Shown here one piece after another: positions 1 to 64,000 of a DNA stretch of 64,000 nt (position 1 is its first letter; each line of letters starts with the position of its first letter). This DNA comes from Caulobacterales bacterium (GTDB taxonomy: Bacteria; Pseudomonadota; Alphaproteobacteria; Caulobacterales; Aquidulcibacteraceae), in contig JBMOIB010000004.1 of NCBI GenBank assembly GCA_049317545.1, positions 5,565 through 69,564 on the forward strand, written 5' to 3'. The notes under the pieces were generated by a model. It made no database searches, had not been told where the DNA came from, and worked only from the letters and a program-made list of their open reading frames with translations. Made by a program: the position numbers and the translations under genes.

Positions 1-135
1 GACGATCAGATCGAACCCGGCGGCCTTGGTCAGGCGCTTCAGATCGGGGACGTCGAACTTCACGAGTTCGACGCTGATCCAGCGCTGCAACGGCGGGAGG
101 TCTTCCGTCAGCGGCTCGTTTGCGTCGTCGGTCAT
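1..135 (-). CDS. hypothetical protein, first 45 codons only (gene runs off the left edge)
   Basis: The reverse strand reads GGAG, 6 nt, ATG, then MTDDANEPLTEDLPPLQRWISVELVKFDVPDLKRLTKAAGFDLIV with GC-rich third positions. It lies 37 nt downstream of the ilvC stop on the same strand. No family recognised. Confidence 0.4.
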   Translation of the reverse strand, partial: MTDDANEPLTEDLPPLQRWISVELVKFDVPDLKRLTKAAGFDLIV

Positions 136-172
136 GCGAACTCCGCTCTGGCTGAGCGCCGCGCGCCGTCGC

Positions 173-2327
<2,155 letters not shown>

Positions 2328-2328
2328 G

Positions 2329-2751
2329 TCAGGTCCCCGTATTCGGACGCGCGGCGAGCCAGAGGACGCCGGCCGTCACCGCCAGAAAGACGCCGATCGC
2401 AACGTGGCGCGCGATCGTCGCGACCGGCGCGCCCGCGCGCGAGACGAGAATGGCGTCGCCGATCGGCATGATGAGCCCCGCGAGCGCCACCCAGGCGAGC
2501 GCCGAATAATTGCGTGTGGCGAGCAGCGCGCCGACGGCAAGCGCGATGAAGGCGGCGCGCAGCCCATAGACCAGAACAAAGCCATGGTCCTGCGGATCGG
2601 TCAGCGGCAGGCCAAGATACGTCGCAAACCCTGCAGGCGCGGCGAACGCGCGGAAGGCGTTGACGGCCTGAAGGGCGGCGATCGCAAGCGCGAGCCAGAA
2701 CCCGATAGCGGCCCATGGGGCAATCGGGGGCGATGCGGCGGTTGGGGGCAT
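2329..2751 (-). CDS. small integral membrane protein (about 4 TM, DUF4267-like)
   Basis: 140-aa hydrophobic ORF immediately upstream of the ADH gene on the same strand (stop 1 nt before the ADH start). The family assignment is from memory only. Confidence 0.55.
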   Translation of the reverse strand: MPPTAASPPIAPWAAIGFWLALAIAALQAVNAFRAFAAPAGFATYLGLPLTDPQDHGFVLVYGLRAAFIALAVGALLATRNYSALAWVALAGLIMPIGDAILVSRAGAPVATIARHVAIGVFLAVTAGVLWLAARPNTGT

Positions 2752-2819
2752 GGTTGGTCTCCTCAGGCCCTCATCCTGGCCGAGACGCCCGCCACGCCAC
2801 GCATGAGAAAACTTCTCGT

Positions 2820-2840
2820 TAGATGAATTCTGTTCATCTA
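2820..2840. promoter_or_regulatory. LysR-type operator candidate (dyad containing T-N11-A)
   Basis: Perfect dyad TAGATGAA-TTCTG-TTCATCTA in the 94-nt divergent region, ending 5 nt before the LysR start codon. T2824-N11-A2836 fits the LTTR box. Confidence 0.5.
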
Positions 2841-2845
2841 TATGG

Positions 2846-3754
2846 ATGGTCGCCCGCCCGCTCCCGCCGCTCGCCGCCCTGCGCGCATTCGAGGCCGTCG
2901 CCCGCCTGGGGAGCTTCCGCGACGCGGCCGCGGAACTGAGCGTTACGCCCTCGGCGGTCAGCCATCAGATCAAGACGCTCGAAACCTGGCTGGGCGCACC
3001 GGCCTTCACGCGCAGCGTCCGTGCTGTCGCGTTGACCCCGCTGGGCGCAGCGCTGGCGAAGGACTGCGTCCGCGCCTTCGACGACCTCGCCCAGGCTCTC
3101 GCCCGCGCTCGCGGCGCGGCTTCGGATACCCGCCTGCGGATCAGCGCGCTGCCGCTGTTCACGACGGTTTGGCTCGCGCCGCGGCTCGCCCGGTTCCAGG
3201 CGCGGGAGCCGGAGCTTGCGATCGAGATCGACACGACGAACCGGCTGGTCGATTTCGAGCGCGACGCCGTCGATATCGCCATCCGCAATGTGTATGCGCC
3301 GACGCCGGGCCTCGTGGCGCGCAAGCTGATCGACCTCACCGCCGCGCCGATCTGCGCACCTGCCCTGGCTGCAAAGCTCAAGCGCCCGCAGGACCTCGCC
3401 GGCGCGACCCTGATCCACATTTCCTCGCGCGCGGGCGGTTGGCCGGATTGGCTCGCGTACGCCGGCGCGCCGGACCTGAAGCCGCGCGGCGCCCTTTCCT
3501 TCGATGCGATCCCACCGGCGTTGGAAGCCGCGGCGCAGGGGCGCGGCGTTCTTTTGGGGCTGTTTCCTCTGGTTTGGGACGCGCCAATCGCAGCCGGCCT
3601 CGTCCAGCCCTTCGATCTTCCCCCGATCAGCGCCGGAACCTATTTCCTCGTGCATCGACGCGAGGACCGCGCTCGCCGCAGCGTTCAGGCGTTCGTCGAG
3701 TGGATCAGCGCGGAAATGCGCGCCGACAAGCGCCGGCTGGCGCGGCGGCGTTAG
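2846..3754 (+). CDS. LysR family transcriptional regulator (GcvA-like)
   Basis: N-terminal wHTH PLPPLAALRAFEAVARLGSFRDAAAELSVTPSAVSHQIKTLE followed by an LTTR substrate-binding domain. Divergent from the membrane-protein/ADH pair. Confidence 0.9.
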   Translation: MVARPLPPLAALRAFEAVARLGSFRDAAAELSVTPSAVSHQIKTLETWLGAPAFTRSVRAVALTPLGAALAKDCVRAFDDLAQALARARGAASDTRLRISALPLFTTVWLAPRLARFQAREPELAIEIDTTNRLVDFERDAVDIAIRNVYAPTPGLVARKLIDLTAAPICAPALAAKLKRPQDLAGATLIHISSRAGGWPDWLAYAGAPDLKPRGALSFDAIPPALEAAAQGRGVLLGLFPLVWDAPIAAGLVQPFDLPPISAGTYFLVHRREDRARRSVQAFVEWISAEMRADKRRLARRR

Positions 3755-4269
3755 GTCGGATCAGGACCGCGTCGGATCGACAAGACTCCCGTCCGGCTCA
3801 CTTCGACAAGCCCGAGCGGTCGCATCAGATCGGTGAAGGCGTCGATCTTTTCGGAAGCGCCCGTGAGCTCGAAAATGAAGCTCTCAAGCGTCGTGTCGAT
3901 CACTTTGGCGCGGAAAATCTCGGACACCCGCAGCGCCTCGATGCGGTTCTGCCCGGAACAGCGGACCTTGATCAGCGCAAGTTCACGTTCGACGCCGGCC
4001 GGGTCCATCGTCACGTCGACGACCTTGTGAACTGAGACGATCCGATCGAGTTGGGCCTTGATCTGGTCGATGATGATCGCCTGACCGCTGGTCACGATCG
4101 TGATGCGGGACTGGTGCGAGGAATGGTCCGTTTCGGCGACCGTGAGGCTCACGATGTTGTAACCGCGCGCGGAAAACAAACCCACGACGCGGGCGAGCAC
4201 GCCCGGTTCGTCGTCGACGATGACGGCGAGGGTGCGGCTTTCGATAGCTTGGTCAAGACGTGGCGGCAT
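3751..4269 (-). CDS. ilvN: acetolactate synthase small (regulatory) subunit
   Basis: 172 aa. ACT domain RTLAVIVDDEPGVLARVVGLFSARGYNIVSLTV plus the C-terminal ALS_ss_C-like part (ELALIKV..., REIFRAKVID). Confidence 0.9.
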   Translation of the reverse strand: MPPRLDQAIESRTLAVIVDDEPGVLARVVGLFSARGYNIVSLTVAETDHSSHQSRITIVTSGQAIIIDQIKAQLDRIVSVHKVVDVTMDPAGVERELALIKVRCSGQNRIEALRVSEIFRAKVIDTTLESFIFELTGASEKIDAFTDLMRPLGLVEVSRTGVLSIRRGPDPT

Positions 4270-4309
4270 GGCGCCTGTTAGCGCCCGCGCTGGCCGGCGG
4301 CAAGCGCCG

Positions 4310-4891
4310 TCATGAAGCGAGCCGCCACCCCGCGAATGCAGCGATCAAGGTCGCAGCGCCAAGGAGCGCGAATACGGCGGCGGCGCCGGCCCTGATGAGC
4401 TTGAGCGGCGCCCGCCTGAGAATGACGTCGCCCAGCAGTACGGCCGGCACATTGGCCGCCATCATGCCGATCGTCGTCCCGGCTGCGACGGCCAACACAG
4501 ATTGAAAGCGAGCGGCGAGCGCAACCGTAGCGATCTGCGTCTTGTCGCCCATTTCAACTAGGAAGAATGCGATCGCGGTCGCGAGGAACGCGCCGGCTCC
4601 GGCCGGCCCTTCCGGAACCCCCTCTTCCTTGTCCGGAATGAGCGCCCAGGCCGCCATGGCGAGAAAACCCAGTCCAAGCGCCAGGGTCAGAACCGGACCG
4701 TCGAGGAAGCTGGCGGCGATCTTGCCAACCAGCGCGGCGCCGGCATGGTTAACGAGCGTTGCGACGAAAATCCCCGCGATGATCGGCAATGGACGCCGAA
4801 ACCGCGCCGCGAGGAGAATGGCGAGCAGCTGGGTCTTGTCGCCGATTTCCGCCAAGGCGACGACCCCGGCGGAGGTGAGAAGCGCTTCCAT
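4310..4891 (-). CDS. UPF0016 / TMEM165-GDT1 family cation (Mn2+/Ca2+) transporter
   Basis: 193-aa polytopic protein with the two signature E-x-G-D-K-T motifs (AEIGDKTQLL and VEMGDKTQIA). Confidence 0.85.
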   Translation of the reverse strand: MEALLTSAGVVALAEIGDKTQLLAILLAARFRRPLPIIAGIFVATLVNHAGAALVGKIAASFLDGPVLTLALGLGFLAMAAWALIPDKEEGVPEGPAGAGAFLATAIAFFLVEMGDKTQIATVALAARFQSVLAVAAGTTIGMMAANVPAVLLGDVILRRAPLKLIRAGAAAVFALLGAATLIAAFAGWRLAS

Positions 4892-5060
4892 GTGCTAGCC
4901 GATCGGAAAAACCGGGGTGGTTTAACCCCATCCTAGCGATCCGCAAGCAAGAGGAGCCGATGGCGACCGCCCCGCACTCGACAACAGAACGTTGCAGGAC
5001 GATCGCACAAATTGCGCGCGCTTTCCGTCGCGCCGTCGCTACTGGCGTCGGCGGCCCACA

Positions 5061-5909
5061 GTGAGCGCCATCGCTCTGCATAATGACGCCGCGCGGCTCG
5101 AGGTTCGGCCTGAACTCGGCGGCGCTCTGACCGCGTTCGAATTCGCGGGCCGGCCAGTCTTTCGTCGGACGCCTCCTGGGGCGACGGATGCAGCAGAGAC
5201 CTCGGCCTTCGTATTGGCCCCATTTCCAAATCGCATCGCCCAGGCGCGCTTCGTCTTTGGCGGGCGCGTCATTGCGCTCGCGCCCGACCCTGCCGGCGGC
5301 GCGCATGCGCTGCATGGGGGCGCATGGCGACGACCATGGACCGTCGAACGCACTGGCCCCGCCGAACTACGCATGGCGACAAGCGATCTCGGCGATTGGC
5401 CATGGGCATGCCGCGTCGTCCAGGACGTCCGCCTCCGTCCAGACGGGCTCGATGTCGATGTCTCGCTGATCAACCTTGACGCCACGCCGATGCCCGCGGG
5501 GCTAGGCTGGCACCCGGCCTTCGCGGCCCGCGACGTTTGCCGCGTTCAGCTGGACTGCGGCATGTATTATCCGACATCGGATGACCTGCCGACCGCGCCG
5601 CGCGCGCTCGAGCCGCACTGGACCTTCGCGGACGGCGTCGACGGCGCAGCGCTGGCGCCGATCGATCATTGCCTGAGGGACTGGAGCGGCGCGGCCGAGC
5701 TGGTCTGGCCAGATCGGAAGATCCGGCTTACGGCGTGCGGGTGCCCCTTCCTGCAAGTCTATGCGCCCACGCATGGATCGTTCGTGTGCCTCGAACCGCA
5801 GACTTGCGCGCCCGACGCCTTCAACCGTGATGAAACCTTTGGCGCGGCGTCGCTTGCACCTGGCGAGGCGCTGGAGATTCAAGTGCGGATCGACGTCGCA
5901 GACCTGTAG
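5061..5909 (+). CDS. aldose 1-epimerase family protein
   Basis: Mutarotase-like beta-sandwich features (LHGGAWRRPW, GWHPAF, LEPQT). The start is placed at GTG 5061 (VSAIALHND...) because the upstream part of the track ORF is Arg-rich. The start is uncertain. Confidence 0.65.
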   Translation: MSAIALHNDAARLEVRPELGGALTAFEFAGRPVFRRTPPGATDAAETSAFVLAPFPNRIAQARFVFGGRVIALAPDPAGGAHALHGGAWRRPWTVERTGPAELRMATSDLGDWPWACRVVQDVRLRPDGLDVDVSLINLDATPMPAGLGWHPAFAARDVCRVQLDCGMYYPTSDDLPTAPRALEPHWTFADGVDGAALAPIDHCLRDWSGAAELVWPDRKIRLTACGCPFLQVYAPTHGSFVCLEPQTCAPDAFNRDETFGAASLAPGEALEIQVRIDVADL

Positions 5910-5918
5910 CGCAACCGC

Positions 5919-8042
<2,124 letters not shown>

Positions 8043-8239
8043 TGCGAGATCCTGGGCTAGCCTCTGATCATGCAGGCCAATTCGCGAGAGGAGCGTTAAT
8101 GGCCAGACGCGTTTGGGAACCGATCGGCGGCGGGATTCCTTGACAGGGTCCGGCTGGACCGCTTTTTGCGGAAGACGCTCTTCAAACCAGCGCCGCCTCG
8201 CGGTTTCGCGATTTGGCCCGGCGCAAGGGAGGTTGGTTG

Positions 8240-10108
8240 ATGAATGCGTCCCAAGACGGCGGTTGCACCCCGCCGACTAAGCACTCGGCCCTGATTGCCT
8301 GGGTCCAGGACATCGCCGCGCTCGCCAAACCCGATCGCATCCATTGGTGCGACGGCTCGGAAGCTGAATGGACGGCGCTGACGAATGAGCTCGTCGCCAA
8401 GGGCACGCTCAAGCGGCTCGATCCCGCCAAACGTCCGAATAGCTTCTACGCGGCGTCCGATCCCAGCGACGTGGCCCGCGTCGAAAGCCGCACCTTTATT
8501 TGCTCGCGCGACAAGAACGACGCCGGTCCGACGAACAATTGGGCTGACCCTGCGGAAATGCGCGCGACGCTCAACGGATTGTTCGACGGCTGCATGCGCG
8601 GCCGCACGATGTACGTCGTGCCCTTTTCCATGGGCCCGATCGGTTCGCCAATCAGCGCGCTCGGCGTCGAGATCACCGACAGCGCCTATGTCGCCGTGTC
8701 GATGCGAGTCATGACGCGCATGGGCAAAGACGCGCTCGATGCGCTCGGCGAAGACGGCGTGTTTGTGCCCGCGGTGCATACGCTCGGCGCGCCGCTCGCG
8801 CAGGGGCAGGCGGACGTGGCGTGGCCGTGCAACAAGGAAAAATACATCGTCCATTTCCCTGAAACCCGGGAAATCTGGTCATACGGTTCGGGCTATGGCG
8901 GCAACGCCTTGCTCGGGAAAAAATGCTTCGCGCTGCGCATCGCCAGCGTGATGGCGCGCGACGAAGGCTGGCTCGCCGAGCACATGCTGATCTTGAAGCT
9001 GACGCCGCCGCAGGGCGAGCCGCGCTTCGTTGCGGCCGCCTTCCCGAGCGCTTGCGGCAAGACCAACCTCGCCATGCTGCAGCCGACGATTCCGGGCTGG
9101 AAGGCCGAAACGATCGGCGACGACATCGCCTGGATGCGCTTCGGTCCCGACGGGCGGCTCTACGCCATCAACCCCGAGGCCGGCTTTTTCGGGGTAGCAC
9201 CGGGCACGGGCCGCGCGACCAACCAAAACGCGATCGCCACGCTGACCGAAAACACCATCTTCACCAATGTCGCCCTGACCGATGACGGCGACGTGTGGTG
9301 GGAGGGCCTGACGGACATTCCGCCGGCGCATCTGACGGATTGGCGCGGCCGCGCCTGGTCGCCAGAACTCGGCGAACCGGCCGCCCATCCTAATGCGCGC
9401 TTCGCCGCGCCGGCAGGCCAATGTCCGGCGATCGCGCCGGAATGGGAAGACCCGCGTGGCGTGCCGATCTCGGCGATCCTGTTTGGCGGGCGGCGTGCGT
9501 CGGCCGTACCCTTGGTCGTCGAGGCCTTCAACTGGACGCATGGCGTCTTTCTGGCGTCGAACGTAGCGTCCGAGGGCACCGCTGCGGCTGAAAACAAGAT
9601 CGGCGAGTTGCGCCGCGACCCGTTCGCGATGTTGCCATTCTGCGGCTACCACATGGGCGATTACTTCGCTCATTGGCTCAAAATGGGCCAATCAGCCGAC
9701 GCCTCGAAGCTTCCGAAGATTTTCTATGTCAACTGGTTCCGCAAGGACCGTTCGGGCCGCTACCTGTGGCCCGGCTATGGCGAGAATTCCCGCGTCCTGA
9801 AATGGATTGTCGAACGCCTTGATGGGCGCGCCGCAGCGGTGCAGACGCCGATCGGGCTGACGCCGACGCACGACAGTCTGGACGTGTCCGGCCTTCATCT
9901 CGCCGACGGCGCTCTCGGCGAACTGCTCGGGGTGGATCGCGCAACGTGGATCGAGGAAGCGGACCTGATACCGCCAGCCTATGACAAGTATGGCGACCGC
10001 CTCCCCAAGGCGCTTTGGGAAGAGCATCGCCGATTGGTCGATCGTCTGCGCTTCTGGGACCAGGGCGGCGATTATTCGGGATCTCAGGATGCCGCCGTTC
10101 GCGCCTAG
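8240..10108 (+). CDS. pckG: phosphoenolpyruvate carboxykinase (GTP)
   Basis: GTP-type PEPCK motifs: [17 protein letters not shown], the kinase-1a loop [20 protein letters not shown] and FGGRR. The start is at ATG 8240, preceded by AAGGGAGG. Confidence 0.92.
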
Positions 10109-10256
10109 GCTGACAAGCGCCTCATAGTCGGCCCAAGTCATCCGGGCGCCCCTCGCCCAATATAGGTAGTAAGGGGCCCTCGTCGCGTGCCAAGGCGCAG
10201 GACGCCATCGAGACTCTGCGGTAGAACACACCGGTCCTCATTTCCGGTTTTCCACC

Positions 10257-10742
10257 ATGGATGCTTCGATGAACGAACAGAACGCCCTTGGCGCCGCCGA
10301 TCGCATCATCGAGCACGTCGCGACTATTGTTGCGGCCTACGCATCGACTACATCGCTCACCGAGGATGCTCTCGTCGGCGCTATTCGCCGTGTGCATTCC
10401 GAATTGGCGGTATTGGGTGGTCCAGCTGCAGCGGCCTCGACGCCGAGCGCCGGCGCAACGAGCCCAGCTGTGCCGGTCCGCAAATCTGTGACGCCGGATT
10501 ACATCGTCTGCCTGGAAGACGGTCAGCGCGTGAAGATGCTCAAGCGCTACATCATGACCCATTACAACCAGACCCCGGCGCAATACCGCGCCAAATGGGG
10601 CTTGCCGCCGGAATACCCGATGGTGGCGCCGAATTACGCCAAGCGCCGGTCGGAACTCGCCAAGGCCATCGGCCTCGGCACGAAGGCCAATTCCCCGAAA
10701 GAGCGCACCACCCGCGAACGCCGGGTCGGCGCGCGCGCCTGA
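10257..10742 (+). CDS. MucR/Ros family transcriptional regulator
   Basis: C-terminal Ros/MucR domain PDYIVCLEDGQRVKMLKRYIMTHYNQTPAQYRAKWGLPPEYPMVAPNYAKRRSELAKAIGLG. The second zinc-ligand position is Asp (CLED). Confidence 0.9.
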   Translation: MDASMNEQNALGAADRIIEHVATIVAAYASTTSLTEDALVGAIRRVHSELAVLGGPAAAASTPSAGATSPAVPVRKSVTPDYIVCLEDGQRVKMLKRYIMTHYNQTPAQYRAKWGLPPEYPMVAPNYAKRRSELAKAIGLGTKANSPKERTTRERRVGARA

Positions 10743-10757
10743 CGCATCTGCCGACGC

Positions 10758-12101
10758 CTAGCCGGAGACCAAGCTTGATGGCGCCGACGCACCGCCGATC
10801 GCAACGGCCAGCATCGGAAAGATAGGCGCAAAGGCGCCGCCGAACGCCGTGGTCTGCGCCCAGTCAGGAATGGACGCCGCGCGTTCGATGCGCATGCGCA
10901 CGCCTTTGGGCCGGCCGGACCGCGCCATCGACTGAATCGCCGGCAAGGCCGCGCCGCCGCCCACGGCGACGACCGTCAATGTAGCCCCGCCCGCATTGCG
11001 CACGGCTTCGGAGGCCGCCTGTAAGCCGTCAAGAAAGGCGTCTTCGATGGCGTCGAACGCCGCCGCCACGTCGGGGTCGCCCATGGCTTCGCGCGCGCTG
11101 ACGCGAACAACACGGTCGCCAACCCGGAAGGCGGCCTTGCCCGACGTCAGCATGTGTTCCTTCCCTGTCCGCACGTCGACCAGCAGATCGCGCCAAGCGC
11201 GCGCGCGCGCATCAACCCCGCGGAGGCGCGACCGCTCGATGACGAGGTTAAGGAGCGCGACATCGATGGCGTCGCCGGCTTGAGGGACCGTTCTGCGCGC
11301 TTCGCCAATCTCCCAGGCGTCGTCGCCTGCAAAACCAATCGCGCCGATGTCCGTCGTGCCGGCGCCGACATCGAGCACCAGCACCCCGGCCGAACGCGGG
11401 CCCGTAGACTCAAGACAGGCGACCGCCGCCGCCGCCGCTTCGAAAACGGCGCCTTCGACTTGGATATCGCCGCCGCGCGCGCCCGCCGCATCCAGCGCTG
11501 CGAGCGCCCTATCGATGCTCACGACTCCCGCGTCGAGGTTCGGCGCGAGGTCTTCCGCGATGGCGGCGGCGTCTCTGAACATGGCCGCCATCTCGCGATT
11601 GTGCCCGGCGGCGGCCGCACGGTTCCAATCGGGCCGCGTGTACCGCAGCGCAAAGCCGCCCGTGCGCGCCGAGCCAAGCGTGACGTCTTTGTCGATCGCG
11701 CGCGCAACGCCGCGCAGCAGATACGCCAGGAAAAGCACCAAAAGGTCGCGTTGGCGGAACTGGCGGGTCGGGTCGATGCCTGGCGGCAGGAGAGTCCGAA
11801 TGGACCGCGAGAGGTCGCGGGCGCCGAGCAGCGTCTTGAAGGAGCGCAGCGTTTCGCGGTTGGCGGGAAGTCCCGCCGCGACGCGTTGCGCCGCTACGCC
11901 GAGAAGCACGCGCTTCTCATCGGGATCGACAACGAGAAGACCGGGCAAAAGAAAGGGATTGGCCGTGTCCGAAATGATTAATGGCCGGACGGCGCGCGGG
12001 TCGCGTTCATCCCTGTGCGCCGCCGCCGCCTTGCTGTTGGCGGTGCCGAAGTCGACGCAGACCGTCCAATCCGATCCGCCGCGGCCCTGAGCGCCGGTCA
12101 T
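10758..12101 (-). CDS. Hsp70-like (actin-fold/ASKHA) ATPase, nucleotide-binding domain only
   Basis: Phosphate-1 VDFGTANS, phosphate-2 VLDVGAGTTDIG and adenosine motif VVAVGGGAALPAI. There is no substrate-binding domain, and the C-terminus is hydrophobic (FAPIFPMLAVAIGGA). The start is at ATG 12101, which overlaps the upstream stop (ATGA). The 89 upstream codons in the track ORF are Arg-rich. Confidence 0.8.
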   Translation of the reverse strand: MTGAQGRGGSDWTVCVDFGTANSKAAAAHRDERDPRAVRPLIISDTANPFLLPGLLVVDPDEKRVLLGVAAQRVAAGLPANRETLRSFKTLLGARDLSRSIRTLLPPGIDPTRQFRQRDLLVLFLAYLLRGVARAIDKDVTLGSARTGGFALRYTRPDWNRAAAAGHNREMAAMFRDAAAIAEDLAPNLDAGVVSIDRALAALDAAGARGGDIQVEGAVFEAAAAAVACLESTGPRSAGVLVLDVGAGTTDIGAIGFAGDDAWEIGEARRTVPQAGDAIDVALLNLVIERSRLRGVDARARAWRDLLVDVRTGKEHMLTSGKAAFRVGDRVVRVSAREAMGDPDVAAAFDAIEDAFLDGLQAASEAVRNAGGATLTVVAVGGGAALPAIQSMARSGRPKGVRMRIERAASIPDWAQTTAFGGAFAPIFPMLAVAIGGASAPSSLVSG

Positions 12102-12568
12102 CGCGGACGCTTTCGGGACCGCGCCTCGCGGACCGGTCGCGCCGCCGCTACGTCGGCGCGGGCGAGAACCATCTCGTCCTCGCCGAGGCCGCGCACGACA
12201 AAGGGCGTCGAAACCAAAACTGGATCGCCGGGCGCGACGTCGAATCCGTCCACGACGGTATGAAGCGCGGGATCGTAGGCGGCCTCGCCGCATGCTCCCA
12301 TGCGCAGGCGCCGCAGTGCTGCAACCTGTTCGAGATCCTGCAGCGCGAGCGCCGCGCGATCGAGGCACGCCGACATGCGCTTTTGCGCTGCGTTCGGGCG
12401 TTTGCCCGCCTCCTGGCTGCGCTCGACGGCGGCGAGGGCCTTAACCAGATCGCGCTCGAGAACGGCGGTTTCTCGCCAGGCGCGCGCCAAGAAGGCGTCG
12501 GCCTCCGCCCAGGCCGCGCGCTCCAAGGCCTCGGCCACTACGTCAGACGATCGACTGGCGCGGGTCAT
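12098..12568 (-). CDS. GrpE-like putative nucleotide exchange factor
   Basis: 156 aa. A helical N-terminal half is followed by GEAAYDPALHTVVDGFDVAPGDPVLVSTPFVVRGLGEDEMVLARADVAA. This resembles the GrpE C-terminus ([22 protein letters not shown]...RAAMVTVAK in E. coli, from memory). The stop overlaps the Hsp70-like start. Confidence 0.55.
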   Translation of the reverse strand: MTRASRSSDVVAEALERAAWAEADAFLARAWRETAVLERDLVKALAAVERSQEAGKRPNAAQKRMSACLDRAALALQDLEQVAALRRLRMGACGEAAYDPALHTVVDGFDVAPGDPVLVSTPFVVRGLGEDEMVLARADVAAARPVREARSRKRPR

Positions 12569-12572
12569 GCAG

Positions 12573-12609
12573 GCGCCCTCAATGCGCCCAAAGGTGGGCT
12601 TGAGGGCGC
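12573..12609. promoter_or_regulatory. nested inverted repeat in the divergent promoter region
   Basis: GCGCCCTCAA-tgc-GCCCA-aagg-TGGGC-t-TTGAGGGCGC: a 10-bp outer and a 5-bp inner perfect dyad, 5 nt from the GrpE-like start codon. Confidence 0.5.
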
Positions 12610-12682
12610 ATCCGCTCGCGTGGAACGGACGTTGGATTGTCGTTCGTCGCTGGGCTGCATAAAAGCGAACTCGCACGCAAGG

Positions 12683-13717
12683 ATGCGCCAATTGGCGGAT
12701 GAGACCAAGTCTTCACGCAATTTGCGCGCCAAATCGGGCGGGCGCGAGCCGGCGCGTGGCCGCAGTCGCGCCCGTTCGCCCATCGCACTGGTTCTAGCCG
12801 GCGCAGGCCTCGGCGCGGCGGCTGGCGCAATTGCGTCAACCAACCCGATCGTCGCCGCACTTGCGGGCAAGGCTATCTGGATCGGTGCGGGAGCTGGCGT
12901 CGGCGGCGCCATCGGCGCCCTTGCAGCGTGGTGGAGCGATCCCGTTCGGGCGCGCATCCGCCGCCGCGACGAGATCGCCGCGGACGCCACGCATCAGCTG
13001 AACCTGCCGTTTGCCGCGACCACTGATCTGCGCGCCCTGGCCCCCGACCGCCGTACGCCGATCGGTTTGCTGCTCGACCGTCCGTCCTCGCCGTTCGCGA
13101 CAGGTGTGCGCGACGTGCTTTTCGCGCTCGATCGGGCCCTCGACGCCTATTTCGGCGGTCGCATCGTGCTGGTTGCGGGGCCACATGCCGGCGTTGGCGC
13201 CACCACCCTCGCCGCCAGTCTCGCGATCGCGGCGGCCGCGGAGGGACGGCGCGTTCTGCTCATCGACGCCGATCTTCGAGGGCGTGGCGCCACTTTGCTG
13301 CTGCGCGCGAGCGCACAGGCCGGCATTCACGAAGTCGCAGTCGGCGCGGCGCCGCTCGCGGCGGCGATTGCCCGAGCGGACGCCTATGGCTTCGACGTCG
13401 CGACGGCCGGCCCATCCCGGTCGGGCGGACAGGAGCTCTATTCGTCGGTGATGTGGAGCCAGACACTGGCGCAGGCGCGCCTTGCCTATGATCTCGTGAT
13501 CATCGACGCGCCGCCGGCGCTCGAATCTGTCGAGGCGAGGATGCTCGCGCGGACGGTCGACGCGACCCTGATTGCGGGCAGGCGTGCGAAAACGCGCCGT
13601 CTTGCGGCGCAGGCGGCCAGCGCCATTCTCAGCCGCCCTGACGGATCGGCCCCGATCGCCGCGGCCGTCATGACGGATGCGCCGCCGCCGAAGTCCAAGC
13701 CCCGGCGACGGGGTTAG
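12683..13717 (+). CDS. membrane-anchored BY-kinase/MinD-like P-loop protein with degenerate Walker A
   Basis: Basic N-terminus, Gly/Ala-rich TM region (LVLAGAGLGAAAGAI...WIGAGAGVGGAIGALAAWW), Walker A' VLLIDADLRG and Walker B LVIIDAPP. Walker A reads GPHAGVGATT, with Ala where the Lys is expected. There is no C-terminal Tyr cluster. The start is at ATG 12683. Confidence 0.7.
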   Translation: MRQLADETKSSRNLRAKSGGREPARGRSRARSPIALVLAGAGLGAAAGAIASTNPIVAALAGKAIWIGAGAGVGGAIGALAAWWSDPVRARIRRRDEIAADATHQLNLPFAATTDLRALAPDRRTPIGLLLDRPSSPFATGVRDVLFALDRALDAYFGGRIVLVAGPHAGVGATTLAASLAIAAAAEGRRVLLIDADLRGRGATLLLRASAQAGIHEVAVGAAPLAAAIARADAYGFDVATAGPSRSGGQELYSSVMWSQTLAQARLAYDLVIIDAPPALESVEARMLARTVDATLIAGRRAKTRRLAAQAASAILSRPDGSAPIAAAVMTDAPPPKSKPRRRG

Positions 13718-13721
13718 GGCG

Positions 13722-14075
13722 TCACATCTTCACTTCGTAATCGGTGCGCTTCTTGCCTGCGGATTCGAGCGCCCGCAGCCAACGCGGGGTTGGGCCGCGT
13801 CCAGCCCATTCTTCGCCCTTCGGGCCGCGATACTTGACCGGGAGCTTCTTGCCGGCGTCGGCGCGCTGACGGCGGCGGCGCTCGCCGCCCATGAGGCCCT
13901 CGACGGTGAGGCCGAGCTCGGCGGCGCGCTCGCGCATTTCCTCGATAAGGGCCTGCTTGGCTTCGCCGAGTTTGGCTTCGCGCACACGTTCGGCTTCCGC
14001 GATCAAACTGGTGAGATCAGCGGGAGAAAGATGGTCGATAGCGGGTAGATTTGACTTTTCCGGCTTCTTCGTCAT
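13722..14075 (-). CDS. H-NS family nucleoid-associated protein
   Basis: Coiled-coil N-terminal half and a C-terminal DNA-binding motif KYRGPKGEEWAGRGPTPRWL. ATG 14075 is preferred, but GTG 14087 is possible. Confidence 0.85.
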   Translation of the reverse strand: MTKKPEKSNLPAIDHLSPADLTSLIAEAERVREAKLGEAKQALIEEMRERAAELGLTVEGLMGGERRRRQRADAGKKLPVKYRGPKGEEWAGRGPTPRWLRALESAGKKRTDYEVKM

Positions 14076-14149
14076 CGCAATTTGCACCTATCCAAAAACC
14101 ACCCAGGAGGATGCTTACATGAGCGCTTCGCGACTAAGATTCAATGAAT

Positions 14150-14542
14150 TTATCGCCAGCGCGCCAAAAGCAACCGCGCCAGATGAAAAGCCGACAACAC
14201 GCCGATGACTGCGGTCGTATCGGCAACCCAATCCATAGCATCCGCATCGCGGCCTATGACCGGCAAACCCTGAAAGACCTCAATCAAAGCCCCGAAAAAC
14301 GAAAGCCCAATCGCGAGCTTGATGAAGTTTGCCCTTGGGAAAGAAAACACTGCGAACACCGCAAGCGTCGCAAATGCAACCATATGTAGGACTTTGTCCG
14401 ATTTGAAGATTTGGTCGCTGGTCGGGTCCGGCCACAAGGCGCCGACCAGAGAAGCGACCAGGGCGACTGCAAACATCGCCCGCGCCACCGCCACAAAGCG
14501 CGGCGAAGCGGCCCAATGTCTGAGGTGCGCCCCGGTCTCCAT
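14150..14542 (-). CDS. VanZ family membrane protein
   Basis: 130 aa, 4 TM, with DKVLHMVAFATL and GALIEVFQGLPVIGRDADAMDWVADT signatures. The start directly abuts the upstream stop (TGAATG). Confidence 0.75.
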   Translation of the reverse strand: METGAHLRHWAASPRFVAVARAMFAVALVASLVGALWPDPTSDQIFKSDKVLHMVAFATLAVFAVFSFPRANFIKLAIGLSFFGALIEVFQGLPVIGRDADAMDWVADTTAVIGVLSAFHLARLLLARWR

Positions 14543-15556
14543 TCAGAAATTCAGGACGATTTTGCCAAAGTGGGCGCCCGCCTGCATGGCCTCGAACGCG
14601 GCGCGCGCGTCGGTCCAAGCGTAGGTCTTGTCGACCACAGGTTCGATTCGATGCAGAGACATGGCGCGCAGCATATCAGAGAAGTTATCGCGCGACCCGA
14701 CAGACAAACCCTGAACCCGCGCATTGGTCCAGATCAGCATCGGAATGGGGATCGGTTCGGCAATCCCGGTCAACAGGCCGACGATCGCGATATGGCCCTG
14801 CTGGCGAACGCTTTTGAGGCTTTCCATAAGCGTCTTGGCGCCGCCCACTTCGACGACAAGGTCGGCGCCGCGGCCGCCGGTTATCCGCCGCACCTCACGC
14901 GACCAATCGGGAACCGCTGAATAATTGACCCCATGATGGGCGCCCATGGCTTTGGCGCGCGCAAGCTTTTCGTCTGACGACGAGGTGATGATGATCTCGC
15001 AGCCCAGTGCCTTTGCGAACTGCAGCGCAAAGATCGACACCCCGCCGGTGCCTTGAAGGACAACAACGTCGCCGGCTTTGACCCCGCCATCAACGACCAG
15101 TGCTCGCCAGGCCGTCACCGCCGCGCACGGCAGGCTCGCGACCTGGGCGTCTGATAGAAACTCTGGAACCTTGATCACGCCATGCTCGGAGATCTTCATG
15201 AACTCCTGGCCGCACCCGTCGCGGGGACCGCCTAGCGAACCTGCCAGGCGGGACGGCGTCGGCGGGCCAGCGATCCAGGTGTCGGAGAAGAACAGGCTTG
15301 CAACCCGGTCGCCCACGGCGAGCGTCGTCACGCCGGGCCCGATCGCTTCGACCACGCCGCAACCGTCGGAAAATGGGACCAGCGGCAGAGGATGGCCCCC
15401 GCCGTAGGTGCCGGCGACCGTCAGCAGATCGCGGAAGTTGAGGCTGACCGCACGCATGCGGACGATGACCTCGCCCTGCCCCGGGGTCGGGTCAGGACGA
15501 TCGGCGATCTTCAAGTTCTCGAGACCGTAGGCTCCCTGGATTTCGAGCACGCGCAT
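14543..15556 (-). CDS. NADPH:quinone oxidoreductase-type MDR oxidoreductase
   Basis: 337 aa, zeta-crystallin-like (VRMRAVSLNFRD, AAVTAWRAL, VVVLQGTGGVSIFALQFAK). A strong SD, AGGAGGG, precedes the start. Confidence 0.88.
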   Translation of the reverse strand: MRVLEIQGAYGLENLKIADRPDPTPGQGEVIVRMRAVSLNFRDLLTVAGTYGGGHPLPLVPFSDGCGVVEAIGPGVTTLAVGDRVASLFFSDTWIAGPPTPSRLAGSLGGPRDGCGQEFMKISEHGVIKVPEFLSDAQVASLPCAAVTAWRALVVDGGVKAGDVVVLQGTGGVSIFALQFAKALGCEIIITSSSDEKLARAKAMGAHHGVNYSAVPDWSREVRRITGGRGADLVVEVGGAKTLMESLKSVRQQGHIAIVGLLTGIAEPIPIPMLIWTNARVQGLSVGSRDNFSDMLRAMSLHRIEPVVDKTYAWTDARAAFEAMQAGAHFGKIVLNF

Positions 15557-15569
15557 TCGCTTCCCTCCT

Positions 15570-16751
15570 TTAGGCTTGGTTTTTCTCTCGATGCATCATG
15601 TGGGCGATCAAAAGGCCGCCGGCGAGCGCAAGCCCCGCCATCGCCCAATAGCCATGGACTCCGACCGTATCGTAGAGCGCGCCAGAACCGATCGAGGCGA
15701 CGCCCATGAACGTGCCTGAAGCAAGCGCGGCGTAGAGCGTCTGGCCCGACGCGGCGGCATGCTCAGGCGTCTCGCGCTGGACGATGCGGACCGCGCCGAC
15801 GTGTGCGGCGGCGAAGGTCAGCGCATGCAGCGCCTGCAGCGGTATGATCAGGGCCGCCGGCGGCGCCAGCGCAAACAGCGACCAGCGCACGACCCCTGCT
15901 CCAGCCCCAATGAGCGCCAGCATTTCAGGGCGCATCCGTCGTTCGATCGCCGGCAGAGCCGCAAGGAACCCGATCTCAACCAACACGCCAACCGCCCACA
16001 AGAGGCCGGTGAAGCTCGCGGAAATCCCCTGCTTCTCCCAGACGAGCGTCGAAAATCCATAATAGAACGCGTGGCCGGCCTGGATGAGACCGCAACCGAC
16101 GATCGCCAGCACATAGCGCCGATTGCGGAGCAGTGCGCCGATCTGGACGAGGCGCGCCCGATAGGAGGCGGATTGCGCGGCGCGCGGCGCCGGATCGCGC
16201 GCGAGCGAGAACGACGCCAGGAAGGTCAGGCCATAGCTCGCGACCACCCAGGCGATCGCCACATCGGCGCCGAACCGGGCGACGAGCAGACCGCCGCCGA
16301 CATTCCCGAGAATGAAGGTCGCTGAAGCGAAGGCGCGGCCGACGCCATAGGGCAAACCGCCGGCCGCGCTGGCCCGCAGGATCGCGCCCTCGGCGATTGG
16401 CGTGAGCGCCGCCGCGAGCGTGGAGGCGACGAACCCCGCGGCGAACAGCGCCCAAAAGCCGTGCGAGGACCAGAAGGCCAAAAAGGCGAGGAGCGCGCCC
16501 GCTGGCAGGAGGCGCAGCGGCAATGCGCGATCGGCGAACCCGTCGATCCAGGCGCCGAGCAAGGGCGCGGTCACGAGACGCGCCAACGCCGCCGATGACA
16601 GCACCGCGCCGATCTCAAGCCCGGTAAGCCCGCGCTCGGCCTCCAGCCACCGCGGCAGGAACGGCATGGCTACGCCCGACGCCAGGAACGCCAGCGAAAG
16701 ATAGAGCGACAAGCGAACCGCAGGGTCCGCCGCAACAGGTGTGCGATCCAT
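15570..16751 (-). CDS. MFS transporter (HcaT/MFS_1_like type)
   Basis: 393 aa, about 12 TM helices, typical MFS topology. Confidence 0.85.
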   Translation of the reverse strand: MDRTPVAADPAVRLSLYLSLAFLASGVAMPFLPRWLEAERGLTGLEIGAVLSSAALARLVTAPLLGAWIDGFADRALPLRLLPAGALLAFLAFWSSHGFWALFAAGFVASTLAAALTPIAEGAILRASAAGGLPYGVGRAFASATFILGNVGGGLLVARFGADVAIAWVVASYGLTFLASFSLARDPAPRAAQSASYRARLVQIGALLRNRRYVLAIVGCGLIQAGHAFYYGFSTLVWEKQGISASFTGLLWAVGVLVEIGFLAALPAIERRMRPEMLALIGAGAGVVRWSLFALAPPAALIIPLQALHALTFAAAHVGAVRIVQRETPEHAAASGQTLYAALASGTFMGVASIGSGALYDTVGVHGYWAMAGLALAGGLLIAHMMHREKNQA

Positions 16752-16762
16752 TGGGGGCGAGG

Positions 16763-17215
16763 CTACATCGGCGGCAGATCGACGAGGCGCGCGCGGGCGC
16801 CGTCGCGCAACAGCGTCCAGATCTCGGCGTCGATCTCGGCGGCCCAGGTCTCAGCATCCGCCTCCACAGCCGCGTGCAGGCGAATGAGCAGCGCGCGCAG
16901 CCCGGCATTCTCGATCTGCAATGCCGACACGCGCAACGACGCGCTCGCCGGCGCTTCGCCCGCGGCCCGCAGAGCGTCGGCGAGATCACGTTCAACCGGC
17001 GTCAGCGCAGCGCGCGCAAACAGGCCGCGCAGGCGGGCGTTTTCCGTGTGCAGAACGTCGGCCGCCTTGTCGACCTCCTGGGCCGCAAGAAGCGCGAGCA
17101 TCATGACGATCGTGGCGTGACCCTTGCCGTACGGATTGGCCTCCAGCAGCGGGACGACGCCGGTCGCAAGCGTCATGGCGCCGCCGGCGAGGAGTTCGGA
17201 CACCGAAGGCTTCAT
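16763..17215 (-). CDS. hypothetical helical protein
   Basis: 150-aa ORF whose start overlaps the kinase stop by ATGA. No motif recognised. Coding status is supported mainly by the coupling and its position inside the operon. Confidence 0.5.
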   Translation of the reverse strand: MKPSVSELLAGGAMTLATGVVPLLEANPYGKGHATIVMMLALLAAQEVDKAADVLHTENARLRGLFARAALTPVERDLADALRAAGEAPASASLRVSALQIENAGLRALLIRLHAAVEADAETWAAEIDAEIWTLLRDGARARLVDLPPM

Positions 17216-18252
17216 GCGAGCGCTCCGCGGGCGGCGGCGGCGAGGCGCCGCGCGATGATGTCGTCATGACGAAGCGTGCAATACCAGCCGGAGAAGGCGA
17301 GCACCGGATCGGTGTTCTTGCCTGCCGCGAAGGCGTGCGAAGAGGAGAGCCAGATCGCGGCGCCCTTCACGCTCGCGAACAGCGACCACCAACGCATGGC
17401 GTCGGGATCGCATGAAAGCCCGCTCGCATTCTCCCAGATGTCGATCGCCTCGCCGCGCGGAATGGCGCCGAGCGCGAGATCGCTTCCATGGCTCCACAAT
17501 GGATCCAGCGCCCAGGCGAGATCTTCGAGGGCGTCGCCGATATGGGCCATCTCCCAATCAAGGATGGCGATGATCCGGCCTTCGCCGTCATGCAGGAAGT
17601 TGCCGCTCCGATAGTCGCCGTGCACGACGCTCAGGCGTTGCGGCGGCGGTGGCGGGTTTCGGCGCAGGCGTCGGATTGCGGCCTCCACGATCGGCTGCGG
17701 CTCGAGCGCATCTGCGGCGACGACGCCGGCCCAATACTCGAGTTCGCGCGCCCAGCATTGCTCCGGATCTGGCGTATCGACGACGCCGGGAAGTTCCGTG
17801 TCATAGGGATCGACGCGGGCGATCGCGCCGAGATGGGTGAAGAACTGACGGGCGACGTCCACACGATGCGCACCGTAGGGGTCGGCCTGGAACGGACTGG
17901 CTGCCGACCCGCCCTCGATCCGCTCCATGATGAAGAACGGCTTCCCCAGGAGCGCGGGATCAGCAACCAGCGCGATCGGCTCCGGCGCCGGCACGAGGCC
18001 ATGGAAGGATCGGTAGGCCGCGAACTCCAGCGCGCGATCGGTGTCGATCAGGCTGTCGTCGGGATCGCGCCGCAGGATCAATCCGCGCTGTACCGGGCCG
18101 GCGGCGGCGTCAAAAGCGACTTCGATCGCATAGGTCTCGCGCGACGCGCCGCCGTGGATGCGGAAATGATCGACGATCCGCAACCCCCATGAATCGGGAA
18201 TCGTTGAATCGAGGAAGGCTTCGAGACGCGCGATTTCGTCCGGCGTCAGCAT
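17212..18252 (-). CDS. phosphotransferase (APH/ChoK-fold small-molecule kinase) family protein
   Basis: Brenner motif VVHGDYRSGNFLH and metal-binding ILDWEMAHIGDALEDLAW. The start at 18252 overlaps the upstream stop (TAATG). The track ORF extension to 19017 is Arg-rich shadow sequence. Confidence 0.85.
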   Translation of the reverse strand: MLTPDEIARLEAFLDSTIPDSWGLRIVDHFRIHGGASRETYAIEVAFDAAAGPVQRGLILRRDPDDSLIDTDRALEFAAYRSFHGLVPAPEPIALVADPALLGKPFFIMERIEGGSAASPFQADPYGAHRVDVARQFFTHLGAIARVDPYDTELPGVVDTPDPEQCWARELEYWAGVVAADALEPQPIVEAAIRRLRRNPPPPPQRLSVVHGDYRSGNFLHDGEGRIIAILDWEMAHIGDALEDLAWALDPLWSHGSDLALGAIPRGEAIDIWENASGLSCDPDAMRWWSLFASVKGAAIWLSSSHAFAAGKNTDPVLAFSGWYCTLRHDDIIARRLAAAARGALA

Positions 18253-19364
18253 TATTCGGCGCCGTCGACGATCGACTTGAATCCCGATGGCGCATGCGGC
18301 CCGATGACGAGCTGTTCGAGGATGCCCATGCCGGTCGACGCAAGGCCGTCTGGACCGTCGTGGCGGACTTCCGAGATCGCCTGGATGTGCAAGTTCTGCG
18401 GAACGAGCGGGTCGAGATCGGCGGGCTTGAAGTCTTCTCGCGCCACAGCGAGCGGCCCCTTCCACATGCCATGGCCCCAGTCGGCATGGCCATAGCCGAT
18501 GCCCTTCATCTGGAAGTGCGCGAGCGGACGCCAGGTGACGGTGTGGCCGCGGCCGGCCGGGTCGGCGACGTCGAGGCGCGCGGACGCCGCGTGGCGACGG
18601 CCCTTGGCCCAGCTGACCTCCATGTGCGGATGCTCGAGGTGCACGAATCCGTCGACGCCGACGCCATCTGAGGCGAGCACGGCGCGCGTGTTCCAGGGCT
18701 GGCCACGTTCGTCCTCGTTGACGTGAAAGAACAACGACAGGTTCGGAAAATTCGTCGGCGCCCACAGCCAGTAGAACTGCGGCGCCATGGCGGGAACGGT
18801 CGGTTGCGCGTCCGGCGCGCCGATCGGCCGAATGCCCCAGGACCGGTCGCGCGTGCCCCAGCTCGTCGCGCTGTCGTAGGTTTCGCGCACGCCGTCGGCT
18901 TCCGTCCAGCCGGACCAGCGCATGTTCTGGGTGAAGCGCGTCAGGTCCATCATCATGCGCGGTCCGATCCGGCGCGTGAAGCGCGGCTCCTGGATCGGAA
19001 AGGCGCGGCCGACGCACTCAATGTCGGCGCTCATGCCTTCGGTCGGCGCGAGCCTGATGCGCAGCTTCTGGAGCGGCTCGATCACCTCGATGGAGATCGG
19101 CCCGACCGAAAGGTTCATCCGCTCCATATCGAGCACGCGCGAGGCATGGATCGAACGCTGGACGCCGTCCTTGCCGAGCAGGGAGAAATGCGCGTCCATC
19201 ACATTGAGATGCGGGTAGACGCCAAAGGCGACCGCAAAGTACGCGCCGCCGTCGGCCTGCGCGCCGCAGAAGAAATAGCGGTCGTAGAAGTTTCGATCCG
19301 ATCCGGAGAACGCAATGGGCTCCGGCGTTTGATGGATCGGATATTCGTCCCCTTTCGTGAGCAC
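18252..19364 (-). CDS. conserved hypothetical protein (about 370 aa, predicted beta-rich)
   Basis: A long ORF with ordinary composition. The start is placed at GTG 19364, preceded by GGGAGGA with a 4-nt spacer. No catalytic motif recognised by eye. Confidence 0.7.
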   Translation of the reverse strand: MLTKGDEYPIHQTPEPIAFSGSDRNFYDRYFFCGAQADGGAYFAVAFGVYPHLNVMDAHFSLLGKDGVQRSIHASRVLDMERMNLSVGPISIEVIEPLQKLRIRLAPTEGMSADIECVGRAFPIQEPRFTRRIGPRMMMDLTRFTQNMRWSGWTEADGVRETYDSATSWGTRDRSWGIRPIGAPDAQPTVPAMAPQFYWLWAPTNFPNLSLFFHVNEDERGQPWNTRAVLASDGVGVDGFVHLEHPHMEVSWAKGRRHAASARLDVADPAGRGHTVTWRPLAHFQMKGIGYGHADWGHGMWKGPLAVAREDFKPADLDPLVPQNLHIQAISEVRHDGPDGLASTGMGILEQLVIGPHAPSGFKSIVDGAE

Positions 19365-19474
19365 GGCGTCCTCCCTATGATCCCGGCCAAGTGGGTCTGG
19401 CCTTATGGTTTTGCCTGCGAGGTTTTGACCTCGCGGTTCACTCGCCAGGGTGGACGAGCCCGCGGGAGAGTTCA

Positions 19475-19930
19475 ATGTCCACTACAAGGACTCCGCCGAT
19501 GAGCATGCGCGCAGATGAGATCCACGCCTTCCTGCGCGAGGCCTTCCCTCACGGCGCCCCGCCAGAGGTCGAGTCCGCGGACGGGCGCACGGCCCGGTGT
19601 CGCATCCGCTATGCCGAAAGCCAATTGCGTCCGGGCGGCACGCTTTCCGGCCCAACGATGATGAGCCTGGCCGACACCGCGATGTACGCGCTCGTTCTAT
19701 CGGCGGTCGGGTTTGCGCCCCTCGCGGTGACGACCAACCTGTCGATCAACTTCCTGCGCAAACCGGCGCCGGGCGATTTGATCGCCGAGGCTCGTCTCCT
19801 GAAGCTCGGCAAGGCGCTTGCGGTCGGCGACGTGTCGATTTTTTCCGATGGCGCCGACGACATCTGCGCCCATGCGGTTGTGACCTATTCCATCCCGCCG
19901 GACGCGCGGACTGCGGAGGCAAAGCGCTGA
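19475..19930 (+). CDS. PaaI-family hotdog-fold thioesterase
   Basis: 151 aa with GTLSGPTMMSLADTAMYA...VTTNLSINFLRPA...G. ATG 19475 is in frame within track ORF 19391..19930. Confidence 0.85.
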   Translation: MSTTRTPPMSMRADEIHAFLREAFPHGAPPEVESADGRTARCRIRYAESQLRPGGTLSGPTMMSLADTAMYALVLSAVGFAPLAVTTNLSINFLRKPAPGDLIAEARLLKLGKALAVGDVSIFSDGADDICAHAVVTYSIPPDARTAEAKR

Positions 19931-20328
19931 TGCGTGTAATCGGCCGCACAGCTTTCGTCGGCGCTGTGAGCGGGTTTCTCGCCGTCGCGATCGGCGCATT
20001 CGGCGCTCATGCCGTGCAGGACTCGCACGCCAAGGACCTCATCGAAACCGGCTTTCGCTATCATTCGCTGCACACAATGGCGTCCTTCGCGTCGTTGTCG
20101 TTCCGCAATTGGGGCGCGCCGATCGCCCGATACGCGCCGCCCTTGTTTTTCGCGGGGATCGTCCTGTTCGCCGGTTCGCTCTACGCACTCGCGCTTGGCG
20201 CGCCGTCATGGGTGGGGGCCCTCACGCCCATAGGCGGCCTCGCCTTCCTCTGCGGATGGGGCGTGCTGGCGGTTGGCGGTCTCAGCCTCGCGCGTCGTCC
20301 CTGGCGCACCGACGACGAGGCCTCGTGA
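19930..20328 (+). CDS. DUF423 (YgdD-like) membrane protein
   Basis: 132 aa, 4 TM, GAFGAHA signature. The start overlaps the thioesterase stop (TGATG). Confidence 0.8.
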   Translation: MRVIGRTAFVGAVSGFLAVAIGAFGAHAVQDSHAKDLIETGFRYHSLHTMASFASLSFRNWGAPIARYAPPLFFAGIVLFAGSLYALALGAPSWVGALTPIGGLAFLCGWGVLAVGGLSLARRPWRTDDEAS

Positions 20329-21341
20329 TGCGCGCTCCGCTGCGCGCACTTCCTCGCATGCCGGAGCCGCGCACCTTTGAGCGTGATGGCGTGCGGATCG
20401 TCTATTACGACGCGGGCCCGAAGAGCGCGGCGCCGCCTTTGGTGCTTTGCCATGGTTTCCCTGACATGGCCTTCGGATGGCGCAACCAAATCGCCGCTCT
20501 GGCGGCGCGCGGCTTTCGCGTTCTCGCCCTCGATCAACGCGGCTATGGCCAGAGCGACTGCCCCGCGGCGGTCGAGGCCTATGACCTCGACGCGCTGACA
20601 GGGGATCTGGCCGCTTTGTTGGATGTCGCGGGAGTCGAGAAGGCCATTTTCGTCGGCCACGATTGGGGCGGCATCGTCGTCTGGAGCCTGCCCCTGCGAC
20701 AACCCGACCGGGTCGCCGGAATCGTTGCGCTCAATACGCCCTACACGAAGCGCGCTCCCGAAGATCCGATCGCGATCTACCGCCGCCGGTTCGGGCCGCG
20801 CTTTTACATCGTCCAGTTCAACGAAAATCAGGAGTCCGACCGCGCCTTCGAGGCCGACGTCGACAAAAGCGTGCGCTTCTTCCTGCGCGGCCCGGAGGAC
20901 GCACCCGAAGGCGTCGACGGGCGCGCCGCGATGGACACGATCAACGCCCTCGCCGCTTACGAGCCCGATGGCGACGCCCGCCAATTCCTGAGCCGCGAAG
21001 AGCTCGCGGTCTACGTCGACGCCTTCACCCGCACTGGCTTCACGCCGGGGATCAATTGGTACCGGAACTTCACAAGGAATTGGGCGACGACGCCTCCCGG
21101 CCCCGACCTCGTTTCCCAACCCGCGCTGATGATCCTGTCGGGACGCGACCAGGCGCTGCCGCCGTCGGCCGCCGACGGCATGGAGAAGTATGTCATCGAC
21201 CTCGAAAAACGCCTGTTGCCCGAAAGCGGACACTGGACGCAGCAAGAATTTCCCGACGACGTGACCAACTTCATCGCAGATTGGGCCGCGCGGCGGTTCG
21301 GCGCGCCGGCGGGGCTTGCCCCTGGGTCCGACGGTCCTTAA
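20328..21341 (+). CDS. alpha/beta hydrolase, epoxide hydrolase-like
   Basis: HGFPD oxyanion motif (LCHGFPDMAFGWRNQ) and nucleophile elbow GHDWGG. The start overlaps the DUF423 stop (TGATG). Confidence 0.85.
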   Translation: MRAPLRALPRMPEPRTFERDGVRIVYYDAGPKSAAPPLVLCHGFPDMAFGWRNQIAALAARGFRVLALDQRGYGQSDCPAAVEAYDLDALTGDLAALLDVAGVEKAIFVGHDWGGIVVWSLPLRQPDRVAGIVALNTPYTKRAPEDPIAIYRRRFGPRFYIVQFNENQESDRAFEADVDKSVRFFLRGPEDAPEGVDGRAAMDTINALAAYEPDGDARQFLSREELAVYVDAFTRTGFTPGINWYRNFTRNWATTPPGPDLVSQPALMILSGRDQALPPSAADGMEKYVIDLEKRLLPESGHWTQQEFPDDVTNFIADWAARRFGAPAGLAPGSDGP

Positions 21342-21344
21342 GCC

Positions 21345-22328
21345 TTGGCCATGAACGCGCCCATGAGCCCGCGGCGAGACCTCTATCCCAGCATCGAACC
21401 GTTTCGTGCGGAGATGAAACAGGTCAGCGACCTGCATGTCCTGCATTTCGAGCAATGCGGCACGCCGAATGGTTTGCCCGCACTTGCCCTCCATGGCGGT
21501 CCCGGCGGGGGAACAAGTCCGGAAATGCGGCGGTTCTTCGATCCCGCGCGGTATTGCCTGACCCTGTTCGACCAACGCGGCTGCGGGCGATCTACGCCGC
21601 ATGCGGAAATCCGCGAAAACACGACCTGGGACCTGGTCGCCGACATCGAGCGGCTGCGCCTCCATCTGGGCGTCGAAAAATGGCTGGTGTTCGGCGGATC
21701 TTGGGGCTCGACCCTGGCGCTCGCCTACGCCGCCAAGCACCCTGAGCGGGTCGCGGCGCTGGTCCTGCGCGGCGTTTTCCTGCTGACAGAAGCGGAAGTG
21801 CGCTGGTTCTACCAGGACGGCGCCTCGCACATCTTCCCCGACGCCTTCGAGCGCTACGTCGCCGCGATCCCGGAGGCTGAGCGCTCCGACCTGATCGGCG
21901 CCTTCCATCGCCGCTTGTTCGGCGTCGATAGGGCCGCGAGCATCGCTGCGGCGCGCGCCTGGGCGAAATGGGAGGGCGAGACGATTTCGTTCGCCGGCCC
22001 GCCCGCTCTGCCGCCCCGCTTCCATGACGACCGCTTCGTCGAAGCCTTCGCGCGCATCGAATGCCATTACTTCGCGAACAAGGGCTTCTTCGCGCGCGAC
22101 GGCTGGCTGCTTGAACAGGCGGCGCAGTATCGCCTTATTCCGGGCCGGATCGTGCACGGGCGCTACGACGTCTGCACGCCCATGTCGTCAGCCTGGGCGC
22201 TCAAGAACGTCTGGCCGGAAGCGCAACTCGACATCGTCGGCGACGCCGGACATTCGAGCCTTGAACCGGGCATCGTGGACGCCCTGGTGCGGGCAACAGA
22301 TCATTTCGCGTCGTCCCTGCGCTGGTGA
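21345..22328 (+). CDS. pip: prolyl aminopeptidase (proline iminopeptidase)
   Basis: LHGGPGGG, DQRGCGRS and GGSWGSTLALAYA motifs; 327 aa. Confidence 0.9.
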   Translation: MAMNAPMSPRRDLYPSIEPFRAEMKQVSDLHVLHFEQCGTPNGLPALALHGGPGGGTSPEMRRFFDPARYCLTLFDQRGCGRSTPHAEIRENTTWDLVADIERLRLHLGVEKWLVFGGSWGSTLALAYAAKHPERVAALVLRGVFLLTEAEVRWFYQDGASHIFPDAFERYVAAIPEAERSDLIGAFHRRLFGVDRAASIAAARAWAKWEGETISFAGPPALPPRFHDDRFVEAFARIECHYFANKGFFARDGWLLEQAAQYRLIPGRIVHGRYDVCTPMSSAWALKNVWPEAQLDIVGDAGHSSLEPGIVDALVRATDHFASSLRW

Positions 22329-23474
22329 CTACCAGAGCACGCCGCGGCTTGAGATCGACGTCTCGCGGTGCAGGTGGATCGACAAGACGATCGACATGCC
22401 GATCATCACGGTGAGCATGGCCGTGCCGCCGAACGACAGCAGCGGCAGCGGGATGCCGACGACTGGGATCAGTCCAATCACCATCGACGTGTTGATGAAC
22501 ACGTAGAGACCGAGCGTCACGGCTACGCCAGATGCGGCGAGCCGCCCGAACATTGTGCGCGAACGTAACGCCGTCGTCATGGTCAGGGCGAGCGCGATGC
22601 CGAACAATCCGAGCACCACGAATGCGCCGACGAGGCCGAATTCCTCTACGATCATCGTGAAGATGAAATCGGTGTGCTTTTCGGGAAGGAAATCGAGCTG
22701 CGACTGCGGACCTTTGAGATAGCCATGCCCGAGCAGGCCGGCCGCCCCGATCGCGATCTTCGATTGCAGCACGTGATAGCCCGACCCGAGCGGATCGTTT
22801 TCAAGGCCCAGGAACACGTTGACGCGGTCGCGCTGATAGCCCTGCAGAACGGAGAAATACGCGTAGACCGCGGCGGCCACAGCAGCGATCCCGGCGGGAA
22901 TGATGTAGCGCCATTTGAGCCCCGCCAGGAACATCACGCCGACGCCTGAACCGGCCACCAGCAGCGCGGTGCCAAGGTCAGGTTGGTGCATGATGAGCGC
23001 GGTCGGCATGCCGATCATCACGAGCGGAACGAAAAGCGCGATGAGCCCGTCCGGCTTGATGCGGCGCGAGTCCAGAAGGCCCTGATAATAGCGCGCCAGC
23101 GCCAGCACGATCGCGATCTTCATGATCTCAGATGGCTGCAGCTGAACCGGGCCGAGATCCAGCCAGCGCTGCGCACCCATGCGCGTGGCGCCGACCACTT
23201 CGACAGCGACCAGCAATAGCAGCGAGACTGCATAGAGCGGATAGGCCATCGCGAGCCAAATCCGCACGTCGACGATCGCCAGCACAAGCGTCAGGATCAG
23301 GATCAATCCGAACCGCGACGCGTGCGCCAACGGCATGCCGGCCCAGGAGCCGTCCGTCACCGAAAAGTGCATCACGACGCCAATGCACGCGAGCGCGCAC
23401 AATACCGTGATGAGCCCCCAATTGAGCCTGGCGAGACGTTCGCCGAAGCTTCGATACCCGGCCGCCGTGGTCAT
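22329..23474 (-). CDS. rodA: rod shape-determining protein RodA (SEDS family)
   Basis: FtsW/RodA/SpoVE family polytopic protein at the last position of the mre-mrd cluster. The start overlaps the mrdA stop. Confidence 0.93.
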   Translation of the reverse strand: MTTAAGYRSFGERLARLNWGLITVLCALACIGVVMHFSVTDGSWAGMPLAHASRFGLILILTLVLAIVDVRIWLAMAYPLYAVSLLLLVAVEVVGATRMGAQRWLDLGPVQLQPSEIMKIAIVLALARYYQGLLDSRRIKPDGLIALFVPLVMIGMPTALIMHQPDLGTALLVAGSGVGVMFLAGLKWRYIIPAGIAAVAAAVYAYFSVLQGYQRDRVNVFLGLENDPLGSGYHVLQSKIAIGAAGLLGHGYLKGPQSQLDFLPEKHTDFIFTMIVEEFGLVGAFVVLGLFGIALALTMTTALRSRTMFGRLAASGVAVTLGLYVFINTSMVIGLIPVVGIPLPLLSFGGTAMLTVMIGMSIVLSIHLHRETSISSRGVLW

Positions 23475-25498
23475 GCCCGCTTCCGATCCTTGGTTTCGAG
23501 CGCCGCGATCGTTTTGGCTTTTCGCGCGCTCGGGTCAGCGAGCAGCACGGCGCGCATGACGTCGCGCGCAATCGGCGCCGCAACCGCCGAACCGCCGCCG
23601 CCGTGCTCGACGACCACCGCGCATGCATAGCGCGCCGCATCGTTCGGCCCGTAGCAGACGAACAGTGCGTGGTCGCGCAGCTCCCAGTCGAGGTCCTCGT
23701 TGCGCTTGACGCCGCGCACGCGCTCGGCGGCGGTGATGACGCGCACCTGCGCCGTGCCGGTCTTGCCGTTGATCTGCACTTCGGCGGCGCCAGGCGGCGC
23801 GCCCACGGCATCGATCGCGCGACCGGTCACGGGGTCGCGGACAAGGCCAAGCCGGTTCCTGGCGTAAGCAGTCCCGCCAGGCTCGTTGCTCACCCCGTTC
23901 ATGCCGGTGAGGACCAGCTCACGCGCACGATCCGACAACGCGAGTTTCTTCGGCTCGATGCGCGGCCGTGGCGCGCCGCCCTCGCGCACCAGGCGCGGCG
24001 TGACGCCGAGGCCGCCGTTCGCGAACCGCGCAGTCATGACGGCCAGTTGCAGCGGCGTGCACACGATGTCGCCCTGACCGATTGCGGCGTTGAGCGTCAG
24101 GCCCGACGTCCATTCGCCCTTGCCGATCTTGCGCCACCAGGCCGGATCCGGAATGACGCCCTCAAGCGTTGCTGGCACGCCGATGTCGTGCTTTTGGCCG
24201 AGCCCCATGAGGCGCGCCACATCGGCGATCCGTTGCGGCCCGGCGCGCAACGACGCCTGGTAGAAGTAGACGTCGCACGAATGCTTGATCGCGTCGTGCA
24301 GGTCCACCGATCCGTGCCCGCCGCGCTTCCAGCAGTGGAAATTGCGCCCGCCGAACGGAAAGAAGCCAGGGCAGTTGACGCGCCATTTCGGATCGACGCC
24401 GGCCTCCACGACCGCTGCGCCGGTGACGAGTTTGAACGTCGAGCCCGGATGATAAGCGCCGGTGACGCACTTGTGGAACAGAGGCTTGTACTTGTCCTCG
24501 TTCAATTCCTTGAACGCCGCCGACCCGATGCCGTTCACGAACTGATTGGGGTCGAAGCCCGGCGACGAGCCGAGAATGATGAGGTCGCCGTCCCAAATGT
24601 CCATGACGACGCATGCAGCCGACTCTCCGCTCATCCGCTCCATGGCGTAGCGCTGAAGATCGGCGTCAATGGTGGTGATGATCGGCGAGCCGCGCACAGG
24701 CGCCTTGGCCTCGCGCTGATCCTCGCCAATGGCGCGGCCCGATGCATTGACCTCAACCAGGGCGATGCCCGGTTCACCGCGCAATTCGTTTTCCAGCGCC
24801 GCTTCAAGCCCGGCCTTGCCGACGCGCACGTCCGGATGCCGCAGATAACGCGCGCGCGCGCTTTCGAAACGCTCGCCAGGCAGCGCCTTCGGTCCAAGGC
24901 CGGCCGCGAGGCGATCGTCTTGTTCTACCTTGTCGATTTCTCGCTGGTTGGCCTTTTGGACATAGCCGATCGGGTGCGCGAACGCCGCCGTGTACGGATA
25001 GAATCTCTGCTGGCCGACCTCGACGATAACGCCGGGCAAGTCCGGGAGACGCACGTTGACGGCGGCGAATTCGTCCCAGGTCAGGCCGTTCTTGATCAGC
25101 ACGTCGTCGAATTTGCGCTTGTTGCGCACGTCGCGCAGGCGGCGCTGGATGGCCGCTTCGCTGAGATTAACGTATGCGGCGACCTTGCGCAGCGTTTCTT
25201 CCACTCCGTCCTTGGCGTTCTCCGGGCGGATCGAGACGCGATAATCCGGGCTCGTAATGGCCAGTTCGACGCCGAACCGGTCATAGATCACACCCCGTCG
25301 CGGCACGATCGGACGCGCATCGTAGCGATTGCTCTCGGCGGCGCGGGTGTATTCCTTGTCGACGAAATCCTGCGTCTGCAGATAGACCAACCGCCCGCCA
25401 ATCGCGGCGAGCGCGCCGGCGCCGCCGCCGCCGAGGATGAGCGCCCGGCGGCTGAAAATCCCCATCAAATCGCGTTTTGCGGTTGGCTTGTAATTCAT
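23471..25498 (-). CDS. mrdA: penicillin-binding protein 2 (elongasome transpeptidase)
   Basis: 675 aa with SxxK (STFK), SxN-type and KTG (KTGTAQ) motifs, immediately downstream of mreD. Confidence 0.93.
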   Translation of the reverse strand: MNYKPTAKRDLMGIFSRRALILGGGGAGALAAIGGRLVYLQTQDFVDKEYTRAAESNRYDARPIVPRRGVIYDRFGVELAITSPDYRVSIRPENAKDGVEETLRKVAAYVNLSEAAIQRRLRDVRNKRKFDDVLIKNGLTWDEFAAVNVRLPDLPGVIVEVGQQRFYPYTAAFAHPIGYVQKANQREIDKVEQDDRLAAGLGPKALPGERFESARARYLRHPDVRVGKAGLEAALENELRGEPGIALVEVNASGRAIGEDQREAKAPVRGSPIITTIDADLQRYAMERMSGESAACVVMDIWDGDLIILGSSPGFDPNQFVNGIGSAAFKELNEDKYKPLFHKCVTGAYHPGSTFKLVTGAAVVEAGVDPKWRVNCPGFFPFGGRNFHCWKRGGHGSVDLHDAIKHSCDVYFYQASLRAGPQRIADVARLMGLGQKHDIGVPATLEGVIPDPAWWRKIGKGEWTSGLTLNAAIGQGDIVCTPLQLAVMTARFANGGLGVTPRLVREGGAPRPRIEPKKLALSDRARELVLTGMNGVSNEPGGTAYARNRLGLVRDPVTGRAIDAVGAPPGAAEVQINGKTGTAQVRVITAAERVRGVKRNEDLDWELRDHALFVCYGPNDAARYACAVVVEHGGGGSAVAAPIARDVMRAVLLADPSARKAKTIAALETKDRKRA

Positions 25499-25502
25499 GA
25501 GA

Positions 25503-26015
25503 TCAGGCCTTCGCCCTGCCGACGATATAGAGCGGTCGAACCAGCGGAAAGAGCAACGCCGTGATGCCGGCAGCGAGCGCGAACGGTCCGATTTTCGCGG
25601 CGCCGCCCAGCGCCGGCGGCGCGATCAAAGCGGCCAGCGCGCAGACCGCGATCATGGTCGCGATAAAGCCGGCCCATTCAGTGAAAAGATTGGCCGAGCG
25701 GGTGGCCGTCGCGGCGGTCCGCCCAAGCAGGAAGCCGGCGAGATAAATGATCGCGAACAATCCGAGCGGACCACCCGACAACTGATCCTGCAGCAAACCA
25801 AGGAGGAAAAGCACGACAGGTGCGCGCCACCCGGTTTCACCCATCGCGGCCCAGCCGTAGGCCGCCCACATGACCGCCAGCGGCAATGGCGGACTCGCCG
25901 CAAGCGGCCCCCATGGCAGCGCCGGGGCGACCACGCAGATGAGCGCGATCACCAGCCCCGCCAGCCGGGCCAGCGACATGCGCGCGCCGGGCGCGAGGAG
26001 GCCGAGGCGGCTCAT
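25503..26015 (-). CDS. mreD: rod shape-determining protein MreD
   Basis: 170-aa hydrophobic protein between mreC and mrdA. The start overlaps the mreC stop. Confidence 0.85.
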   Translation of the reverse strand: MSRLGLLAPGARMSLARLAGLVIALICVVAPALPWGPLAASPPLPLAVMWAAYGWAAMGETGWRAPVVLFLLGLLQDQLSGGPLGLFAIIYLAGFLLGRTAATATRSANLFTEWAGFIATMIAVCALAALIAPPALGGAAKIGPFALAAGITALLFPLVRPLYIVGRAKA

Positions 26016-27163
26016 CGCCGGGTGGGACCAGCCGGCCCGCCGGCGGGCGCAGGCGCGACCGGCGGCGCATCGGCTTCGTCGGGCGCGACGCGCGCCGATG
26101 GCGGCGGCGGGCGCGGACCTGCTGGGCGCACGGGCGTTGGGATGGGCGGTGCGGCGACGACCACTTCCCGCGTCGACGGCGGCGGCGGCGGCGGTCCCGT
26201 ATCAACGACCGGGGCGAGGTCCGGCGGCTCGACCGGGGCGAACGGCGTCAACCGAACGAAATCAATCGGCGCGCTCGAGATGCCGAGTTTCACCCGCCAG
26301 ACGCCGTCGCGCCCCACGGTGGCGCGACCAACCGGAATGCCGGCCGGAAACAGGCCGCCATCGCCGGACGTGACGATCGATTCGCCGTCGCGCGGCGTCG
26401 AAATGCCGACGACATTCTGCAGCGCAGGCGCCGCCACGCGGATCAGGCCCTCGAGTTCGGGCGCGCCGCCCGGTTCGCCGACCAGAATGGCCCGAACCCG
26501 GCTCGTCTGCCCCATGACGGGAATCCGCGAATTGTAGTCGTCCAGGAGCAGGATCCGCGACGAATGGCGGCCGACCGACACCACGCGACCGACCAATCCA
26601 TTCTCATTGGCGGCGACAAAGCCGGTTTTGACGCCCTGATCGGCGCCTGCATTGGCCAGCAAGGTGCGCCGGAACGGCCCGCCAACGTCCAGCACAAGCC
26701 GGGCGGTCAGTCCGTCCGAGGGGCGCAACGCCGCGCCGGCGCTGTGCGGGGCGACGCGCAGCAGCGATTCGTAGCGCGCGTTGCGCTCGGCCAGCGTCAT
26801 CGCATAGGTGCGCCATTCGCGGAGTTCGGCGTTTTCGCGTTCGAGTTCTTTGACGCGCCCCGCGGCTGTCCACATCTGCGCGAACTGCTGCGTCAGCGAG
26901 GTCGCGCCATCGACCGGGGCTTGCCCCGCCTGGACCGCGGCGCCGATCCCGTCGTCGAGCGTCGCCTCCGGGCCGACCTGCCCCGTCGAAGGGTTTCGCA
27001 GGGCCAGAAAAGCCCATGCCGCCAAGGCCAACGCGGCCGCAACGCCCGCGCCGATCGTGAGCCGAAAGCCGCCACCGCCTCGCCGTCCGCTTCTGCGCCT
27101 CGCCACGCAAACCCCCTTTTGGATCAGACGGACGTTTGGACCCGGACCGCGCCGACCGCTCAA
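26012..27163 (-). CDS. mreC: rod shape-determining protein MreC (with Pro-rich C-terminal tail)
   Basis: Single TM, coiled coil (ELERENAELRE), beta-barrel core (GLVGRVVSV...SRILLL) and about 90 aa of Pro-rich C-terminus. The exact start is uncertain. Confidence 0.88.
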   Translation of the reverse strand: MSGRRGPGPNVRLIQKGVCVARRRSGRRGGGGFRLTIGAGVAAALALAAWAFLALRNPSTGQVGPEATLDDGIGAAVQAGQAPVDGATSLTQQFAQMWTAAGRVKELERENAELREWRTYAMTLAERNARYESLLRVAPHSAGAALRPSDGLTARLVLDVGGPFRRTLLANAGADQGVKTGFVAANENGLVGRVVSVGRHSSRILLLDDYNSRIPVMGQTSRVRAILVGEPGGAPELEGLIRVAAPALQNVVGISTPRDGESIVTSGDGGLFPAGIPVGRATVGRDGVWRVKLGISSAPIDFVRLTPFAPVEPPDLAPVVDTGPPPPPPSTREVVVAAPPIPTPVRPAGPRPPPPSARVAPDEADAPPVAPAPAGGPAGPTRR

Positions 27164-27250
27164 AATCGCCCAGACGGGTCAAAAGACGTTAGATTTCAAT
27201 TTTGAACGTAGCCCAGCGCCGGCGGCCGACAGCTATGCGCCGCCGCGCGG

Positions 27251-28309
<1,059 letters not shown>

Positions 28310-28520
28310 TCACCCGCCGGTTCGATTGGCGGACATATCGTGCTTAGCGTCGCGAACGTTACCGACCTGCAAACATTGCGCCTCAAGGCTGCAATCAACC
28401 GTCCTCACGCAATTGCGGACAACGGAACGACCGCAAACCGTACGCGACACGTTCATTCCAAACACGATGGTTAACGTGTGGCGTGCGCCGGGGCTTGATG
28501 CAAGGGCTTGGTTCCATGCA

Positions 28521-28548
28521 ATTTCGTAGCGCACATGCGCTACGAAAT
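28521..28548. terminator. perfect 13-bp palindrome overlapping the 3' end of the EamA gene
   Basis: ATTTCGTAGCGCA-ca-TGCGCTACGAAAT. The EamA stop codon (28540-28542) lies inside the stem. There is no U-tract, so a terminator role is tentative. Confidence 0.4.
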
Positions 28549-29445
28549 GCCGAAAGCGACCGCGATCACCCCTAAGGCCGTGAGCGCGGCGCCGAAAATC
28601 GCACGCCAGCCAAGACGTTCCGCAAAGAGCCGCCGGCCCGCGAAGGCGGCCATGGGGATATCGACGACCCCAACGGCGCGCACGGCCGCCGCCGGCGCCA
28701 AAGCGACAGCCGTGAACCATCCGATGCTGGCGGCGGCGCCGCAAAATCCCGCCCCCCAGGCGCGCGGCCCGGCCTTGAGAGCTACGGATAGCGCCTGGGG
28801 ATCGCGCCACCCAAGCCAGAGGCCGAGTCCGGCCGTCTGCAGGAACTGAACGAAGGCCACCACGATCGCCGCCGCAAAAACCGGGTCGGCCGGCGCAACG
28901 GCATGGGCGGCGATCCGAAACGCATTGATCGAAACGCCGAACGCCGCGCCCGCGCCCAGGCCGAAGGCGGCCGCGCTGAGGCTGTCGGCCGCTCGGTCGT
29001 CGGTCGCGCGCTTTGGCCAGGAGAGAATCGCTAGTCCGATCGTCGCCACGGCGATGCCTGTCCAGCCGAGCCCGCTCAACCGGTCGCCGAACGCTAGGCC
29101 AACCAGGGCCGAGAACGGCAGTGAACTTTGCTGGAAGGCCGTGCCGATGGCGAAGCTCGCCCGGCGCATCGAAACCAGAAGCGACGCCGTCGCCAGCACC
29201 TGCGCCAGCGCCCCGATCGCAGAGGCGACCAGGAACCTGGGGGCGTCGATAATCGCCGCGGTCGGCGCATCCAGAACCGTTGCGGCGGCGAGCCAAGCCA
29301 GGGCGAACGGCAATCCGAAGGCGAACCGCACCAGTGTCGCGCCCCATGGGCCGGCGCTCGCGACCAGATCGCGCTGGAACGCATTACGCGCCGTCTGGAA
29401 AGCCGCCGCGGCGACCGTGATGGGGATCCAAATCCAGGCGGGCAT
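28540..29445 (-). CDS. EamA/DMT family transporter
   Basis: 301 aa, 10 TM, two EamA-like halves. The start is placed at MPAWIWIPITVAAAAFQ (ATG 29445). The upstream part of the track ORF is non-hydrophobic. Confidence 0.85.
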   Translation of the reverse strand: MPAWIWIPITVAAAAFQTARNAFQRDLVASAGPWGATLVRFAFGLPFALAWLAAATVLDAPTAAIIDAPRFLVASAIGALAQVLATASLLVSMRRASFAIGTAFQQSSLPFSALVGLAFGDRLSGLGWTGIAVATIGLAILSWPKRATDDRAADSLSAAAFGLGAGAAFGVSINAFRIAAHAVAPADPVFAAAIVVAFVQFLQTAGLGLWLGWRDPQALSVALKAGPRAWGAGFCGAAASIGWFTAVALAPAAAVRAVGVVDIPMAAFAGRRLFAERLGWRAIFGAALTALGVIAVAFGIS

Positions 29446-29524
29446 TCGAAACCTATGGCAGGCGGGGCGGCGGCTCGGTAGAGGCCAGTCTCCGCGTTCG
29501 CGCACTGAGACGAGAGCCTTCGCC

Positions 29525-30379
29525 ATGCTGTCTGGATTGATCTTGGCCGCCGCGCTCGCCGCAGCTTCGCCCGCAGACCATGCCGCCGCCTGTCGCGACA
29601 AGGACGGCTGGAGCGATCCCGCGCCGCCGATCCGGATCTTCGCCAATGTCTATGGCGTGGGCACGTGCGGCATCACGGCCGTGCTGATCGTCGATCCCAC
29701 GGGGCTCGTGCTGATCGATTCCGGGCCGGCGAACGCCGCGCCAATCGTCCAGCGCAACATCGAGACCCTGGGGTTCAGGATCACCGACGTGAAGCTCCTG
29801 CTCGCGACGCACGAGCATTTCGACCACGTCGGCGGCCTTGGCGCCCTTCAGGCGGCCAGCGGCGCTGCACTGCGGGTTTCCGCTCCAGCCGGGCGCGTTC
29901 TGAGCGAAGGGGCCGTCGATCCGAACGATCCGCAATTCGGCGAGATCGAACCGCCGGCAAGGGCAGCCGTCGGCCCGCCCATCGTGGATGGCGAAATCAT
30001 CCGTCTCGGCGCCATTTCGCTCACCGCACATCTGACGCCCGGCCACGTTTTCGGCGGCACGTCCTGGACGTGGCGCGCCTGCGAACGCGATCGCTGCCAC
30101 TCGATCGCTTACGCAGACTCTCTCTCCGCGGTCTCGCGCGACGGCTACCGCTTCCTCGACCACCCCGACCGTGTAGAGGCCATCACGAAAAGCATCGCGA
30201 CCGTCGCCAAGCTCAAGTGCGACATCCTCATCACCCCGCATCCGTCCAGCAGCGCCCTCTTCGCCCGCCTGCACGGCGAGGCCCCACTCGTGAACCGACG
30301 CGCCTGCGCGGCCTATGCCGCCAGCGCGCGCGCCAATCTGGAAAAGCGCCTGGCCCAGGAACGGGCTGCGCGCCCCTAG
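29525..30379 (+). CDS. subclass B3-like metallo-beta-lactamase fold hydrolase (exported)
   Basis: Signal peptide MLSGLILAAALAAASPA, IFANVYGVGT, H-x-H-x-D-H (THEHFDHVGG), LTPGHVFGGTSW and a late ITPHPS. ATG 29525 is in frame within track ORF 28925..30379. Confidence 0.8.
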   Translation: MLSGLILAAALAAASPADHAAACRDKDGWSDPAPPIRIFANVYGVGTCGITAVLIVDPTGLVLIDSGPANAAPIVQRNIETLGFRITDVKLLLATHEHFDHVGGLGALQAASGAALRVSAPAGRVLSEGAVDPNDPQFGEIEPPARAAVGPPIVDGEIIRLGAISLTAHLTPGHVFGGTSWTWRACERDRCHSIAYADSLSAVSRDGYRFLDHPDRVEAITKSIATVAKLKCDILITPHPSSSALFARLHGEAPLVNRRACAAYAASARANLEKRLAQERAARP

Positions 30380-30439
30380 CCGTCTCGCCCTCGGTTGGGA
30401 AACGGTCTAGGTCAGTCCAAACTGTGGGAGAAACGACGA

Positions 30440-31468
30440 ATGGCTGAGATGAACCGGCGCTGGCTGTTGGCGGCGCGGCCGCACGGCATGGTCAAGGACA
30501 GCGACTTTTCGCTGGTCGAGGCGCCCGTCCCCGAGCCCGGCCCGGGCGAGTTCCTAGTGCGCGTCACCCACCTCTCGTTTGACCCCACCCAGCGCGGCTG
30601 GATCACCGCCGACACCTACCTCCCGGCCGTCAAGATCGGCGACGTCGTGCGCGCCGGCGGCGTCGGGCAGGTTGTGAAATCCAACCACCCCGGCTTCAAG
30701 GTCGGCCAAATGGTGCAGGGCGGCTTCGGCTGGCAGGATTATTACGTCAGCGCCGGCATGACCGAATTCATGCCGGTCTCGATCGTGCATCCCGGCATCT
30801 CGCCCGAACAGGCGCTCGGCGTGTTCGGCATCACCGGTCTGACCGCCTATTTCGGCCTCACCGACGTCGGCAAGCCGAACCCTGGCGACACGGTCCTCGT
30901 CTCCGGCGCAGCCGGCGCGACTGGTTCCGTGGTCATTCAGATCGCCAAGGCGCTCGGTTGCCGCGCGATCGGGATCGCGGGCGGGGCCGACAAATGCGCC
31001 TGGGTCACCGGCGTGGCGGGCGCCGACGCCTGCATCGATTACAAGAACGAAAACGTCGCCCGTCGTATCCGTGAGCTGGCTCCGAACGGCGTCAACGTCG
31101 TGTTCGAAAATGTCGGCGGCGAGATGCTTGAAGCCGCCCTGATGAACCTTGCGCAGCGCGCCCGCGTGGTGCTGTGCGGCGGCATCAGCTCCTACAATGA
31201 GGTCGAGCCCAAAGGCATCCGCCCCTACATGCAGCTCACTGTGACGCGCTCGCGCATGGAGGGCTTCATCGTCCTCGATTACGCACCGCGCTATCCGGAG
31301 GGCGTGATGGCGCTGTCGAAACTGATCGCCGAGGGGAAACTCAAAACGGCAGATGACGTTCAGAACGGCTTCGAAAACATTCCGGCCACGTTACGACGCC
31401 TGTTCGAGGGGAAAAATCTCGGCAAGCAATTGCTGAAAATCACGGAGCCTCCACTTCCGATCGCATGA
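30440..31468 (+). CDS. NADP-dependent alkenal/one oxidoreductase (YncB/CurA, LTB4DH-like MDR)
   Basis: N-terminal NRRWLLAARPHGMVKDSDF, nucleotide motif VSGAAGATGSVVIQIAK, C-terminal GKNLGKQLLKI. Confidence 0.88.
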   Translation: MAEMNRRWLLAARPHGMVKDSDFSLVEAPVPEPGPGEFLVRVTHLSFDPTQRGWITADTYLPAVKIGDVVRAGGVGQVVKSNHPGFKVGQMVQGGFGWQDYYVSAGMTEFMPVSIVHPGISPEQALGVFGITGLTAYFGLTDVGKPNPGDTVLVSGAAGATGSVVIQIAKALGCRAIGIAGGADKCAWVTGVAGADACIDYKNENVARRIRELAPNGVNVVFENVGGEMLEAALMNLAQRARVVLCGGISSYNEVEPKGIRPYMQLTVTRSRMEGFIVLDYAPRYPEGVMALSKLIAEGKLKTADDVQNGFENIPATLRRLFEGKNLGKQLLKITEPPLPIA

Positions 31469-32202
31469 GCGATCTTGAGAGCTTCCCAAGCCCATTCGAG
31501 GCGGTCGTCGTCGGCGCCAGCGGCGGCATCGGTGCGGCGCTGACCAGGCGGCTTGCGGCGTCCGCTTCGGTCACGCGGGTCGTGGCGATGTCCAGGTCCG
31601 GGGCGGTCCCCGCCGGCGCCAAAATCGTTCCTGTGCGCATCGACGTCACCGACGAGACGTCGATCGCCGCCGCCTTCGCTGAGACGGGCGCCGACCTGCG
31701 CCTCGTTATCGTCGCCGTGGGCCGGCTGCACGACGCTGCGGGCCTGCCGGAAAAGGCGCTGCGCGATCTCGACGCGGACGCCATGGCGCGGAGTTTCGCG
31801 CTCAACGCCATCGGCCCGGCGCTGGTCTTCAAGCACGCCGCGCCGCTTCTTGCGCGCACCGGCAAGAGCATCCTCGCCGCTTTGTCGGCGCGCGTCGGCT
31901 CGATCTCGGACAATCGCAAGGGCGGCTGGTACGGCTATCGGGCGGCGAAGGCGGCGCTCAATCAGATTATTCGCACGAGCGCGATCGAACTGGCCGCCAA
32001 ACGCCGCGATCTCGTCTGCGTCGGCCTGCATCCGGGCACGGTCCGAACAGCGATGTCGGCGCCCTTCCTTCCGGGATACACGGCGAACGAGATCTTTGAG
32101 CCGGACTTCGCCGCGAGCGCATTGCTCGACGTGGTGGATGGGTTGAACCCGGCGCAGACCGGGCGGGTTTTCGCGTGGGATGGCGAGGAGATTGCGCCTT
32201 AA
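31465..32202 (+). CDS. SDR family oxidoreductase (C-factor-like)
   Basis: VVGASGGIGAAL cofactor motif and catalytic YGYRAAKAALN. The start overlaps the preceding stop (ATGA). Confidence 0.85.
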   Translation: MSDLESFPSPFEAVVVGASGGIGAALTRRLAASASVTRVVAMSRSGAVPAGAKIVPVRIDVTDETSIAAAFAETGADLRLVIVAVGRLHDAAGLPEKALRDLDADAMARSFALNAIGPALVFKHAAPLLARTGKSILAALSARVGSISDNRKGGWYGYRAAKAALNQIIRTSAIELAAKRRDLVCVGLHPGTVRTAMSAPFLPGYTANEIFEPDFAASALLDVVDGLNPAQTGRVFAWDGEEIAP

Positions 32203-32215
32203 GGGGTAACGCAAC

Positions 32216-32310
32216 GTCATCCTGGACGCGCCGAAGGCGCGACCGGGATCCAGACGATGCGGTGCGGCCCCTGGATCCCGGTCTCGCGCGGGGCGCAAGC
32301 CCAGGATGAC
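32216..32310. repeat. 95-nt nested palindromic (REP/MITE-like) element between convergent genes
   Basis: Outer arms GTCATCCTGG / CCAGGATGAC and inner perfect 13-bp arms GACCGGGATCCAG / CTGGATCCCGGTC around a 17-nt loop. Confidence 0.7.
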
Positions 32311-32322
32311 GAGGCCGAGCCC

Positions 32323-33270
32323 CTATGCGATCGCCCGCGCTGGCGCCGCTTGCGCGGCCAGCGCGTCGAACGCCGCCCAAAATTCCGCGCGCTTGTCGTC
32401 GCGCTCCATCAGGATCTCATGCATCGCGCCTTCGACGGTGATATGGCGCGCGTTCGCCATGAGCTTGGCGAGGTCCTCGTGGCTCTCGTTGTCGACGAGT
32501 TTCTCTTCGCCAGCGCTCGCCACCAGGATCGGCACGCGGATGTTGGCGAGCGCCGAGGGTCGGCGGAAATTTTCGAACGCTTCGGCCGCCGCATTGACCC
32601 AGCCGACGGTCGGCCCGGCGAGCGCGAGCCGCGGCTCGATCTCGACGGCGGCCTGCGCCCGCGCGAAGCGCTCGGCGTCGTGGGTGACGCGGTTGGCTTT
32701 GAATTTCTCTTTGCGCCATTGGCGCTCGACGCCCGGCGCAAACGTCGCGCCGAACCCAGCCGCGGCCATGAAGCGCACGAACTTCAAGGTCATGTCCTTG
32801 AGGTCGGGAATGCCCCACATCGGCGCGGAGAACGCAGCCGCCTCCACCTCGACGCGGCGCATTTGCATGGCGCGCAGCGCGATGGCGCCGCCCATGGAAT
32901 GGGCGAGGATCAAGTGGGGCTTCGGCAATTGCGCCGCCAATGTGCGGACCGCATCGCCGAGGTCGTTGGCCGGATCATCGAGGGTCTCGAGATGGCCCTT
33001 CTGGGGGTTTGGCGTCAGCCGGCTCGACAGCCCCTGCCCGCGCCAATCCATGCTGAACACAACGAAACCGCGGGCTTGAAGCTCGCTCACGACCTCGAAG
33101 TATTTCTCGATGAACTCTGTTCGGCCATTACACAGCAGAACCGAGCCGCGCGGAGGACCGTTGAGCGCTGGCGCGAGCATAGCTCGCAGCTTGACGCCCC
33201 CACGGCCCTCCAACCACAGCTCTTCCGCGCCGTCAGGCTCGAGATTCCCGGATACGCGGATGAACGTCAT
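32323..33270 (-). CDS. alpha/beta hydrolase (lysophospholipase/monoglyceride lipase-like)
   Basis: 315 aa with nucleophile elbow AHSMGG and a C-terminal GAMHEIL-type His region. Confidence 0.8.
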   Translation of the reverse strand: MTFIRVSGNLEPDGAEELWLEGRGGVKLRAMLAPALNGPPRGSVLLCNGRTEFIEKYFEVVSELQARGFVVFSMDWRGQGLSSRLTPNPQKGHLETLDDPANDLGDAVRTLAAQLPKPHLILAHSMGGAIALRAMQMRRVEVEAAAFSAPMWGIPDLKDMTLKFVRFMAAAGFGATFAPGVERQWRKEKFKANRVTHDAERFARAQAAVEIEPRLALAGPTVGWVNAAAEAFENFRRPSALANIRVPILVASAGEEKLVDNESHEDLAKLMANARHITVEGAMHEILMERDDKRAEFWAAFDALAAQAAPARAIA

Positions 33271-33276
33271 TCGGGC

Positions 33277-33576
33277 TCAGCCCCGGAGCTTCGCCATGAC
33301 CGACTGAAGCTGCATGGCGACGCCCATGTCGCCCACAACCTTCAGCTTGCCTTGCATGAAGGCCATCGTCGGATCGAGCTTGCCCTCGGCCATCGCGATG
33401 AAATCGGCGAGCGCGAGTTGCAGGGTCGTGTCGGCGGCTGCGTCGTCGGTCGAAACCGCGCCCGCCGCGCCGTCGAGGAAAATCTTCCCGTCAGCGCCAA
33501 AATCGAACTTCACCTTCTTGCCCGGAACAGTCGCGCCGGCCGAAGCGAAGCGCTGATAGATTTCATCGAACGTCAT
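33277..33576 (-). CDS. SCP2 sterol-binding domain protein
   Basis: 99 aa: MTFDEIYQRFA...KVKFDFGADG...LADFIAMAEGKLDPTMAFMQGKLKVVGDMGVAMQL. The rest of track ORF 33277..34833 is antisense shadow sequence. Confidence 0.8.
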   Translation of the reverse strand: MTFDEIYQRFASAGATVPGKKVKFDFGADGKIFLDGAAGAVSTDDAAADTTLQLALADFIAMAEGKLDPTMAFMQGKLKVVGDMGVAMQLQSVMAKLRG

Positions 33577-33708
33577 GAGTGCACTCCTCCCAAGGGGAAG
33601 CCCCTTACACACCAGCCCCATGGTGCTGGCAAGGGACCTCGATCGCCGACGTAGCCCGCCGTTGCGCGCGCCCGGCCAATCGCTAGGCTTTCGGGGCGAG
33701 GAGACGCA

Positions 33709-35256
33709 ATGAGCTGGCGCAAAGACATTGAGGAATTGCGGGCGCGCGAAGCGTTGGCCGAAGAAATGGGCGGCCAGGAGCGGGTCGCCCGGCAAAAATC
33801 GCTCGGCAAGCTGACCGTCCGGGAACGAGTGGACGCGCTGCTCGATCCGGGCTCGCTGCACGAAATCGGCAAAATCGCGGGCCAGGCCGAATACGGCGCT
33901 GACGGCGAGCTCCTGAGCTTTCGGGCGTCGAATTTCGTAGTGGGCCGCGGCCGGGTCGCCGGCCGGCCGGTCATGGTCCAGGCCGATGATTTTACCGTGC
34001 GGGGCGGCGCCGCTGACGCCGCCATCTGGCAAAAAATGCTGCTCGCCGAGCAGATGGCCAACGAATACCGGATGCCCCTGATCCGGCTGGTCGACGGCAC
34101 GGGCGGCGGCGGCTCGGTCAAAATGCTCGAGAAGGACCCACGCACCTACATTCCCGCGACGCCAGGTTGGGAATGGGTGGTCGCCAACATGTCGACCGTC
34201 CCGGTGGTCGCCCTGGCGCTCGGACCGTGCGCCGGGCTCGGCGCCGGCCGGGTCGCCGCCAGCCATTACAGCGTGATGGTGCGCGGCATGAGTCAGGTGT
34301 TCGTCGCCGGCCCACCAGTCGCCAAGGCCATCGGCGAGGACGTCGACAAGGAGCAACTGGGCGGCTCGGAAATCAACGGCAAGAACGGCACTGTGGACGA
34401 TATCGTCGACAGCGAGGCGGCCGCGTTCGACGCCGCGCGCCGGTTCCTTTCTTACCTGCCCGCCTCCATCGACGACCTGCCGCAGCGCGCGCCGCCGCGC
34501 GACCGCCCCGACCGGCGCGAGGACGCTCTCGTCGACATAGTGCCGCGAGATCGGATGGTGCCTTACAAGATGCGCCGCATTCTCGAGGCGACGCTCGACG
34601 ACGGCTCGTTCTTCGAAATCGGACGCCAATGGGGACGGCCGATCATCACGGGCTTGGCGCGCCTCGACGGTTGGCCCGTGGCCGTGCTCGCCGGCGATCC
34701 GATGTTTCTGGGCGGCGCCTGGACGGCCGACGCCTGCCGCAAGCTCATCCGCTTCGTCGACATGGCGCAGACGTTCCACCTGCCGGTGGTGCATTTCGTC
34801 GATTGCCCAGGCTTTGCGGTCGGCGCGAAACACGAAAAGGCCGGCATAGTCCGGCTCGGCGTGCAGGCGATGGCGGCGGTGTACCAGGCGCGTGTGCCGT
34901 GGTGCGCGATTGTGGTGCGCAAGGCCTATGGGCTGGCCGGTTCGGCGATGTCCAATCCGTCGCGCGCGAAATATCGCTATTGTTGGCCGTCGGGCGATTG
35001 GGGGTCCCTGCCGATGGAGGGCGGGATCGAGGCGGCGTTCAAGCGGGACATCGAGGGTTCACCCGATCCGGAGGCGTTTCTCGCAGCGATCCGAACCCGG
35101 ATGGAAGCCATGCGCTCGCCCTTCCGAACCGCCGAGGCCTTCTACGCCGAAGAAATCATCGATCCGCGCGATACGCGCCCGCTGCTCGTCGAGTGGATCC
35201 AGCTTGCGCAGCGCACGTTGATGCGCGGCCCGAGCGCCTTTGGAATGCGGCCGTAG
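33709..35256 (+). CDS. acyl-CoA carboxylase carboxyltransferase (beta) subunit
   Basis: 515 aa of the carboxyl_trans family (RERVDALLDPGS, DFTVRGGA, two crotonase-like halves). Confidence 0.9.
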   Translation: MSWRKDIEELRAREALAEEMGGQERVARQKSLGKLTVRERVDALLDPGSLHEIGKIAGQAEYGADGELLSFRASNFVVGRGRVAGRPVMVQADDFTVRGGAADAAIWQKMLLAEQMANEYRMPLIRLVDGTGGGGSVKMLEKDPRTYIPATPGWEWVVANMSTVPVVALALGPCAGLGAGRVAASHYSVMVRGMSQVFVAGPPVAKAIGEDVDKEQLGGSEINGKNGTVDDIVDSEAAAFDAARRFLSYLPASIDDLPQRAPPRDRPDRREDALVDIVPRDRMVPYKMRRILEATLDDGSFFEIGRQWGRPIITGLARLDGWPVAVLAGDPMFLGGAWTADACRKLIRFVDMAQTFHLPVVHFVDCPGFAVGAKHEKAGIVRLGVQAMAAVYQARVPWCAIVVRKAYGLAGSAMSNPSRAKYRYCWPSGDWGSLPMEGGIEAAFKRDIEGSPDPEAFLAAIRTRMEAMRSPFRTAEAFYAEEIIDPRDTRPLLVEWIQLAQRTLMRGPSAFGMRP

Positions 35257-35532
35257 GACGAAGCCAAGCGCGCCGGCGCGAAACCAGGCGACGCCGCCAA
35301 TCGTGCCGAGGCCGAACGTAGGATATAATCCGGTAAGTCCGGCGCGCTGGGTCGCGGCAATTCGAAAATATAGGCTGCCCCACCCCGCAAATACGCAACG
35401 GCGGACCGCCGAATGAGCCGACGAAGGTCGTCCGTGTTCGTGAGATCTGAGGGGCCGTTGCGCATAGCGCCCGGTTGTCGCCGCCGATTCGCGGCACTTC
35501 AACTTTCCGATCGCTCGTTCTAGGCGTCGACC

Positions 35533-36213
35533 TCAACGCCCAGGTCGGGCGGGCGGCATCCGCGCTTGGCCTTCGCACCGATCGCGCACATCGCGCCCGC
35601 ATGTGCGCGGCGTTCCGTCCTTCGCGAGGCAAATGCGCACGTCCTGCATCCGTCCGTCGCGGCACACGACAGCCATTTGATCGGCCTTGAGGCGTTTGTT
35701 GGCGGCGAGGAAATGGTTGCGCACGTCAGCTGCGGTGACGAGATACGTGCGGTCCGGCGCGGCGAACGCCGGTGGGGTCGCGACGCTCGCCCGTAGTTTG
35801 CGCGTCAGGTCGAAATAGGCTTGGGCGCTCAGGCCGGAGCAGGCGCCGTGCCTGCGCCATTCATGTTGGACGAGGCGGGGCGACGGCATGATGTCAAGCA
35901 TTTGCTGCGTGAGCGCGGGTGTAGGCCCGGGCGCCGAGGTCGGACAATCGGCGGGCCAACCGACCTCATTTTGGGGCCAGAGACCATGGACAACGAACGC
36001 AAACCGGCGCGACGCGCCGCACTGGGCCTGATCGCGCTCCGCATTGCGCGGATCGGCGCAATAGGTCGGGCTCCAGGACAGCGCGAGGACATAATAGTCA
36101 AACCGCCCCGGCGTGCTGGCTGGTCTCGATTGCGCGGACGCCGGCCCGCTCGCAACCATCGCAACCACTAGGAACGCTGCGGCAATCGCAGCGCGAACAC
36201 GCGTCAAAGTCAT
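35533..36213 (-). CDS. ribonuclease T2 family protein (exported)
   Basis: Signal peptide, CAS I FVVHGLWPQ and CAS II HEWRRHGACS. Confidence 0.88.
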   Translation of the reverse strand: MTLTRVRAAIAAAFLVVAMVASGPASAQSRPASTPGRFDYYVLALSWSPTYCADPRNAERDQAQCGASRRFAFVVHGLWPQNEVGWPADCPTSAPGPTPALTQQMLDIMPSPRLVQHEWRRHGACSGLSAQAYFDLTRKLRASVATPPAFAAPDRTYLVTAADVRNHFLAANKRLKADQMAVVCRDGRMQDVRICLAKDGTPRTCGRDVRDRCEGQARMPPARPGR

Positions 36214-36247
36214 CGTCGCCCTCCCCCTGGCCTTCCCCCGCGCCCGA

Positions 36248-37171
36248 TCAGCGCGGCGACTTTTGGGCGCCGACGGTCGCCGGGCCCGCTTGCCCCGGCT
36301 TGACGAACTTGAGCGTCATGCGGTCGCTTTCGCCGATCGCAGCGTAGGGCGAGGAATCGAACGCCGGATTTTCCGGCATGCCAAGCGGCGCGGTGCGCAA
36401 AACGGGCGGCAACGTCCAGACGCCGAAGGGATGATCCTTGGAATCCTTGGGGTTGGCGTTGATCTCGCTCGATCCGGCGAATTCGAAGCCCGCCTCGAGC
36501 GCGACCGCGCGAACGAACGCCTCCTGGACGTAGCCGTCGCCCGCGCGCGGATCCTGAAGGCCGGTCGACCGGGCGCGATGCTCTTCGATTCCCAGGACGC
36601 CGCCCGGCTTCAGGGCGCGATGGATGGCCCGAAAGGCGCGCTCGACGTAGCCCTCGGCCATGAACGTGTGGACATTGCGCATGACCAGGGCGAGGTCGAC
36701 GGACCCTTCCGGAGCGAGGTCGTCGATCGTCGGGCCGATGGCGGAAACCTCGATGGCGCCGTAGGTGCCGGGATCGGAGAGGAACCGCTTGGCGAAGCCT
36801 TCCAGGGCGAGTGTCTGCGCCGGCGTGGCGGTCGCCGGGTCGAAGGACGCCACCTTGAGCCGCCCTCCGCCCTTGGCCAGAAATGGAGCGAGGATCGCCG
36901 TGTACCAGCCGCGGCCGGGCAGCACCTCGAGCACGTTCATGTCCGGGCGGATGCCGAAGAACTTCAGCGTTTCGACCGGATGACGCCAGGCGTCGCGCGC
37001 ACGGTCAATGCGCCATGGTCCGGCGGCGGCCCATTCGAGCGAGCCGACCGGCGTCGCCGGCAGGTCGATTCTCGGCGGCGGCGGCTTGGGCCGATCGTCA
37101 CACCCCAGCAACGGCGTGGCGAGCAGGCCCGCGAGAACTGTCCGGCGGGGCGCGAGCGAAGGAATCGACAT
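36248..37171 (-). CDS. lipoprotein with class I SAM-methyltransferase fold (COG4798-like), paralogue 1
   Basis: Lipobox LLGC, VLEVLPGRGWY, ALKPGGVLGIEEH, and C-terminal DHPFGVWTLPPV...DRMTLKFVKP shared with the neighbouring gene. Confidence 0.75.
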   Translation of the reverse strand: MSIPSLAPRRTVLAGLLATPLLGCDDRPKPPPPRIDLPATPVGSLEWAAAGPWRIDRARDAWRHPVETLKFFGIRPDMNVLEVLPGRGWYTAILAPFLAKGGGRLKVASFDPATATPAQTLALEGFAKRFLSDPGTYGAIEVSAIGPTIDDLAPEGSVDLALVMRNVHTFMAEGYVERAFRAIHRALKPGGVLGIEEHRARSTGLQDPRAGDGYVQEAFVRAVALEAGFEFAGSSEINANPKDSKDHPFGVWTLPPVLRTAPLGMPENPAFDSSPYAAIGESDRMTLKFVKPGQAGPATVGAQKSPR

Positions 37172-37204
37172 GTCAGCCAGCTAGCATCCGGCCGGGCCCG
37201 ACCG

Positions 37205-38080
37205 CTACGGCTTCACGAACTTCAGGGTCATCCGATCCGGTTCGCCAATCGCGTCATACTTCGCGCGATCGAACTTCGGATCGTCCGGCTGACCGAACGG
37301 CGAGGTCCGGCGCACAGGGGCCAGGGTCCAGACGCCGAAGGGGTGATCCTTTCGGTCGCGCGGGTTGGCGTTGATCTCGCTGCGGGCGGCGAGACGGAAT
37401 CCGGCCTTGAGCGCCGCCTCGATGACGTAAGCCTCCGAAACGTAGCCGGTTTCGCTCATCCATTTGAGATCGTTCTGGCCTTCGGGCGCGCGCGACTGTT
37501 CGAGGCCGAGCACCCCGCCAGGCTTCAGGACGGCGTAAAAATCAGCCATCGCCTTGTCGATCATGCCAACCCGCAGCCAGCCGTGGGCGGCCCCCGCGTT
37601 GATCACGAGGTCAGCTGAACCTGGCTGCCCCAGCGGCGGCGATTGCGGGCCGAACCCGACGGTCTCGACGCGGCCCCACTTCGTTCGGTCGGAAAACCGG
37701 GTCTCGAATTCCGCTCGCGTACGGCGGGCGTTTTCCGACAGGCGGGGATTGGCGAGATCGGCGTGGCCGACGACATAGCGCCCGCCTGTGCGCGCCGCAT
37801 ACGGCGCGAGGATCTCTGGATACCAGGCCTCTGCGCCGGGCTGCACTTCGATCACCGTCAGCCCCGGCCGCAGCCCCCAAAACGCGAGCGTCTGCGCCGG
37901 GTGGCGCTGCTCGTCACGGGCGACGCTCGACGCCGGGCGATTGGGCGAGGCCAAGACTTCGCGCAGCGCCGGATCTTGAACGACGTACGGTGCGGGCGGC
38001 GCGCCGCCGCCCGGGGTCGTCGCGCATCCCGCCGTCAGCATCGCGACAGCCGTCGCCGCGGCCCCTGCCAAACGCTTCAT
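37205..38080 (-). CDS. lipoprotein with class I SAM-methyltransferase fold (COG4798-like), paralogue 2
   Basis: ATG 38080 preceded by GGAG. Lipobox LTAGC, VIEVQPGAEAWY, VLKPGGVLGLEQS and DHPFGVWTLAPV...DRMTLKFVKP. Confidence 0.75.
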   Translation of the reverse strand: MKRLAGAAATAVAMLTAGCATTPGGGAPPAPYVVQDPALREVLASPNRPASSVARDEQRHPAQTLAFWGLRPGLTVIEVQPGAEAWYPEILAPYAARTGGRYVVGHADLANPRLSENARRTRAEFETRFSDRTKWGRVETVGFGPQSPPLGQPGSADLVINAGAAHGWLRVGMIDKAMADFYAVLKPGGVLGLEQSRAPEGQNDLKWMSETGYVSEAYVIEAALKAGFRLAARSEINANPRDRKDHPFGVWTLAPVRRTSPFGQPDDPKFDRAKYDAIGEPDRMTLKFVKP

Positions 38081-38320
38081 CTCGATCTCCCTGCGCCGAC
38101 CGAAACCCCGCCCGGCGGGGCCGCACCCTAGGCGAGGCGCCCGCGCTCCGCAAACCAAGCCGCTCATCCCCTTGAACGCCCCAAAACCCGCGCCTACCTC
38201 GGGGATGTCGGGCGCTCATTCGAGGCTCGGCGCGACGCACGGCCGCCAAAACGGGGTCGCGCTGTCGAACGGAGCCCCGCCGCTTTCGGGGCGTGACGTG
38301 TCGCTTTTGGAGGACATCTC

Positions 38321-38782
38321 ATGTCGAACGACCTCTCTCCCCTTTACCGCACTCTCGTCGGCTTTGACCGCATCAACCAGCTCATGGACCAGGCGCTGCG
38401 CAATGACGGCGTCGGCGGCTACCCGCCCTTCAACATCGAGCAGACCGGCGAAGACACGTTCCGGATCGAGTTGGCCGTGGCCGGATTCTCCGAGGACGAA
38501 CTGTCGATCGAGTACCGCGAAAACAGCCTGATCGTTTCCGGCCGCAAGGCGCCGGTCGAGGAAGCCCGCCGCTTCCTGCACCGCGGGATCGCGGAGCGCA
38601 ATTTCGAGCGCAAGTTCGGCCTCGCCGACTATGTCCGCGTCGACGGCGCCCGCTTGGTCAACGGCATGCTGACCGTCGATCTCGTGCGCATCGTCCCCGA
38701 CAGCTTGAAGCCGCGGAAAATTTCGATCGCGACGGGCAAACCGGTTCGCGCGACGCGCATCGACGCGGTCGCCGCCGAATAA
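38321..38782 (+). CDS. Hsp20/alpha-crystallin family small heat shock protein (IbpA-like)
   Basis: GYPPFNIEQTGEDTFRIELAVAGFSEDELSIE...FERKFGLADYV...NGMLTV. SD GGAGGA lies 6 nt upstream. Confidence 0.9.
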   Translation: MSNDLSPLYRTLVGFDRINQLMDQALRNDGVGGYPPFNIEQTGEDTFRIELAVAGFSEDELSIEYRENSLIVSGRKAPVEEARRFLHRGIAERNFERKFGLADYVRVDGARLVNGMLTVDLVRIVPDSLKPRKISIATGKPVRATRIDAVAAE

Positions 38783-38792
38783 CCGCCGCCTA

Positions 38793-39770
38793 CTAAGCGA
38801 GGATTGCGACGGCCTCGGCGCCCAGGCGGGCGTCGAGGTCGCTGGTTCGCGCCGCCGCAAAGCGCGCGCGCAACGCCGCGAACGCTTTGGCGGCGTATTT
38901 CTGCGGCTCCTGGCTGTAGGGCGCGCCTTCAAGGTCGATCGTGTACGGCGTATCGCCGGCGCGCGCGTTGGCCGCACTCCAGACGAGGAACGTCGTCACG
39001 TCGGACGCGAGCAGCGGCGCGAGCGTTGCGAACACTTCGTCCGGCGCATCCCAATCGCCCTGCAGGGCCGGCTCGAGCATGCGGTCGACATAATCCACCA
39101 CATGCGGGCAATGAGCGCGCAGGATGCCACCCGGCGTCGGGTCCGAGAGCAATTGCTGGACTTGTCCGAACACGCCGAAATCGGCGAGCGCCGGGCGATG
39201 TCCGAACAGGTATGGCCGCAGGCGCAAATGCGCCTCCAAAAGATCGGCGAAACGGCGGAACGAGCGCTCGATGAAGGGGCCCGTCACGGCGTTCGATCCG
39301 ACGAAATGCAGGCGCCCGGTCATGCGCTCGCGCACGGCGGCCTCGAGCGGGCGACGATCCGGCGGCGGGTCGTCCTTCGTCATCATGTCGACGATGCGCT
39401 TGGCCGCCCAAAGCTGATCGGCCTCGTAGCCCCAGCGAAAATGGAACATAGCCTTGTTGAGCCATTCGTCGGCGTAGTCCTCGAGCAGCGCCGAGACGAA
39501 GGCGCACGACGGGTCCGGCGGAACGATCGACGGCTCGGGATGCGCAGCTTCGAGGCGCTCTAGGATCGGCGTCGAGTCCTGCATCGCCTGCTCCTCGGAA
39601 TCGACCAGCAATGGCACGAGCGGAAGCTTGGCGTATTTGGCGAACTCCGCCTGCGCCGCGCCGGCCCGAGGGATCCAAACGTGCTCAAGCCCCTTGTAGC
39701 GGAGGTAGGAGCGCACCTTCACGGAATAGGGCGACAGATCCGCGCCAAACAGGCGCAACGGCGGCTTCAT
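38793..39770 (-). CDS. glutathione S-transferase family protein
   Basis: N-terminal thioredoxin-like LFGADLSPYSVKVRSYLRYKG...VPLLV and an extended helical C-domain; 325 aa. Confidence 0.78.
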   Translation of the reverse strand: MKPPLRLFGADLSPYSVKVRSYLRYKGLEHVWIPRAGAAQAEFAKYAKLPLVPLLVDSEEQAMQDSTPILERLEAAHPEPSIVPPDPSCAFVSALLEDYADEWLNKAMFHFRWGYEADQLWAAKRIVDMMTKDDPPPDRRPLEAAVRERMTGRLHFVGSNAVTGPFIERSFRRFADLLEAHLRLRPYLFGHRPALADFGVFGQVQQLLSDPTPGGILRAHCPHVVDYVDRMLEPALQGDWDAPDEVFATLAPLLASDVTTFLVWSAANARAGDTPYTIDLEGAPYSQEPQKYAAKAFAALRARFAAARTSDLDARLGAEAVAILA

Positions 39771-39789
39771 GGTCTTCTCCCCTGCAGCG

Positions 39790-40773
39790 TTAGCGGGCGC
39801 CGGCGGACAACAGATCGTGCATGTGGATGACGCCCACCGGCCGGCCCGCCTCGACGACGAACACCGCCAAAATCTTCTTCTCGTCCATCATCGCGATCGC
39901 ATCGGCGAGCGGCGCGGCCGCATCGATGTGCTTCGGCGCGCCGGACATGAGAGCCTCGACCGTACCGGCGAACGTTTCGGGCGTCAGGCGCCGACGCAGA
40001 TCGCCGTCGGTGACAACGCCGATCAATTGGCCGCCGGCGTCGACGACGCCTGCGGCGCCGATGCCGCCGCGCGTCATCGCTTCCAAGACGTCCGGCACAC
40101 GCGCGCCAGCGGAGACGAGCGGCAAATTCTCACCCGCGCGCATGACGTCGCGCACATGCTTGAGCAGAGCGCCAAGTTTGCCGCCCGGATGCAGGCGACC
40201 GAAGGCACGCTGGTCGAAGCCGGCGGCCCGCAGCAGCGCCACGGCGAGCGCATCGCCCATGGCGAGGCACATTGTGGTGGAGGTCGTCGGCGCTGGCGCC
40301 TCTTCGCTGGCTTCGCCGCAATCGGGAAGCGTCAACGCGACTGTTGCGGCGCGCGCCAAAGCGCTGTCCGGCCGAAGCGTCATGCCAATGAGCGGAATGC
40401 CGAGGCGGCGGCAATGATGAATCAGGTCGGTCAGTTCGGCCGTATCGCCCGACCGCGAAAGGGCGAGAACGCAATCGCGGTCGGTGATCATGCCGAGGTC
40501 GCCATGGCTGGCTTCGGCCGGGTGCACGAAGTGCGCGGGCCATCCGGTGGAGGCGAAGGTCGCGGCGATCTTGCGGGCGATGTGGCCGCTCTTGCCCATG
40601 CCGGTCACGACGATCCGGCCGGTGGCGCCGGCCAGCGCGCGACAGGCCGCCACGAAGGCGACGCCCAATTCTCCATCGAGCGCATTCTTCATGGCCAAGA
40701 GGCCCTGGGCCTCGGCGTCGAGGGTTTCGGCGGCGGCGGCGCGCAGGGCGGCGGCGTCAAATGAAATGCTCAT
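39790..40773 (-). CDS. kpsF: arabinose-5-phosphate isomerase (KpsF/GutQ family; SIS + 2 CBS)
   Basis: GRIVVTGMGKSGHIARKIAATFASTG SIS motif and tandem CBS domains. The start is at MSISFDAA (ATG 40773). Confidence 0.9.
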   Translation of the reverse strand: MSISFDAAALRAAAAETLDAEAQGLLAMKNALDGELGVAFVAACRALAGATGRIVVTGMGKSGHIARKIAATFASTGWPAHFVHPAEASHGDLGMITDRDCVLALSRSGDTAELTDLIHHCRRLGIPLIGMTLRPDSALARAATVALTLPDCGEASEEAPAPTTSTTMCLAMGDALAVALLRAAGFDQRAFGRLHPGGKLGALLKHVRDVMRAGENLPLVSAGARVPDVLEAMTRGGIGAAGVVDAGGQLIGVVTDGDLRRRLTPETFAGTVEALMSGAPKHIDAAAPLADAIAMMDEKKILAVFVVEAGRPVGVIHMHDLLSAGAR

Positions 40774-40885
40774 GGGACCACATAAGGCCAAGCCGCGGTC
40801 CACGCCAACGCCACCCGTCCCTGGACCACCGGCGCCGAACATGCATTGACCATTCCGTCGGGCCGATTGTGGTGGAGGCGAAGGC

Positions 40886-41878
40886 ATGGGCGAGCAGACG
40901 ATCCTGGTGACCGGCGGCGCCGGCTATGTTGGCGCGCACGCGTGTTTCGCTTTGGCGCAGGCCGGATATCGCATCGCGGTCGTCGATTCCCTGGCCAACG
41001 GCCATCGCCGGTTCGCCAAATACGGCCCCCTGTTCGAGATCGATATCCGCGACCAGGCCGCGCTCACGCAGGTGCTGGCGGAAACCAAGCCGGCCGCCGT
41101 CCTGCATTTCGCCGCCCTCATCGAGGTGGGCGAGAGCGTCAAGGACCCGGCCTCGTTCTATGACGTCAACGTCCGCGGAACCTTGAACCTGCTCGCCGCG
41201 ATGCGGACGGCCGGCGTCGACAAAATCGTCTTCTCGTCGACCTGCGCGACCTATGGCCCGCCCCAGCGGCTGCCGCTCGATGAAACGCACCCGCAGGCGC
41301 CGATCAATCCATATGGCTGGACCAAGTTGATGATCGAGCGCGCCATCCTGGACATGGGCGCCGCCTACGGCGTCAAGGCGGCGATCCTGCGCTATTTCAA
41401 CGCCGCCGGCGCGGCGCCGGACGAGGGCCTCGGCGAGCGCCACAGCCCGGAAACCCACGCCATTCCGCTGGCGCTGTTCGCTCTGCTTGGTCGGCGCCAA
41501 GGCTTTTCGGTGTTCGGAACCGATTACGACACGCGCGACGGCACTGCGGTGCGCGACTACATCCACGTCCTGGATCTCGCCGACGCCCACGTCCGCGCGC
41601 TCAAGCGCCTGCTCGACGGCGGCGACCCACAGGCCTTCAATCTCGGCGTAGGCGATGGCGTCACTGTCAAAGAGCTTCTCGCCGCTATCGAACGGGTCAC
41701 CGGCCGCCGCCTCGACGCCGCCCTTGCGGACCGACGCCCCGGCGACGCGCCCGCCCTCATCGCCGACGCCCGTAAAGCCGCCGACATGCTCGGCTGGCGA
41801 CCGACCCGCAGCCTCGACGCCATCCTCACGGACGCGTGGCGATGGCACGGCGAAGTCGAGCCGGCGCTGTTCGGCTGA
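40886..41878 (+). CDS. galE: UDP-glucose 4-epimerase
   Basis: ILVTGGAGYVGAH, SSTCATYG and YGWTK (YxxxK); 330 aa. Confidence 0.92.
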   Translation: MGEQTILVTGGAGYVGAHACFALAQAGYRIAVVDSLANGHRRFAKYGPLFEIDIRDQAALTQVLAETKPAAVLHFAALIEVGESVKDPASFYDVNVRGTLNLLAAMRTAGVDKIVFSSTCATYGPPQRLPLDETHPQAPINPYGWTKLMIERAILDMGAAYGVKAAILRYFNAAGAAPDEGLGERHSPETHAIPLALFALLGRRQGFSVFGTDYDTRDGTAVRDYIHVLDLADAHVRALKRLLDGGDPQAFNLGVGDGVTVKELLAAIERVTGRRLDAALADRRPGDAPALIADARKAADMLGWRPTRSLDAILTDAWRWHGEVEPALFG

Positions 41879-41914
41879 TCCCTGGCGGTTGAGGTCGCCC
41901 GCGCCCCGTCCTAT

Positions 41915-42775
41915 GTGGGGCGCATGACCGCTCCCAACGCTATCGTCAACGTCCCCCGCCCCGCGGGCCCGCCCGTGCAAATCGGCAACGATTTGCCGCT
42001 CACTTTCATTTGCGGCCCCTGCGCCATGGAGAGCCGCGAGCACGCGCTCGAAACGGCGGAATGGCTGAAAGAGACGTTCGCCAAGGCCGGCGCGGGGTTC
42101 ATCTACAAAACGAGCTTCGACAAGGCGAACCGGTCGAGCCTGAAGGGCGCGCGCGGCGCGGGGCTGGATTATGCGGGGCCGGTTTTCCAGGAAATCCGGG
42201 AGCGGTTGAACATCCCGGTCCTCACCGACGTGCATCTGCCCGATCAATGCGCAGCGGTCGCCGAGGTCGCGGACGTGCTCCAGATCCCGGCCTTTCTGTC
42301 GCGCCAGACTGATCTCCTGGTCGCCGCGGCCGAGACCGGACGGGCGATCAACGTCAAAAAGGGCCAGTTCCTCGCCCCCTGGGACATGAAAAACGTCGTC
42401 GCCAAAATCACCGGATCCGGAAACTCGAACGTCCTCACCTGCGAGCGCGGCGTCAGTTTCGGCTACAACACGCTCGTCTCGGACATGCGCGCATTGCCGA
42501 TCCTCAAGGCGATCGGCGCGCCGGTCGTGTTCGACGCGACACATTCGGTCCAGCAGCCCGGCGGACGCGGCGAATCCTCTGGCGGCGAACGGGAATTCGT
42601 CCCCGTCCTGGCGCGCGCCGCGGTGGCGATCGGGGTTGCGGCGGTGTTCATCGAGAGCCATCCCAACCCTGACCAAGCGCCGAGCGACGGGCCAAATATG
42701 GTGCCGTTCGCCGAACTGCCGGGCCTGATCGCCGACCTGATGCGCTTCGACGCCCTGGCCAAAGGTCGGGCGTGA
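41915..42775 (+). CDS. kdsA: 3-deoxy-8-phosphooctulonate (KDO-8-P) synthase
   Basis: GPCAMES, KTSFDKANRSS, LQIPAFL and DATHSVQQPGG motifs. Confidence 0.93.
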   Translation: MGRMTAPNAIVNVPRPAGPPVQIGNDLPLTFICGPCAMESREHALETAEWLKETFAKAGAGFIYKTSFDKANRSSLKGARGAGLDYAGPVFQEIRERLNIPVLTDVHLPDQCAAVAEVADVLQIPAFLSRQTDLLVAAAETGRAINVKKGQFLAPWDMKNVVAKITGSGNSNVLTCERGVSFGYNTLVSDMRALPILKAIGAPVVFDATHSVQQPGGRGESSGGEREFVPVLARAAVAIGVAAVFIESHPNPDQAPSDGPNMVPFAELPGLIADLMRFDALAKGRA

Positions 42776-42863
42776 TCACTGAACGGCGTTTTGCGTCAGA
42801 CGTTTGACCTCCACGCGACGGTTCCGTTACACGGAAGGCGATCGGGGCGGTCAGGGTATTGGG

Positions 42864-43907
42864 ATGCGCGTGCTGCATGTTATGGCCGGCGCCAAAGAAG
42901 GCGGCGCCGAAACCATGATGCTCGACGGTGCGCTGGCCTTGGCCGAGGCCGGCGTGGAGCAGCATGTGGTGACGCGCGCCGACGCGCCCGATCGCCTTGA
43001 CGCGCTCCGAGCCGCCGGCGTGGCAGTGACAACCGCACGGTTCGACAAGTTCTGGCGCGGCGAAACCTCAGCCAAAATCAAGGCGGCGCACGACGCCCTG
43101 CAACCCGACGTCATTCATTATTGGATGGGCCGGGCGGGCGAATTCGCGCCGCGCCGGTGGCGCTCTAAAAGCCTTGGGTGGTATGGCGGCTATTACAAGC
43201 TGAGCCGGTTCCGCAATTGCGCCTGGCACGTCGGCGTCACCACGGACATTGCGCGCTTCATCATCGAACAGGGCGCCCCCGCGGACCGGGTCGGGGTCCT
43301 GCAAACCTACGCCAACATCGAAGCCGCACCGCCGGTCTCACGCGAAAGCCTTTCAACGCCTGACGACGCGCCGGTCGTGCTCGCGCTGGCACGCCTCCAT
43401 TGGAAAAAGGGCATCGACACCTTGATCGACGCCCTTTCCGATCTGCCGGGCGTCTACGGCTGGATCGCGGGCGCAGGCCCCCTGGAGGCCGAACTCAAGG
43501 CGCGCGCAAGCGCCGCCGGGCTCGACGGGCGGATCCGGTTTCTCGGTTGGCGGACCGATCGCTCGGCCCTTCTGGCGGCCTGCGACGTGGTGGCGTTCCC
43601 TTCCCGCTACGAGCCGTTCGGAACCGTGACCGTGGAGGCTTGGGCGGCGGGCAAGCCGCTCGTGGTGGCCAACGCCGCCGGCCCCGCGGCGACCGTCACG
43701 CCAGATCAGGACGCGCTTTTGGTCGCGCGCGACGACGTGCGCGCGCTTCGCGACGCGATCCGCCGAGTCCTGGAAGACGCTGAAACGGCCCACCGGCTCG
43801 TCGAGAACGGTCGCCGCGCCTACGAGTCCGGCTATACGCGCCAAGCCTTCGTGCGCGCAGCCATGGCGCTCTACGACAAGATCAAGGTGGCGGCGGCCGG
43901 GCACTGA
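42864..43907 (+). CDS. glycosyltransferase family 4 (GT-B)
   Basis: MRVLHVMAGAKEGGAE start and a C-terminal E-x7-E region (PSRYEPFGTVTVEAWAAGKPLV). Probable LPS-core function by context. Confidence 0.85.
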   Translation: MRVLHVMAGAKEGGAETMMLDGALALAEAGVEQHVVTRADAPDRLDALRAAGVAVTTARFDKFWRGETSAKIKAAHDALQPDVIHYWMGRAGEFAPRRWRSKSLGWYGGYYKLSRFRNCAWHVGVTTDIARFIIEQGAPADRVGVLQTYANIEAAPPVSRESLSTPDDAPVVLALARLHWKKGIDTLIDALSDLPGVYGWIAGAGPLEAELKARASAAGLDGRIRFLGWRTDRSALLAACDVVAFPSRYEPFGTVTVEAWAAGKPLVVANAAGPAATVTPDQDALLVARDDVRALRDAIRRVLEDAETAHRLVENGRRAYESGYTRQAFVRAAMALYDKIKVAAAGH

Positions 43908-44517
43908 GGAGCCCCGCCGCGTCGAGCGCGCCCGCGAGGTCGGCGTCGTCCGTATAGAGCCGGGTTGCGCCGCCCCGCGCTGCGGCCTCGAGCGCAGCGC
44001 GCAGATTGCCGCCCTCAGACGCTTCGAACCGGGCGTCGAAGCCGGCCGCATCGCTGGAAAAGACGATCCAAGGCATTCCCTCGCGGACTACGCGAAAGAA
44101 ACCGGCGTTGATCGTCTCGGCCTGCGTCGCTCCAACCCCCACGTCGACCCGGATGCCGGCAGCCCTAAGGCGGGCGAGACCTGCCCCGTCGGCGAAAGGG
44201 TGCGGATCCGCGGCCGCAACGACAACCCTGGTGACCTTGGCGGCAAGCAAAGCGTCGGTGCAGGACACGGCCCCGGACGACCGTTGGGCGCATGGCTCCA
44301 GCGTGACATAGGCCGTCGCGCCCTCGGCCCGCGCGCCCGCGACGGCGAGCGCCTGCTCCTCGGCATGGGGGCGGCCGCCGTCGCCGGTCGCCGCCTCGCC
44401 GACGATCGCGCCGTCGTGAACGAGGACGCATCCGACGCTTGGATTGGGCGCCGTCCGCCCAAGCTGGGCGCTCGCGAGCGCCAGAGCGCGCGCCATGAAA
44501 TCAAGATCGTCCGACAA
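43882..44517 (-). CDS. RibD-like pyrimidine deaminase with a vestigial C-terminal (reductase-like) segment
   Basis: CDA-fold motifs NPSVGCVLV, HAEEQAL and TLEPC...C. Only about 65 aa follow where a reductase domain of about 220 aa is expected. Confidence 0.7.
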   Translation of the reverse strand: MSDDLDFMARALALASAQLGRTAPNPSVGCVLVHDGAIVGEAATGDGGRPHAEEQALAVAGARAEGATAYVTLEPCAQRSSGAVSCTDALLAAKVTRVVVAAADPHPFADGAGLARLRAAGIRVDVGVGATQAETINAGFFRVVREGMPWIVFSSDAAGFDARFEASEGGNLRAALEAAARGGATRLYTDDADLAGALDAAGLLSARPPPP

Positions 44518-44583
44518 CGCGGCCCCTCATTGACAGGCCCGCGCGCCGCGGGCCCACTGCGGGAAATTCAAGGGAGGCGCTCC

Positions 44584-45177
44584 ATGGCCGACGGACACCA
44601 GCAGGACCGCGCGACGTTCCATACGATGCAGGATAGCACCGCCGAAGATTGGGCCAAGATCGCCGCCTGCTCGGCGTCCTTCACCAAGGCCTTGCCCGGC
44701 CGGATCCTGACCCACCTCAAGCTCCTGGACGGCGACTTCGGCGGCTTCGCCGTCGACCGCCTGACCCATTCCCTGCAAGCGGCGACCCTGGCGCACCGGG
44801 ATGGCATGGACGAGGAATACGTCGTCTGCGCGCTCCTGCACGACATCGGCGACACGCTCGGCCCGTCCAATCACGCTGACATCGCTGCTGTGATTCTCAA
44901 ACCCTATGTGTCCGAAGCCCACCATTGGATGGTCGAGCACCATGGGGTTTTTCAGGGGTATTACTTTTTCCACCATCTTGGCCTGGATCGCACCATGCGG
45001 GACGCGTTCCGCGGTCATCCGTATTTCGAGCTGACGGCGCGGTTTTGCCACCGGCATGACCAGAACGCTTTTGACCCGGCCTACGACACGATGCCCTTGG
45101 CCGCCTTCGAGCCGATGGTGCAGCGGGTGTTCGAACGACCGAAGCGGTCAATCTATTTGCGCGCCGCGGCGGAATGA
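44584..45177 (+). CDS. HD-domain protein (PhnZ/MIOX-like candidate)
   Basis: LTHSLQAATLAH, LLHDIGD, NHADIAA, HHWMVEHH and CHRHDQNAFDP, in 197 aa. SD AGGGAGG precedes ATG 44584. Confidence 0.72.
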   Translation: MADGHQQDRATFHTMQDSTAEDWAKIAACSASFTKALPGRILTHLKLLDGDFGGFAVDRLTHSLQAATLAHRDGMDEEYVVCALLHDIGDTLGPSNHADIAAVILKPYVSEAHHWMVEHHGVFQGYYFFHHLGLDRTMRDAFRGHPYFELTARFCHRHDQNAFDPAYDTMPLAAFEPMVQRVFERPKRSIYLRAAAE

Positions 45178-45285
45178 TCGAAAACAGCCCCAGTTAACCA
45201 TATTTATTGATAGGCAATTAAGACCCGTAAGCGAAAATAAGCGTCTAGAAGCCAGATGGCTTTGCCCCGCATCGAGGAGGGGGTG

Positions 45286-45486
45286 ATGAGCGCAACGAAT
45301 GTACCATCCGTCCCGACATACCGGGAAATATCGCTTGCTTTGGCGTCTTCATCGCCGCGCGTCCGCGAGGCGGCGTTGAGCGTGCGGCCGCCGGATCAGA
45401 TGGATCCGCGCGAGATTCAGATCGTGCTCGACGCCGTTCGTGAGCGCGACGCGCAGGTGCGCGGCGGCGTGGACATCAAAGCCTAA
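45286..45486 (+). CDS. small hypothetical protein (66 aa)
   Basis: GAGGAGG SD before ATG 45286. The first third uses A/T-ending codons that are atypical for this genome. It is preceded by an AT-rich islet, and its stop overlaps the dapF stop. Confidence 0.3.
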   Translation: MSATNVPSVPTYREISLALASSSPRVREAALSVRPPDQMDPREIQIVLDAVRERDAQVRGGVDIKA

Positions 45487-46310
45487 CCTGCGCCTGCAAG
45501 CTCGCCGCGTCCCTCGAGTTCGACTGGGCCGGACATGATCACCCGGTCGTCCTTTGCGCGCCAACCGACTTCCAAGACCCCGCCGTCCAATTCGAGTTCG
45601 GCGTAGCGATCGATGAGCCCCATGCGGCTCGCCGCCACGACCGCAGCGCAGGCGCCGGTCCCGCAGGCCTTGGTCAACCCCGCGCCGCGCTCCCAGACCC
45701 GAAGCCGCAAGCTCCGTCGGCTGCGCACCGTGGCGAACCCCACATTGACGGCTTCCGGGAAGAACGGATCGCGCTCGATCATCGGGCCAATTTCGTGGAT
45801 CGGAAGTTCGTCCACATTGTCGACGATGAAAACAGCATGCGGATTGCCCATGTTCACGCCGCCCGGGCCGACAAGCCCCCAGTGACCGGGCGCGGCATAC
45901 TCCATGCGCACGGTGTCGGTGGCGCGCGCGACCGGCACCTCTTCCCACTTGAGCAGCGGCGAGCCCATGTCCACCGTCACGCGGGCGCCGCCCTCGTTGA
46001 ACGCGCTCAATAACCCGGCCGCCGTCTCGATCTTCGAGGGGCGCGTCAGCCCCTCCTGCGCCAAGATCCAGCCGACGCAGCGCGCCGCGTTGCCGCACGC
46101 CGACACTTCGCCGCCGGAGGCGTTCCAGATGCGCATGAAGGCGTCGCCGCGGATGGACGGTTCTATGGCGATGACCTGATCGCATCCGATGCCGGTCTCG
46201 CGATCAGCGATCTCGCGCACCTGGTCCGGCGCGAGGTTCAAGGCGCCGTAGTCGCGTGCGTCAAAAATGACGAAGTCATTGCCGCAGCCGTTCATTTTGA
46301 AATACCGCAT
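45483..46310 (-). CDS. dapF: diaminopimelate epimerase
   Basis: MRYFKMNGCGNDFVIFD, both active-site Cys regions (SACGNAARC and KACGTGACAA), and GNPHAVFIV. The start is at ATG 46310. Confidence 0.92.
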   Translation of the reverse strand: MRYFKMNGCGNDFVIFDARDYGALNLAPDQVREIADRETGIGCDQVIAIEPSIRGDAFMRIWNASGGEVSACGNAARCVGWILAQEGLTRPSKIETAAGLLSAFNEGGARVTVDMGSPLLKWEEVPVARATDTVRMEYAAPGHWGLVGPGGVNMGNPHAVFIVDNVDELPIHEIGPMIERDPFFPEAVNVGFATVRSRRSLRLRVWERGAGLTKACGTGACAAVVAASRMGLIDRYAELELDGGVLEVGWRAKDDRVIMSGPVELEGRGELAGAG

Positions 46311-46436
46311 CCGGCCTCCGCCGCCGCGACCGGGGCCGGCCCGGTCCATGTCCACCGACCCAAATGATAGGCGCCTGATGATCTTTCGACAAATCCGGCG
46401 CTTGCGGCGACGGGCGATGGCGGGCGATGAAAAGAC

Positions 46437-47195
46437 ATGGCGTGGACCCGCACCTACGACGGCCCCGAACCGCAGCGGGTCAACAAATGGCTGGCGCAGA
46501 GCGGCGTGTGCTCGCGCCGCGAGGCCGAGGACCTGATCGCCCGAGGCCTCGTCAGCATCGACGGGGAACGGATCGCCGACCCCGGACGCAAGATCGTGCG
46601 CGGTCAGACGTTGAGCCTCACCGATGCCTCGGCGGCCGGATTGGCCGCGGCCATCAGCGTCGTGATCCACAAGCCCGTCGGCTTCGTTTCCGCGCAACCC
46701 GAACCCGGCCAGGTCCCCGCCGCCCGGCTCCTCGTGCGCGCCAATCTGGTCGGCGAGGGGACGCCACCTGCTCCAGATGCGCGCCTGCCGCCGCTCGGCC
46801 GGCTCGACCAGGATTCCCGGGGCCTCTTGCTGCTCTCCCAGGACGGCGTGCTCGCCAAGGCCGTGATCGGGCCCGACTCGACCCTGGACAAAGAATATCT
46901 GGTCGGCGTCTCCGGCGCTGTGACGGCGAAGAAGCTGGCCCTTCTGCGCCATGGCCTGGAGCTTGACGGACGCCAGCTCAAGCCGGCGATCGTCGAGGAG
47001 ATCGCCGACCGCCGGTTGCGGTTCGTCCTGCGCGAAGGCCGCAATCGCCAGATCCGGCGGATGGCCGAACTCGTCGGCCTCGTCGTGGTCGATCTCCTGC
47101 GCGTCCGGATCGGTCCGCTGGCGCTCGCCGACCTGCCCGAAGGACGCTGGCGCATGCTCTCCGCCGCCGAGCGCGCGCTTCTCATTCGCGGCTAG
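46437..47195 (+). CDS. pseudouridine synthase, RsuA/RluB/E/F family (S4 domain + catalytic domain)
   Basis: S4 motif RVNKWLAQSGVCSRREAEDLI and catalytic GRLDQDSRGLLLLSQDG. Confidence 0.88.
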   Translation: MAWTRTYDGPEPQRVNKWLAQSGVCSRREAEDLIARGLVSIDGERIADPGRKIVRGQTLSLTDASAAGLAAAISVVIHKPVGFVSAQPEPGQVPAARLLVRANLVGEGTPPAPDARLPPLGRLDQDSRGLLLLSQDGVLAKAVIGPDSTLDKEYLVGVSGAVTAKKLALLRHGLELDGRQLKPAIVEEIADRRLRFVLREGRNRQIRRMAELVGLVVVDLLRVRIGPLALADLPEGRWRMLSAAERALLIRG

Positions 47196-47248
47196 CCGCC
47201 TTCCCTCGTCCCGTGCGATCTGCTTGTGTGCCAGCGGGGAGATCGCCC

Positions 47249-49384
47249 ATGTCATCGCTCAAAGTCGCTGCAGCCGCCGCTGCGGCGGCGTTTTTGTCCG
47301 GCTGCGCCGCCATGACCACCATGATGTCCGAACGCTCGGACCCGTTCACCTACATGGAAGAGGTCGAGGGCGAACGCGCGCTCGCTTGGGTCCGCGCCCA
47401 AAACGCCCGCAGCTTGGCGGCGCTCGAGGCCGACCCCCGCTTTGCGGCCTTGCAGGCCGACGCGCGCGCGATCGTGAACGCCCGCGATCGCTTGCCGCTC
47501 GGCGCCGTGCGCAACGGCTATGTCTACAATTTCTGGCAGGACGAGGGGCAGGTCCGCGGCGCCTGGCGGCGGGCCTCGATCGAGACCTACGCGGCGGGCA
47601 AGCCGACCTGGGAAACGCTCCTCGACGTCGACGCGCTTTCCGCAGCGGAAGGCAAGAACTGGGTGTTTCAGGGGGCGACGTGCCTCGCGCCTGACGGCGT
47701 GCGTTGCATGCTGCGGCTCTCGAACGGCGGCAAAGACGCCGCGGTGCGGCGCGAATTCGACATCTCGACCAAATCATTCGTCCCGGGCGGCTTCGCCGTG
47801 CCGGAGGCGAAGAGCGACATCCAGTGGAAGGACGCCGACACGCTCTTCGTAGCTACCGACTGGGGCCCGGGAACGCTGTCGAAATCGGGCTATCCGATCG
47901 TCGTGAAGGAATGGAAGCGCGGGACCCCGCTGGAATCCGCGCGGGAGATCGTGCGCGGCGCGGTCGACGACGTCGGCATGTTCCTCCAGGCCTTCAACGG
48001 CGAGGACGGCGATCGGATCGTCATCGCCGCCCAGGCCCAGACGTTCTTTTCATCCGCCTACAAACGATTGGACGCGCCGGGCGGTCCGCAGGCGCTCACA
48101 TTGCCTGGCCGCACCTCGCTGCGCGGTCTGCACAAGGGCGAGCTCGTCTTCAGCACTGAAGAGGATTGGGCGCCGGCCGGCGCTGCGGCCAAGTTCGCAC
48201 GCGGATCGCTGCTTTCCATTCCCGCAACGCAGGCCGCGACCCCCGCTCCGCCGGTGCGCCTTCTCTATGGCCCAGGCCCGCGCGAGAGCGTCGAAGATGC
48301 TACCGTCGCCAAGGATGCAGTTCTCGTCGCCGTGAACCGTAACGTGCGCGCAAGCCTCGTGCGTCTGACCTTCGACGGCCGGTCCTGGATCGAGAGCCCC
48401 ATCCCATTGCCGCCAAACGGCGCGGTGGCGATCTCGGGCGCCTCATCGGATTCCTCGACGGCCTTCGCCGTTTTCGAGGATTTCCTCCGCCCTGACACGC
48501 TCTACGCGATCGACGCGCGGGCCGGCTCGGCCAAGCCCGTGCGCGCGCTCCCGGCGCAGTTCGACGCCGCACGCTTCACGTCCGAACAGTTTGAAGCGGT
48601 GAGCCGCGACGGAACGAAGGTCCCGTACTTCGTGGTCCGCCCAAAGGACATGAAGCTCGACGGCGCCAATCCCACGCTGCTGTACGGCTATGGCGGGTTC
48701 CAGATTTCGATGAACCCGGCCTATTCGCCGTTTGTCGGCAAGCTGTGGCTCGAGCGCGGCGGCGTGTACGTCATCGCCAACATCCGCGGCGGCGGCGAAT
48801 TCGGCCCCGCCTGGCACCAGGCCGGCCTGAAGACGAAACGTCAGGTCGTCTATGACGATTTCATCGCGGTCGCTGAAGATCTCGTCGCGCGCAAGATCAC
48901 ATCGCCACGGCGTCTCGGCATCATGGGCGGGTCGAACGGCGGCCTTCTGATGGGCGTGATGCTGGCCCAGCGCCCCGAATTGTTCCGCGCCGCAGTCGTG
49001 CAGGTGCCGCTGCTCGACATGCTGCGCTTCAACACCCTGCTCGCCGGCGCGTCCTGGGTCGACGAATACGGCGATCCGACGATCGGGCCGAACGGCAAAC
49101 CGACGCATCCGGACGAACGCCAGTTCCTCGAGAAGCTCTCGCCCTACGCAAATCTGCGCAAACGGCCTGACTTCCCGGTCCCCTTCCTCGTGACATCAAC
49201 CAAAGACGATCGGGTCCATCCGGCGCACGCGCGCAAATACGGCGCGCGCCTCGAGGCCCTCGGCATGCCGTTTTACTATTACGAGAACATCGACGGCGGG
49301 CATGCTGCGGCCGCCAACCTTCAGGAGCAGGCGACGCGCCGGGCGCTGGAGATGACCTATCTTATGCAGCGGCTGATGGATTGA
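47249..49384 (+). CDS. prolyl oligopeptidase (S9A) family serine peptidase, lipoprotein
   Basis: Lipobox FLSGC, a beta-propeller N-terminal half, and catalytic GGSNGGLL with later D and H (DGGHAAA). Confidence 0.9.
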   Translation: MSSLKVAAAAAAAAFLSGCAAMTTMMSERSDPFTYMEEVEGERALAWVRAQNARSLAALEADPRFAALQADARAIVNARDRLPLGAVRNGYVYNFWQDEGQVRGAWRRASIETYAAGKPTWETLLDVDALSAAEGKNWVFQGATCLAPDGVRCMLRLSNGGKDAAVRREFDISTKSFVPGGFAVPEAKSDIQWKDADTLFVATDWGPGTLSKSGYPIVVKEWKRGTPLESAREIVRGAVDDVGMFLQAFNGEDGDRIVIAAQAQTFFSSAYKRLDAPGGPQALTLPGRTSLRGLHKGELVFSTEEDWAPAGAAAKFARGSLLSIPATQAATPAPPVRLLYGPGPRESVEDATVAKDAVLVAVNRNVRASLVRLTFDGRSWIESPIPLPPNGAVAISGASSDSSTAFAVFEDFLRPDTLYAIDARAGSAKPVRALPAQFDAARFTSEQFEAVSRDGTKVPYFVVRPKDMKLDGANPTLLYGYGGFQISMNPAYSPFVGKLWLERGGVYVIANIRGGGEFGPAWHQAGLKTKRQVVYDDFIAVAEDLVARKITSPRRLGIMGGSNGGLLMGVMLAQRPELFRAAVVQVPLLDMLRFNTLLAGASWVDEYGDPTIGPNGKPTHPDERQFLEKLSPYANLRKRPDFPVPFLVTSTKDDRVHPAHARKYGARLEALGMPFYYYENIDGGHAAAANLQEQATRRALEMTYLMQRLMD

Positions 49385-49392
49385 GGCTGACC

Positions 49393-50670
49393 ATGTCCCG
49401 CTCGTTCTCGCTCTTCATCCTGATCGGCATGATCCTCGGCATCGCCGCCGGCGCGGCGATCTATCATTACCTGCCGCCCGAGCAGGCGACGCAATGGGCC
49501 GACGGCTTCAAGATCGTCACCGACATCTTCCTGCGCCTCATCAAAATGATCATCGCGCCGCTGGTGTTCTCCACCCTGGTCGCCGGCATCGCGCACATGG
49601 GATCAGGCTCGGCGCTCGGCCGCATCGGCCTGCGCACCATGGCCTGGTTCCTCGGCGCATCGCTCGTGTCGCTGTCGCTTGGGCTCGTCGCGGTGACGAT
49701 CCTGCAGCCCGGCGCCGGCTTGAATCTGCCATTGCCGCCAGCCGACGCGAAAAGCGGCATCCAGGCGTCGGCGCTTTCGCTCAAGGATTTCCTCACCCAC
49801 GTCTTCCCGAAGTCATTCTTCGAGGCGATGGCGACCAACGAGATCCTGCAGATCGTCGTTTTCTCGATTTTCGTCGGCGTCGCGCTTGGATCGCTTGGAG
49901 AGAAGGCCAAAACGTTGGTCCATATCGCCGAGCAGCTCGTCGACGTGATGCTGAAAATCACAGGCTATGTGATGCTCGTCGCGCCGATCGCGGTGTTCGC
50001 CGCCATCGCCGCCACCGTCGCCAAGCACGGCCTGGAGATTCTGCTCACCTACGGCAAGTTCATCGTCGGCTTCTATGCAGCGCTCGTCGTGCTTTGGGTG
50101 GTGCTCTTGCTCGCGAGTACGGCCGTGCTGGGCCTGCGCACGTTCGGGCTCATCGGCCAGTTGCGCGAACCGATCCTGCTCGCCTTCTCCACCGCAAGTT
50201 CCGAGGCCGCCTACCCGCGCACCATGGAAGCGCTGCGCAGGTTCGGCGTTCCCAAACGCATCTCGGGTTTCGTCCTGCCGCTTGGCTATTCGTTCAATCT
50301 CGACGGCTCGATGATGTACTGCACCTTCGCGACGATCTTCATCGCGCAGGCCTATGGGATCGAACTCACCTGGGCCCAGAAGCTCACCATGCTGCTGCTG
50401 CTCATGTTGACCTCCAAGGGCATGGCCGGGGTGCCGAGGGCGTCGCTCGTCGTCATCGCCGCGACATTGGCGTTCTTTAAGATCCCGGAAGCGGGCCTTC
50501 TGCTGATCCTTGCGATCGATCAATTCCTCGACATGGGCCGCAGCGCCACCAATGTCGTCGGCAACGCGGTCGCCACAGCCGTGACGGCGAAGTGGGAGAA
50601 AGTGCTCAAGGACGGCCCCGCGGACGAGGACGAGGAGCCCCCAAAGCAGCCGCAGGCGTTGCCGGCCTGA
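49393..50670 (+). CDS. dicarboxylate/amino acid:cation symporter (DAACS, DctA/GltP-like)
   Basis: LRLIKMIIAPLVFSTLVAGIA, SSEAAYPRT and NLDGS motifs. Confidence 0.9.
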   Translation: MSRSFSLFILIGMILGIAAGAAIYHYLPPEQATQWADGFKIVTDIFLRLIKMIIAPLVFSTLVAGIAHMGSGSALGRIGLRTMAWFLGASLVSLSLGLVAVTILQPGAGLNLPLPPADAKSGIQASALSLKDFLTHVFPKSFFEAMATNEILQIVVFSIFVGVALGSLGEKAKTLVHIAEQLVDVMLKITGYVMLVAPIAVFAAIAATVAKHGLEILLTYGKFIVGFYAALVVLWVVLLLASTAVLGLRTFGLIGQLREPILLAFSTASSEAAYPRTMEALRRFGVPKRISGFVLPLGYSFNLDGSMMYCTFATIFIAQAYGIELTWAQKLTMLLLLMLTSKGMAGVPRASLVVIAATLAFFKIPEAGLLLILAIDQFLDMGRSATNVVGNAVATAVTAKWEKVLKDGPADEDEEPPKQPQALPA

Positions 50671-50692
50671 TCGAATAGGTTAGGGTGAGCCC

Positions 50693-51031
50693 ATGACTTG
50701 GTGGCGAATTTTCGCGGCGATCCTGGCGTTTGCGCTTATCGGCGCGATCGGCTGGGCGATTTTGACGTCCGGCGAGTTGCACGGCGACATCTGGCAACAG
50801 GGCGGCGTCATCCTGACGTTGCCTTGGGGCGTCGTAGCGATGCTCGACCTCTATGTCGGCTTTGCCCTGATGGCGATGATCATGATGCTGGCCGAACGCT
50901 CGTTCGTGATCGGCATCCTGTGGGCCCTGCCCATGCTCGCGCTCGGCAACGTCTGGGCGGCGATCTGGCTGATCGTGCGCCTGCCCAGCCTCTCGCGCAG
51001 GCTTACCGCGCCAGATTGGCCGAGCGGCTGA
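50693..51031 (+). CDS. small integral membrane protein (DUF1475-like)
   Basis: 112 aa, 3-4 TM helices. The 3' end overlaps the convergent oxyR by 29 nt. Confidence 0.55.
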   Translation: MTWWRIFAAILAFALIGAIGWAILTSGELHGDIWQQGGVILTLPWGVVAMLDLYVGFALMAMIMMLAERSFVIGILWALPMLALGNVWAAIWLIVRLPSLSRRLTAPDWPSG

Positions 51032-51944
51032 TCAGTTCGCGCAGCGTCTGACCCAAAAGGCGGCATTCGTCGCTGCGCGGGCTACCCGCCCGCCATGCAA
51101 TCGCCAGCGACCGGCCGACGATCGGCGCAGAGAACGGTCGAACGTCGACGGCCGCCCCGGTTGCCGCCCCAGCATCGGACGCGAGCCGCGGCAGCAACGT
51201 TACGCCCATGCCGCCAGCGACCATCTGAACCAAGGTGTAGAGGCTGGTGGCGCTGACGTCGGCGGATTGCCGGCGCGGCGGCGCGCCGCACACGCGCAGG
51301 GAATGGTCGCGCAGACAATGTCCGTCTTCGAGGAGCAGCACCTCCTCCCCGGCCAGATCGTCCGGCGTCAGCGTCGCCCGATCTGACAGCGGATGCCCTT
51401 TCGGCGAGGCAAGCAGGAATTCGTCCTCGCCGATCACGTCAAACTCGATCCCGCTGGCCTCGTAGGGCAAGGCGATGATCGCCGCGTCGAGGCCGCGCGC
51501 CCGCAATTGCTCGATCAGGCGGATCGAAACGTCCTCACGCAAAAGCAGGCGCAAGCTCGGAAACCGCGCCTTGAGTTCGGGCAGGGCCCGCGGCAGCAGA
51601 AACGGCGCGATGGTTGGGATTGCCCCGAGCCTGAAGGGTCCGACGAGTGGTCCAGCCGACCCGTGCAGCGCCCGCACGAGTTCTTCGGTCTCGGAAAGCA
51701 CGCGGATCGCCCGCATGGCCGCCTCTTCCCCCGCGGGCGTCAGCGCCGCGCCGCGCGCGCGGTCGACCAGCGTGACGCCCAAGATCGCCTCAAGCTCCTT
51801 GATGCCGGCCGAGAGCGTCGGTTGGGTCACCCCAACGGCGTCGGCGCCGCGGACGAATGAGCCATGCGCCTGCAGGGCCGCCAGGAATTGCAATTGCCGC
51901 AGCGTCGGCAACGCGCCGCGCGGCAGGGGATCGGCGCCATTCAT
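51003..51944 (-). CDS. oxyR: LysR family hydrogen peroxide-inducible genes activator
   Basis: wHTH LRQLQFLAALQAHGSF...TQPTLSAGIKELE and the redox Cys pair in EDGHCLRDHSLRVC. Divergent from ahpC. Confidence 0.85.
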   Translation of the reverse strand: MNGADPLPRGALPTLRQLQFLAALQAHGSFVRGADAVGVTQPTLSAGIKELEAILGVTLVDRARGAALTPAGEEAAMRAIRVLSETEELVRALHGSAGPLVGPFRLGAIPTIAPFLLPRALPELKARFPSLRLLLREDVSIRLIEQLRARGLDAAIIALPYEASGIEFDVIGEDEFLLASPKGHPLSDRATLTPDDLAGEEVLLLEDGHCLRDHSLRVCGAPPRRQSADVSATSLYTLVQMVAGGMGVTLLPRLASDAGAATGAAVDVRPFSAPIVGRSLAIAWRAGSPRSDECRLLGQTLRELISRSANLAR

Positions 51945-52158
51945 AGAGCCACCCTATTCCATCTTCACAGCGTATCGATGCAGCCATTTAGCCCACGCAG
52001 GCGGCGGCCTCAAGGGCAGACAGTCCAGCTATTGACGCGACCAAAGGGCGAACGCGCATGGTATAGAGCCCTTCGATTGGCCCTATCGCCACAATCTCTT
52101 TGCCTCGCAGGTGCGAATTCGCATATGCGAACGCCCTCTCTTAACTTGGAGTCCAGAA

Positions 52159-52713
52159 ATGCTCGGAATCGGCGAGAAACTGCCTGAGTTCAAAATCACC
52201 GGCGTGAAGCCCGGCTTCAATGCGCACGAGGAAAAGGGCGTCTCGGCGTTCGAAGCGCTCGACCAGGACTCCTTCCCGGGCAAGTGGAAGGTCATCTACT
52301 TTTACCCGAAGGACTTCACCTTCGTATGCCCGACCGAGATCGCCGAATTCGGCCGCCTCGCCAAAGAATTCGAAGCCCGTGACGCCATCGTGCTCGGCGG
52401 CTCGAGCGACAACGAATTCGTCAAGCTGGCTTGGCGCCGCGACCACAAGGACCTCAACAAGCTCGGTCATTGGCAATTCGCCGACACCAACGGCTCGCTG
52501 ATTGACGGCCTCGGCGTGCGCTCGCCGGACGGCGTCGCGTATCGCGCCACGTTCGTGGTCGATCCGCACAACGTCATCCAGCACGTCTACGTCACGAACC
52601 TGAACGTGGGCCGCAACCCGCAAGACACGCTGCGCGTGCTCGACGCGCTGCAGACCGACGAACTGTGCCCCTGCAACCGCCCGGTCGGCGGTAACGTTCT
52701 GAAAGCGGCCTAA
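52159..52713 (+). CDS. ahpC: peroxiredoxin (alkyl hydroperoxide reductase C, AhpD-dependent type)
   Basis: Peroxidatic Cys in DFTFVCPTE and C-terminal ELCPCN. The start is at ATG 52159. Confidence 0.93.
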
Positions 52714-52786
52714 CCGCCGCCCGCGCTCGCGCCGCCGCCCTCCCCCCTGGGCCGCTGGCGGCGCGAGCGGTTTCTATGATGCTGCG

Positions 52787-52910
52787 CTCACCCTCCCCCA
52801 GCGGGGGAGGGTTGGGAGGGGGAGATGGGCGCTGCGACGCCCAAAGCGGCGCTCTGCCCCCCAAAGCCTGCGGTTCTCCCAACCCCCGCCCCTCCCCGCT
52901 GGGGAGGGGA
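52787..52910. repeat. G/C-tract nested palindromic REP/MITE-like element, copy 1
   Basis: Left arm CCCTCCCCCAGCGGGGGAGGGTTGGGAGGGGGAG and right arm CTCCCAACCCCCGCCCCTCCCCGCTGGGGAGGGG. Each arm contains its own hairpin. A near-identical arm pair is at 60899-60996. Confidence 0.7.
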
Positions 52911-52937
52911 CTTGCTGTTATTCAATGGAGTTCAGCC

Positions 52938-53471
52938 ATGTCCCTCGACGCCCTGCGCGACGCACTTCCCGATTACGCCAAGGACCAGAAGCTCAATCTC
53001 GGGTCGCTGGCGGCGGAAACGCTGCTGACCGACCAGCAAAAGTGGGGCTGTTTTCTCGCCTCGGCGCATGCCGTCGGCGTGCCTTCGGTCGTACAAGCGA
53101 TCGAAGCCGAAACCGCTGAAAAGCTCGCTCCGGAAGCAGCGACCGCCGCCAAGGCCGCCGCGGCGATCATGGCTATGAACAACGTCTATTATCGGTCCAT
53201 GCACCTTCTGCAGAACCAGGAATACCGCACCCTGCGGGCCGGCCTGCGCATGAACGTCCTGATGAACCCGGGCGTCGACAAGACCGACTTTGAACTCTGG
53301 TCGCTCGCCGTTTCCGCGATCAACGGCTGCGGCATGTGCCTGGACAGCCATGAGGAGGAATTGCGCAAGCGCGATCTGCCCAACACGCACATCCAGGCCG
53401 CGATCCGCATCGCCGCCGTGGTCAACGCCGCAAGCGCTGTGATGCGCGCCGAGGCGGCGCGCGCGGCCTAG
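52938..53471 (+). CDS. ahpD: alkyl hydroperoxide reductase AhpD (carboxymuconolactone decarboxylase family)
   Basis: [21 protein letters not shown] start and CxxC active site [12 protein letters not shown]. The track ORF extension reads through the repeat. Confidence 0.9.
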
Positions 53472-56152
53472 CCGACGCGGGCGGTGCGTTCTTCGCCAGC
53501 GGGAGACGCGCCGCCAATCGCGAACCGGGCGATCGCGGCGGCGAGCGTGGCCCGATCGACCGGCTTGACCAGATGTTCGCACGCGCCGAGCTGCAGCGAC
53601 GTGCGGCGGTCGTCGTCGATCGAATAGACCACCACCGGGATGTCGCGGGTCGCGACGGCGCTCTTGAGCGCAGTCAGGATCGACCAGCCCGATCCGTCGG
53701 GAAGGCCAATATCGAGCACGATCAGAGCCGGCAGGTTTTCACGGGTCCGCGCCAACCCTTCAAAGCCGCGCGACGCGCCGCAGACCTGTAGTCCAAGCGT
53801 CGACGCGGCCCGCGCCACGAGATCGCGCGCATCCGCGCCGTCTTCAATGACGAGCACATAACGACCGGCCGGCGCCGGCCCCTCCGGGCCCGCACTTAGA
53901 ACCTCGCCGTAGCGGGCCGCGATCGTCAGCTCGAAAGTTGAGCCGACGCCGGGCGCGCTGCGCACGCTGACGTCGCCGCCCAACAGCATCGCCAATCGCC
54001 GCGTGATCGCGAGGCCGAGCCCTGTGCCGCCGAACGTGGCGCTGGTCGAAGCGTCGGCCTGAACGAACGGCTGGAACAGCCGTGAGACCTGCTCGGCTGT
54101 CATGCCGATTCCAGTATCCTCCACGCGGATGCGGGCGAGCCCGTCTGCGACCTCGGCATGCAGCGCCACGCGCCCGTCGGATGTGAACTTGGCGGCGTTG
54201 GAGAGCAGATTGAGCACGCATTGGCGCAATTTCACAGAATCGGTGCGCAGTTCGGCGAATGCCGGATCGATCTCGCACGTGAGATCGACATTGCGTCCGC
54301 GCGCAGCGATCTCGACGGTCGCAACCGCCTCGCGCAGCAGTGCGGCGGCGTCGACGTTCTCGATGTTCAACTCCATACGCCCGGCCTCGATCTTGGAGAA
54401 ATCGAGAACTTCGTTGATGAGGCTGAGCAGATGGCGCGCAGCGCCGCGGATGCGCTCGGCGTCCTCTGCCGAGTCCGGACGATCGTCTGCGCGCAGGTCC
54501 TCCACCAGTATCTCCGAATAGCCGATGACCGCATTGAGCGGCGTTCGCAATTCGTGGCTCATGTTGGCGAGGAACGCCGACTTCGCGGCGCTCGCCTCCT
54601 CGGCCTGCACCCGCGCAGCGTCGAACTTGCGCTCTAGTTCCTTGCGCGCCGTGATGTCGCGCCCAACCGCGATCCAACGTCGTTCACCCGACTCAGGATC
54701 GAGCGTGGCGGACAGAGAGACGTCAACGATCCGGGGTTCGCCGTCCTTCGTGTACTGGACGATTTCCCCACGATACGGCGCGCCGGCGACAACGGCGGTG
54801 CGCATCGCCGTCAAGGTCGCCGGATCGGTCTGCGGACCGCGGAAGACCAAGTCGACGCGATGGCCGCGCACGTCCTCAAGGCAAAAGCCGCCAGCGGCCA
54901 ATTGCGTCTCGTTGGCCCAGGCGATCCGCCCTTCGCCGTCGAAGATCAGGATGGAATCCGTCGCGGCGCGTGCGACGAGGGCGAGCTCCTCGGCCTGACG
55001 ACGCGCGGCGATGAATTCCGCGGTGCGCTCCGCAACCCGCGTCTCGAGCATGCGCCGCTCTTCGTCGAGCGCAGCGGCGAGGCGATCGCGCTGCAGGATG
55101 GCCTGTCGAAATGCTTCGACGCCATTGGCGAGACGCCCGAAGTCGTTGCCGAGATGAAGATCAGCGGGGGACGCCGATACGTCGCCGTCGGCGATCTGCG
55201 CGATCGTCGCGATCTGGCGCCGCACCGCGCGCGTAGAGGCGCTGCTGATCGACCACGCCGCCAGCGCCGCGAGAATTGTCAACACGGCGGTCAAGCCAAT
55301 GCTCTCCAGGATCGCGGTGCGGCGAGCGTCGATGCGCGCGAGGAGGAGTTCATCGAGAACAGGCGCGAGATCGCGCCAAAGGGCGTCCGCGGCGTCCTGG
55401 ACTTCGAGCTCGGCGGCGTCGACTTGCGCAAGCGCCGCCGCCCGCTTCGCCCGTGACCTGCTCGTCCCGAGCTCAGTGAGCGCGCGCTCGAGGCGCAGCG
55501 AAGTCGCCTGGATCGTGCGCAGGCGCGCATCGAGCTTTTGCTCCAAGTCCGGACGTTTCAGGTTGACCAGAAAAAGATCGAACCTGGCTTCGACCTGTTC
55601 GCTCGCGACATGGATGCGGCCGAGATCCATGCGCCCGCCTGCCCCGTCTCTCGCACGCGCGGCCGCTGCTGAGGCCGCCGCCGCCATTTCGGGCAGGCGA
55701 TCGATCAACAGGTCCATCGCGTAATAGCTTGGCAGTTGCGGATCGAGCACCAGAGCCGAGCCGTCCGCGACCGAACGGAGCAGGCGGTTCGCCGGCTGCA
55801 CGAGTTCGTCCGGATCGTCCGCAGTTTCGGCGATTGCGAATAGGCGCCGCGCGTGCCGCTCCGCGCCAAACAGGGCGTCGGTGCGGGCCGCCTTTTGCTC
55901 CAGCCGGGCGATGGCGCCCAGCACCTCGGCATCGAGATCGCCCTTCGCGCGCGCGGCGGCGTTGATCACCGCCCAAACGTCGCGCGCATGCGCGAGGCCG
56001 GCGCGTTCCCGCTCAGCGATGTCGACGTCGCGCATCAAGGTGTGGGCGAGGACGCCGCCGACGACGAACGCCGGCGCGAGCGCGAGCGCCATCGCCGCAG
56101 CCAGTTTCGGCGCCAGATCGAGATCGGCCCAGGTTTTTCGCAGCTTTACCAT
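53468..56152 (-). CDS. hybrid sensor histidine kinase/response regulator (2 TM sensor, HAMP, PAS, HisKA, HATPase_c, REC)
   Basis: H-box [24 protein letters not shown]-box [25 protein letters not shown], and a receiver with LVIEDG..., [13 protein letters not shown] and LVKP. Confidence 0.9.
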
Positions 56153-56307
56153 GGCTGCTACGTTAAGGTTGCCGCCTTAAACGATCCTTGCCTGCGGCAT
56201 TGACAGGGGCCGATCCGCCGCCTAAACGCCGTTGCTTGTAGCCCGTTCCGGGCGCAAACCCCGCCCGACGCAATCGTCCGGCGGGGCATTATGTTTTGGC
56301 GCGTCGC

Positions 56308-56337
56308 GTAGAGACGCGCGCGGTAGAGACGCGCGCG
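56308..56337. repeat. perfect tandem duplication, 2 x 15 nt
   Basis: GTAGAGACGCGCGCG repeated head-to-tail, ending 2 nt before the GGAGGG SD of ffh. Confidence 0.85.
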
Positions 56338-56348
56338 GCGGAGGGTCG

Positions 56349-57857
56349 ATGTTCGATACGCTGACCGAGCGCTTGACGGGCGTTTTTGACCGGCTGACCG
56401 GTCGCGGCGCCCTGTCGGACAAGGACGTGGACGCCGCCCTCCGCGAAGTCCGCGTCGCTCTGCTCGAAGCCGACGTCGCGCTCTCGGTCGTGAAGGACTT
56501 CATCGCCAAGGTGCGCGAAGCCGCGGTCGGCGAAGCCGTCATCCGCTCGGTGACGCCGGGCCAACAGATCATCAAAGTCGTTTACGATCAGTTGGCCGAA
56601 ACGCTCGGCGGCGACGGGCCCCCGGAAGGCCTTCGGATCGCCGGCGAACCGCCGAATGTCATCATGATGGCCGGCCTCCAGGGCTCCGGCAAAACCACGA
56701 CGACCGGCAAGCTCGGCCTGCGCCTCTCCAAGACTGAGCGCAAAAAAGTCCTGATGGCATCGCTCGACGTGCGCCGCCCGGCCGCCATGGAGCAGCTGCG
56801 CGTGCTCGGTCAGGCGATCGCCGTAGACGTGCTGCCGATCATCGAAGGCCAACAGCCCAGCGACATCACCCGCCGCGCCCTGCAATCGGCGCGTTTGGGC
56901 GGCTATGACGTCCTGATCCTCGACACCGCCGGGCGCACCACGCTCGACGAGCAGATGATGAACGAGGCCGCCGAGGTGGCCGCGATCGCCAATCCCGGCG
57001 AAATCCTGCTCGTCGCCGACAGCCTGACCGGTCAGGACGCAGTCGAAACGGCCCGCCGCTTCCATGAGCGCCTCGCCCTCACCGGCCTCGTGCTCACCCG
57101 CGCGGACGGCGACGGTCGCGGCGGCGCCGCGCTCTCGATGCGCGCCGTCACCGGCCTGCCGATCAAGTTCCTGGGCACCGGCGAAAAGCCCGAAGGCCTC
57201 GAAGTCTTCGACGCCCGACGCGTCGCCGGCCGCATCCTTGGCCAGGGCGACGTCGTCAGCCTCGTCGAAAAGGCCGTCGAGAACATCGACCGCGAGCAGG
57301 CCGAGAAAATGGCCAAGAAGCTCGCCAAGGGTCAGTTCGACCTCGACGACATGGCCAACCAATTGGGTCAGGTCCTGACGCTCGGCGGCATGAAGGGCAT
57401 CATGGGCATGCTGCCAGGCGTGCAGAAGCTCAAGGGCCAGATCTCCGAGGCGAACCTCGACGACAAAATCATCCGTCGGCAGATCGCCGTGATCCGCTCG
57501 ATGACCAAGGCGGAACGTCAGAAGCCGGACGTTTTGAACGCCTCGCGCCGCCGCCGCATCGCCAAGGGCGCGGGCGTTGACGTGGCCGAGGTCAACAAGG
57601 TTCTGAAGATGCACCGCGGCATGGCCGACATGGTCAAGTCGATGGGCAAGGGCAAATCGCCGTTCGGCGGCATGATGCCCGGCATGCCTGGCGGCGGTCG
57701 CATGCCGACCCCGGAGCAATTGAAGGCGCTGGGCGGCGGCAAGCTCCCGAACCTGCCGGGCCTGCCCGGTGCGGGCGGGTTCCCTGGCGCATCGCCCCCT
57801 GGCCTTCCTGGTCTGCCCGGTCTCCCGGGTCTCGCCGGATCCAAAGACAAAAAGTAA
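56349..57857 (+). CDS. ffh: signal recognition particle protein Ffh
   Basis: MFDTLTERLTGVFDRL..., GLQGSGKTTT, DTAGR and a Met-rich M domain. The C-terminal tail is Pro/Gly/Leu-rich. Confidence 0.95.
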   Translation: MFDTLTERLTGVFDRLTGRGALSDKDVDAALREVRVALLEADVALSVVKDFIAKVREAAVGEAVIRSVTPGQQIIKVVYDQLAETLGGDGPPEGLRIAGEPPNVIMMAGLQGSGKTTTTGKLGLRLSKTERKKVLMASLDVRRPAAMEQLRVLGQAIAVDVLPIIEGQQPSDITRRALQSARLGGYDVLILDTAGRTTLDEQMMNEAAEVAAIANPGEILLVADSLTGQDAVETARRFHERLALTGLVLTRADGDGRGGAALSMRAVTGLPIKFLGTGEKPEGLEVFDARRVAGRILGQGDVVSLVEKAVENIDREQAEKMAKKLAKGQFDLDDMANQLGQVLTLGGMKGIMGMLPGVQKLKGQISEANLDDKIIRRQIAVIRSMTKAERQKPDVLNASRRRRIAKGAGVDVAEVNKVLKMHRGMADMVKSMGKGKSPFGGMMPGMPGGGRMPTPEQLKALGGGKLPNLPGLPGAGGFPGASPPGLPGLPGLPGLAGSKDKK

Positions 57858-57898
57858 CCCCTCCGGGCCGCGGCCCGCATTGATTGAAGGAGAAGTCC

Positions 57899-58261
57899 AT
57901 GTCCCTGAAAATTCGCCTCTCGCGCGGCGGCAAGAAAAAAGAGCCCTTCTATTCGATCGTGGTGGCCGACAGCCGCTCGCCGCGCGACGGCCGCTTCATC
58001 GAGAAGATCGGCACCTATTCCCCGACCCTGCCGGGCGACGCCGAAAAGCGCGTCGTGCTCAAAATCGAGCGCGTGCAGGAATGGCTCGCCAAGGGCGCCC
58101 AGCCGACCGACCGCGTCGCGCGCATGCTCGACCAAGCCGGCCTCACGAAGCGCGACGCCCGCAACAACCCGAACAAGGCCGCGCCCGGCAAGAAGATGGC
58201 CGACCGCGCCAAGGAAAAGGCCGACAAGGCCGCCGCGGCGGCTGCGCCGGCCGAAGGCTGA
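57899..58261 (+). CDS. rpsP: 30S ribosomal protein S16
   Basis: [40 protein letters not shown]; GGAG SD. Confidence 0.95.
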
Positions 58262-58270
58262 GCCTGACCG

Positions 58271-58807
58271 GTGGCTGACGCGCGCGATCTCGTGGTGGTC
58301 GGCGCGATCGCCGGCGCCTTCGGCGTCCGTGGCGAAGTGCGCGTGCGCAGCTTCACGCAGGACCTCGAAGGCGTCGTCGCCTACGGCCCGCTGCGCGACG
58401 CAGCGGGCAAGGTGGTGCTGACGCCCAAGCGCTGGCGCCCCTTGAAGGATGGCCTCGCGGTGACCGCCGTTGAGGTCGCAACGCGCGAACAGGCCGAGGC
58501 GCTGCGCAACACGACGTTGCACGTCCCGCGCGCGGCCCTTCCGGCCCCGGACGAAGACGAATTCTACCACGTCGACCTGATCGGCTGCCGCGTCGAGACG
58601 CCGGACGGAGAGGTTCTGGGCGAAGTCGCCGCAGTGCACGATTTCGGAGCCGGCGACCTTCTGGCCGTGCGCGGCGCGCATGGACGGTCGAGCTTTCATC
58701 GTTTCACCCGCGAAGCCGCACCGCTCGTCGACATCAAGGCGCGGCTGATCGTCGTCATCCCTCAGGCCGATGCGGAGGATATCCCCGACGACGAAGACGC
58801 CCCATGA
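58271..58807 (+). CDS. rimM: 16S rRNA processing protein RimM
   Basis: [16 protein letters not shown]..., [12 protein letters not shown] and a PRC barrel. GTG start. Confidence 0.9.
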
Positions 58808-59508
58808 GCGAGGCGGCGCCCTTCGCAGCCACTGTCGTGACGCTATTCCCGGAGGCCTTTCCCGGCACTTTGGGACTCTCCGTGATCGGGCGCGGACTTG
58901 AGCGCGGGGTCTGGACGCTGGATGCGCTCGATCTGCGCACCTTCGGCGACGGGCCGCACCGCAAGGTCGACGATGCGCCCGCCGGCGGCGGCGCAGGCCT
59001 CGTTTTGCGGGCCGACGTGGTCGCAGCGGCGATCGATTCAATCGCTCCGGCTGGCCGGCCAATCCTCTACCCCTCCCCGCGCGGGCGACCGCTGACGCAG
59101 GACATGACCCGCGCCTGGGCGGCGGGCCCCGGCCTCGTGATCCTGTGCGGGCGGTTCGAGGGCCTGGACGAGCGTCTGATCGAAGCGCGCGGCCTTCAGG
59201 AAGTGTGCGTCGGCGACGCCGTCCTCGCAGGCGGCGAGGTCGCCGCCCTCCTCATCCTCGAGGCGGTCGTGCGCCTTTTGCCCGGCGTGCTCGGCAACAG
59301 CGAAAGCCTCACAGAAGAGAGCTTCGCGGACGGGCTTCTGGAGCACCCGCAATACACTCGGCCCCGAACGTTCGAAGGCCGCGACATCCCCGACGTCCTT
59401 CTCGGCGGCGACCATTCCAAAGTCGCGGCCTGGCGCAAGGCCGAACGCGAGCGCCTCACGCGTGAACGGCGCCCCGATCTTCTCGTCCGACGCCCCCCGA
59501 TCGATTGA
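58804..59508 (+). CDS. trmD: tRNA (guanine37-N1)-methyltransferase
   Basis: [38 protein letters not shown] overlap with rimM. Confidence 0.93.
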
Positions 59509-59556
59509 CAGCTTTGCGGCGCCGCCGCTTGATGGCTGTGAATGGGGAGGATCATC

Positions 59557-60888
59557 ATGGTCGAAAAACGTCTCGCAATCGCGGTCGCCGCGCTTTTGCT
59601 CGCAACAGCCGCGCCGGCCATGGCCGAAACCGGCGGGACGCCAGCCGGCGCAGCGCTTTCGGCTGAAGTCGCCAAAGATTATTCTGCGAACCTCAGATCG
59701 CTTTTCGAAGACCTGCACGCCAATCCGGAACTTTCCTTCAAGGAAACCCGCACGGCCGCAAAGCTCGCGAAGGCGCTGAAGGCCATGGGCGTCGAGACGA
59801 CCGAGAAGGTCGGCGGCACGGGCGTCGTCGGCCTGATCCGCAATGGCGCGGGACCGGTCGTTATGCTGCGGGCGGACATGGATGGCCTTCCGATCCAGGA
59901 GCGCAACGGCCTGCCCTACGAGTCCAAAGCGCGCCAGGTCGACGTCGACGGGGTGGAAATGCCCGTGATGCACGCCTGCGGCCATGACGTTCACATGACC
60001 GCGCTGATCGGCGCCGTCCGTCAGCTGCTCGCGCAGAAAGCCAATTGGCGCGGCACGATCGTGGTGGTCTTCCAACCCGCCGAAGAGCGCCTTGGCGGCG
60101 CGGTCGCCATGCTCAAGGACGGGCTCTACACCCGCTTCCCGAAACCGGACGTCGCTTTGGGGCTGCATGTCGGATCCGGCCTTGAAGCCGGCAAATTCCG
60201 CGTCGAGAGCCGCGTCGCGAATTCGAGCTCGGACAGCGTCGACATCCTGGTCAAAGGCGTCGGCGGGCACGGCGCGTCTCCCAACAAGGCGATCGACCCG
60301 ATCGTGGTGAGCTCCAACATCGTCATGGCGCTGCAGACGCTGACGTCCCGCACCATCGACCCGCTTGAGGCCGGCGTCGTGACCGTGGGCGTCGTGCAGG
60401 GCGGAACCAAGCGCAACATCATCCCGGAAGAGGTGAAGCTGCAGCTCACGGTGCGCGCCGACAATCCGCAGGTCCGCACGCAGCTGCTCGACGGGATCAA
60501 ACGCGTCGCCGAGGGCGTCGCGCGCGCCTATGGCGTCCCCGCCGATCGGTACCCGGTTGTGACCGCCACCGCCGAAGCCGCCCCGCCCAACCTCAATGAT
60601 CCGGACTCGGCCGGAAAGGTGCGCGTCGCACTCGCCAGCGCCTTTGGAGAAGAGCGCATGTCCAAAGTCGCGCGCGCGGGCATGGGCGCCGAGGACTTCG
60701 CCTATTTCGGCGCGCCGGAATGGGGCGGGGTGAAATCGGTGTTCTTTAATGTCGGCGGCTCGGTGACCGACGATCTTTCCAAGGCTCCGCCGCACCATTC
60801 GCCGCTGTTCATGATCAAGCCCGAACCGGCCGTCCGCGCCGGCGTCGAAGGCTACGTCACCGCCGCGCTCGCGTTCCTCGCGAAGTAG
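59557..60888 (+). CDS. M20D family amidohydrolase (hippurate hydrolase/aminoacylase-like), exported
   Basis: Signal peptide ...LLLATAAPAMA-E, MHACGHD, FQPAEE and GAEDF motifs. SD GGGGAGG. Confidence 0.88.
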   Translation: MVEKRLAIAVAALLLATAAPAMAETGGTPAGAALSAEVAKDYSANLRSLFEDLHANPELSFKETRTAAKLAKALKAMGVETTEKVGGTGVVGLIRNGAGPVVMLRADMDGLPIQERNGLPYESKARQVDVDGVEMPVMHACGHDVHMTALIGAVRQLLAQKANWRGTIVVVFQPAEERLGGAVAMLKDGLYTRFPKPDVALGLHVGSGLEAGKFRVESRVANSSSDSVDILVKGVGGHGASPNKAIDPIVVSSNIVMALQTLTSRTIDPLEAGVVTVGVVQGGTKRNIIPEEVKLQLTVRADNPQVRTQLLDGIKRVAEGVARAYGVPADRYPVVTATAEAAPPNLNDPDSAGKVRVALASAFGEERMSKVARAGMGAEDFAYFGAPEWGGVKSVFFNVGGSVTDDLSKAPPHHSPLFMIKPEPAVRAGVEGYVTAALAFLAK

Positions 60889-60898
60889 GCGCCCCGAG

Positions 60899-60996
60899 CC
60901 CTCCCCCAGCGGGGGAGGTTTGGGAGGGGGCGAGGGGCGACCGGCGATGGCGACGCGTTCTCTCCCCTCCCCTGCCCCCTCCCCGCTGGGGAGGGG
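60899..60996. repeat. G/C-tract nested palindromic REP/MITE-like element, copy 2
   Basis: CCCTCCCCCAGCGGGGGAGGTTTGGGAGGGGG ... CCCCTCCCCGCTGGGGAGGGGA. Same arm sequences as 52787-52910 with a shorter centre. Confidence 0.7.
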
Positions 60997-61053
60997 AAGC
61001 GGTTTCCAATTGCAAGCGGACGCTCCGGGTTCCGAAACGAGGTTTCGCCCCCC

Positions 61054-61082
61054 TCGACAAGCCCCAACCGTTCGCGTATACG
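61054..61082 (+). promoter_or_regulatory. candidate sigma70-type promoter for rplS
   Basis: TCGACA, 17 nt, TATACG, lying 62 nt upstream of the rplS ATG. Pattern match only. Confidence 0.3.
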
Positions 61083-61143
61083 CCCGCCTTTCCTGAGGCT
61101 TCCCCTAGAGCTTGGCGGGTTCCGCCGGGCGCGAGCTATCGCC

Positions 61144-61536
61144 ATGAACCTGATCGCCCAACTCGAACAAGAAGAATTGACCCGCGTCGCCGGCGCGAAA
61201 AAGATCCCCGAGTTCCGCGCCGGCGATACGCTGCGCGTTAACGTGAAGATCAAGGAAGGCGAGCGCGAGCGCGTCCAGGCCTACGAAGGCGTGTGCATCG
61301 CGCGGTCTGGCGGCGGTCTCAACGCCAACTTCACGGTCCGCAAGATTTCGTTCGGTGAAGGCGTCGAACGCGTTTTCCCGCTGTATGGTCCGCTCGTTGA
61401 ATCCATCGACGTGGTCCGCCGCGGCGAAGTCCGTCGCTCGAAGCTCTATTACCTGCGCGAGCGTCGCGGCAAATCGGCCCGGATCACCGAGCGCGCGGGC
61501 GGCCCGCGCAACACCGGCGAGAAGGCCGAAGGTTAA
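61144..61536 (+). CDS. rplS: 50S ribosomal protein L19
   Basis: [11 protein letters not shown]..., [46 protein letters not shown]. Confidence 0.95.
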
Positions 61537-61592
61537 GCGTCACGTCACGCTTGGCTTGACGCGGCGTCGCCGCGCCCGCACCTGAGTGGCCC

Positions 61593-62876
61593 ATGGCCGC
61601 CGAACCTCTCCTTGACGCGACTGCGCCCGGCCTCGATGCCGGCGTGGAAATTGTGACCCTGGGCTGCAGGCTGAACGCATTTGAGTCCGAGGCGATGCGC
61701 GCGCTCACGGCCGAGGCGGGCCTGACCGACGCCGTGGTGGTCAATACCTGCGCGGTGACCAACGAAGCCGTGCGCCAGGCGCGTCAGGCGATCCGGCGCG
61801 CACGGCGCGAACGCCCAAACGCCTCGATCATCGTCACGGGATGTGCGGCGCAGATCGATCCAGCCAGCTTCGCCGCCATGCCGGAAGTGGACCGCGTCCT
61901 CGGCAATTCCGAAAAGATGACCTCTAGCGCCTTCGCGCGCGATGAGGGTCCGCGCGTGCGGGTCGCGGACATCATGAGCGTGCGCGAAACCGCGCCGCAC
62001 CTGATCTCCGGCTTCGCCGAACGCACCCGCGCCTATGTCGAGGTGCAGAACGGCTGCGACCATCGCTGCACCTTCTGCATCATACCTTTTGGGCGCGGAA
62101 ACTCGCGCTCGGTCCCGGCCGGCGCCGTGGTCGAACAGATCGCCAAGCTCGCGGCCAGCGGCGTCCCGGAGGTCGTGCTTACCGGAGTCGACCTGACGAG
62201 TTGGGGCGCCGATCTCCCCGGGTCGCCGAACCTCGGCAACCTCGTCGCGCGCATTCTCAAGTTCGCGCCGAACCTGGCGTCGCTGCGCCTGTCCTCGCTT
62301 GACGTCATCGAAATGGATCCGCAGCTGTTCGACATCGTCACGAGCGAACCGCGGGTCGCGCCGCATCTTCACCTGTCGCTGCAGCACGGCGACGATCTGA
62401 TCCTCAAGCGCATGAAGCGCCGCCACGGACGGGCGCAGGCGCTTGACCTGTGCGCGCGCTTGAAGGCGGCGCGGCCGGAAATCGCGCTCGGCGCCGATCT
62501 GATCGCCGGCTTTCCGACCGAGACCGAGGCGCAGTTTCAGACGATGCTGGATTTCGTCGACGAGGCCGGCCTCGCCTTCCTGCACGTCTTCCCGTTCAGC
62601 CCGCGCCAGGGCACGCCGGCGGCGCGGATGCCGCCGGTCGAGCCTGCGGTCGTCAAGGCCCGCGCCGCGCGCTTGCGCGCGAAGGGCGCTGAACGCCTGG
62701 GCCTGCATCTCGACGGCTGGGTTGGGCGCGACGCGACGATGCTCGCTGAGCGCGAAGGCCAGGGCCGCCTGACCGATTACACGCCAATTGCCGCGCCCGG
62801 AGCGGCAGCGGGCGCATTCGTCCGGGTTCGGATTGAAGGCCGCAGCGGCGAAACTCTGCGCGGAGCGCTTCTATGA
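61593..62876 (+). CDS. mtaB: tRNA t6A37 methylthiotransferase (MiaB-like radical SAM, MtaB type)
   Basis: N-terminal Cys triad (LGCRLN..., NTCAVT..., TGC) and radical-SAM CDHRCTFCIIP. It lacks a long TRAM tail. Confidence 0.85.
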   Translation: MAAEPLLDATAPGLDAGVEIVTLGCRLNAFESEAMRALTAEAGLTDAVVVNTCAVTNEAVRQARQAIRRARRERPNASIIVTGCAAQIDPASFAAMPEVDRVLGNSEKMTSSAFARDEGPRVRVADIMSVRETAPHLISGFAERTRAYVEVQNGCDHRCTFCIIPFGRGNSRSVPAGAVVEQIAKLAASGVPEVVLTGVDLTSWGADLPGSPNLGNLVARILKFAPNLASLRLSSLDVIEMDPQLFDIVTSEPRVAPHLHLSLQHGDDLILKRMKRRHGRAQALDLCARLKAARPEIALGADLIAGFPTETEAQFQTMLDFVDEAGLAFLHVFPFSPRQGTPAARMPPVEPAVVKARAARLRAKGAERLGLHLDGWVGRDATMLAEREGQGRLTDYTPIAAPGAAAGAFVRVRIEGRSGETLRGALL

Positions 62877-63904
62877 TCTGGGGCTTCCTCAAAAAGAAGG
62901 ACGAGAGCGCTCGGGTGGAGACGCCCGCCGCGCAGCCGACGATCGCCGCGCCGGAGGCGTCGGCCGAAGCGCGCAGCGAACCGAAAGAGCCGGGGCTGTT
63001 TGGGCGGCTGTTCGGCGGCCTCGCCAAGTCCTCGGCCAAACTGGCCGACGGCATCGCCGGGGCCTTCACCAAGCGCAAACTCGACGCCGAGGCGCTGGAG
63101 GAGCTGGAAGAGCTCTTGATCCGGTCCGACATGGGCGCGCCCGCGGCCGCCAAGATCACCGCAGGCCTCGCCAAGGAACGGTTCGGCAAAGAGGCGAGCG
63201 AAGACGAGATCAAGGCCGCACTGGCGTCCGAAATCGCCGCGCTCCTGCAACCGCGGGAGGCGCCGCTCGACCTGTCGACCGGACCGCGCCCCCGCATCGT
63301 GCTCGTCATCGGCGTCAACGGCTCGGGCAAAACCACGACGATCGGCAAGCTGTGCGCGCTCCTGCAGCGCAACGGCGCGCGCGTGGTGGTCGGCGCCGCC
63401 GACACCTTCCGCGCCGCCGCGATCGAGCAATTGAAGGTCTGGGCAGACCGCTCCGGCGCTGGCTTCGTCGCCAGGGGCCAGGGCGCAGATGCGGCGGGCG
63501 TCGCCTTCGAGGCGGTCGAAAAGGCGATCGCGGACAATGCCGACGTCTGCCTCATCGACACCGCCGGACGCCTGCAGAACCGCGAAGAGTTGATGTCTGA
63601 ACTCGCCAAGATCCTGCGCGCGATCCGCAAGGTCGATGAAAATGCCCCGCACGAGACCTTGCTCGTACTCGACGCCACGGTCGGCCAGAACGCGTTGTCG
63701 CAGATGGAGGCGTTCCGCAGCGCCGCCGGCGTGACAGGCCTCGTCATGACCAAACTCGACGGCACAGCCAAAGGCGGCGTGCTGGTGGCGATCGCCGAGC
63801 GCCATGCGATCCCGATCCATTTCGTCGGCGTCGGGGAGACCGCAGAAGACCTGCAGCCGTTCAATGCAGACGACTTCGCCCGCGCGCTCGTCGGGCTGGC
63901 CTAA
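62873..63904 (+). CDS. ftsY: signal recognition particle-docking protein FtsY
   Basis: GVNGSGKTTTIGKL, DTAGRLQN, TKLDGTAKGG. ATGA overlap with mtaB. Confidence 0.93.
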   Translation: MIWGFLKKKDESARVETPAAQPTIAAPEASAEARSEPKEPGLFGRLFGGLAKSSAKLADGIAGAFTKRKLDAEALEELEELLIRSDMGAPAAAKITAGLAKERFGKEASEDEIKAALASEIAALLQPREAPLDLSTGPRPRIVLVIGVNGSGKTTTIGKLCALLQRNGARVVVGAADTFRAAAIEQLKVWADRSGAGFVARGQGADAAGVAFEAVEKAIADNADVCLIDTAGRLQNREELMSELAKILRAIRKVDENAPHETLLVLDATVGQNALSQMEAFRSAAGVTGLVMTKLDGTAKGGVLVAIAERHAIPIHFVGVGETAEDLQPFNADDFARALVGLA

Positions 63905-63935
63905 CGCGCTACTTCTTTCGCCAGGAGGACGATCC

Positions 63936-64000
63936 ATGTCCGTTTCGGACGATGCCCAGACAACGCCTGCGAAGGCCGCCCCAGGACAATTAACGCCGGT
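63936..64000 (+). CDS. hypothetical protein, first 21 codons only (runs off the right edge)
   Basis: AGGAGGA, 6 nt, ATG, then MSVSDDAQTTPAKAAPGQLTP. No family can be assigned. Confidence 0.4.
   Translation, partial: MSVSDDAQTTPAKAAPGQLTP

Follow-up and report, generated by a model that had tools for sequence, protein, structure and literature searches.

A conserved Caulobacterales gene trio encoding an Hsp70-type nucleotide-binding domain, a GrpE-like partner and a BY-kinase-fold pseudo-enzyme

An orphan ATPase module

What might an Hsp70-type ATPase do beside a GrpE-like protein and a membrane-anchored relative of BY-kinases, away from the chaperone genes? The three genes (here A, B and C) lie in the 64-kb stretch of DNA analyzed here (the window), in which no dnaK, grpE or J-domain genes are detectable, in agreement with a sequence-only reading that had found the canonical dnaK-grpE-dnaJ set to be absent. 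The only other DnaK-like match in the window is an MreB-size ORF at positions 27251 to 28297. Each of the three proteins belongs to a conserved family with invariant motifs, and the genes occur together in 37 independent Caulobacterales loci, in two arrangements; hence, the trio is more than a chance neighborhood. Gene C is divergent and begins at 12683, on the opposite strand, 114 nt from the start of B, just as had been read. The intergenic region delimited in this way (12569 to 12682) presumably holds both promoters, and a search of these 114 nt for the sigma-70 consensus gave no match.

An Hsp70-type nucleotide-binding domain

Gene A (10758 to 12101, minus strand) codes for 447 aa. Judging from its translation, profile searches, AF2 and Foldseek, its product is a complete Hsp70-type nucleotide-binding domain (NBD) and nothing else. 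The A family profile matched only Hsp70, BiP and Hsc70 NBDs in the PDB (E about 5e-14), and a Foldseek search of the PDB with the AF2 model (pLDDT 89, pTM 0.87) gave Hsp70 NBDs for all of the best 50 matches (E about 4e-14 over some 470 aligned columns). With hhalign, A1 matched E. coli DnaK at an E of 1e-5, covering DnaK residues 164-245. These comparisons bear out the earlier statement that A has no peptide-binding domain: it shares the NBD fold and the catalytic residues with DnaK but, unlike DnaK, it lacks the interdomain linker, the substrate-binding domain and the lid, and there is no J-protein nearby.

The three nucleotide motifs reported before are all in place on the minus strand. The phosphate-1 motif VDFGTANS (aa 16-23; 12033 to 12056) has invariant D17 and T20, and the adenosine motif VVAVGGGAALPAI (aa 377-389; 10935 to 10973) has invariant G381-G383. 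Between them, the stretch from FEAAAAA (E221) through VLDVGAGTTD (aa 242-251; 11349 to 11444) contains E221, D244, T249 and D251, which hhalign aligns to DnaK E171, D194, T199 and D201 and whose columns are invariant across the A family. In FKTLLG (aa 88-93; 11823 to 11840, minus strand), K89 is an invariant column and, from motif similarity, likely the equivalent of the catalytic Lys70 of DnaK (AKRLIG). By homology, A is an Hsp70-type ATPase domain with its catalytic residues kept.

The C-terminal FPMLAVAIGGASAP (aa 428-441; 10779 to 10820, minus strand), which had been described as a hydrophobic tail, is part of this fold. It is Ala/Gly-rich, its hydropathy is merely moderate on the Kyte-Doolittle scale, and G436, G437, A438 and P441 are invariant in the family. 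A membrane anchor or free hydrophobic tail at this end was rejected, since AF2 packs it into the fold as the last NBD helix (residues 424-439; block pLDDT of residues 431-440, 95). By our own reading, FPMLAVAIGGASAP would correspond to PDEAVAxGAA, the motif at the end of Hsp70 NBDs.

A divergent GrpE-type partner

Gene B (12098 to 12568, minus strand) codes for a 156-aa protein that we studied by family alignments, AF2 and a B-family HMM. The start ATG of A overlaps the stop of B (cgATGAcc), as previously noted, and the same 4-nt overlap is found in nearly all of the 40 B-bearing loci; by this ATGA overlap the two genes are predicted to be translationally coupled. The arrangement recalls the DnaK-GrpE pair in that the exchange-factor gene immediately precedes the ATPase gene and is coupled to it, whereas the canonical pair is found in a heat shock context (hrcA/dnaJ) and A-B in the context of exopolysaccharide (EPS) genes or of the pseudo-kinase.

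The family of B, about 150-200 clusters in size, carries no annotation (window B against the B-family HMM, E 2e-25), and the homology of B with the GrpE C-terminal half is visible only with the family profile, not with the single sequence: the window's own B, under the Pfam GrpE threshold, matched neither Pfam GrpE nor a plain GrpE HMM. With hhalign, the B family matched an 11-sequence GrpE alignment at an E of 1.7e-4, and the wider family reached a probability of 92.5% (E 4.8e-7) over GrpE residues 115-197; the real scores were 34.1 and 49.9, against maxima of 15.9 and 11.6 in column-shuffle controls (40 per query alignment). The best PDB match of the family profile was T. thermophilus GrpE 3a6m, GrpE was the commonest Pfam family among B-family members, and B-family ORFs took ranks 1-9 among 17,110 ORF fragments searched with the plain GrpE HMM. 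At the family level, the proposal of a GrpE-like C-terminal part therefore holds. The matching region of B (12119 to 12379, minus strand; hhalign and PDB profile search) corresponds to GrpE residues about 115-197, that is, the last bundle helix and the beta-domain, with AAYDPALH (aa 96-103) at the place of GrpE FDPnxHeA and MVLARADVAA (aa 133-142) at that of vlRpAmVxV.

The AF2 model of B (pLDDT 76) has helices at 7-54 and 59-89 followed by six short strands; GrpE likewise begins with a long helix and continues with a helix and a small beta-domain. The beta-domain of the model is of low confidence (block pLDDT about 67-81 for aa 81-120 and 51-61 for aa 121-156). Foldseek matches of the monomer model were non-significant, with GrpE 3a6m in second place (E 0.6, TM about 0.28). 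By family homology, B is a divergent GrpE-type protein, in which two helices, the first of them long, precede a small beta-domain that bears the FDPxxH and basic-xA-x-V (R/K-xA-x-V) motifs. The N-terminal half had been likened to the GrpE stalk; its helices are indeed predicted, but the GrpE match covers the C-terminal half only, and the stalk is analogous, not demonstrably homologous. B is also shorter than GrpE (about 140-156 against about 180-210 aa) and has a helix motif of its own, AAWxEAD. This N-terminal AAWAEADxxLAxAW (12476 to 12517, minus strand; W20, A23 and D24 invariant) is specific to the B family, recurs in the PDC-M61A C-terminal domain (see below) and is absent from GrpE.

A membrane-anchored pseudo-kinase

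Gene C (12683 to 13717, plus strand) codes for 344 aa and, from NCBIfam and PDB profile searches, is a two-TM protein with a cytoplasmic BY-kinase domain. A Kyte-Doolittle scan and the N-termini of the family locate a pair of hydrophobic, TM-like segments with a short loop between them (12776 to 12934, plus strand), the first at aa 32-53 and the second, depending on how it is delimited, at about aa 55-82 or at aa 64-84. The best NCBIfam families were the Etk/EpsG/eps_fam tyrosine autokinases, all under their curated cut-offs, and the best PDB sequence matches were BceF, CapA/CapB, Etk, Wzc and VpsO (E 6e-17 to 1e-13), the BY kinases nearest to the cytoplasmic domain. C is like them in its occurrence in EPS loci, in its juxtamembrane SPFAxxFRD segment, and in keeping the Walker A'-like VLLIDADLRGRG (13253 to 13288; PDB profile and family alignments) and the Walker B-like DLVIIDAPP (13490 to 13516; PDB profile alignment and family C-termini), both on the plus strand.

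It is unlike them in having no large periplasmic PCP (Wzz/GNVR) domain, no Walker-A lysine and no C-terminal tyrosine cluster. The degenerate Walker A, GPHAGVGATT (13178 to 13207, plus strand), aligns to BceF GPTPGIGKS with Ala in place of the Lys of GK[ST], and this Lys is absent in 40 of 40 C-family members, which have A, G, S or T instead. A Tyr cluster was sought in the C-terminus after Walker B and none was found; the last 30 aa contain 0-2 Tyr in C against 3-6 in full-length kinases, and the full-length Wzc-like neighbors of C have an intact EGKTT and a Tyr-rich tail. The description of C as a TM-anchored P-loop pseudo-kinase thus agrees with the family as a whole.

Conservation and genomic context

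The synteny of the trio extends beyond very close relatives. The 37 loci reach down to an A identity of about 36%, supporting A-B-C as a module conserved well outside the immediate relatives of the window. A short C-type gene adjoins A in 40 loci and takes three positions relative to it (convergent downstream, divergent upstream, or co-directional upstream without B). In an NJ tree, the A proteins accompanied by B/C form one clade, with basal members that adjoin full-length BY-kinases. Many A paralogues have neither B nor C, and the two partners are therefore dispensable for the working of at least some A-type NBDs.

Of the 40 loci in which C adjoins A, 33 have EPS genes no farther than 8 kb away. 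The EPS genes include those for an EpsL-like BBP2_2 barrel, a phosphoglycosyl transferase, Poly_export/SLBB, glycosyltransferases and sugar-modifying enzymes, and most loci also code for an intact full-length Wzc-like kinase paralogous to C. The 64-kb window contains no EPS genes, and the trio of its clade (L007, L099-L101) is outside an EPS locus. A system usually embedded among EPS genes beside an intact Wzc-like kinase can hardly be called self-contained, as had been suggested; among the roles offered with that suggestion, the same context places control of polymer export ahead of positioning and conflict.

There are precedents for parts of this association. A resembles YegD and the Myxococcus "DnaK derivates" StkA and SglK in being a non-heat-shock relative of Hsp70. 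StkA and SglK control EPS in Myxococcus xanthus, both are longer than A (540 aa in StkA), and SglK can substitute for E. coli DnaK (PMC4319316, PMC8265645). The YegD protein of E. coli is, like A, an NBD only (PMC13580251); A is not its orthologue, with only a 23-column local match between them. The BY-kinase PtkA phosphorylates DnaK (PMC4835898). In the literature searched, no dedicated GrpE-like partner plus pseudo-BY-kinase has been described for atypical bacterial Hsp70 paralogues.

Alternative explanations

The closest named system is the PADLOC candidate PDC-M61, of which the A-B pair is, by sequence, a minimal and distant relative. A matches PDC-M61B at an E of 8e-44 over aa 10-439, and in a 1.8-billion-protein search the B-family profile retrieved the C-terminal domain of PDC-M61A (E 1e-9 to 1e-4). 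The two-gene logic is shared and the components are homologous, with a protein carrying a GrpE-like C-terminal domain followed by an Hsp70-like protein, and a true PDC-M61 pair (L005) is flanked by integrases, AlpA and an Eco57I-type methyltransferase. The trio could accordingly be a reduced anti-phage or conflict module, an idea that we consider improbable. PDC-M61 is itself an unpublished, unvalidated phage-defense candidate (PMC11811056), so that the trio does not fall within any characterized named system; it has no BY-kinase-like third gene and its surroundings are those of a mobile island, and in the PADLOC screen B and C had no meaningful match. The window proteins are without the extra N-terminal domain of PDC-M61A (about 350 aa, no Pfam match) and the N-terminal extension of PDC-M61B (about 120 aa), the NJ tree has PDC-M61B as the outgroup of all A proteins, and in many genera the trio is found not in variable islands but at fixed places in the chromosome, among conserved housekeeping or EPS genes. 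A cytoskeletal or positioning system, with A as an MreB/ParM/FtsA-like filament former and C as a ParA/MinD-type positioning ATPase, is scarcely credible. It would account for the weak Pfam/NCBIfam matches of A to MreB, FtsA and MamK and for those of C to CbiA, ParA and MinD models, but A found only Hsp70 in the profile and structure searches described above, C matches BY-kinases better than ParA/MinD (E at least 1e-9 for the latter in the PDB) by 5-8 orders of magnitude and has neither lysine of the deviant Walker A, and a GrpE-like partner makes no sense beside an actin-like filament.

The remaining alternatives keep A as a chaperone relative but give it other partners. It has been raised for bacterial NBD-only paralogues such as YegD that they might serve DnaK (2026 review, PMC13580251), and A could in the same manner act on the housekeeping DnaK as an Hsp110-like partner or exchange factor, with B as an accessory. 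This is very improbable: the catalytic residues of A are all kept, its own coupled GrpE-like protein marks it as the target of exchange and not the exchanger, it is not close to YegD, and conservation links it to C and EPS genes but not to dnaK. We also think it unlikely, although less so, that A-B is a specialized Hsp70-like regulator resembling StkA/SglK whose client, not C, could be a signaling protein or an enzyme of EPS synthesis, C being adjacent only through a shared EPS regulon. In M. xanthus, Hsp70-like proteins regulate EPS genetically with no BY-kinase partner known (PMC4319316). Members of a large sister clade of A are found directly downstream of response-regulator/histidine-kinase pairs, with B and C missing, and other A paralogues (L045, L048, L074) belong to EPS loci that have no short C. 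However, no other EPS gene is tied to A as tightly as C, which remains adjacent while its position relative to A varies between lineages and stays beside A where the module is outside EPS loci (the window, L007, L099, L012, L019, L036).

Proposed role

We therefore propose, with moderate confidence, that the trio is a dedicated nucleotide-switch module that acts together with a membrane pseudo-kinase to control EPS assembly or export. B, probably dimeric like GrpE, would bind ADP-bound A and wedge its beta-domain between lobes IB and IIB, accelerating the release of ADP, so that B would set the pace at which A alternates between its ATP and ADP conformations. Unfolded peptides could not be clamped by A; the probable role of its nucleotide state is therefore to gate a contact with another protein, the likeliest partner being the cytoplasmic domain of C.

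Canonical Wzc-type kinases use an oligomer cycle of phosphorylation and dephosphorylation. C, predicted to be incapable of autophosphorylation, could not run such a cycle; the A/B ATPase would give it an energy-dependent cycle or checkpoint and, we speculate, stands in for the phospho-cycle. In turn, the Wzc-like/Wza-like/EpsL-like machinery encoded with the trio would come under modulation by C; in the genome of the window, the genes of the corresponding machinery would lie elsewhere. On this proposal, the three genes form an uncharacterized module that probably helps to control the assembly or export of sugar polymers.

Organization of the trio and its surroundings

The three adjacent genes treated here (the trio) code for an Hsp70-type nucleotide-binding domain or NBD (gene A, 10758-12101, minus strand, 447 aa), a GrpE-like protein (gene B, 12098-12568, minus strand, 156 aa), and a protein with the BY-kinase fold (gene C, 12683-13717, plus strand, 344 aa). 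The ATG of A overlaps the TGA of B by 4 nt (the junction reads cgATGAcc on the minus strand), and the starts of B and C lie on opposite strands with 114 nt between them. The reading frame of C continues without a stop codon for 702 nt ahead of its start, giving a 578-aa ORF (11981-13717, plus strand) that runs antisense to B and part of A, as is typical of DNA of ~68% GC; a simple longest-ORF caller was misled here, and annotation pipelines could mis-start C. Genes in the loci were called with a codon log-odds caller.

The trio is directly flanked on one side by a Ros/MucR-type gene (10257-10742, plus strand), with a PEPCK gene (8213-10108) on the same side, and on the other by an H-NS-like gene (13722-14087, minus strand), on whose side genes for an alcohol dehydrogenase and an MFS transporter are also found. 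Among the collected genome loci with an A homologue (numbered with L), the MucR flank recurs in all four of L007, L099, L100, and L101, and the H-NS-like flank in those of them that reach that far. In rhizobia, exopolysaccharide (EPS) genes are under MucR/Ros regulation. No EPS genes were found in the window by tblastn with BBP2_2, phosphoglycosyl transferase (PGT), Poly_export, Wzc-like, and other queries, and promoter and terminator scans were uninformative.

Canonical dnaK, grpE, or J-domain genes were not detectable within the 64-kb window, where J-domains were sought by a simple HPD-motif pattern scan, nor was any J-protein found among the annotated conserved neighbors of A. The only other DnaK-like tblastn match in the window (E 9e-8, DnaK residues 5-240) is a 348-aa ORF (27251-28297, minus strand) whose size and similarity suggest MreB.

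Gene A is reduced to an Hsp70 nucleotide-binding domain

Gene A has an actin-fold NBD of the Hsp70 type, with lobes IA, IB, IIA, and IIB. When its AF2 model (pLDDT 89, pTM 0.87) was compared with the PDB by Foldseek, the best 50 matches were all Hsp70 NBDs (E ~4e-14), with ~470 aligned columns spanning the whole protein, and a PDB search with a profile of 30 family members retrieved only the NBDs of Hsp70, BiP, and Hsc70 (E ~5e-14). In Pfam and NCBIfam, the matches to MreB, HSP70, and FtsA were all sub-threshold: the Pfam HSP70 score is 15.4, under the 20.6 cut-off, and the NCBIfam DnaK models score A far under their cut-offs. We rejected a cytoskeletal reading of the MreB/FtsA/ParM type, since the structure search puts A among Hsp70 NBDs; orthology to E. 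coli YegD, a known NBD-only Hsp70, was also rejected.

The catalytic and phosphate-binding set of DnaK (D8, T11, K70, E171, D194, T199, and D201) has counterparts in A, and residues D17, T20, K89, E221, D244, T249, and D251 are invariant among the 30 family members. By hhalign, E221 through D251 align with E171, D194, T199, and D201 of DnaK, while K89 would be the equivalent of K70, judging by motif similarity only. The protein stops at aa 447, straight after the terminal NBD helix, and the interdomain linker, the substrate-binding beta-basket, and the helical lid are absent from both the sequence and the AF2 model, in agreement with the sequence-only reading, which had seen no peptide-binding domain. 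The same reading had given A a hydrophobic tail, but the C-terminal stretch concerned, FPMLAVAIGGASAP, forms helix 424-439 within the NBD fold of the AF2 model, and there is no membrane tail.

Gene B belongs to a divergent GrpE-type family

Taken as a single sequence, the B protein of the window had no Pfam or NCBIfam match at E<=1 and none in PADLOC, and a word-indexed homologue search returned four close relatives only; an exact copy is on record in a Caulobacterales metagenome-assembled genome (MAG). The B family was assembled from the genes directly upstream of A homologues, which encode a conserved small protein family, usually with the 4-nt overlap with A. Its consensus reads ...AAWAEADxALAxAL...QxLxRAARKRGLxRxGxxGxxxxFDPxxHEL...PxxVRIxARGVARGxEVLxKARV, and it includes ~196 clusters in a set of 5.8 billion proteins and 155 representatives in a full-library search, none of them named or annotated in Pfam.

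The best PDB match of the B-family profile was the GrpE of T. thermophilus (3a6m, E 0.04), on the beta-domain, and more members match GrpE (PF01025) than any other Pfam family, although only 4 of 39 do so at E<=10 (best 0.043). Against the single E. coli GrpE sequence the hhalign match of the B profile was weak (E 0.016, probability 3%), and it reached E 1.7e-4 against an 11-sequence GrpE alignment made up of plasmid-borne grpE genes and an E. coli GrpE sequence (99.5% identical to E. coli records). The wider B superfamily matched this alignment with 92.5% probability and an E value of 4.8e-7 over 82 columns, corresponding to residues 115-197 of E. coli GrpE, that is, the last bundle helix and the entire beta-domain. 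As controls, 40 column shuffles of the GrpE alignment per query scored <=15.9 and <=11.6, versus 34.1 and 49.9 for the real comparisons. Conversely, when all 17,110 ORF fragments from six-frame translation of the collected loci were searched with a plain GrpE HMM, B-family ORFs took ranks 1-9; this HMM did not pick up the window's own B.

In the AF2 model of B (pLDDT 76), helices at 7-54 and 59-89 lead into six short strands, which is the GrpE order of elements. Foldseek of this monomer was not significant (3a6m ranked second, with E 0.6, TM ~0.28, and rmsd 14.9), the stalk being folded back and the beta-domain of low pLDDT. Homology of the B family to the C-terminal half of GrpE is well supported at the family level, on sequence profiles, where the likeness to GrpE first proposed for the window's B is borne out, and we infer that B acts as an exchange factor for A.

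A ~30-aa insertion in the helical region is found in the window's B and its closest relatives (L007 and the database proteins P0042 and P0044), and is missing from the other members (columns ~126-160 of A2, the B-family alignment). In another database protein, P0224 (192 aa), an N-terminal fragment similar to N6-adenine methyltransferases (NPPY motif) precedes the C-terminal half of a B-family member; P0224 may be a real fusion, or a chimera that arose in gene calling or assembly.

Gene C is a membrane-anchored pseudo-BY-kinase

Gene C has the catalytic-domain fold of BY-kinases such as Wzc, Etk, and CapB but lacks their catalytic lysine, tyrosine cluster, and polysaccharide co-polymerase (PCP) domain. 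Its best NCBIfam families are the Etk/EpsG/eps_fam autokinases, every one under its curated cut-off, and its best PDB sequence matches are BceF, CapA/CapB, Etk, Wzc, and VpsO (E 6e-17 to 1e-13), with ParA/MinD matches weaker by 5-8 orders of magnitude. Walker A' (VLLIDADLR) and Walker B (DLVIIDAPP) are kept; Walker A, GxxxxGK[ST] in BY-kinases, reads GVGATT, and a lysine at the catalytic position was found in 0 of the 40 family members. The full-length Wzz-GNVR kinases of ~700 aa in the same loci have EGKTT at the P-loop and a Tyr-rich tail, with 3-6 tyrosines in the last 30 aa, versus 0-2 in the C family and none in the window's C. The BY-kinase domain is preceded by two hydrophobic segments (aa 32-53 and 64-84) ~10 residues apart, and between them C lacks the periplasmic PCP (Wzz/GNVR) domain of the proteobacterial type, which the ~700-aa neighbors have and for which C gave no Pfam match. 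The BY-kinase fold, the two hydrophobic segments, and the loss of the Walker A lysine in 40 of 40 members fit the earlier description of C as a membrane-anchored P-loop pseudo-kinase. A ParA/MinD positioning ATPase was rejected as a reading of C, since its P-loop lacks both lysines of the deviant Walker A (KGGxxK[ST]) and the BY-kinase matches are far stronger.

The trio is usually embedded in exopolysaccharide loci

We examined 81 distinct loci with an A homologue (80 genome loci and the window), mostly from Terricaulis, Vitreimonas, Hyphomonadaceae, and Caulobacterales MAGs. B adjoins A in 40 of them, short C adjoins in 40, and all three genes are together in 37; in the loci with B, the arrangement first noted in the window, with B upstream of A and usually overlapping it, recurs. 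The commonest order is EpsL-like BBP2_2 barrel > B > A < C > phosphoglycosyl transferase, and glycosyltransferases, a full Wzc-like kinase, a Poly_export/SLBB protein, and sugar-modifying enzymes are found near the trio. Of the 40 loci where C adjoins A, 33 have EPS genes <=8 kb away, so that what had been put forward as a possibly self-contained module is usually part of an EPS locus instead. In the clade of the window (L007 and L099-L101; A 51-55% identical), C is divergent upstream, and the cassette is not part of an EPS locus but occupies a fixed site, with the H-NS-like gene on one side and the MucR and PEPCK genes on the other. L010 and L012 have no B, and their C lies upstream of A in the same orientation. 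A calcineurin-like metallophosphoesterase gene (L018:14335-15159; cluster 20, ~14 loci) is also conserved in trio-containing EPS loci, next to the Wza-like and Wzc-like genes, and might encode the phosphatase that pairs with the intact BY-kinase.

In a distance tree, the A proteins associated with B and C form one clade, with basal branches (L053 and L063) that adjoin full-length BY-kinases, and the other large clade of A is found after response-regulator/histidine-kinase pairs, with neither B nor C. Sister-clade NBD-only proteins (31-35% identical to A) are encoded directly downstream of a response-regulator and histidine-kinase pair (e.g., L055:6577-9356, L056, L059-L062, L065, L067, L073, L076, L080, L081, and L084-L086), which suggests a link to two-component signaling. 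Two genomes carry two A paralogues each (L028 and L086 in CP096134.1; L011 and L065 in CAYOPM010000003.1), with one copy in a B-A-C/EPS locus and the other in a two-component context. Other A paralogues without B or short C stand beside full-length Wzc-like BY-kinases, PGTs, BBP2_2 barrels, or Poly_export genes (L053:5447-9371, L063:4275-7939, L048, L045, and L074); the link of this NBD family to EPS loci therefore extends beyond the trio.

Relation to the phage-defense candidate PDC-M61

Screening against PADLOC, which the sequence-only reading had suggested, gave a divided result: A resembles in part one component of the phage-defense candidate PDC-M61, and B has no match. The window's A matches PDC-M61B at E 8e-44 over positions 121-557 only of the 588 in the model, short of an end-to-end match, and the true PDC-M61B of L005 matches positions 1-567 (E 7e-91). 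The model of the other component, PDC-M61A (~485 positions), was not matched by the window's B. An exhaustive search with the B profile returned proteins of 350-490 aa with a B domain at the C-terminus, several of which are PDC-M61A. In L005, a 481-aa PDC-M61A precedes the 564-aa PDC-M61B, the pair being located between integrases, AlpA, and an Eco57I-type methyltransferase, and the C-terminus of this PDC-M61A aligns with the B beta-domain. The C-terminal ~110 aa of PDC-M61A (L005:4530-5972; P0263, P0276, P0290, P0296, and P0309) are recognized by the B-family, GrpE-like profile; the N-terminal ~350 aa have no Pfam match. Since PDC-M61A ends in a B-type domain, PDC-M61 seems to pair a GrpE-domain protein with one of the Hsp70-like type, and the homology of both genes to its components makes the B-A pair of the window a minimal relative of this cassette. 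PDC-x systems are unpublished PADLOC candidates, hence the name carries no mechanism.

Possible role of the trio

Homology and locus data establish the identities of the three proteins, their coupling, and their genomic context, and it is the context that points to a function in EPS. GrpE opens ADP-bound DnaK (mechanism summarized in PMC10825016), and B, probably as a dimer, would by analogy open ADP-bound A, for which the translational coupling of the two genes is indirect support. Having no substrate-binding domain (SBD), A would control a protein contact through its nucleotide state, and its likeliest partner would be C, which is incapable of the Wzc phosphorylation cycle; more speculatively, A and B could make up for the loss of an energy-dependent cycle in the pseudo-kinase. 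A link of Hsp70-like proteins to EPS and BY-kinases is plausible because EPS in M. xanthus is controlled by the Hsp70-like proteins StkA and SglK (PMC4319316, PMC8265645) and DnaK is phosphorylated by the BY-kinase PtkA (PMC4835898). In its fullest version, which we consider rather improbable, the ATPase of A and exchange by B would have replaced tyrosine autophosphorylation as the energy cycle of C, ATP hydrolysis and ADP release driving its assembly and disassembly or its gating and so timing polysaccharide polymerization and export, with the same cassette independently recruited for phage defense as PDC-M61.

Other explanations seem less likely to us than an EPS-related switch acting on C. 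The A-B pair could be an Hsp70-like regulator with a client other than C; A paralogues do occur in EPS loci without short C, yet no EPS gene accompanies A as closely as C, which adjoins it in 40 loci. The trio as a defense module would fit the kinship with PDC-M61, set against the partial match of A and the EPS genes around most trios. Against A as a co-factor of DnaK stand its full catalytic set and its own coupled GrpE-like partner, which would make A the target of exchange. A cytoskeletal or positioning system would accord with the weak MreB and FtsA matches of A and the ParA/MinD matches of C, but the strongest matches of the two are Hsp70 NBDs and BY-kinases, respectively.

Significance

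The trio is a combination of known kinds, Hsp70/GrpE and BY-kinase. The original observation is confirmed and its interpretation supported, with two corrections concerning the tail of A and the embedding in EPS loci. In the searchable literature we found no paper that describes the trio or a GrpE-like partner for Hsp70s without an SBD. Bacteria have many Hsp70 paralogues without an SBD, the functions of which are an open question (PMC13580251). One of them would now gain defined partners, a dedicated GrpE-like exchange factor hitherto without annotation and a pseudo-BY-kinase, as well as a likely process, EPS assembly or export, which makes the question experimentally approachable. GrpE-type domains are commoner than thought, with ~150-200 B-family clusters lacking Pfam annotation, and the GrpE-like end of PDC-M61A is the first mechanistic handle on that candidate. 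For capsule and EPS biology, a conserved BY-kinase paralogue with a dead Walker A and no tyrosine cluster, next to an intact Wzc-like kinase, is a natural experiment on the role of the kinase scaffold apart from phosphorylation. If the proposed mechanism is true, the NBD/GrpE-domain cassette would be a general, portable "chaperone-derived molecular switch" and not a protein-folding machine.
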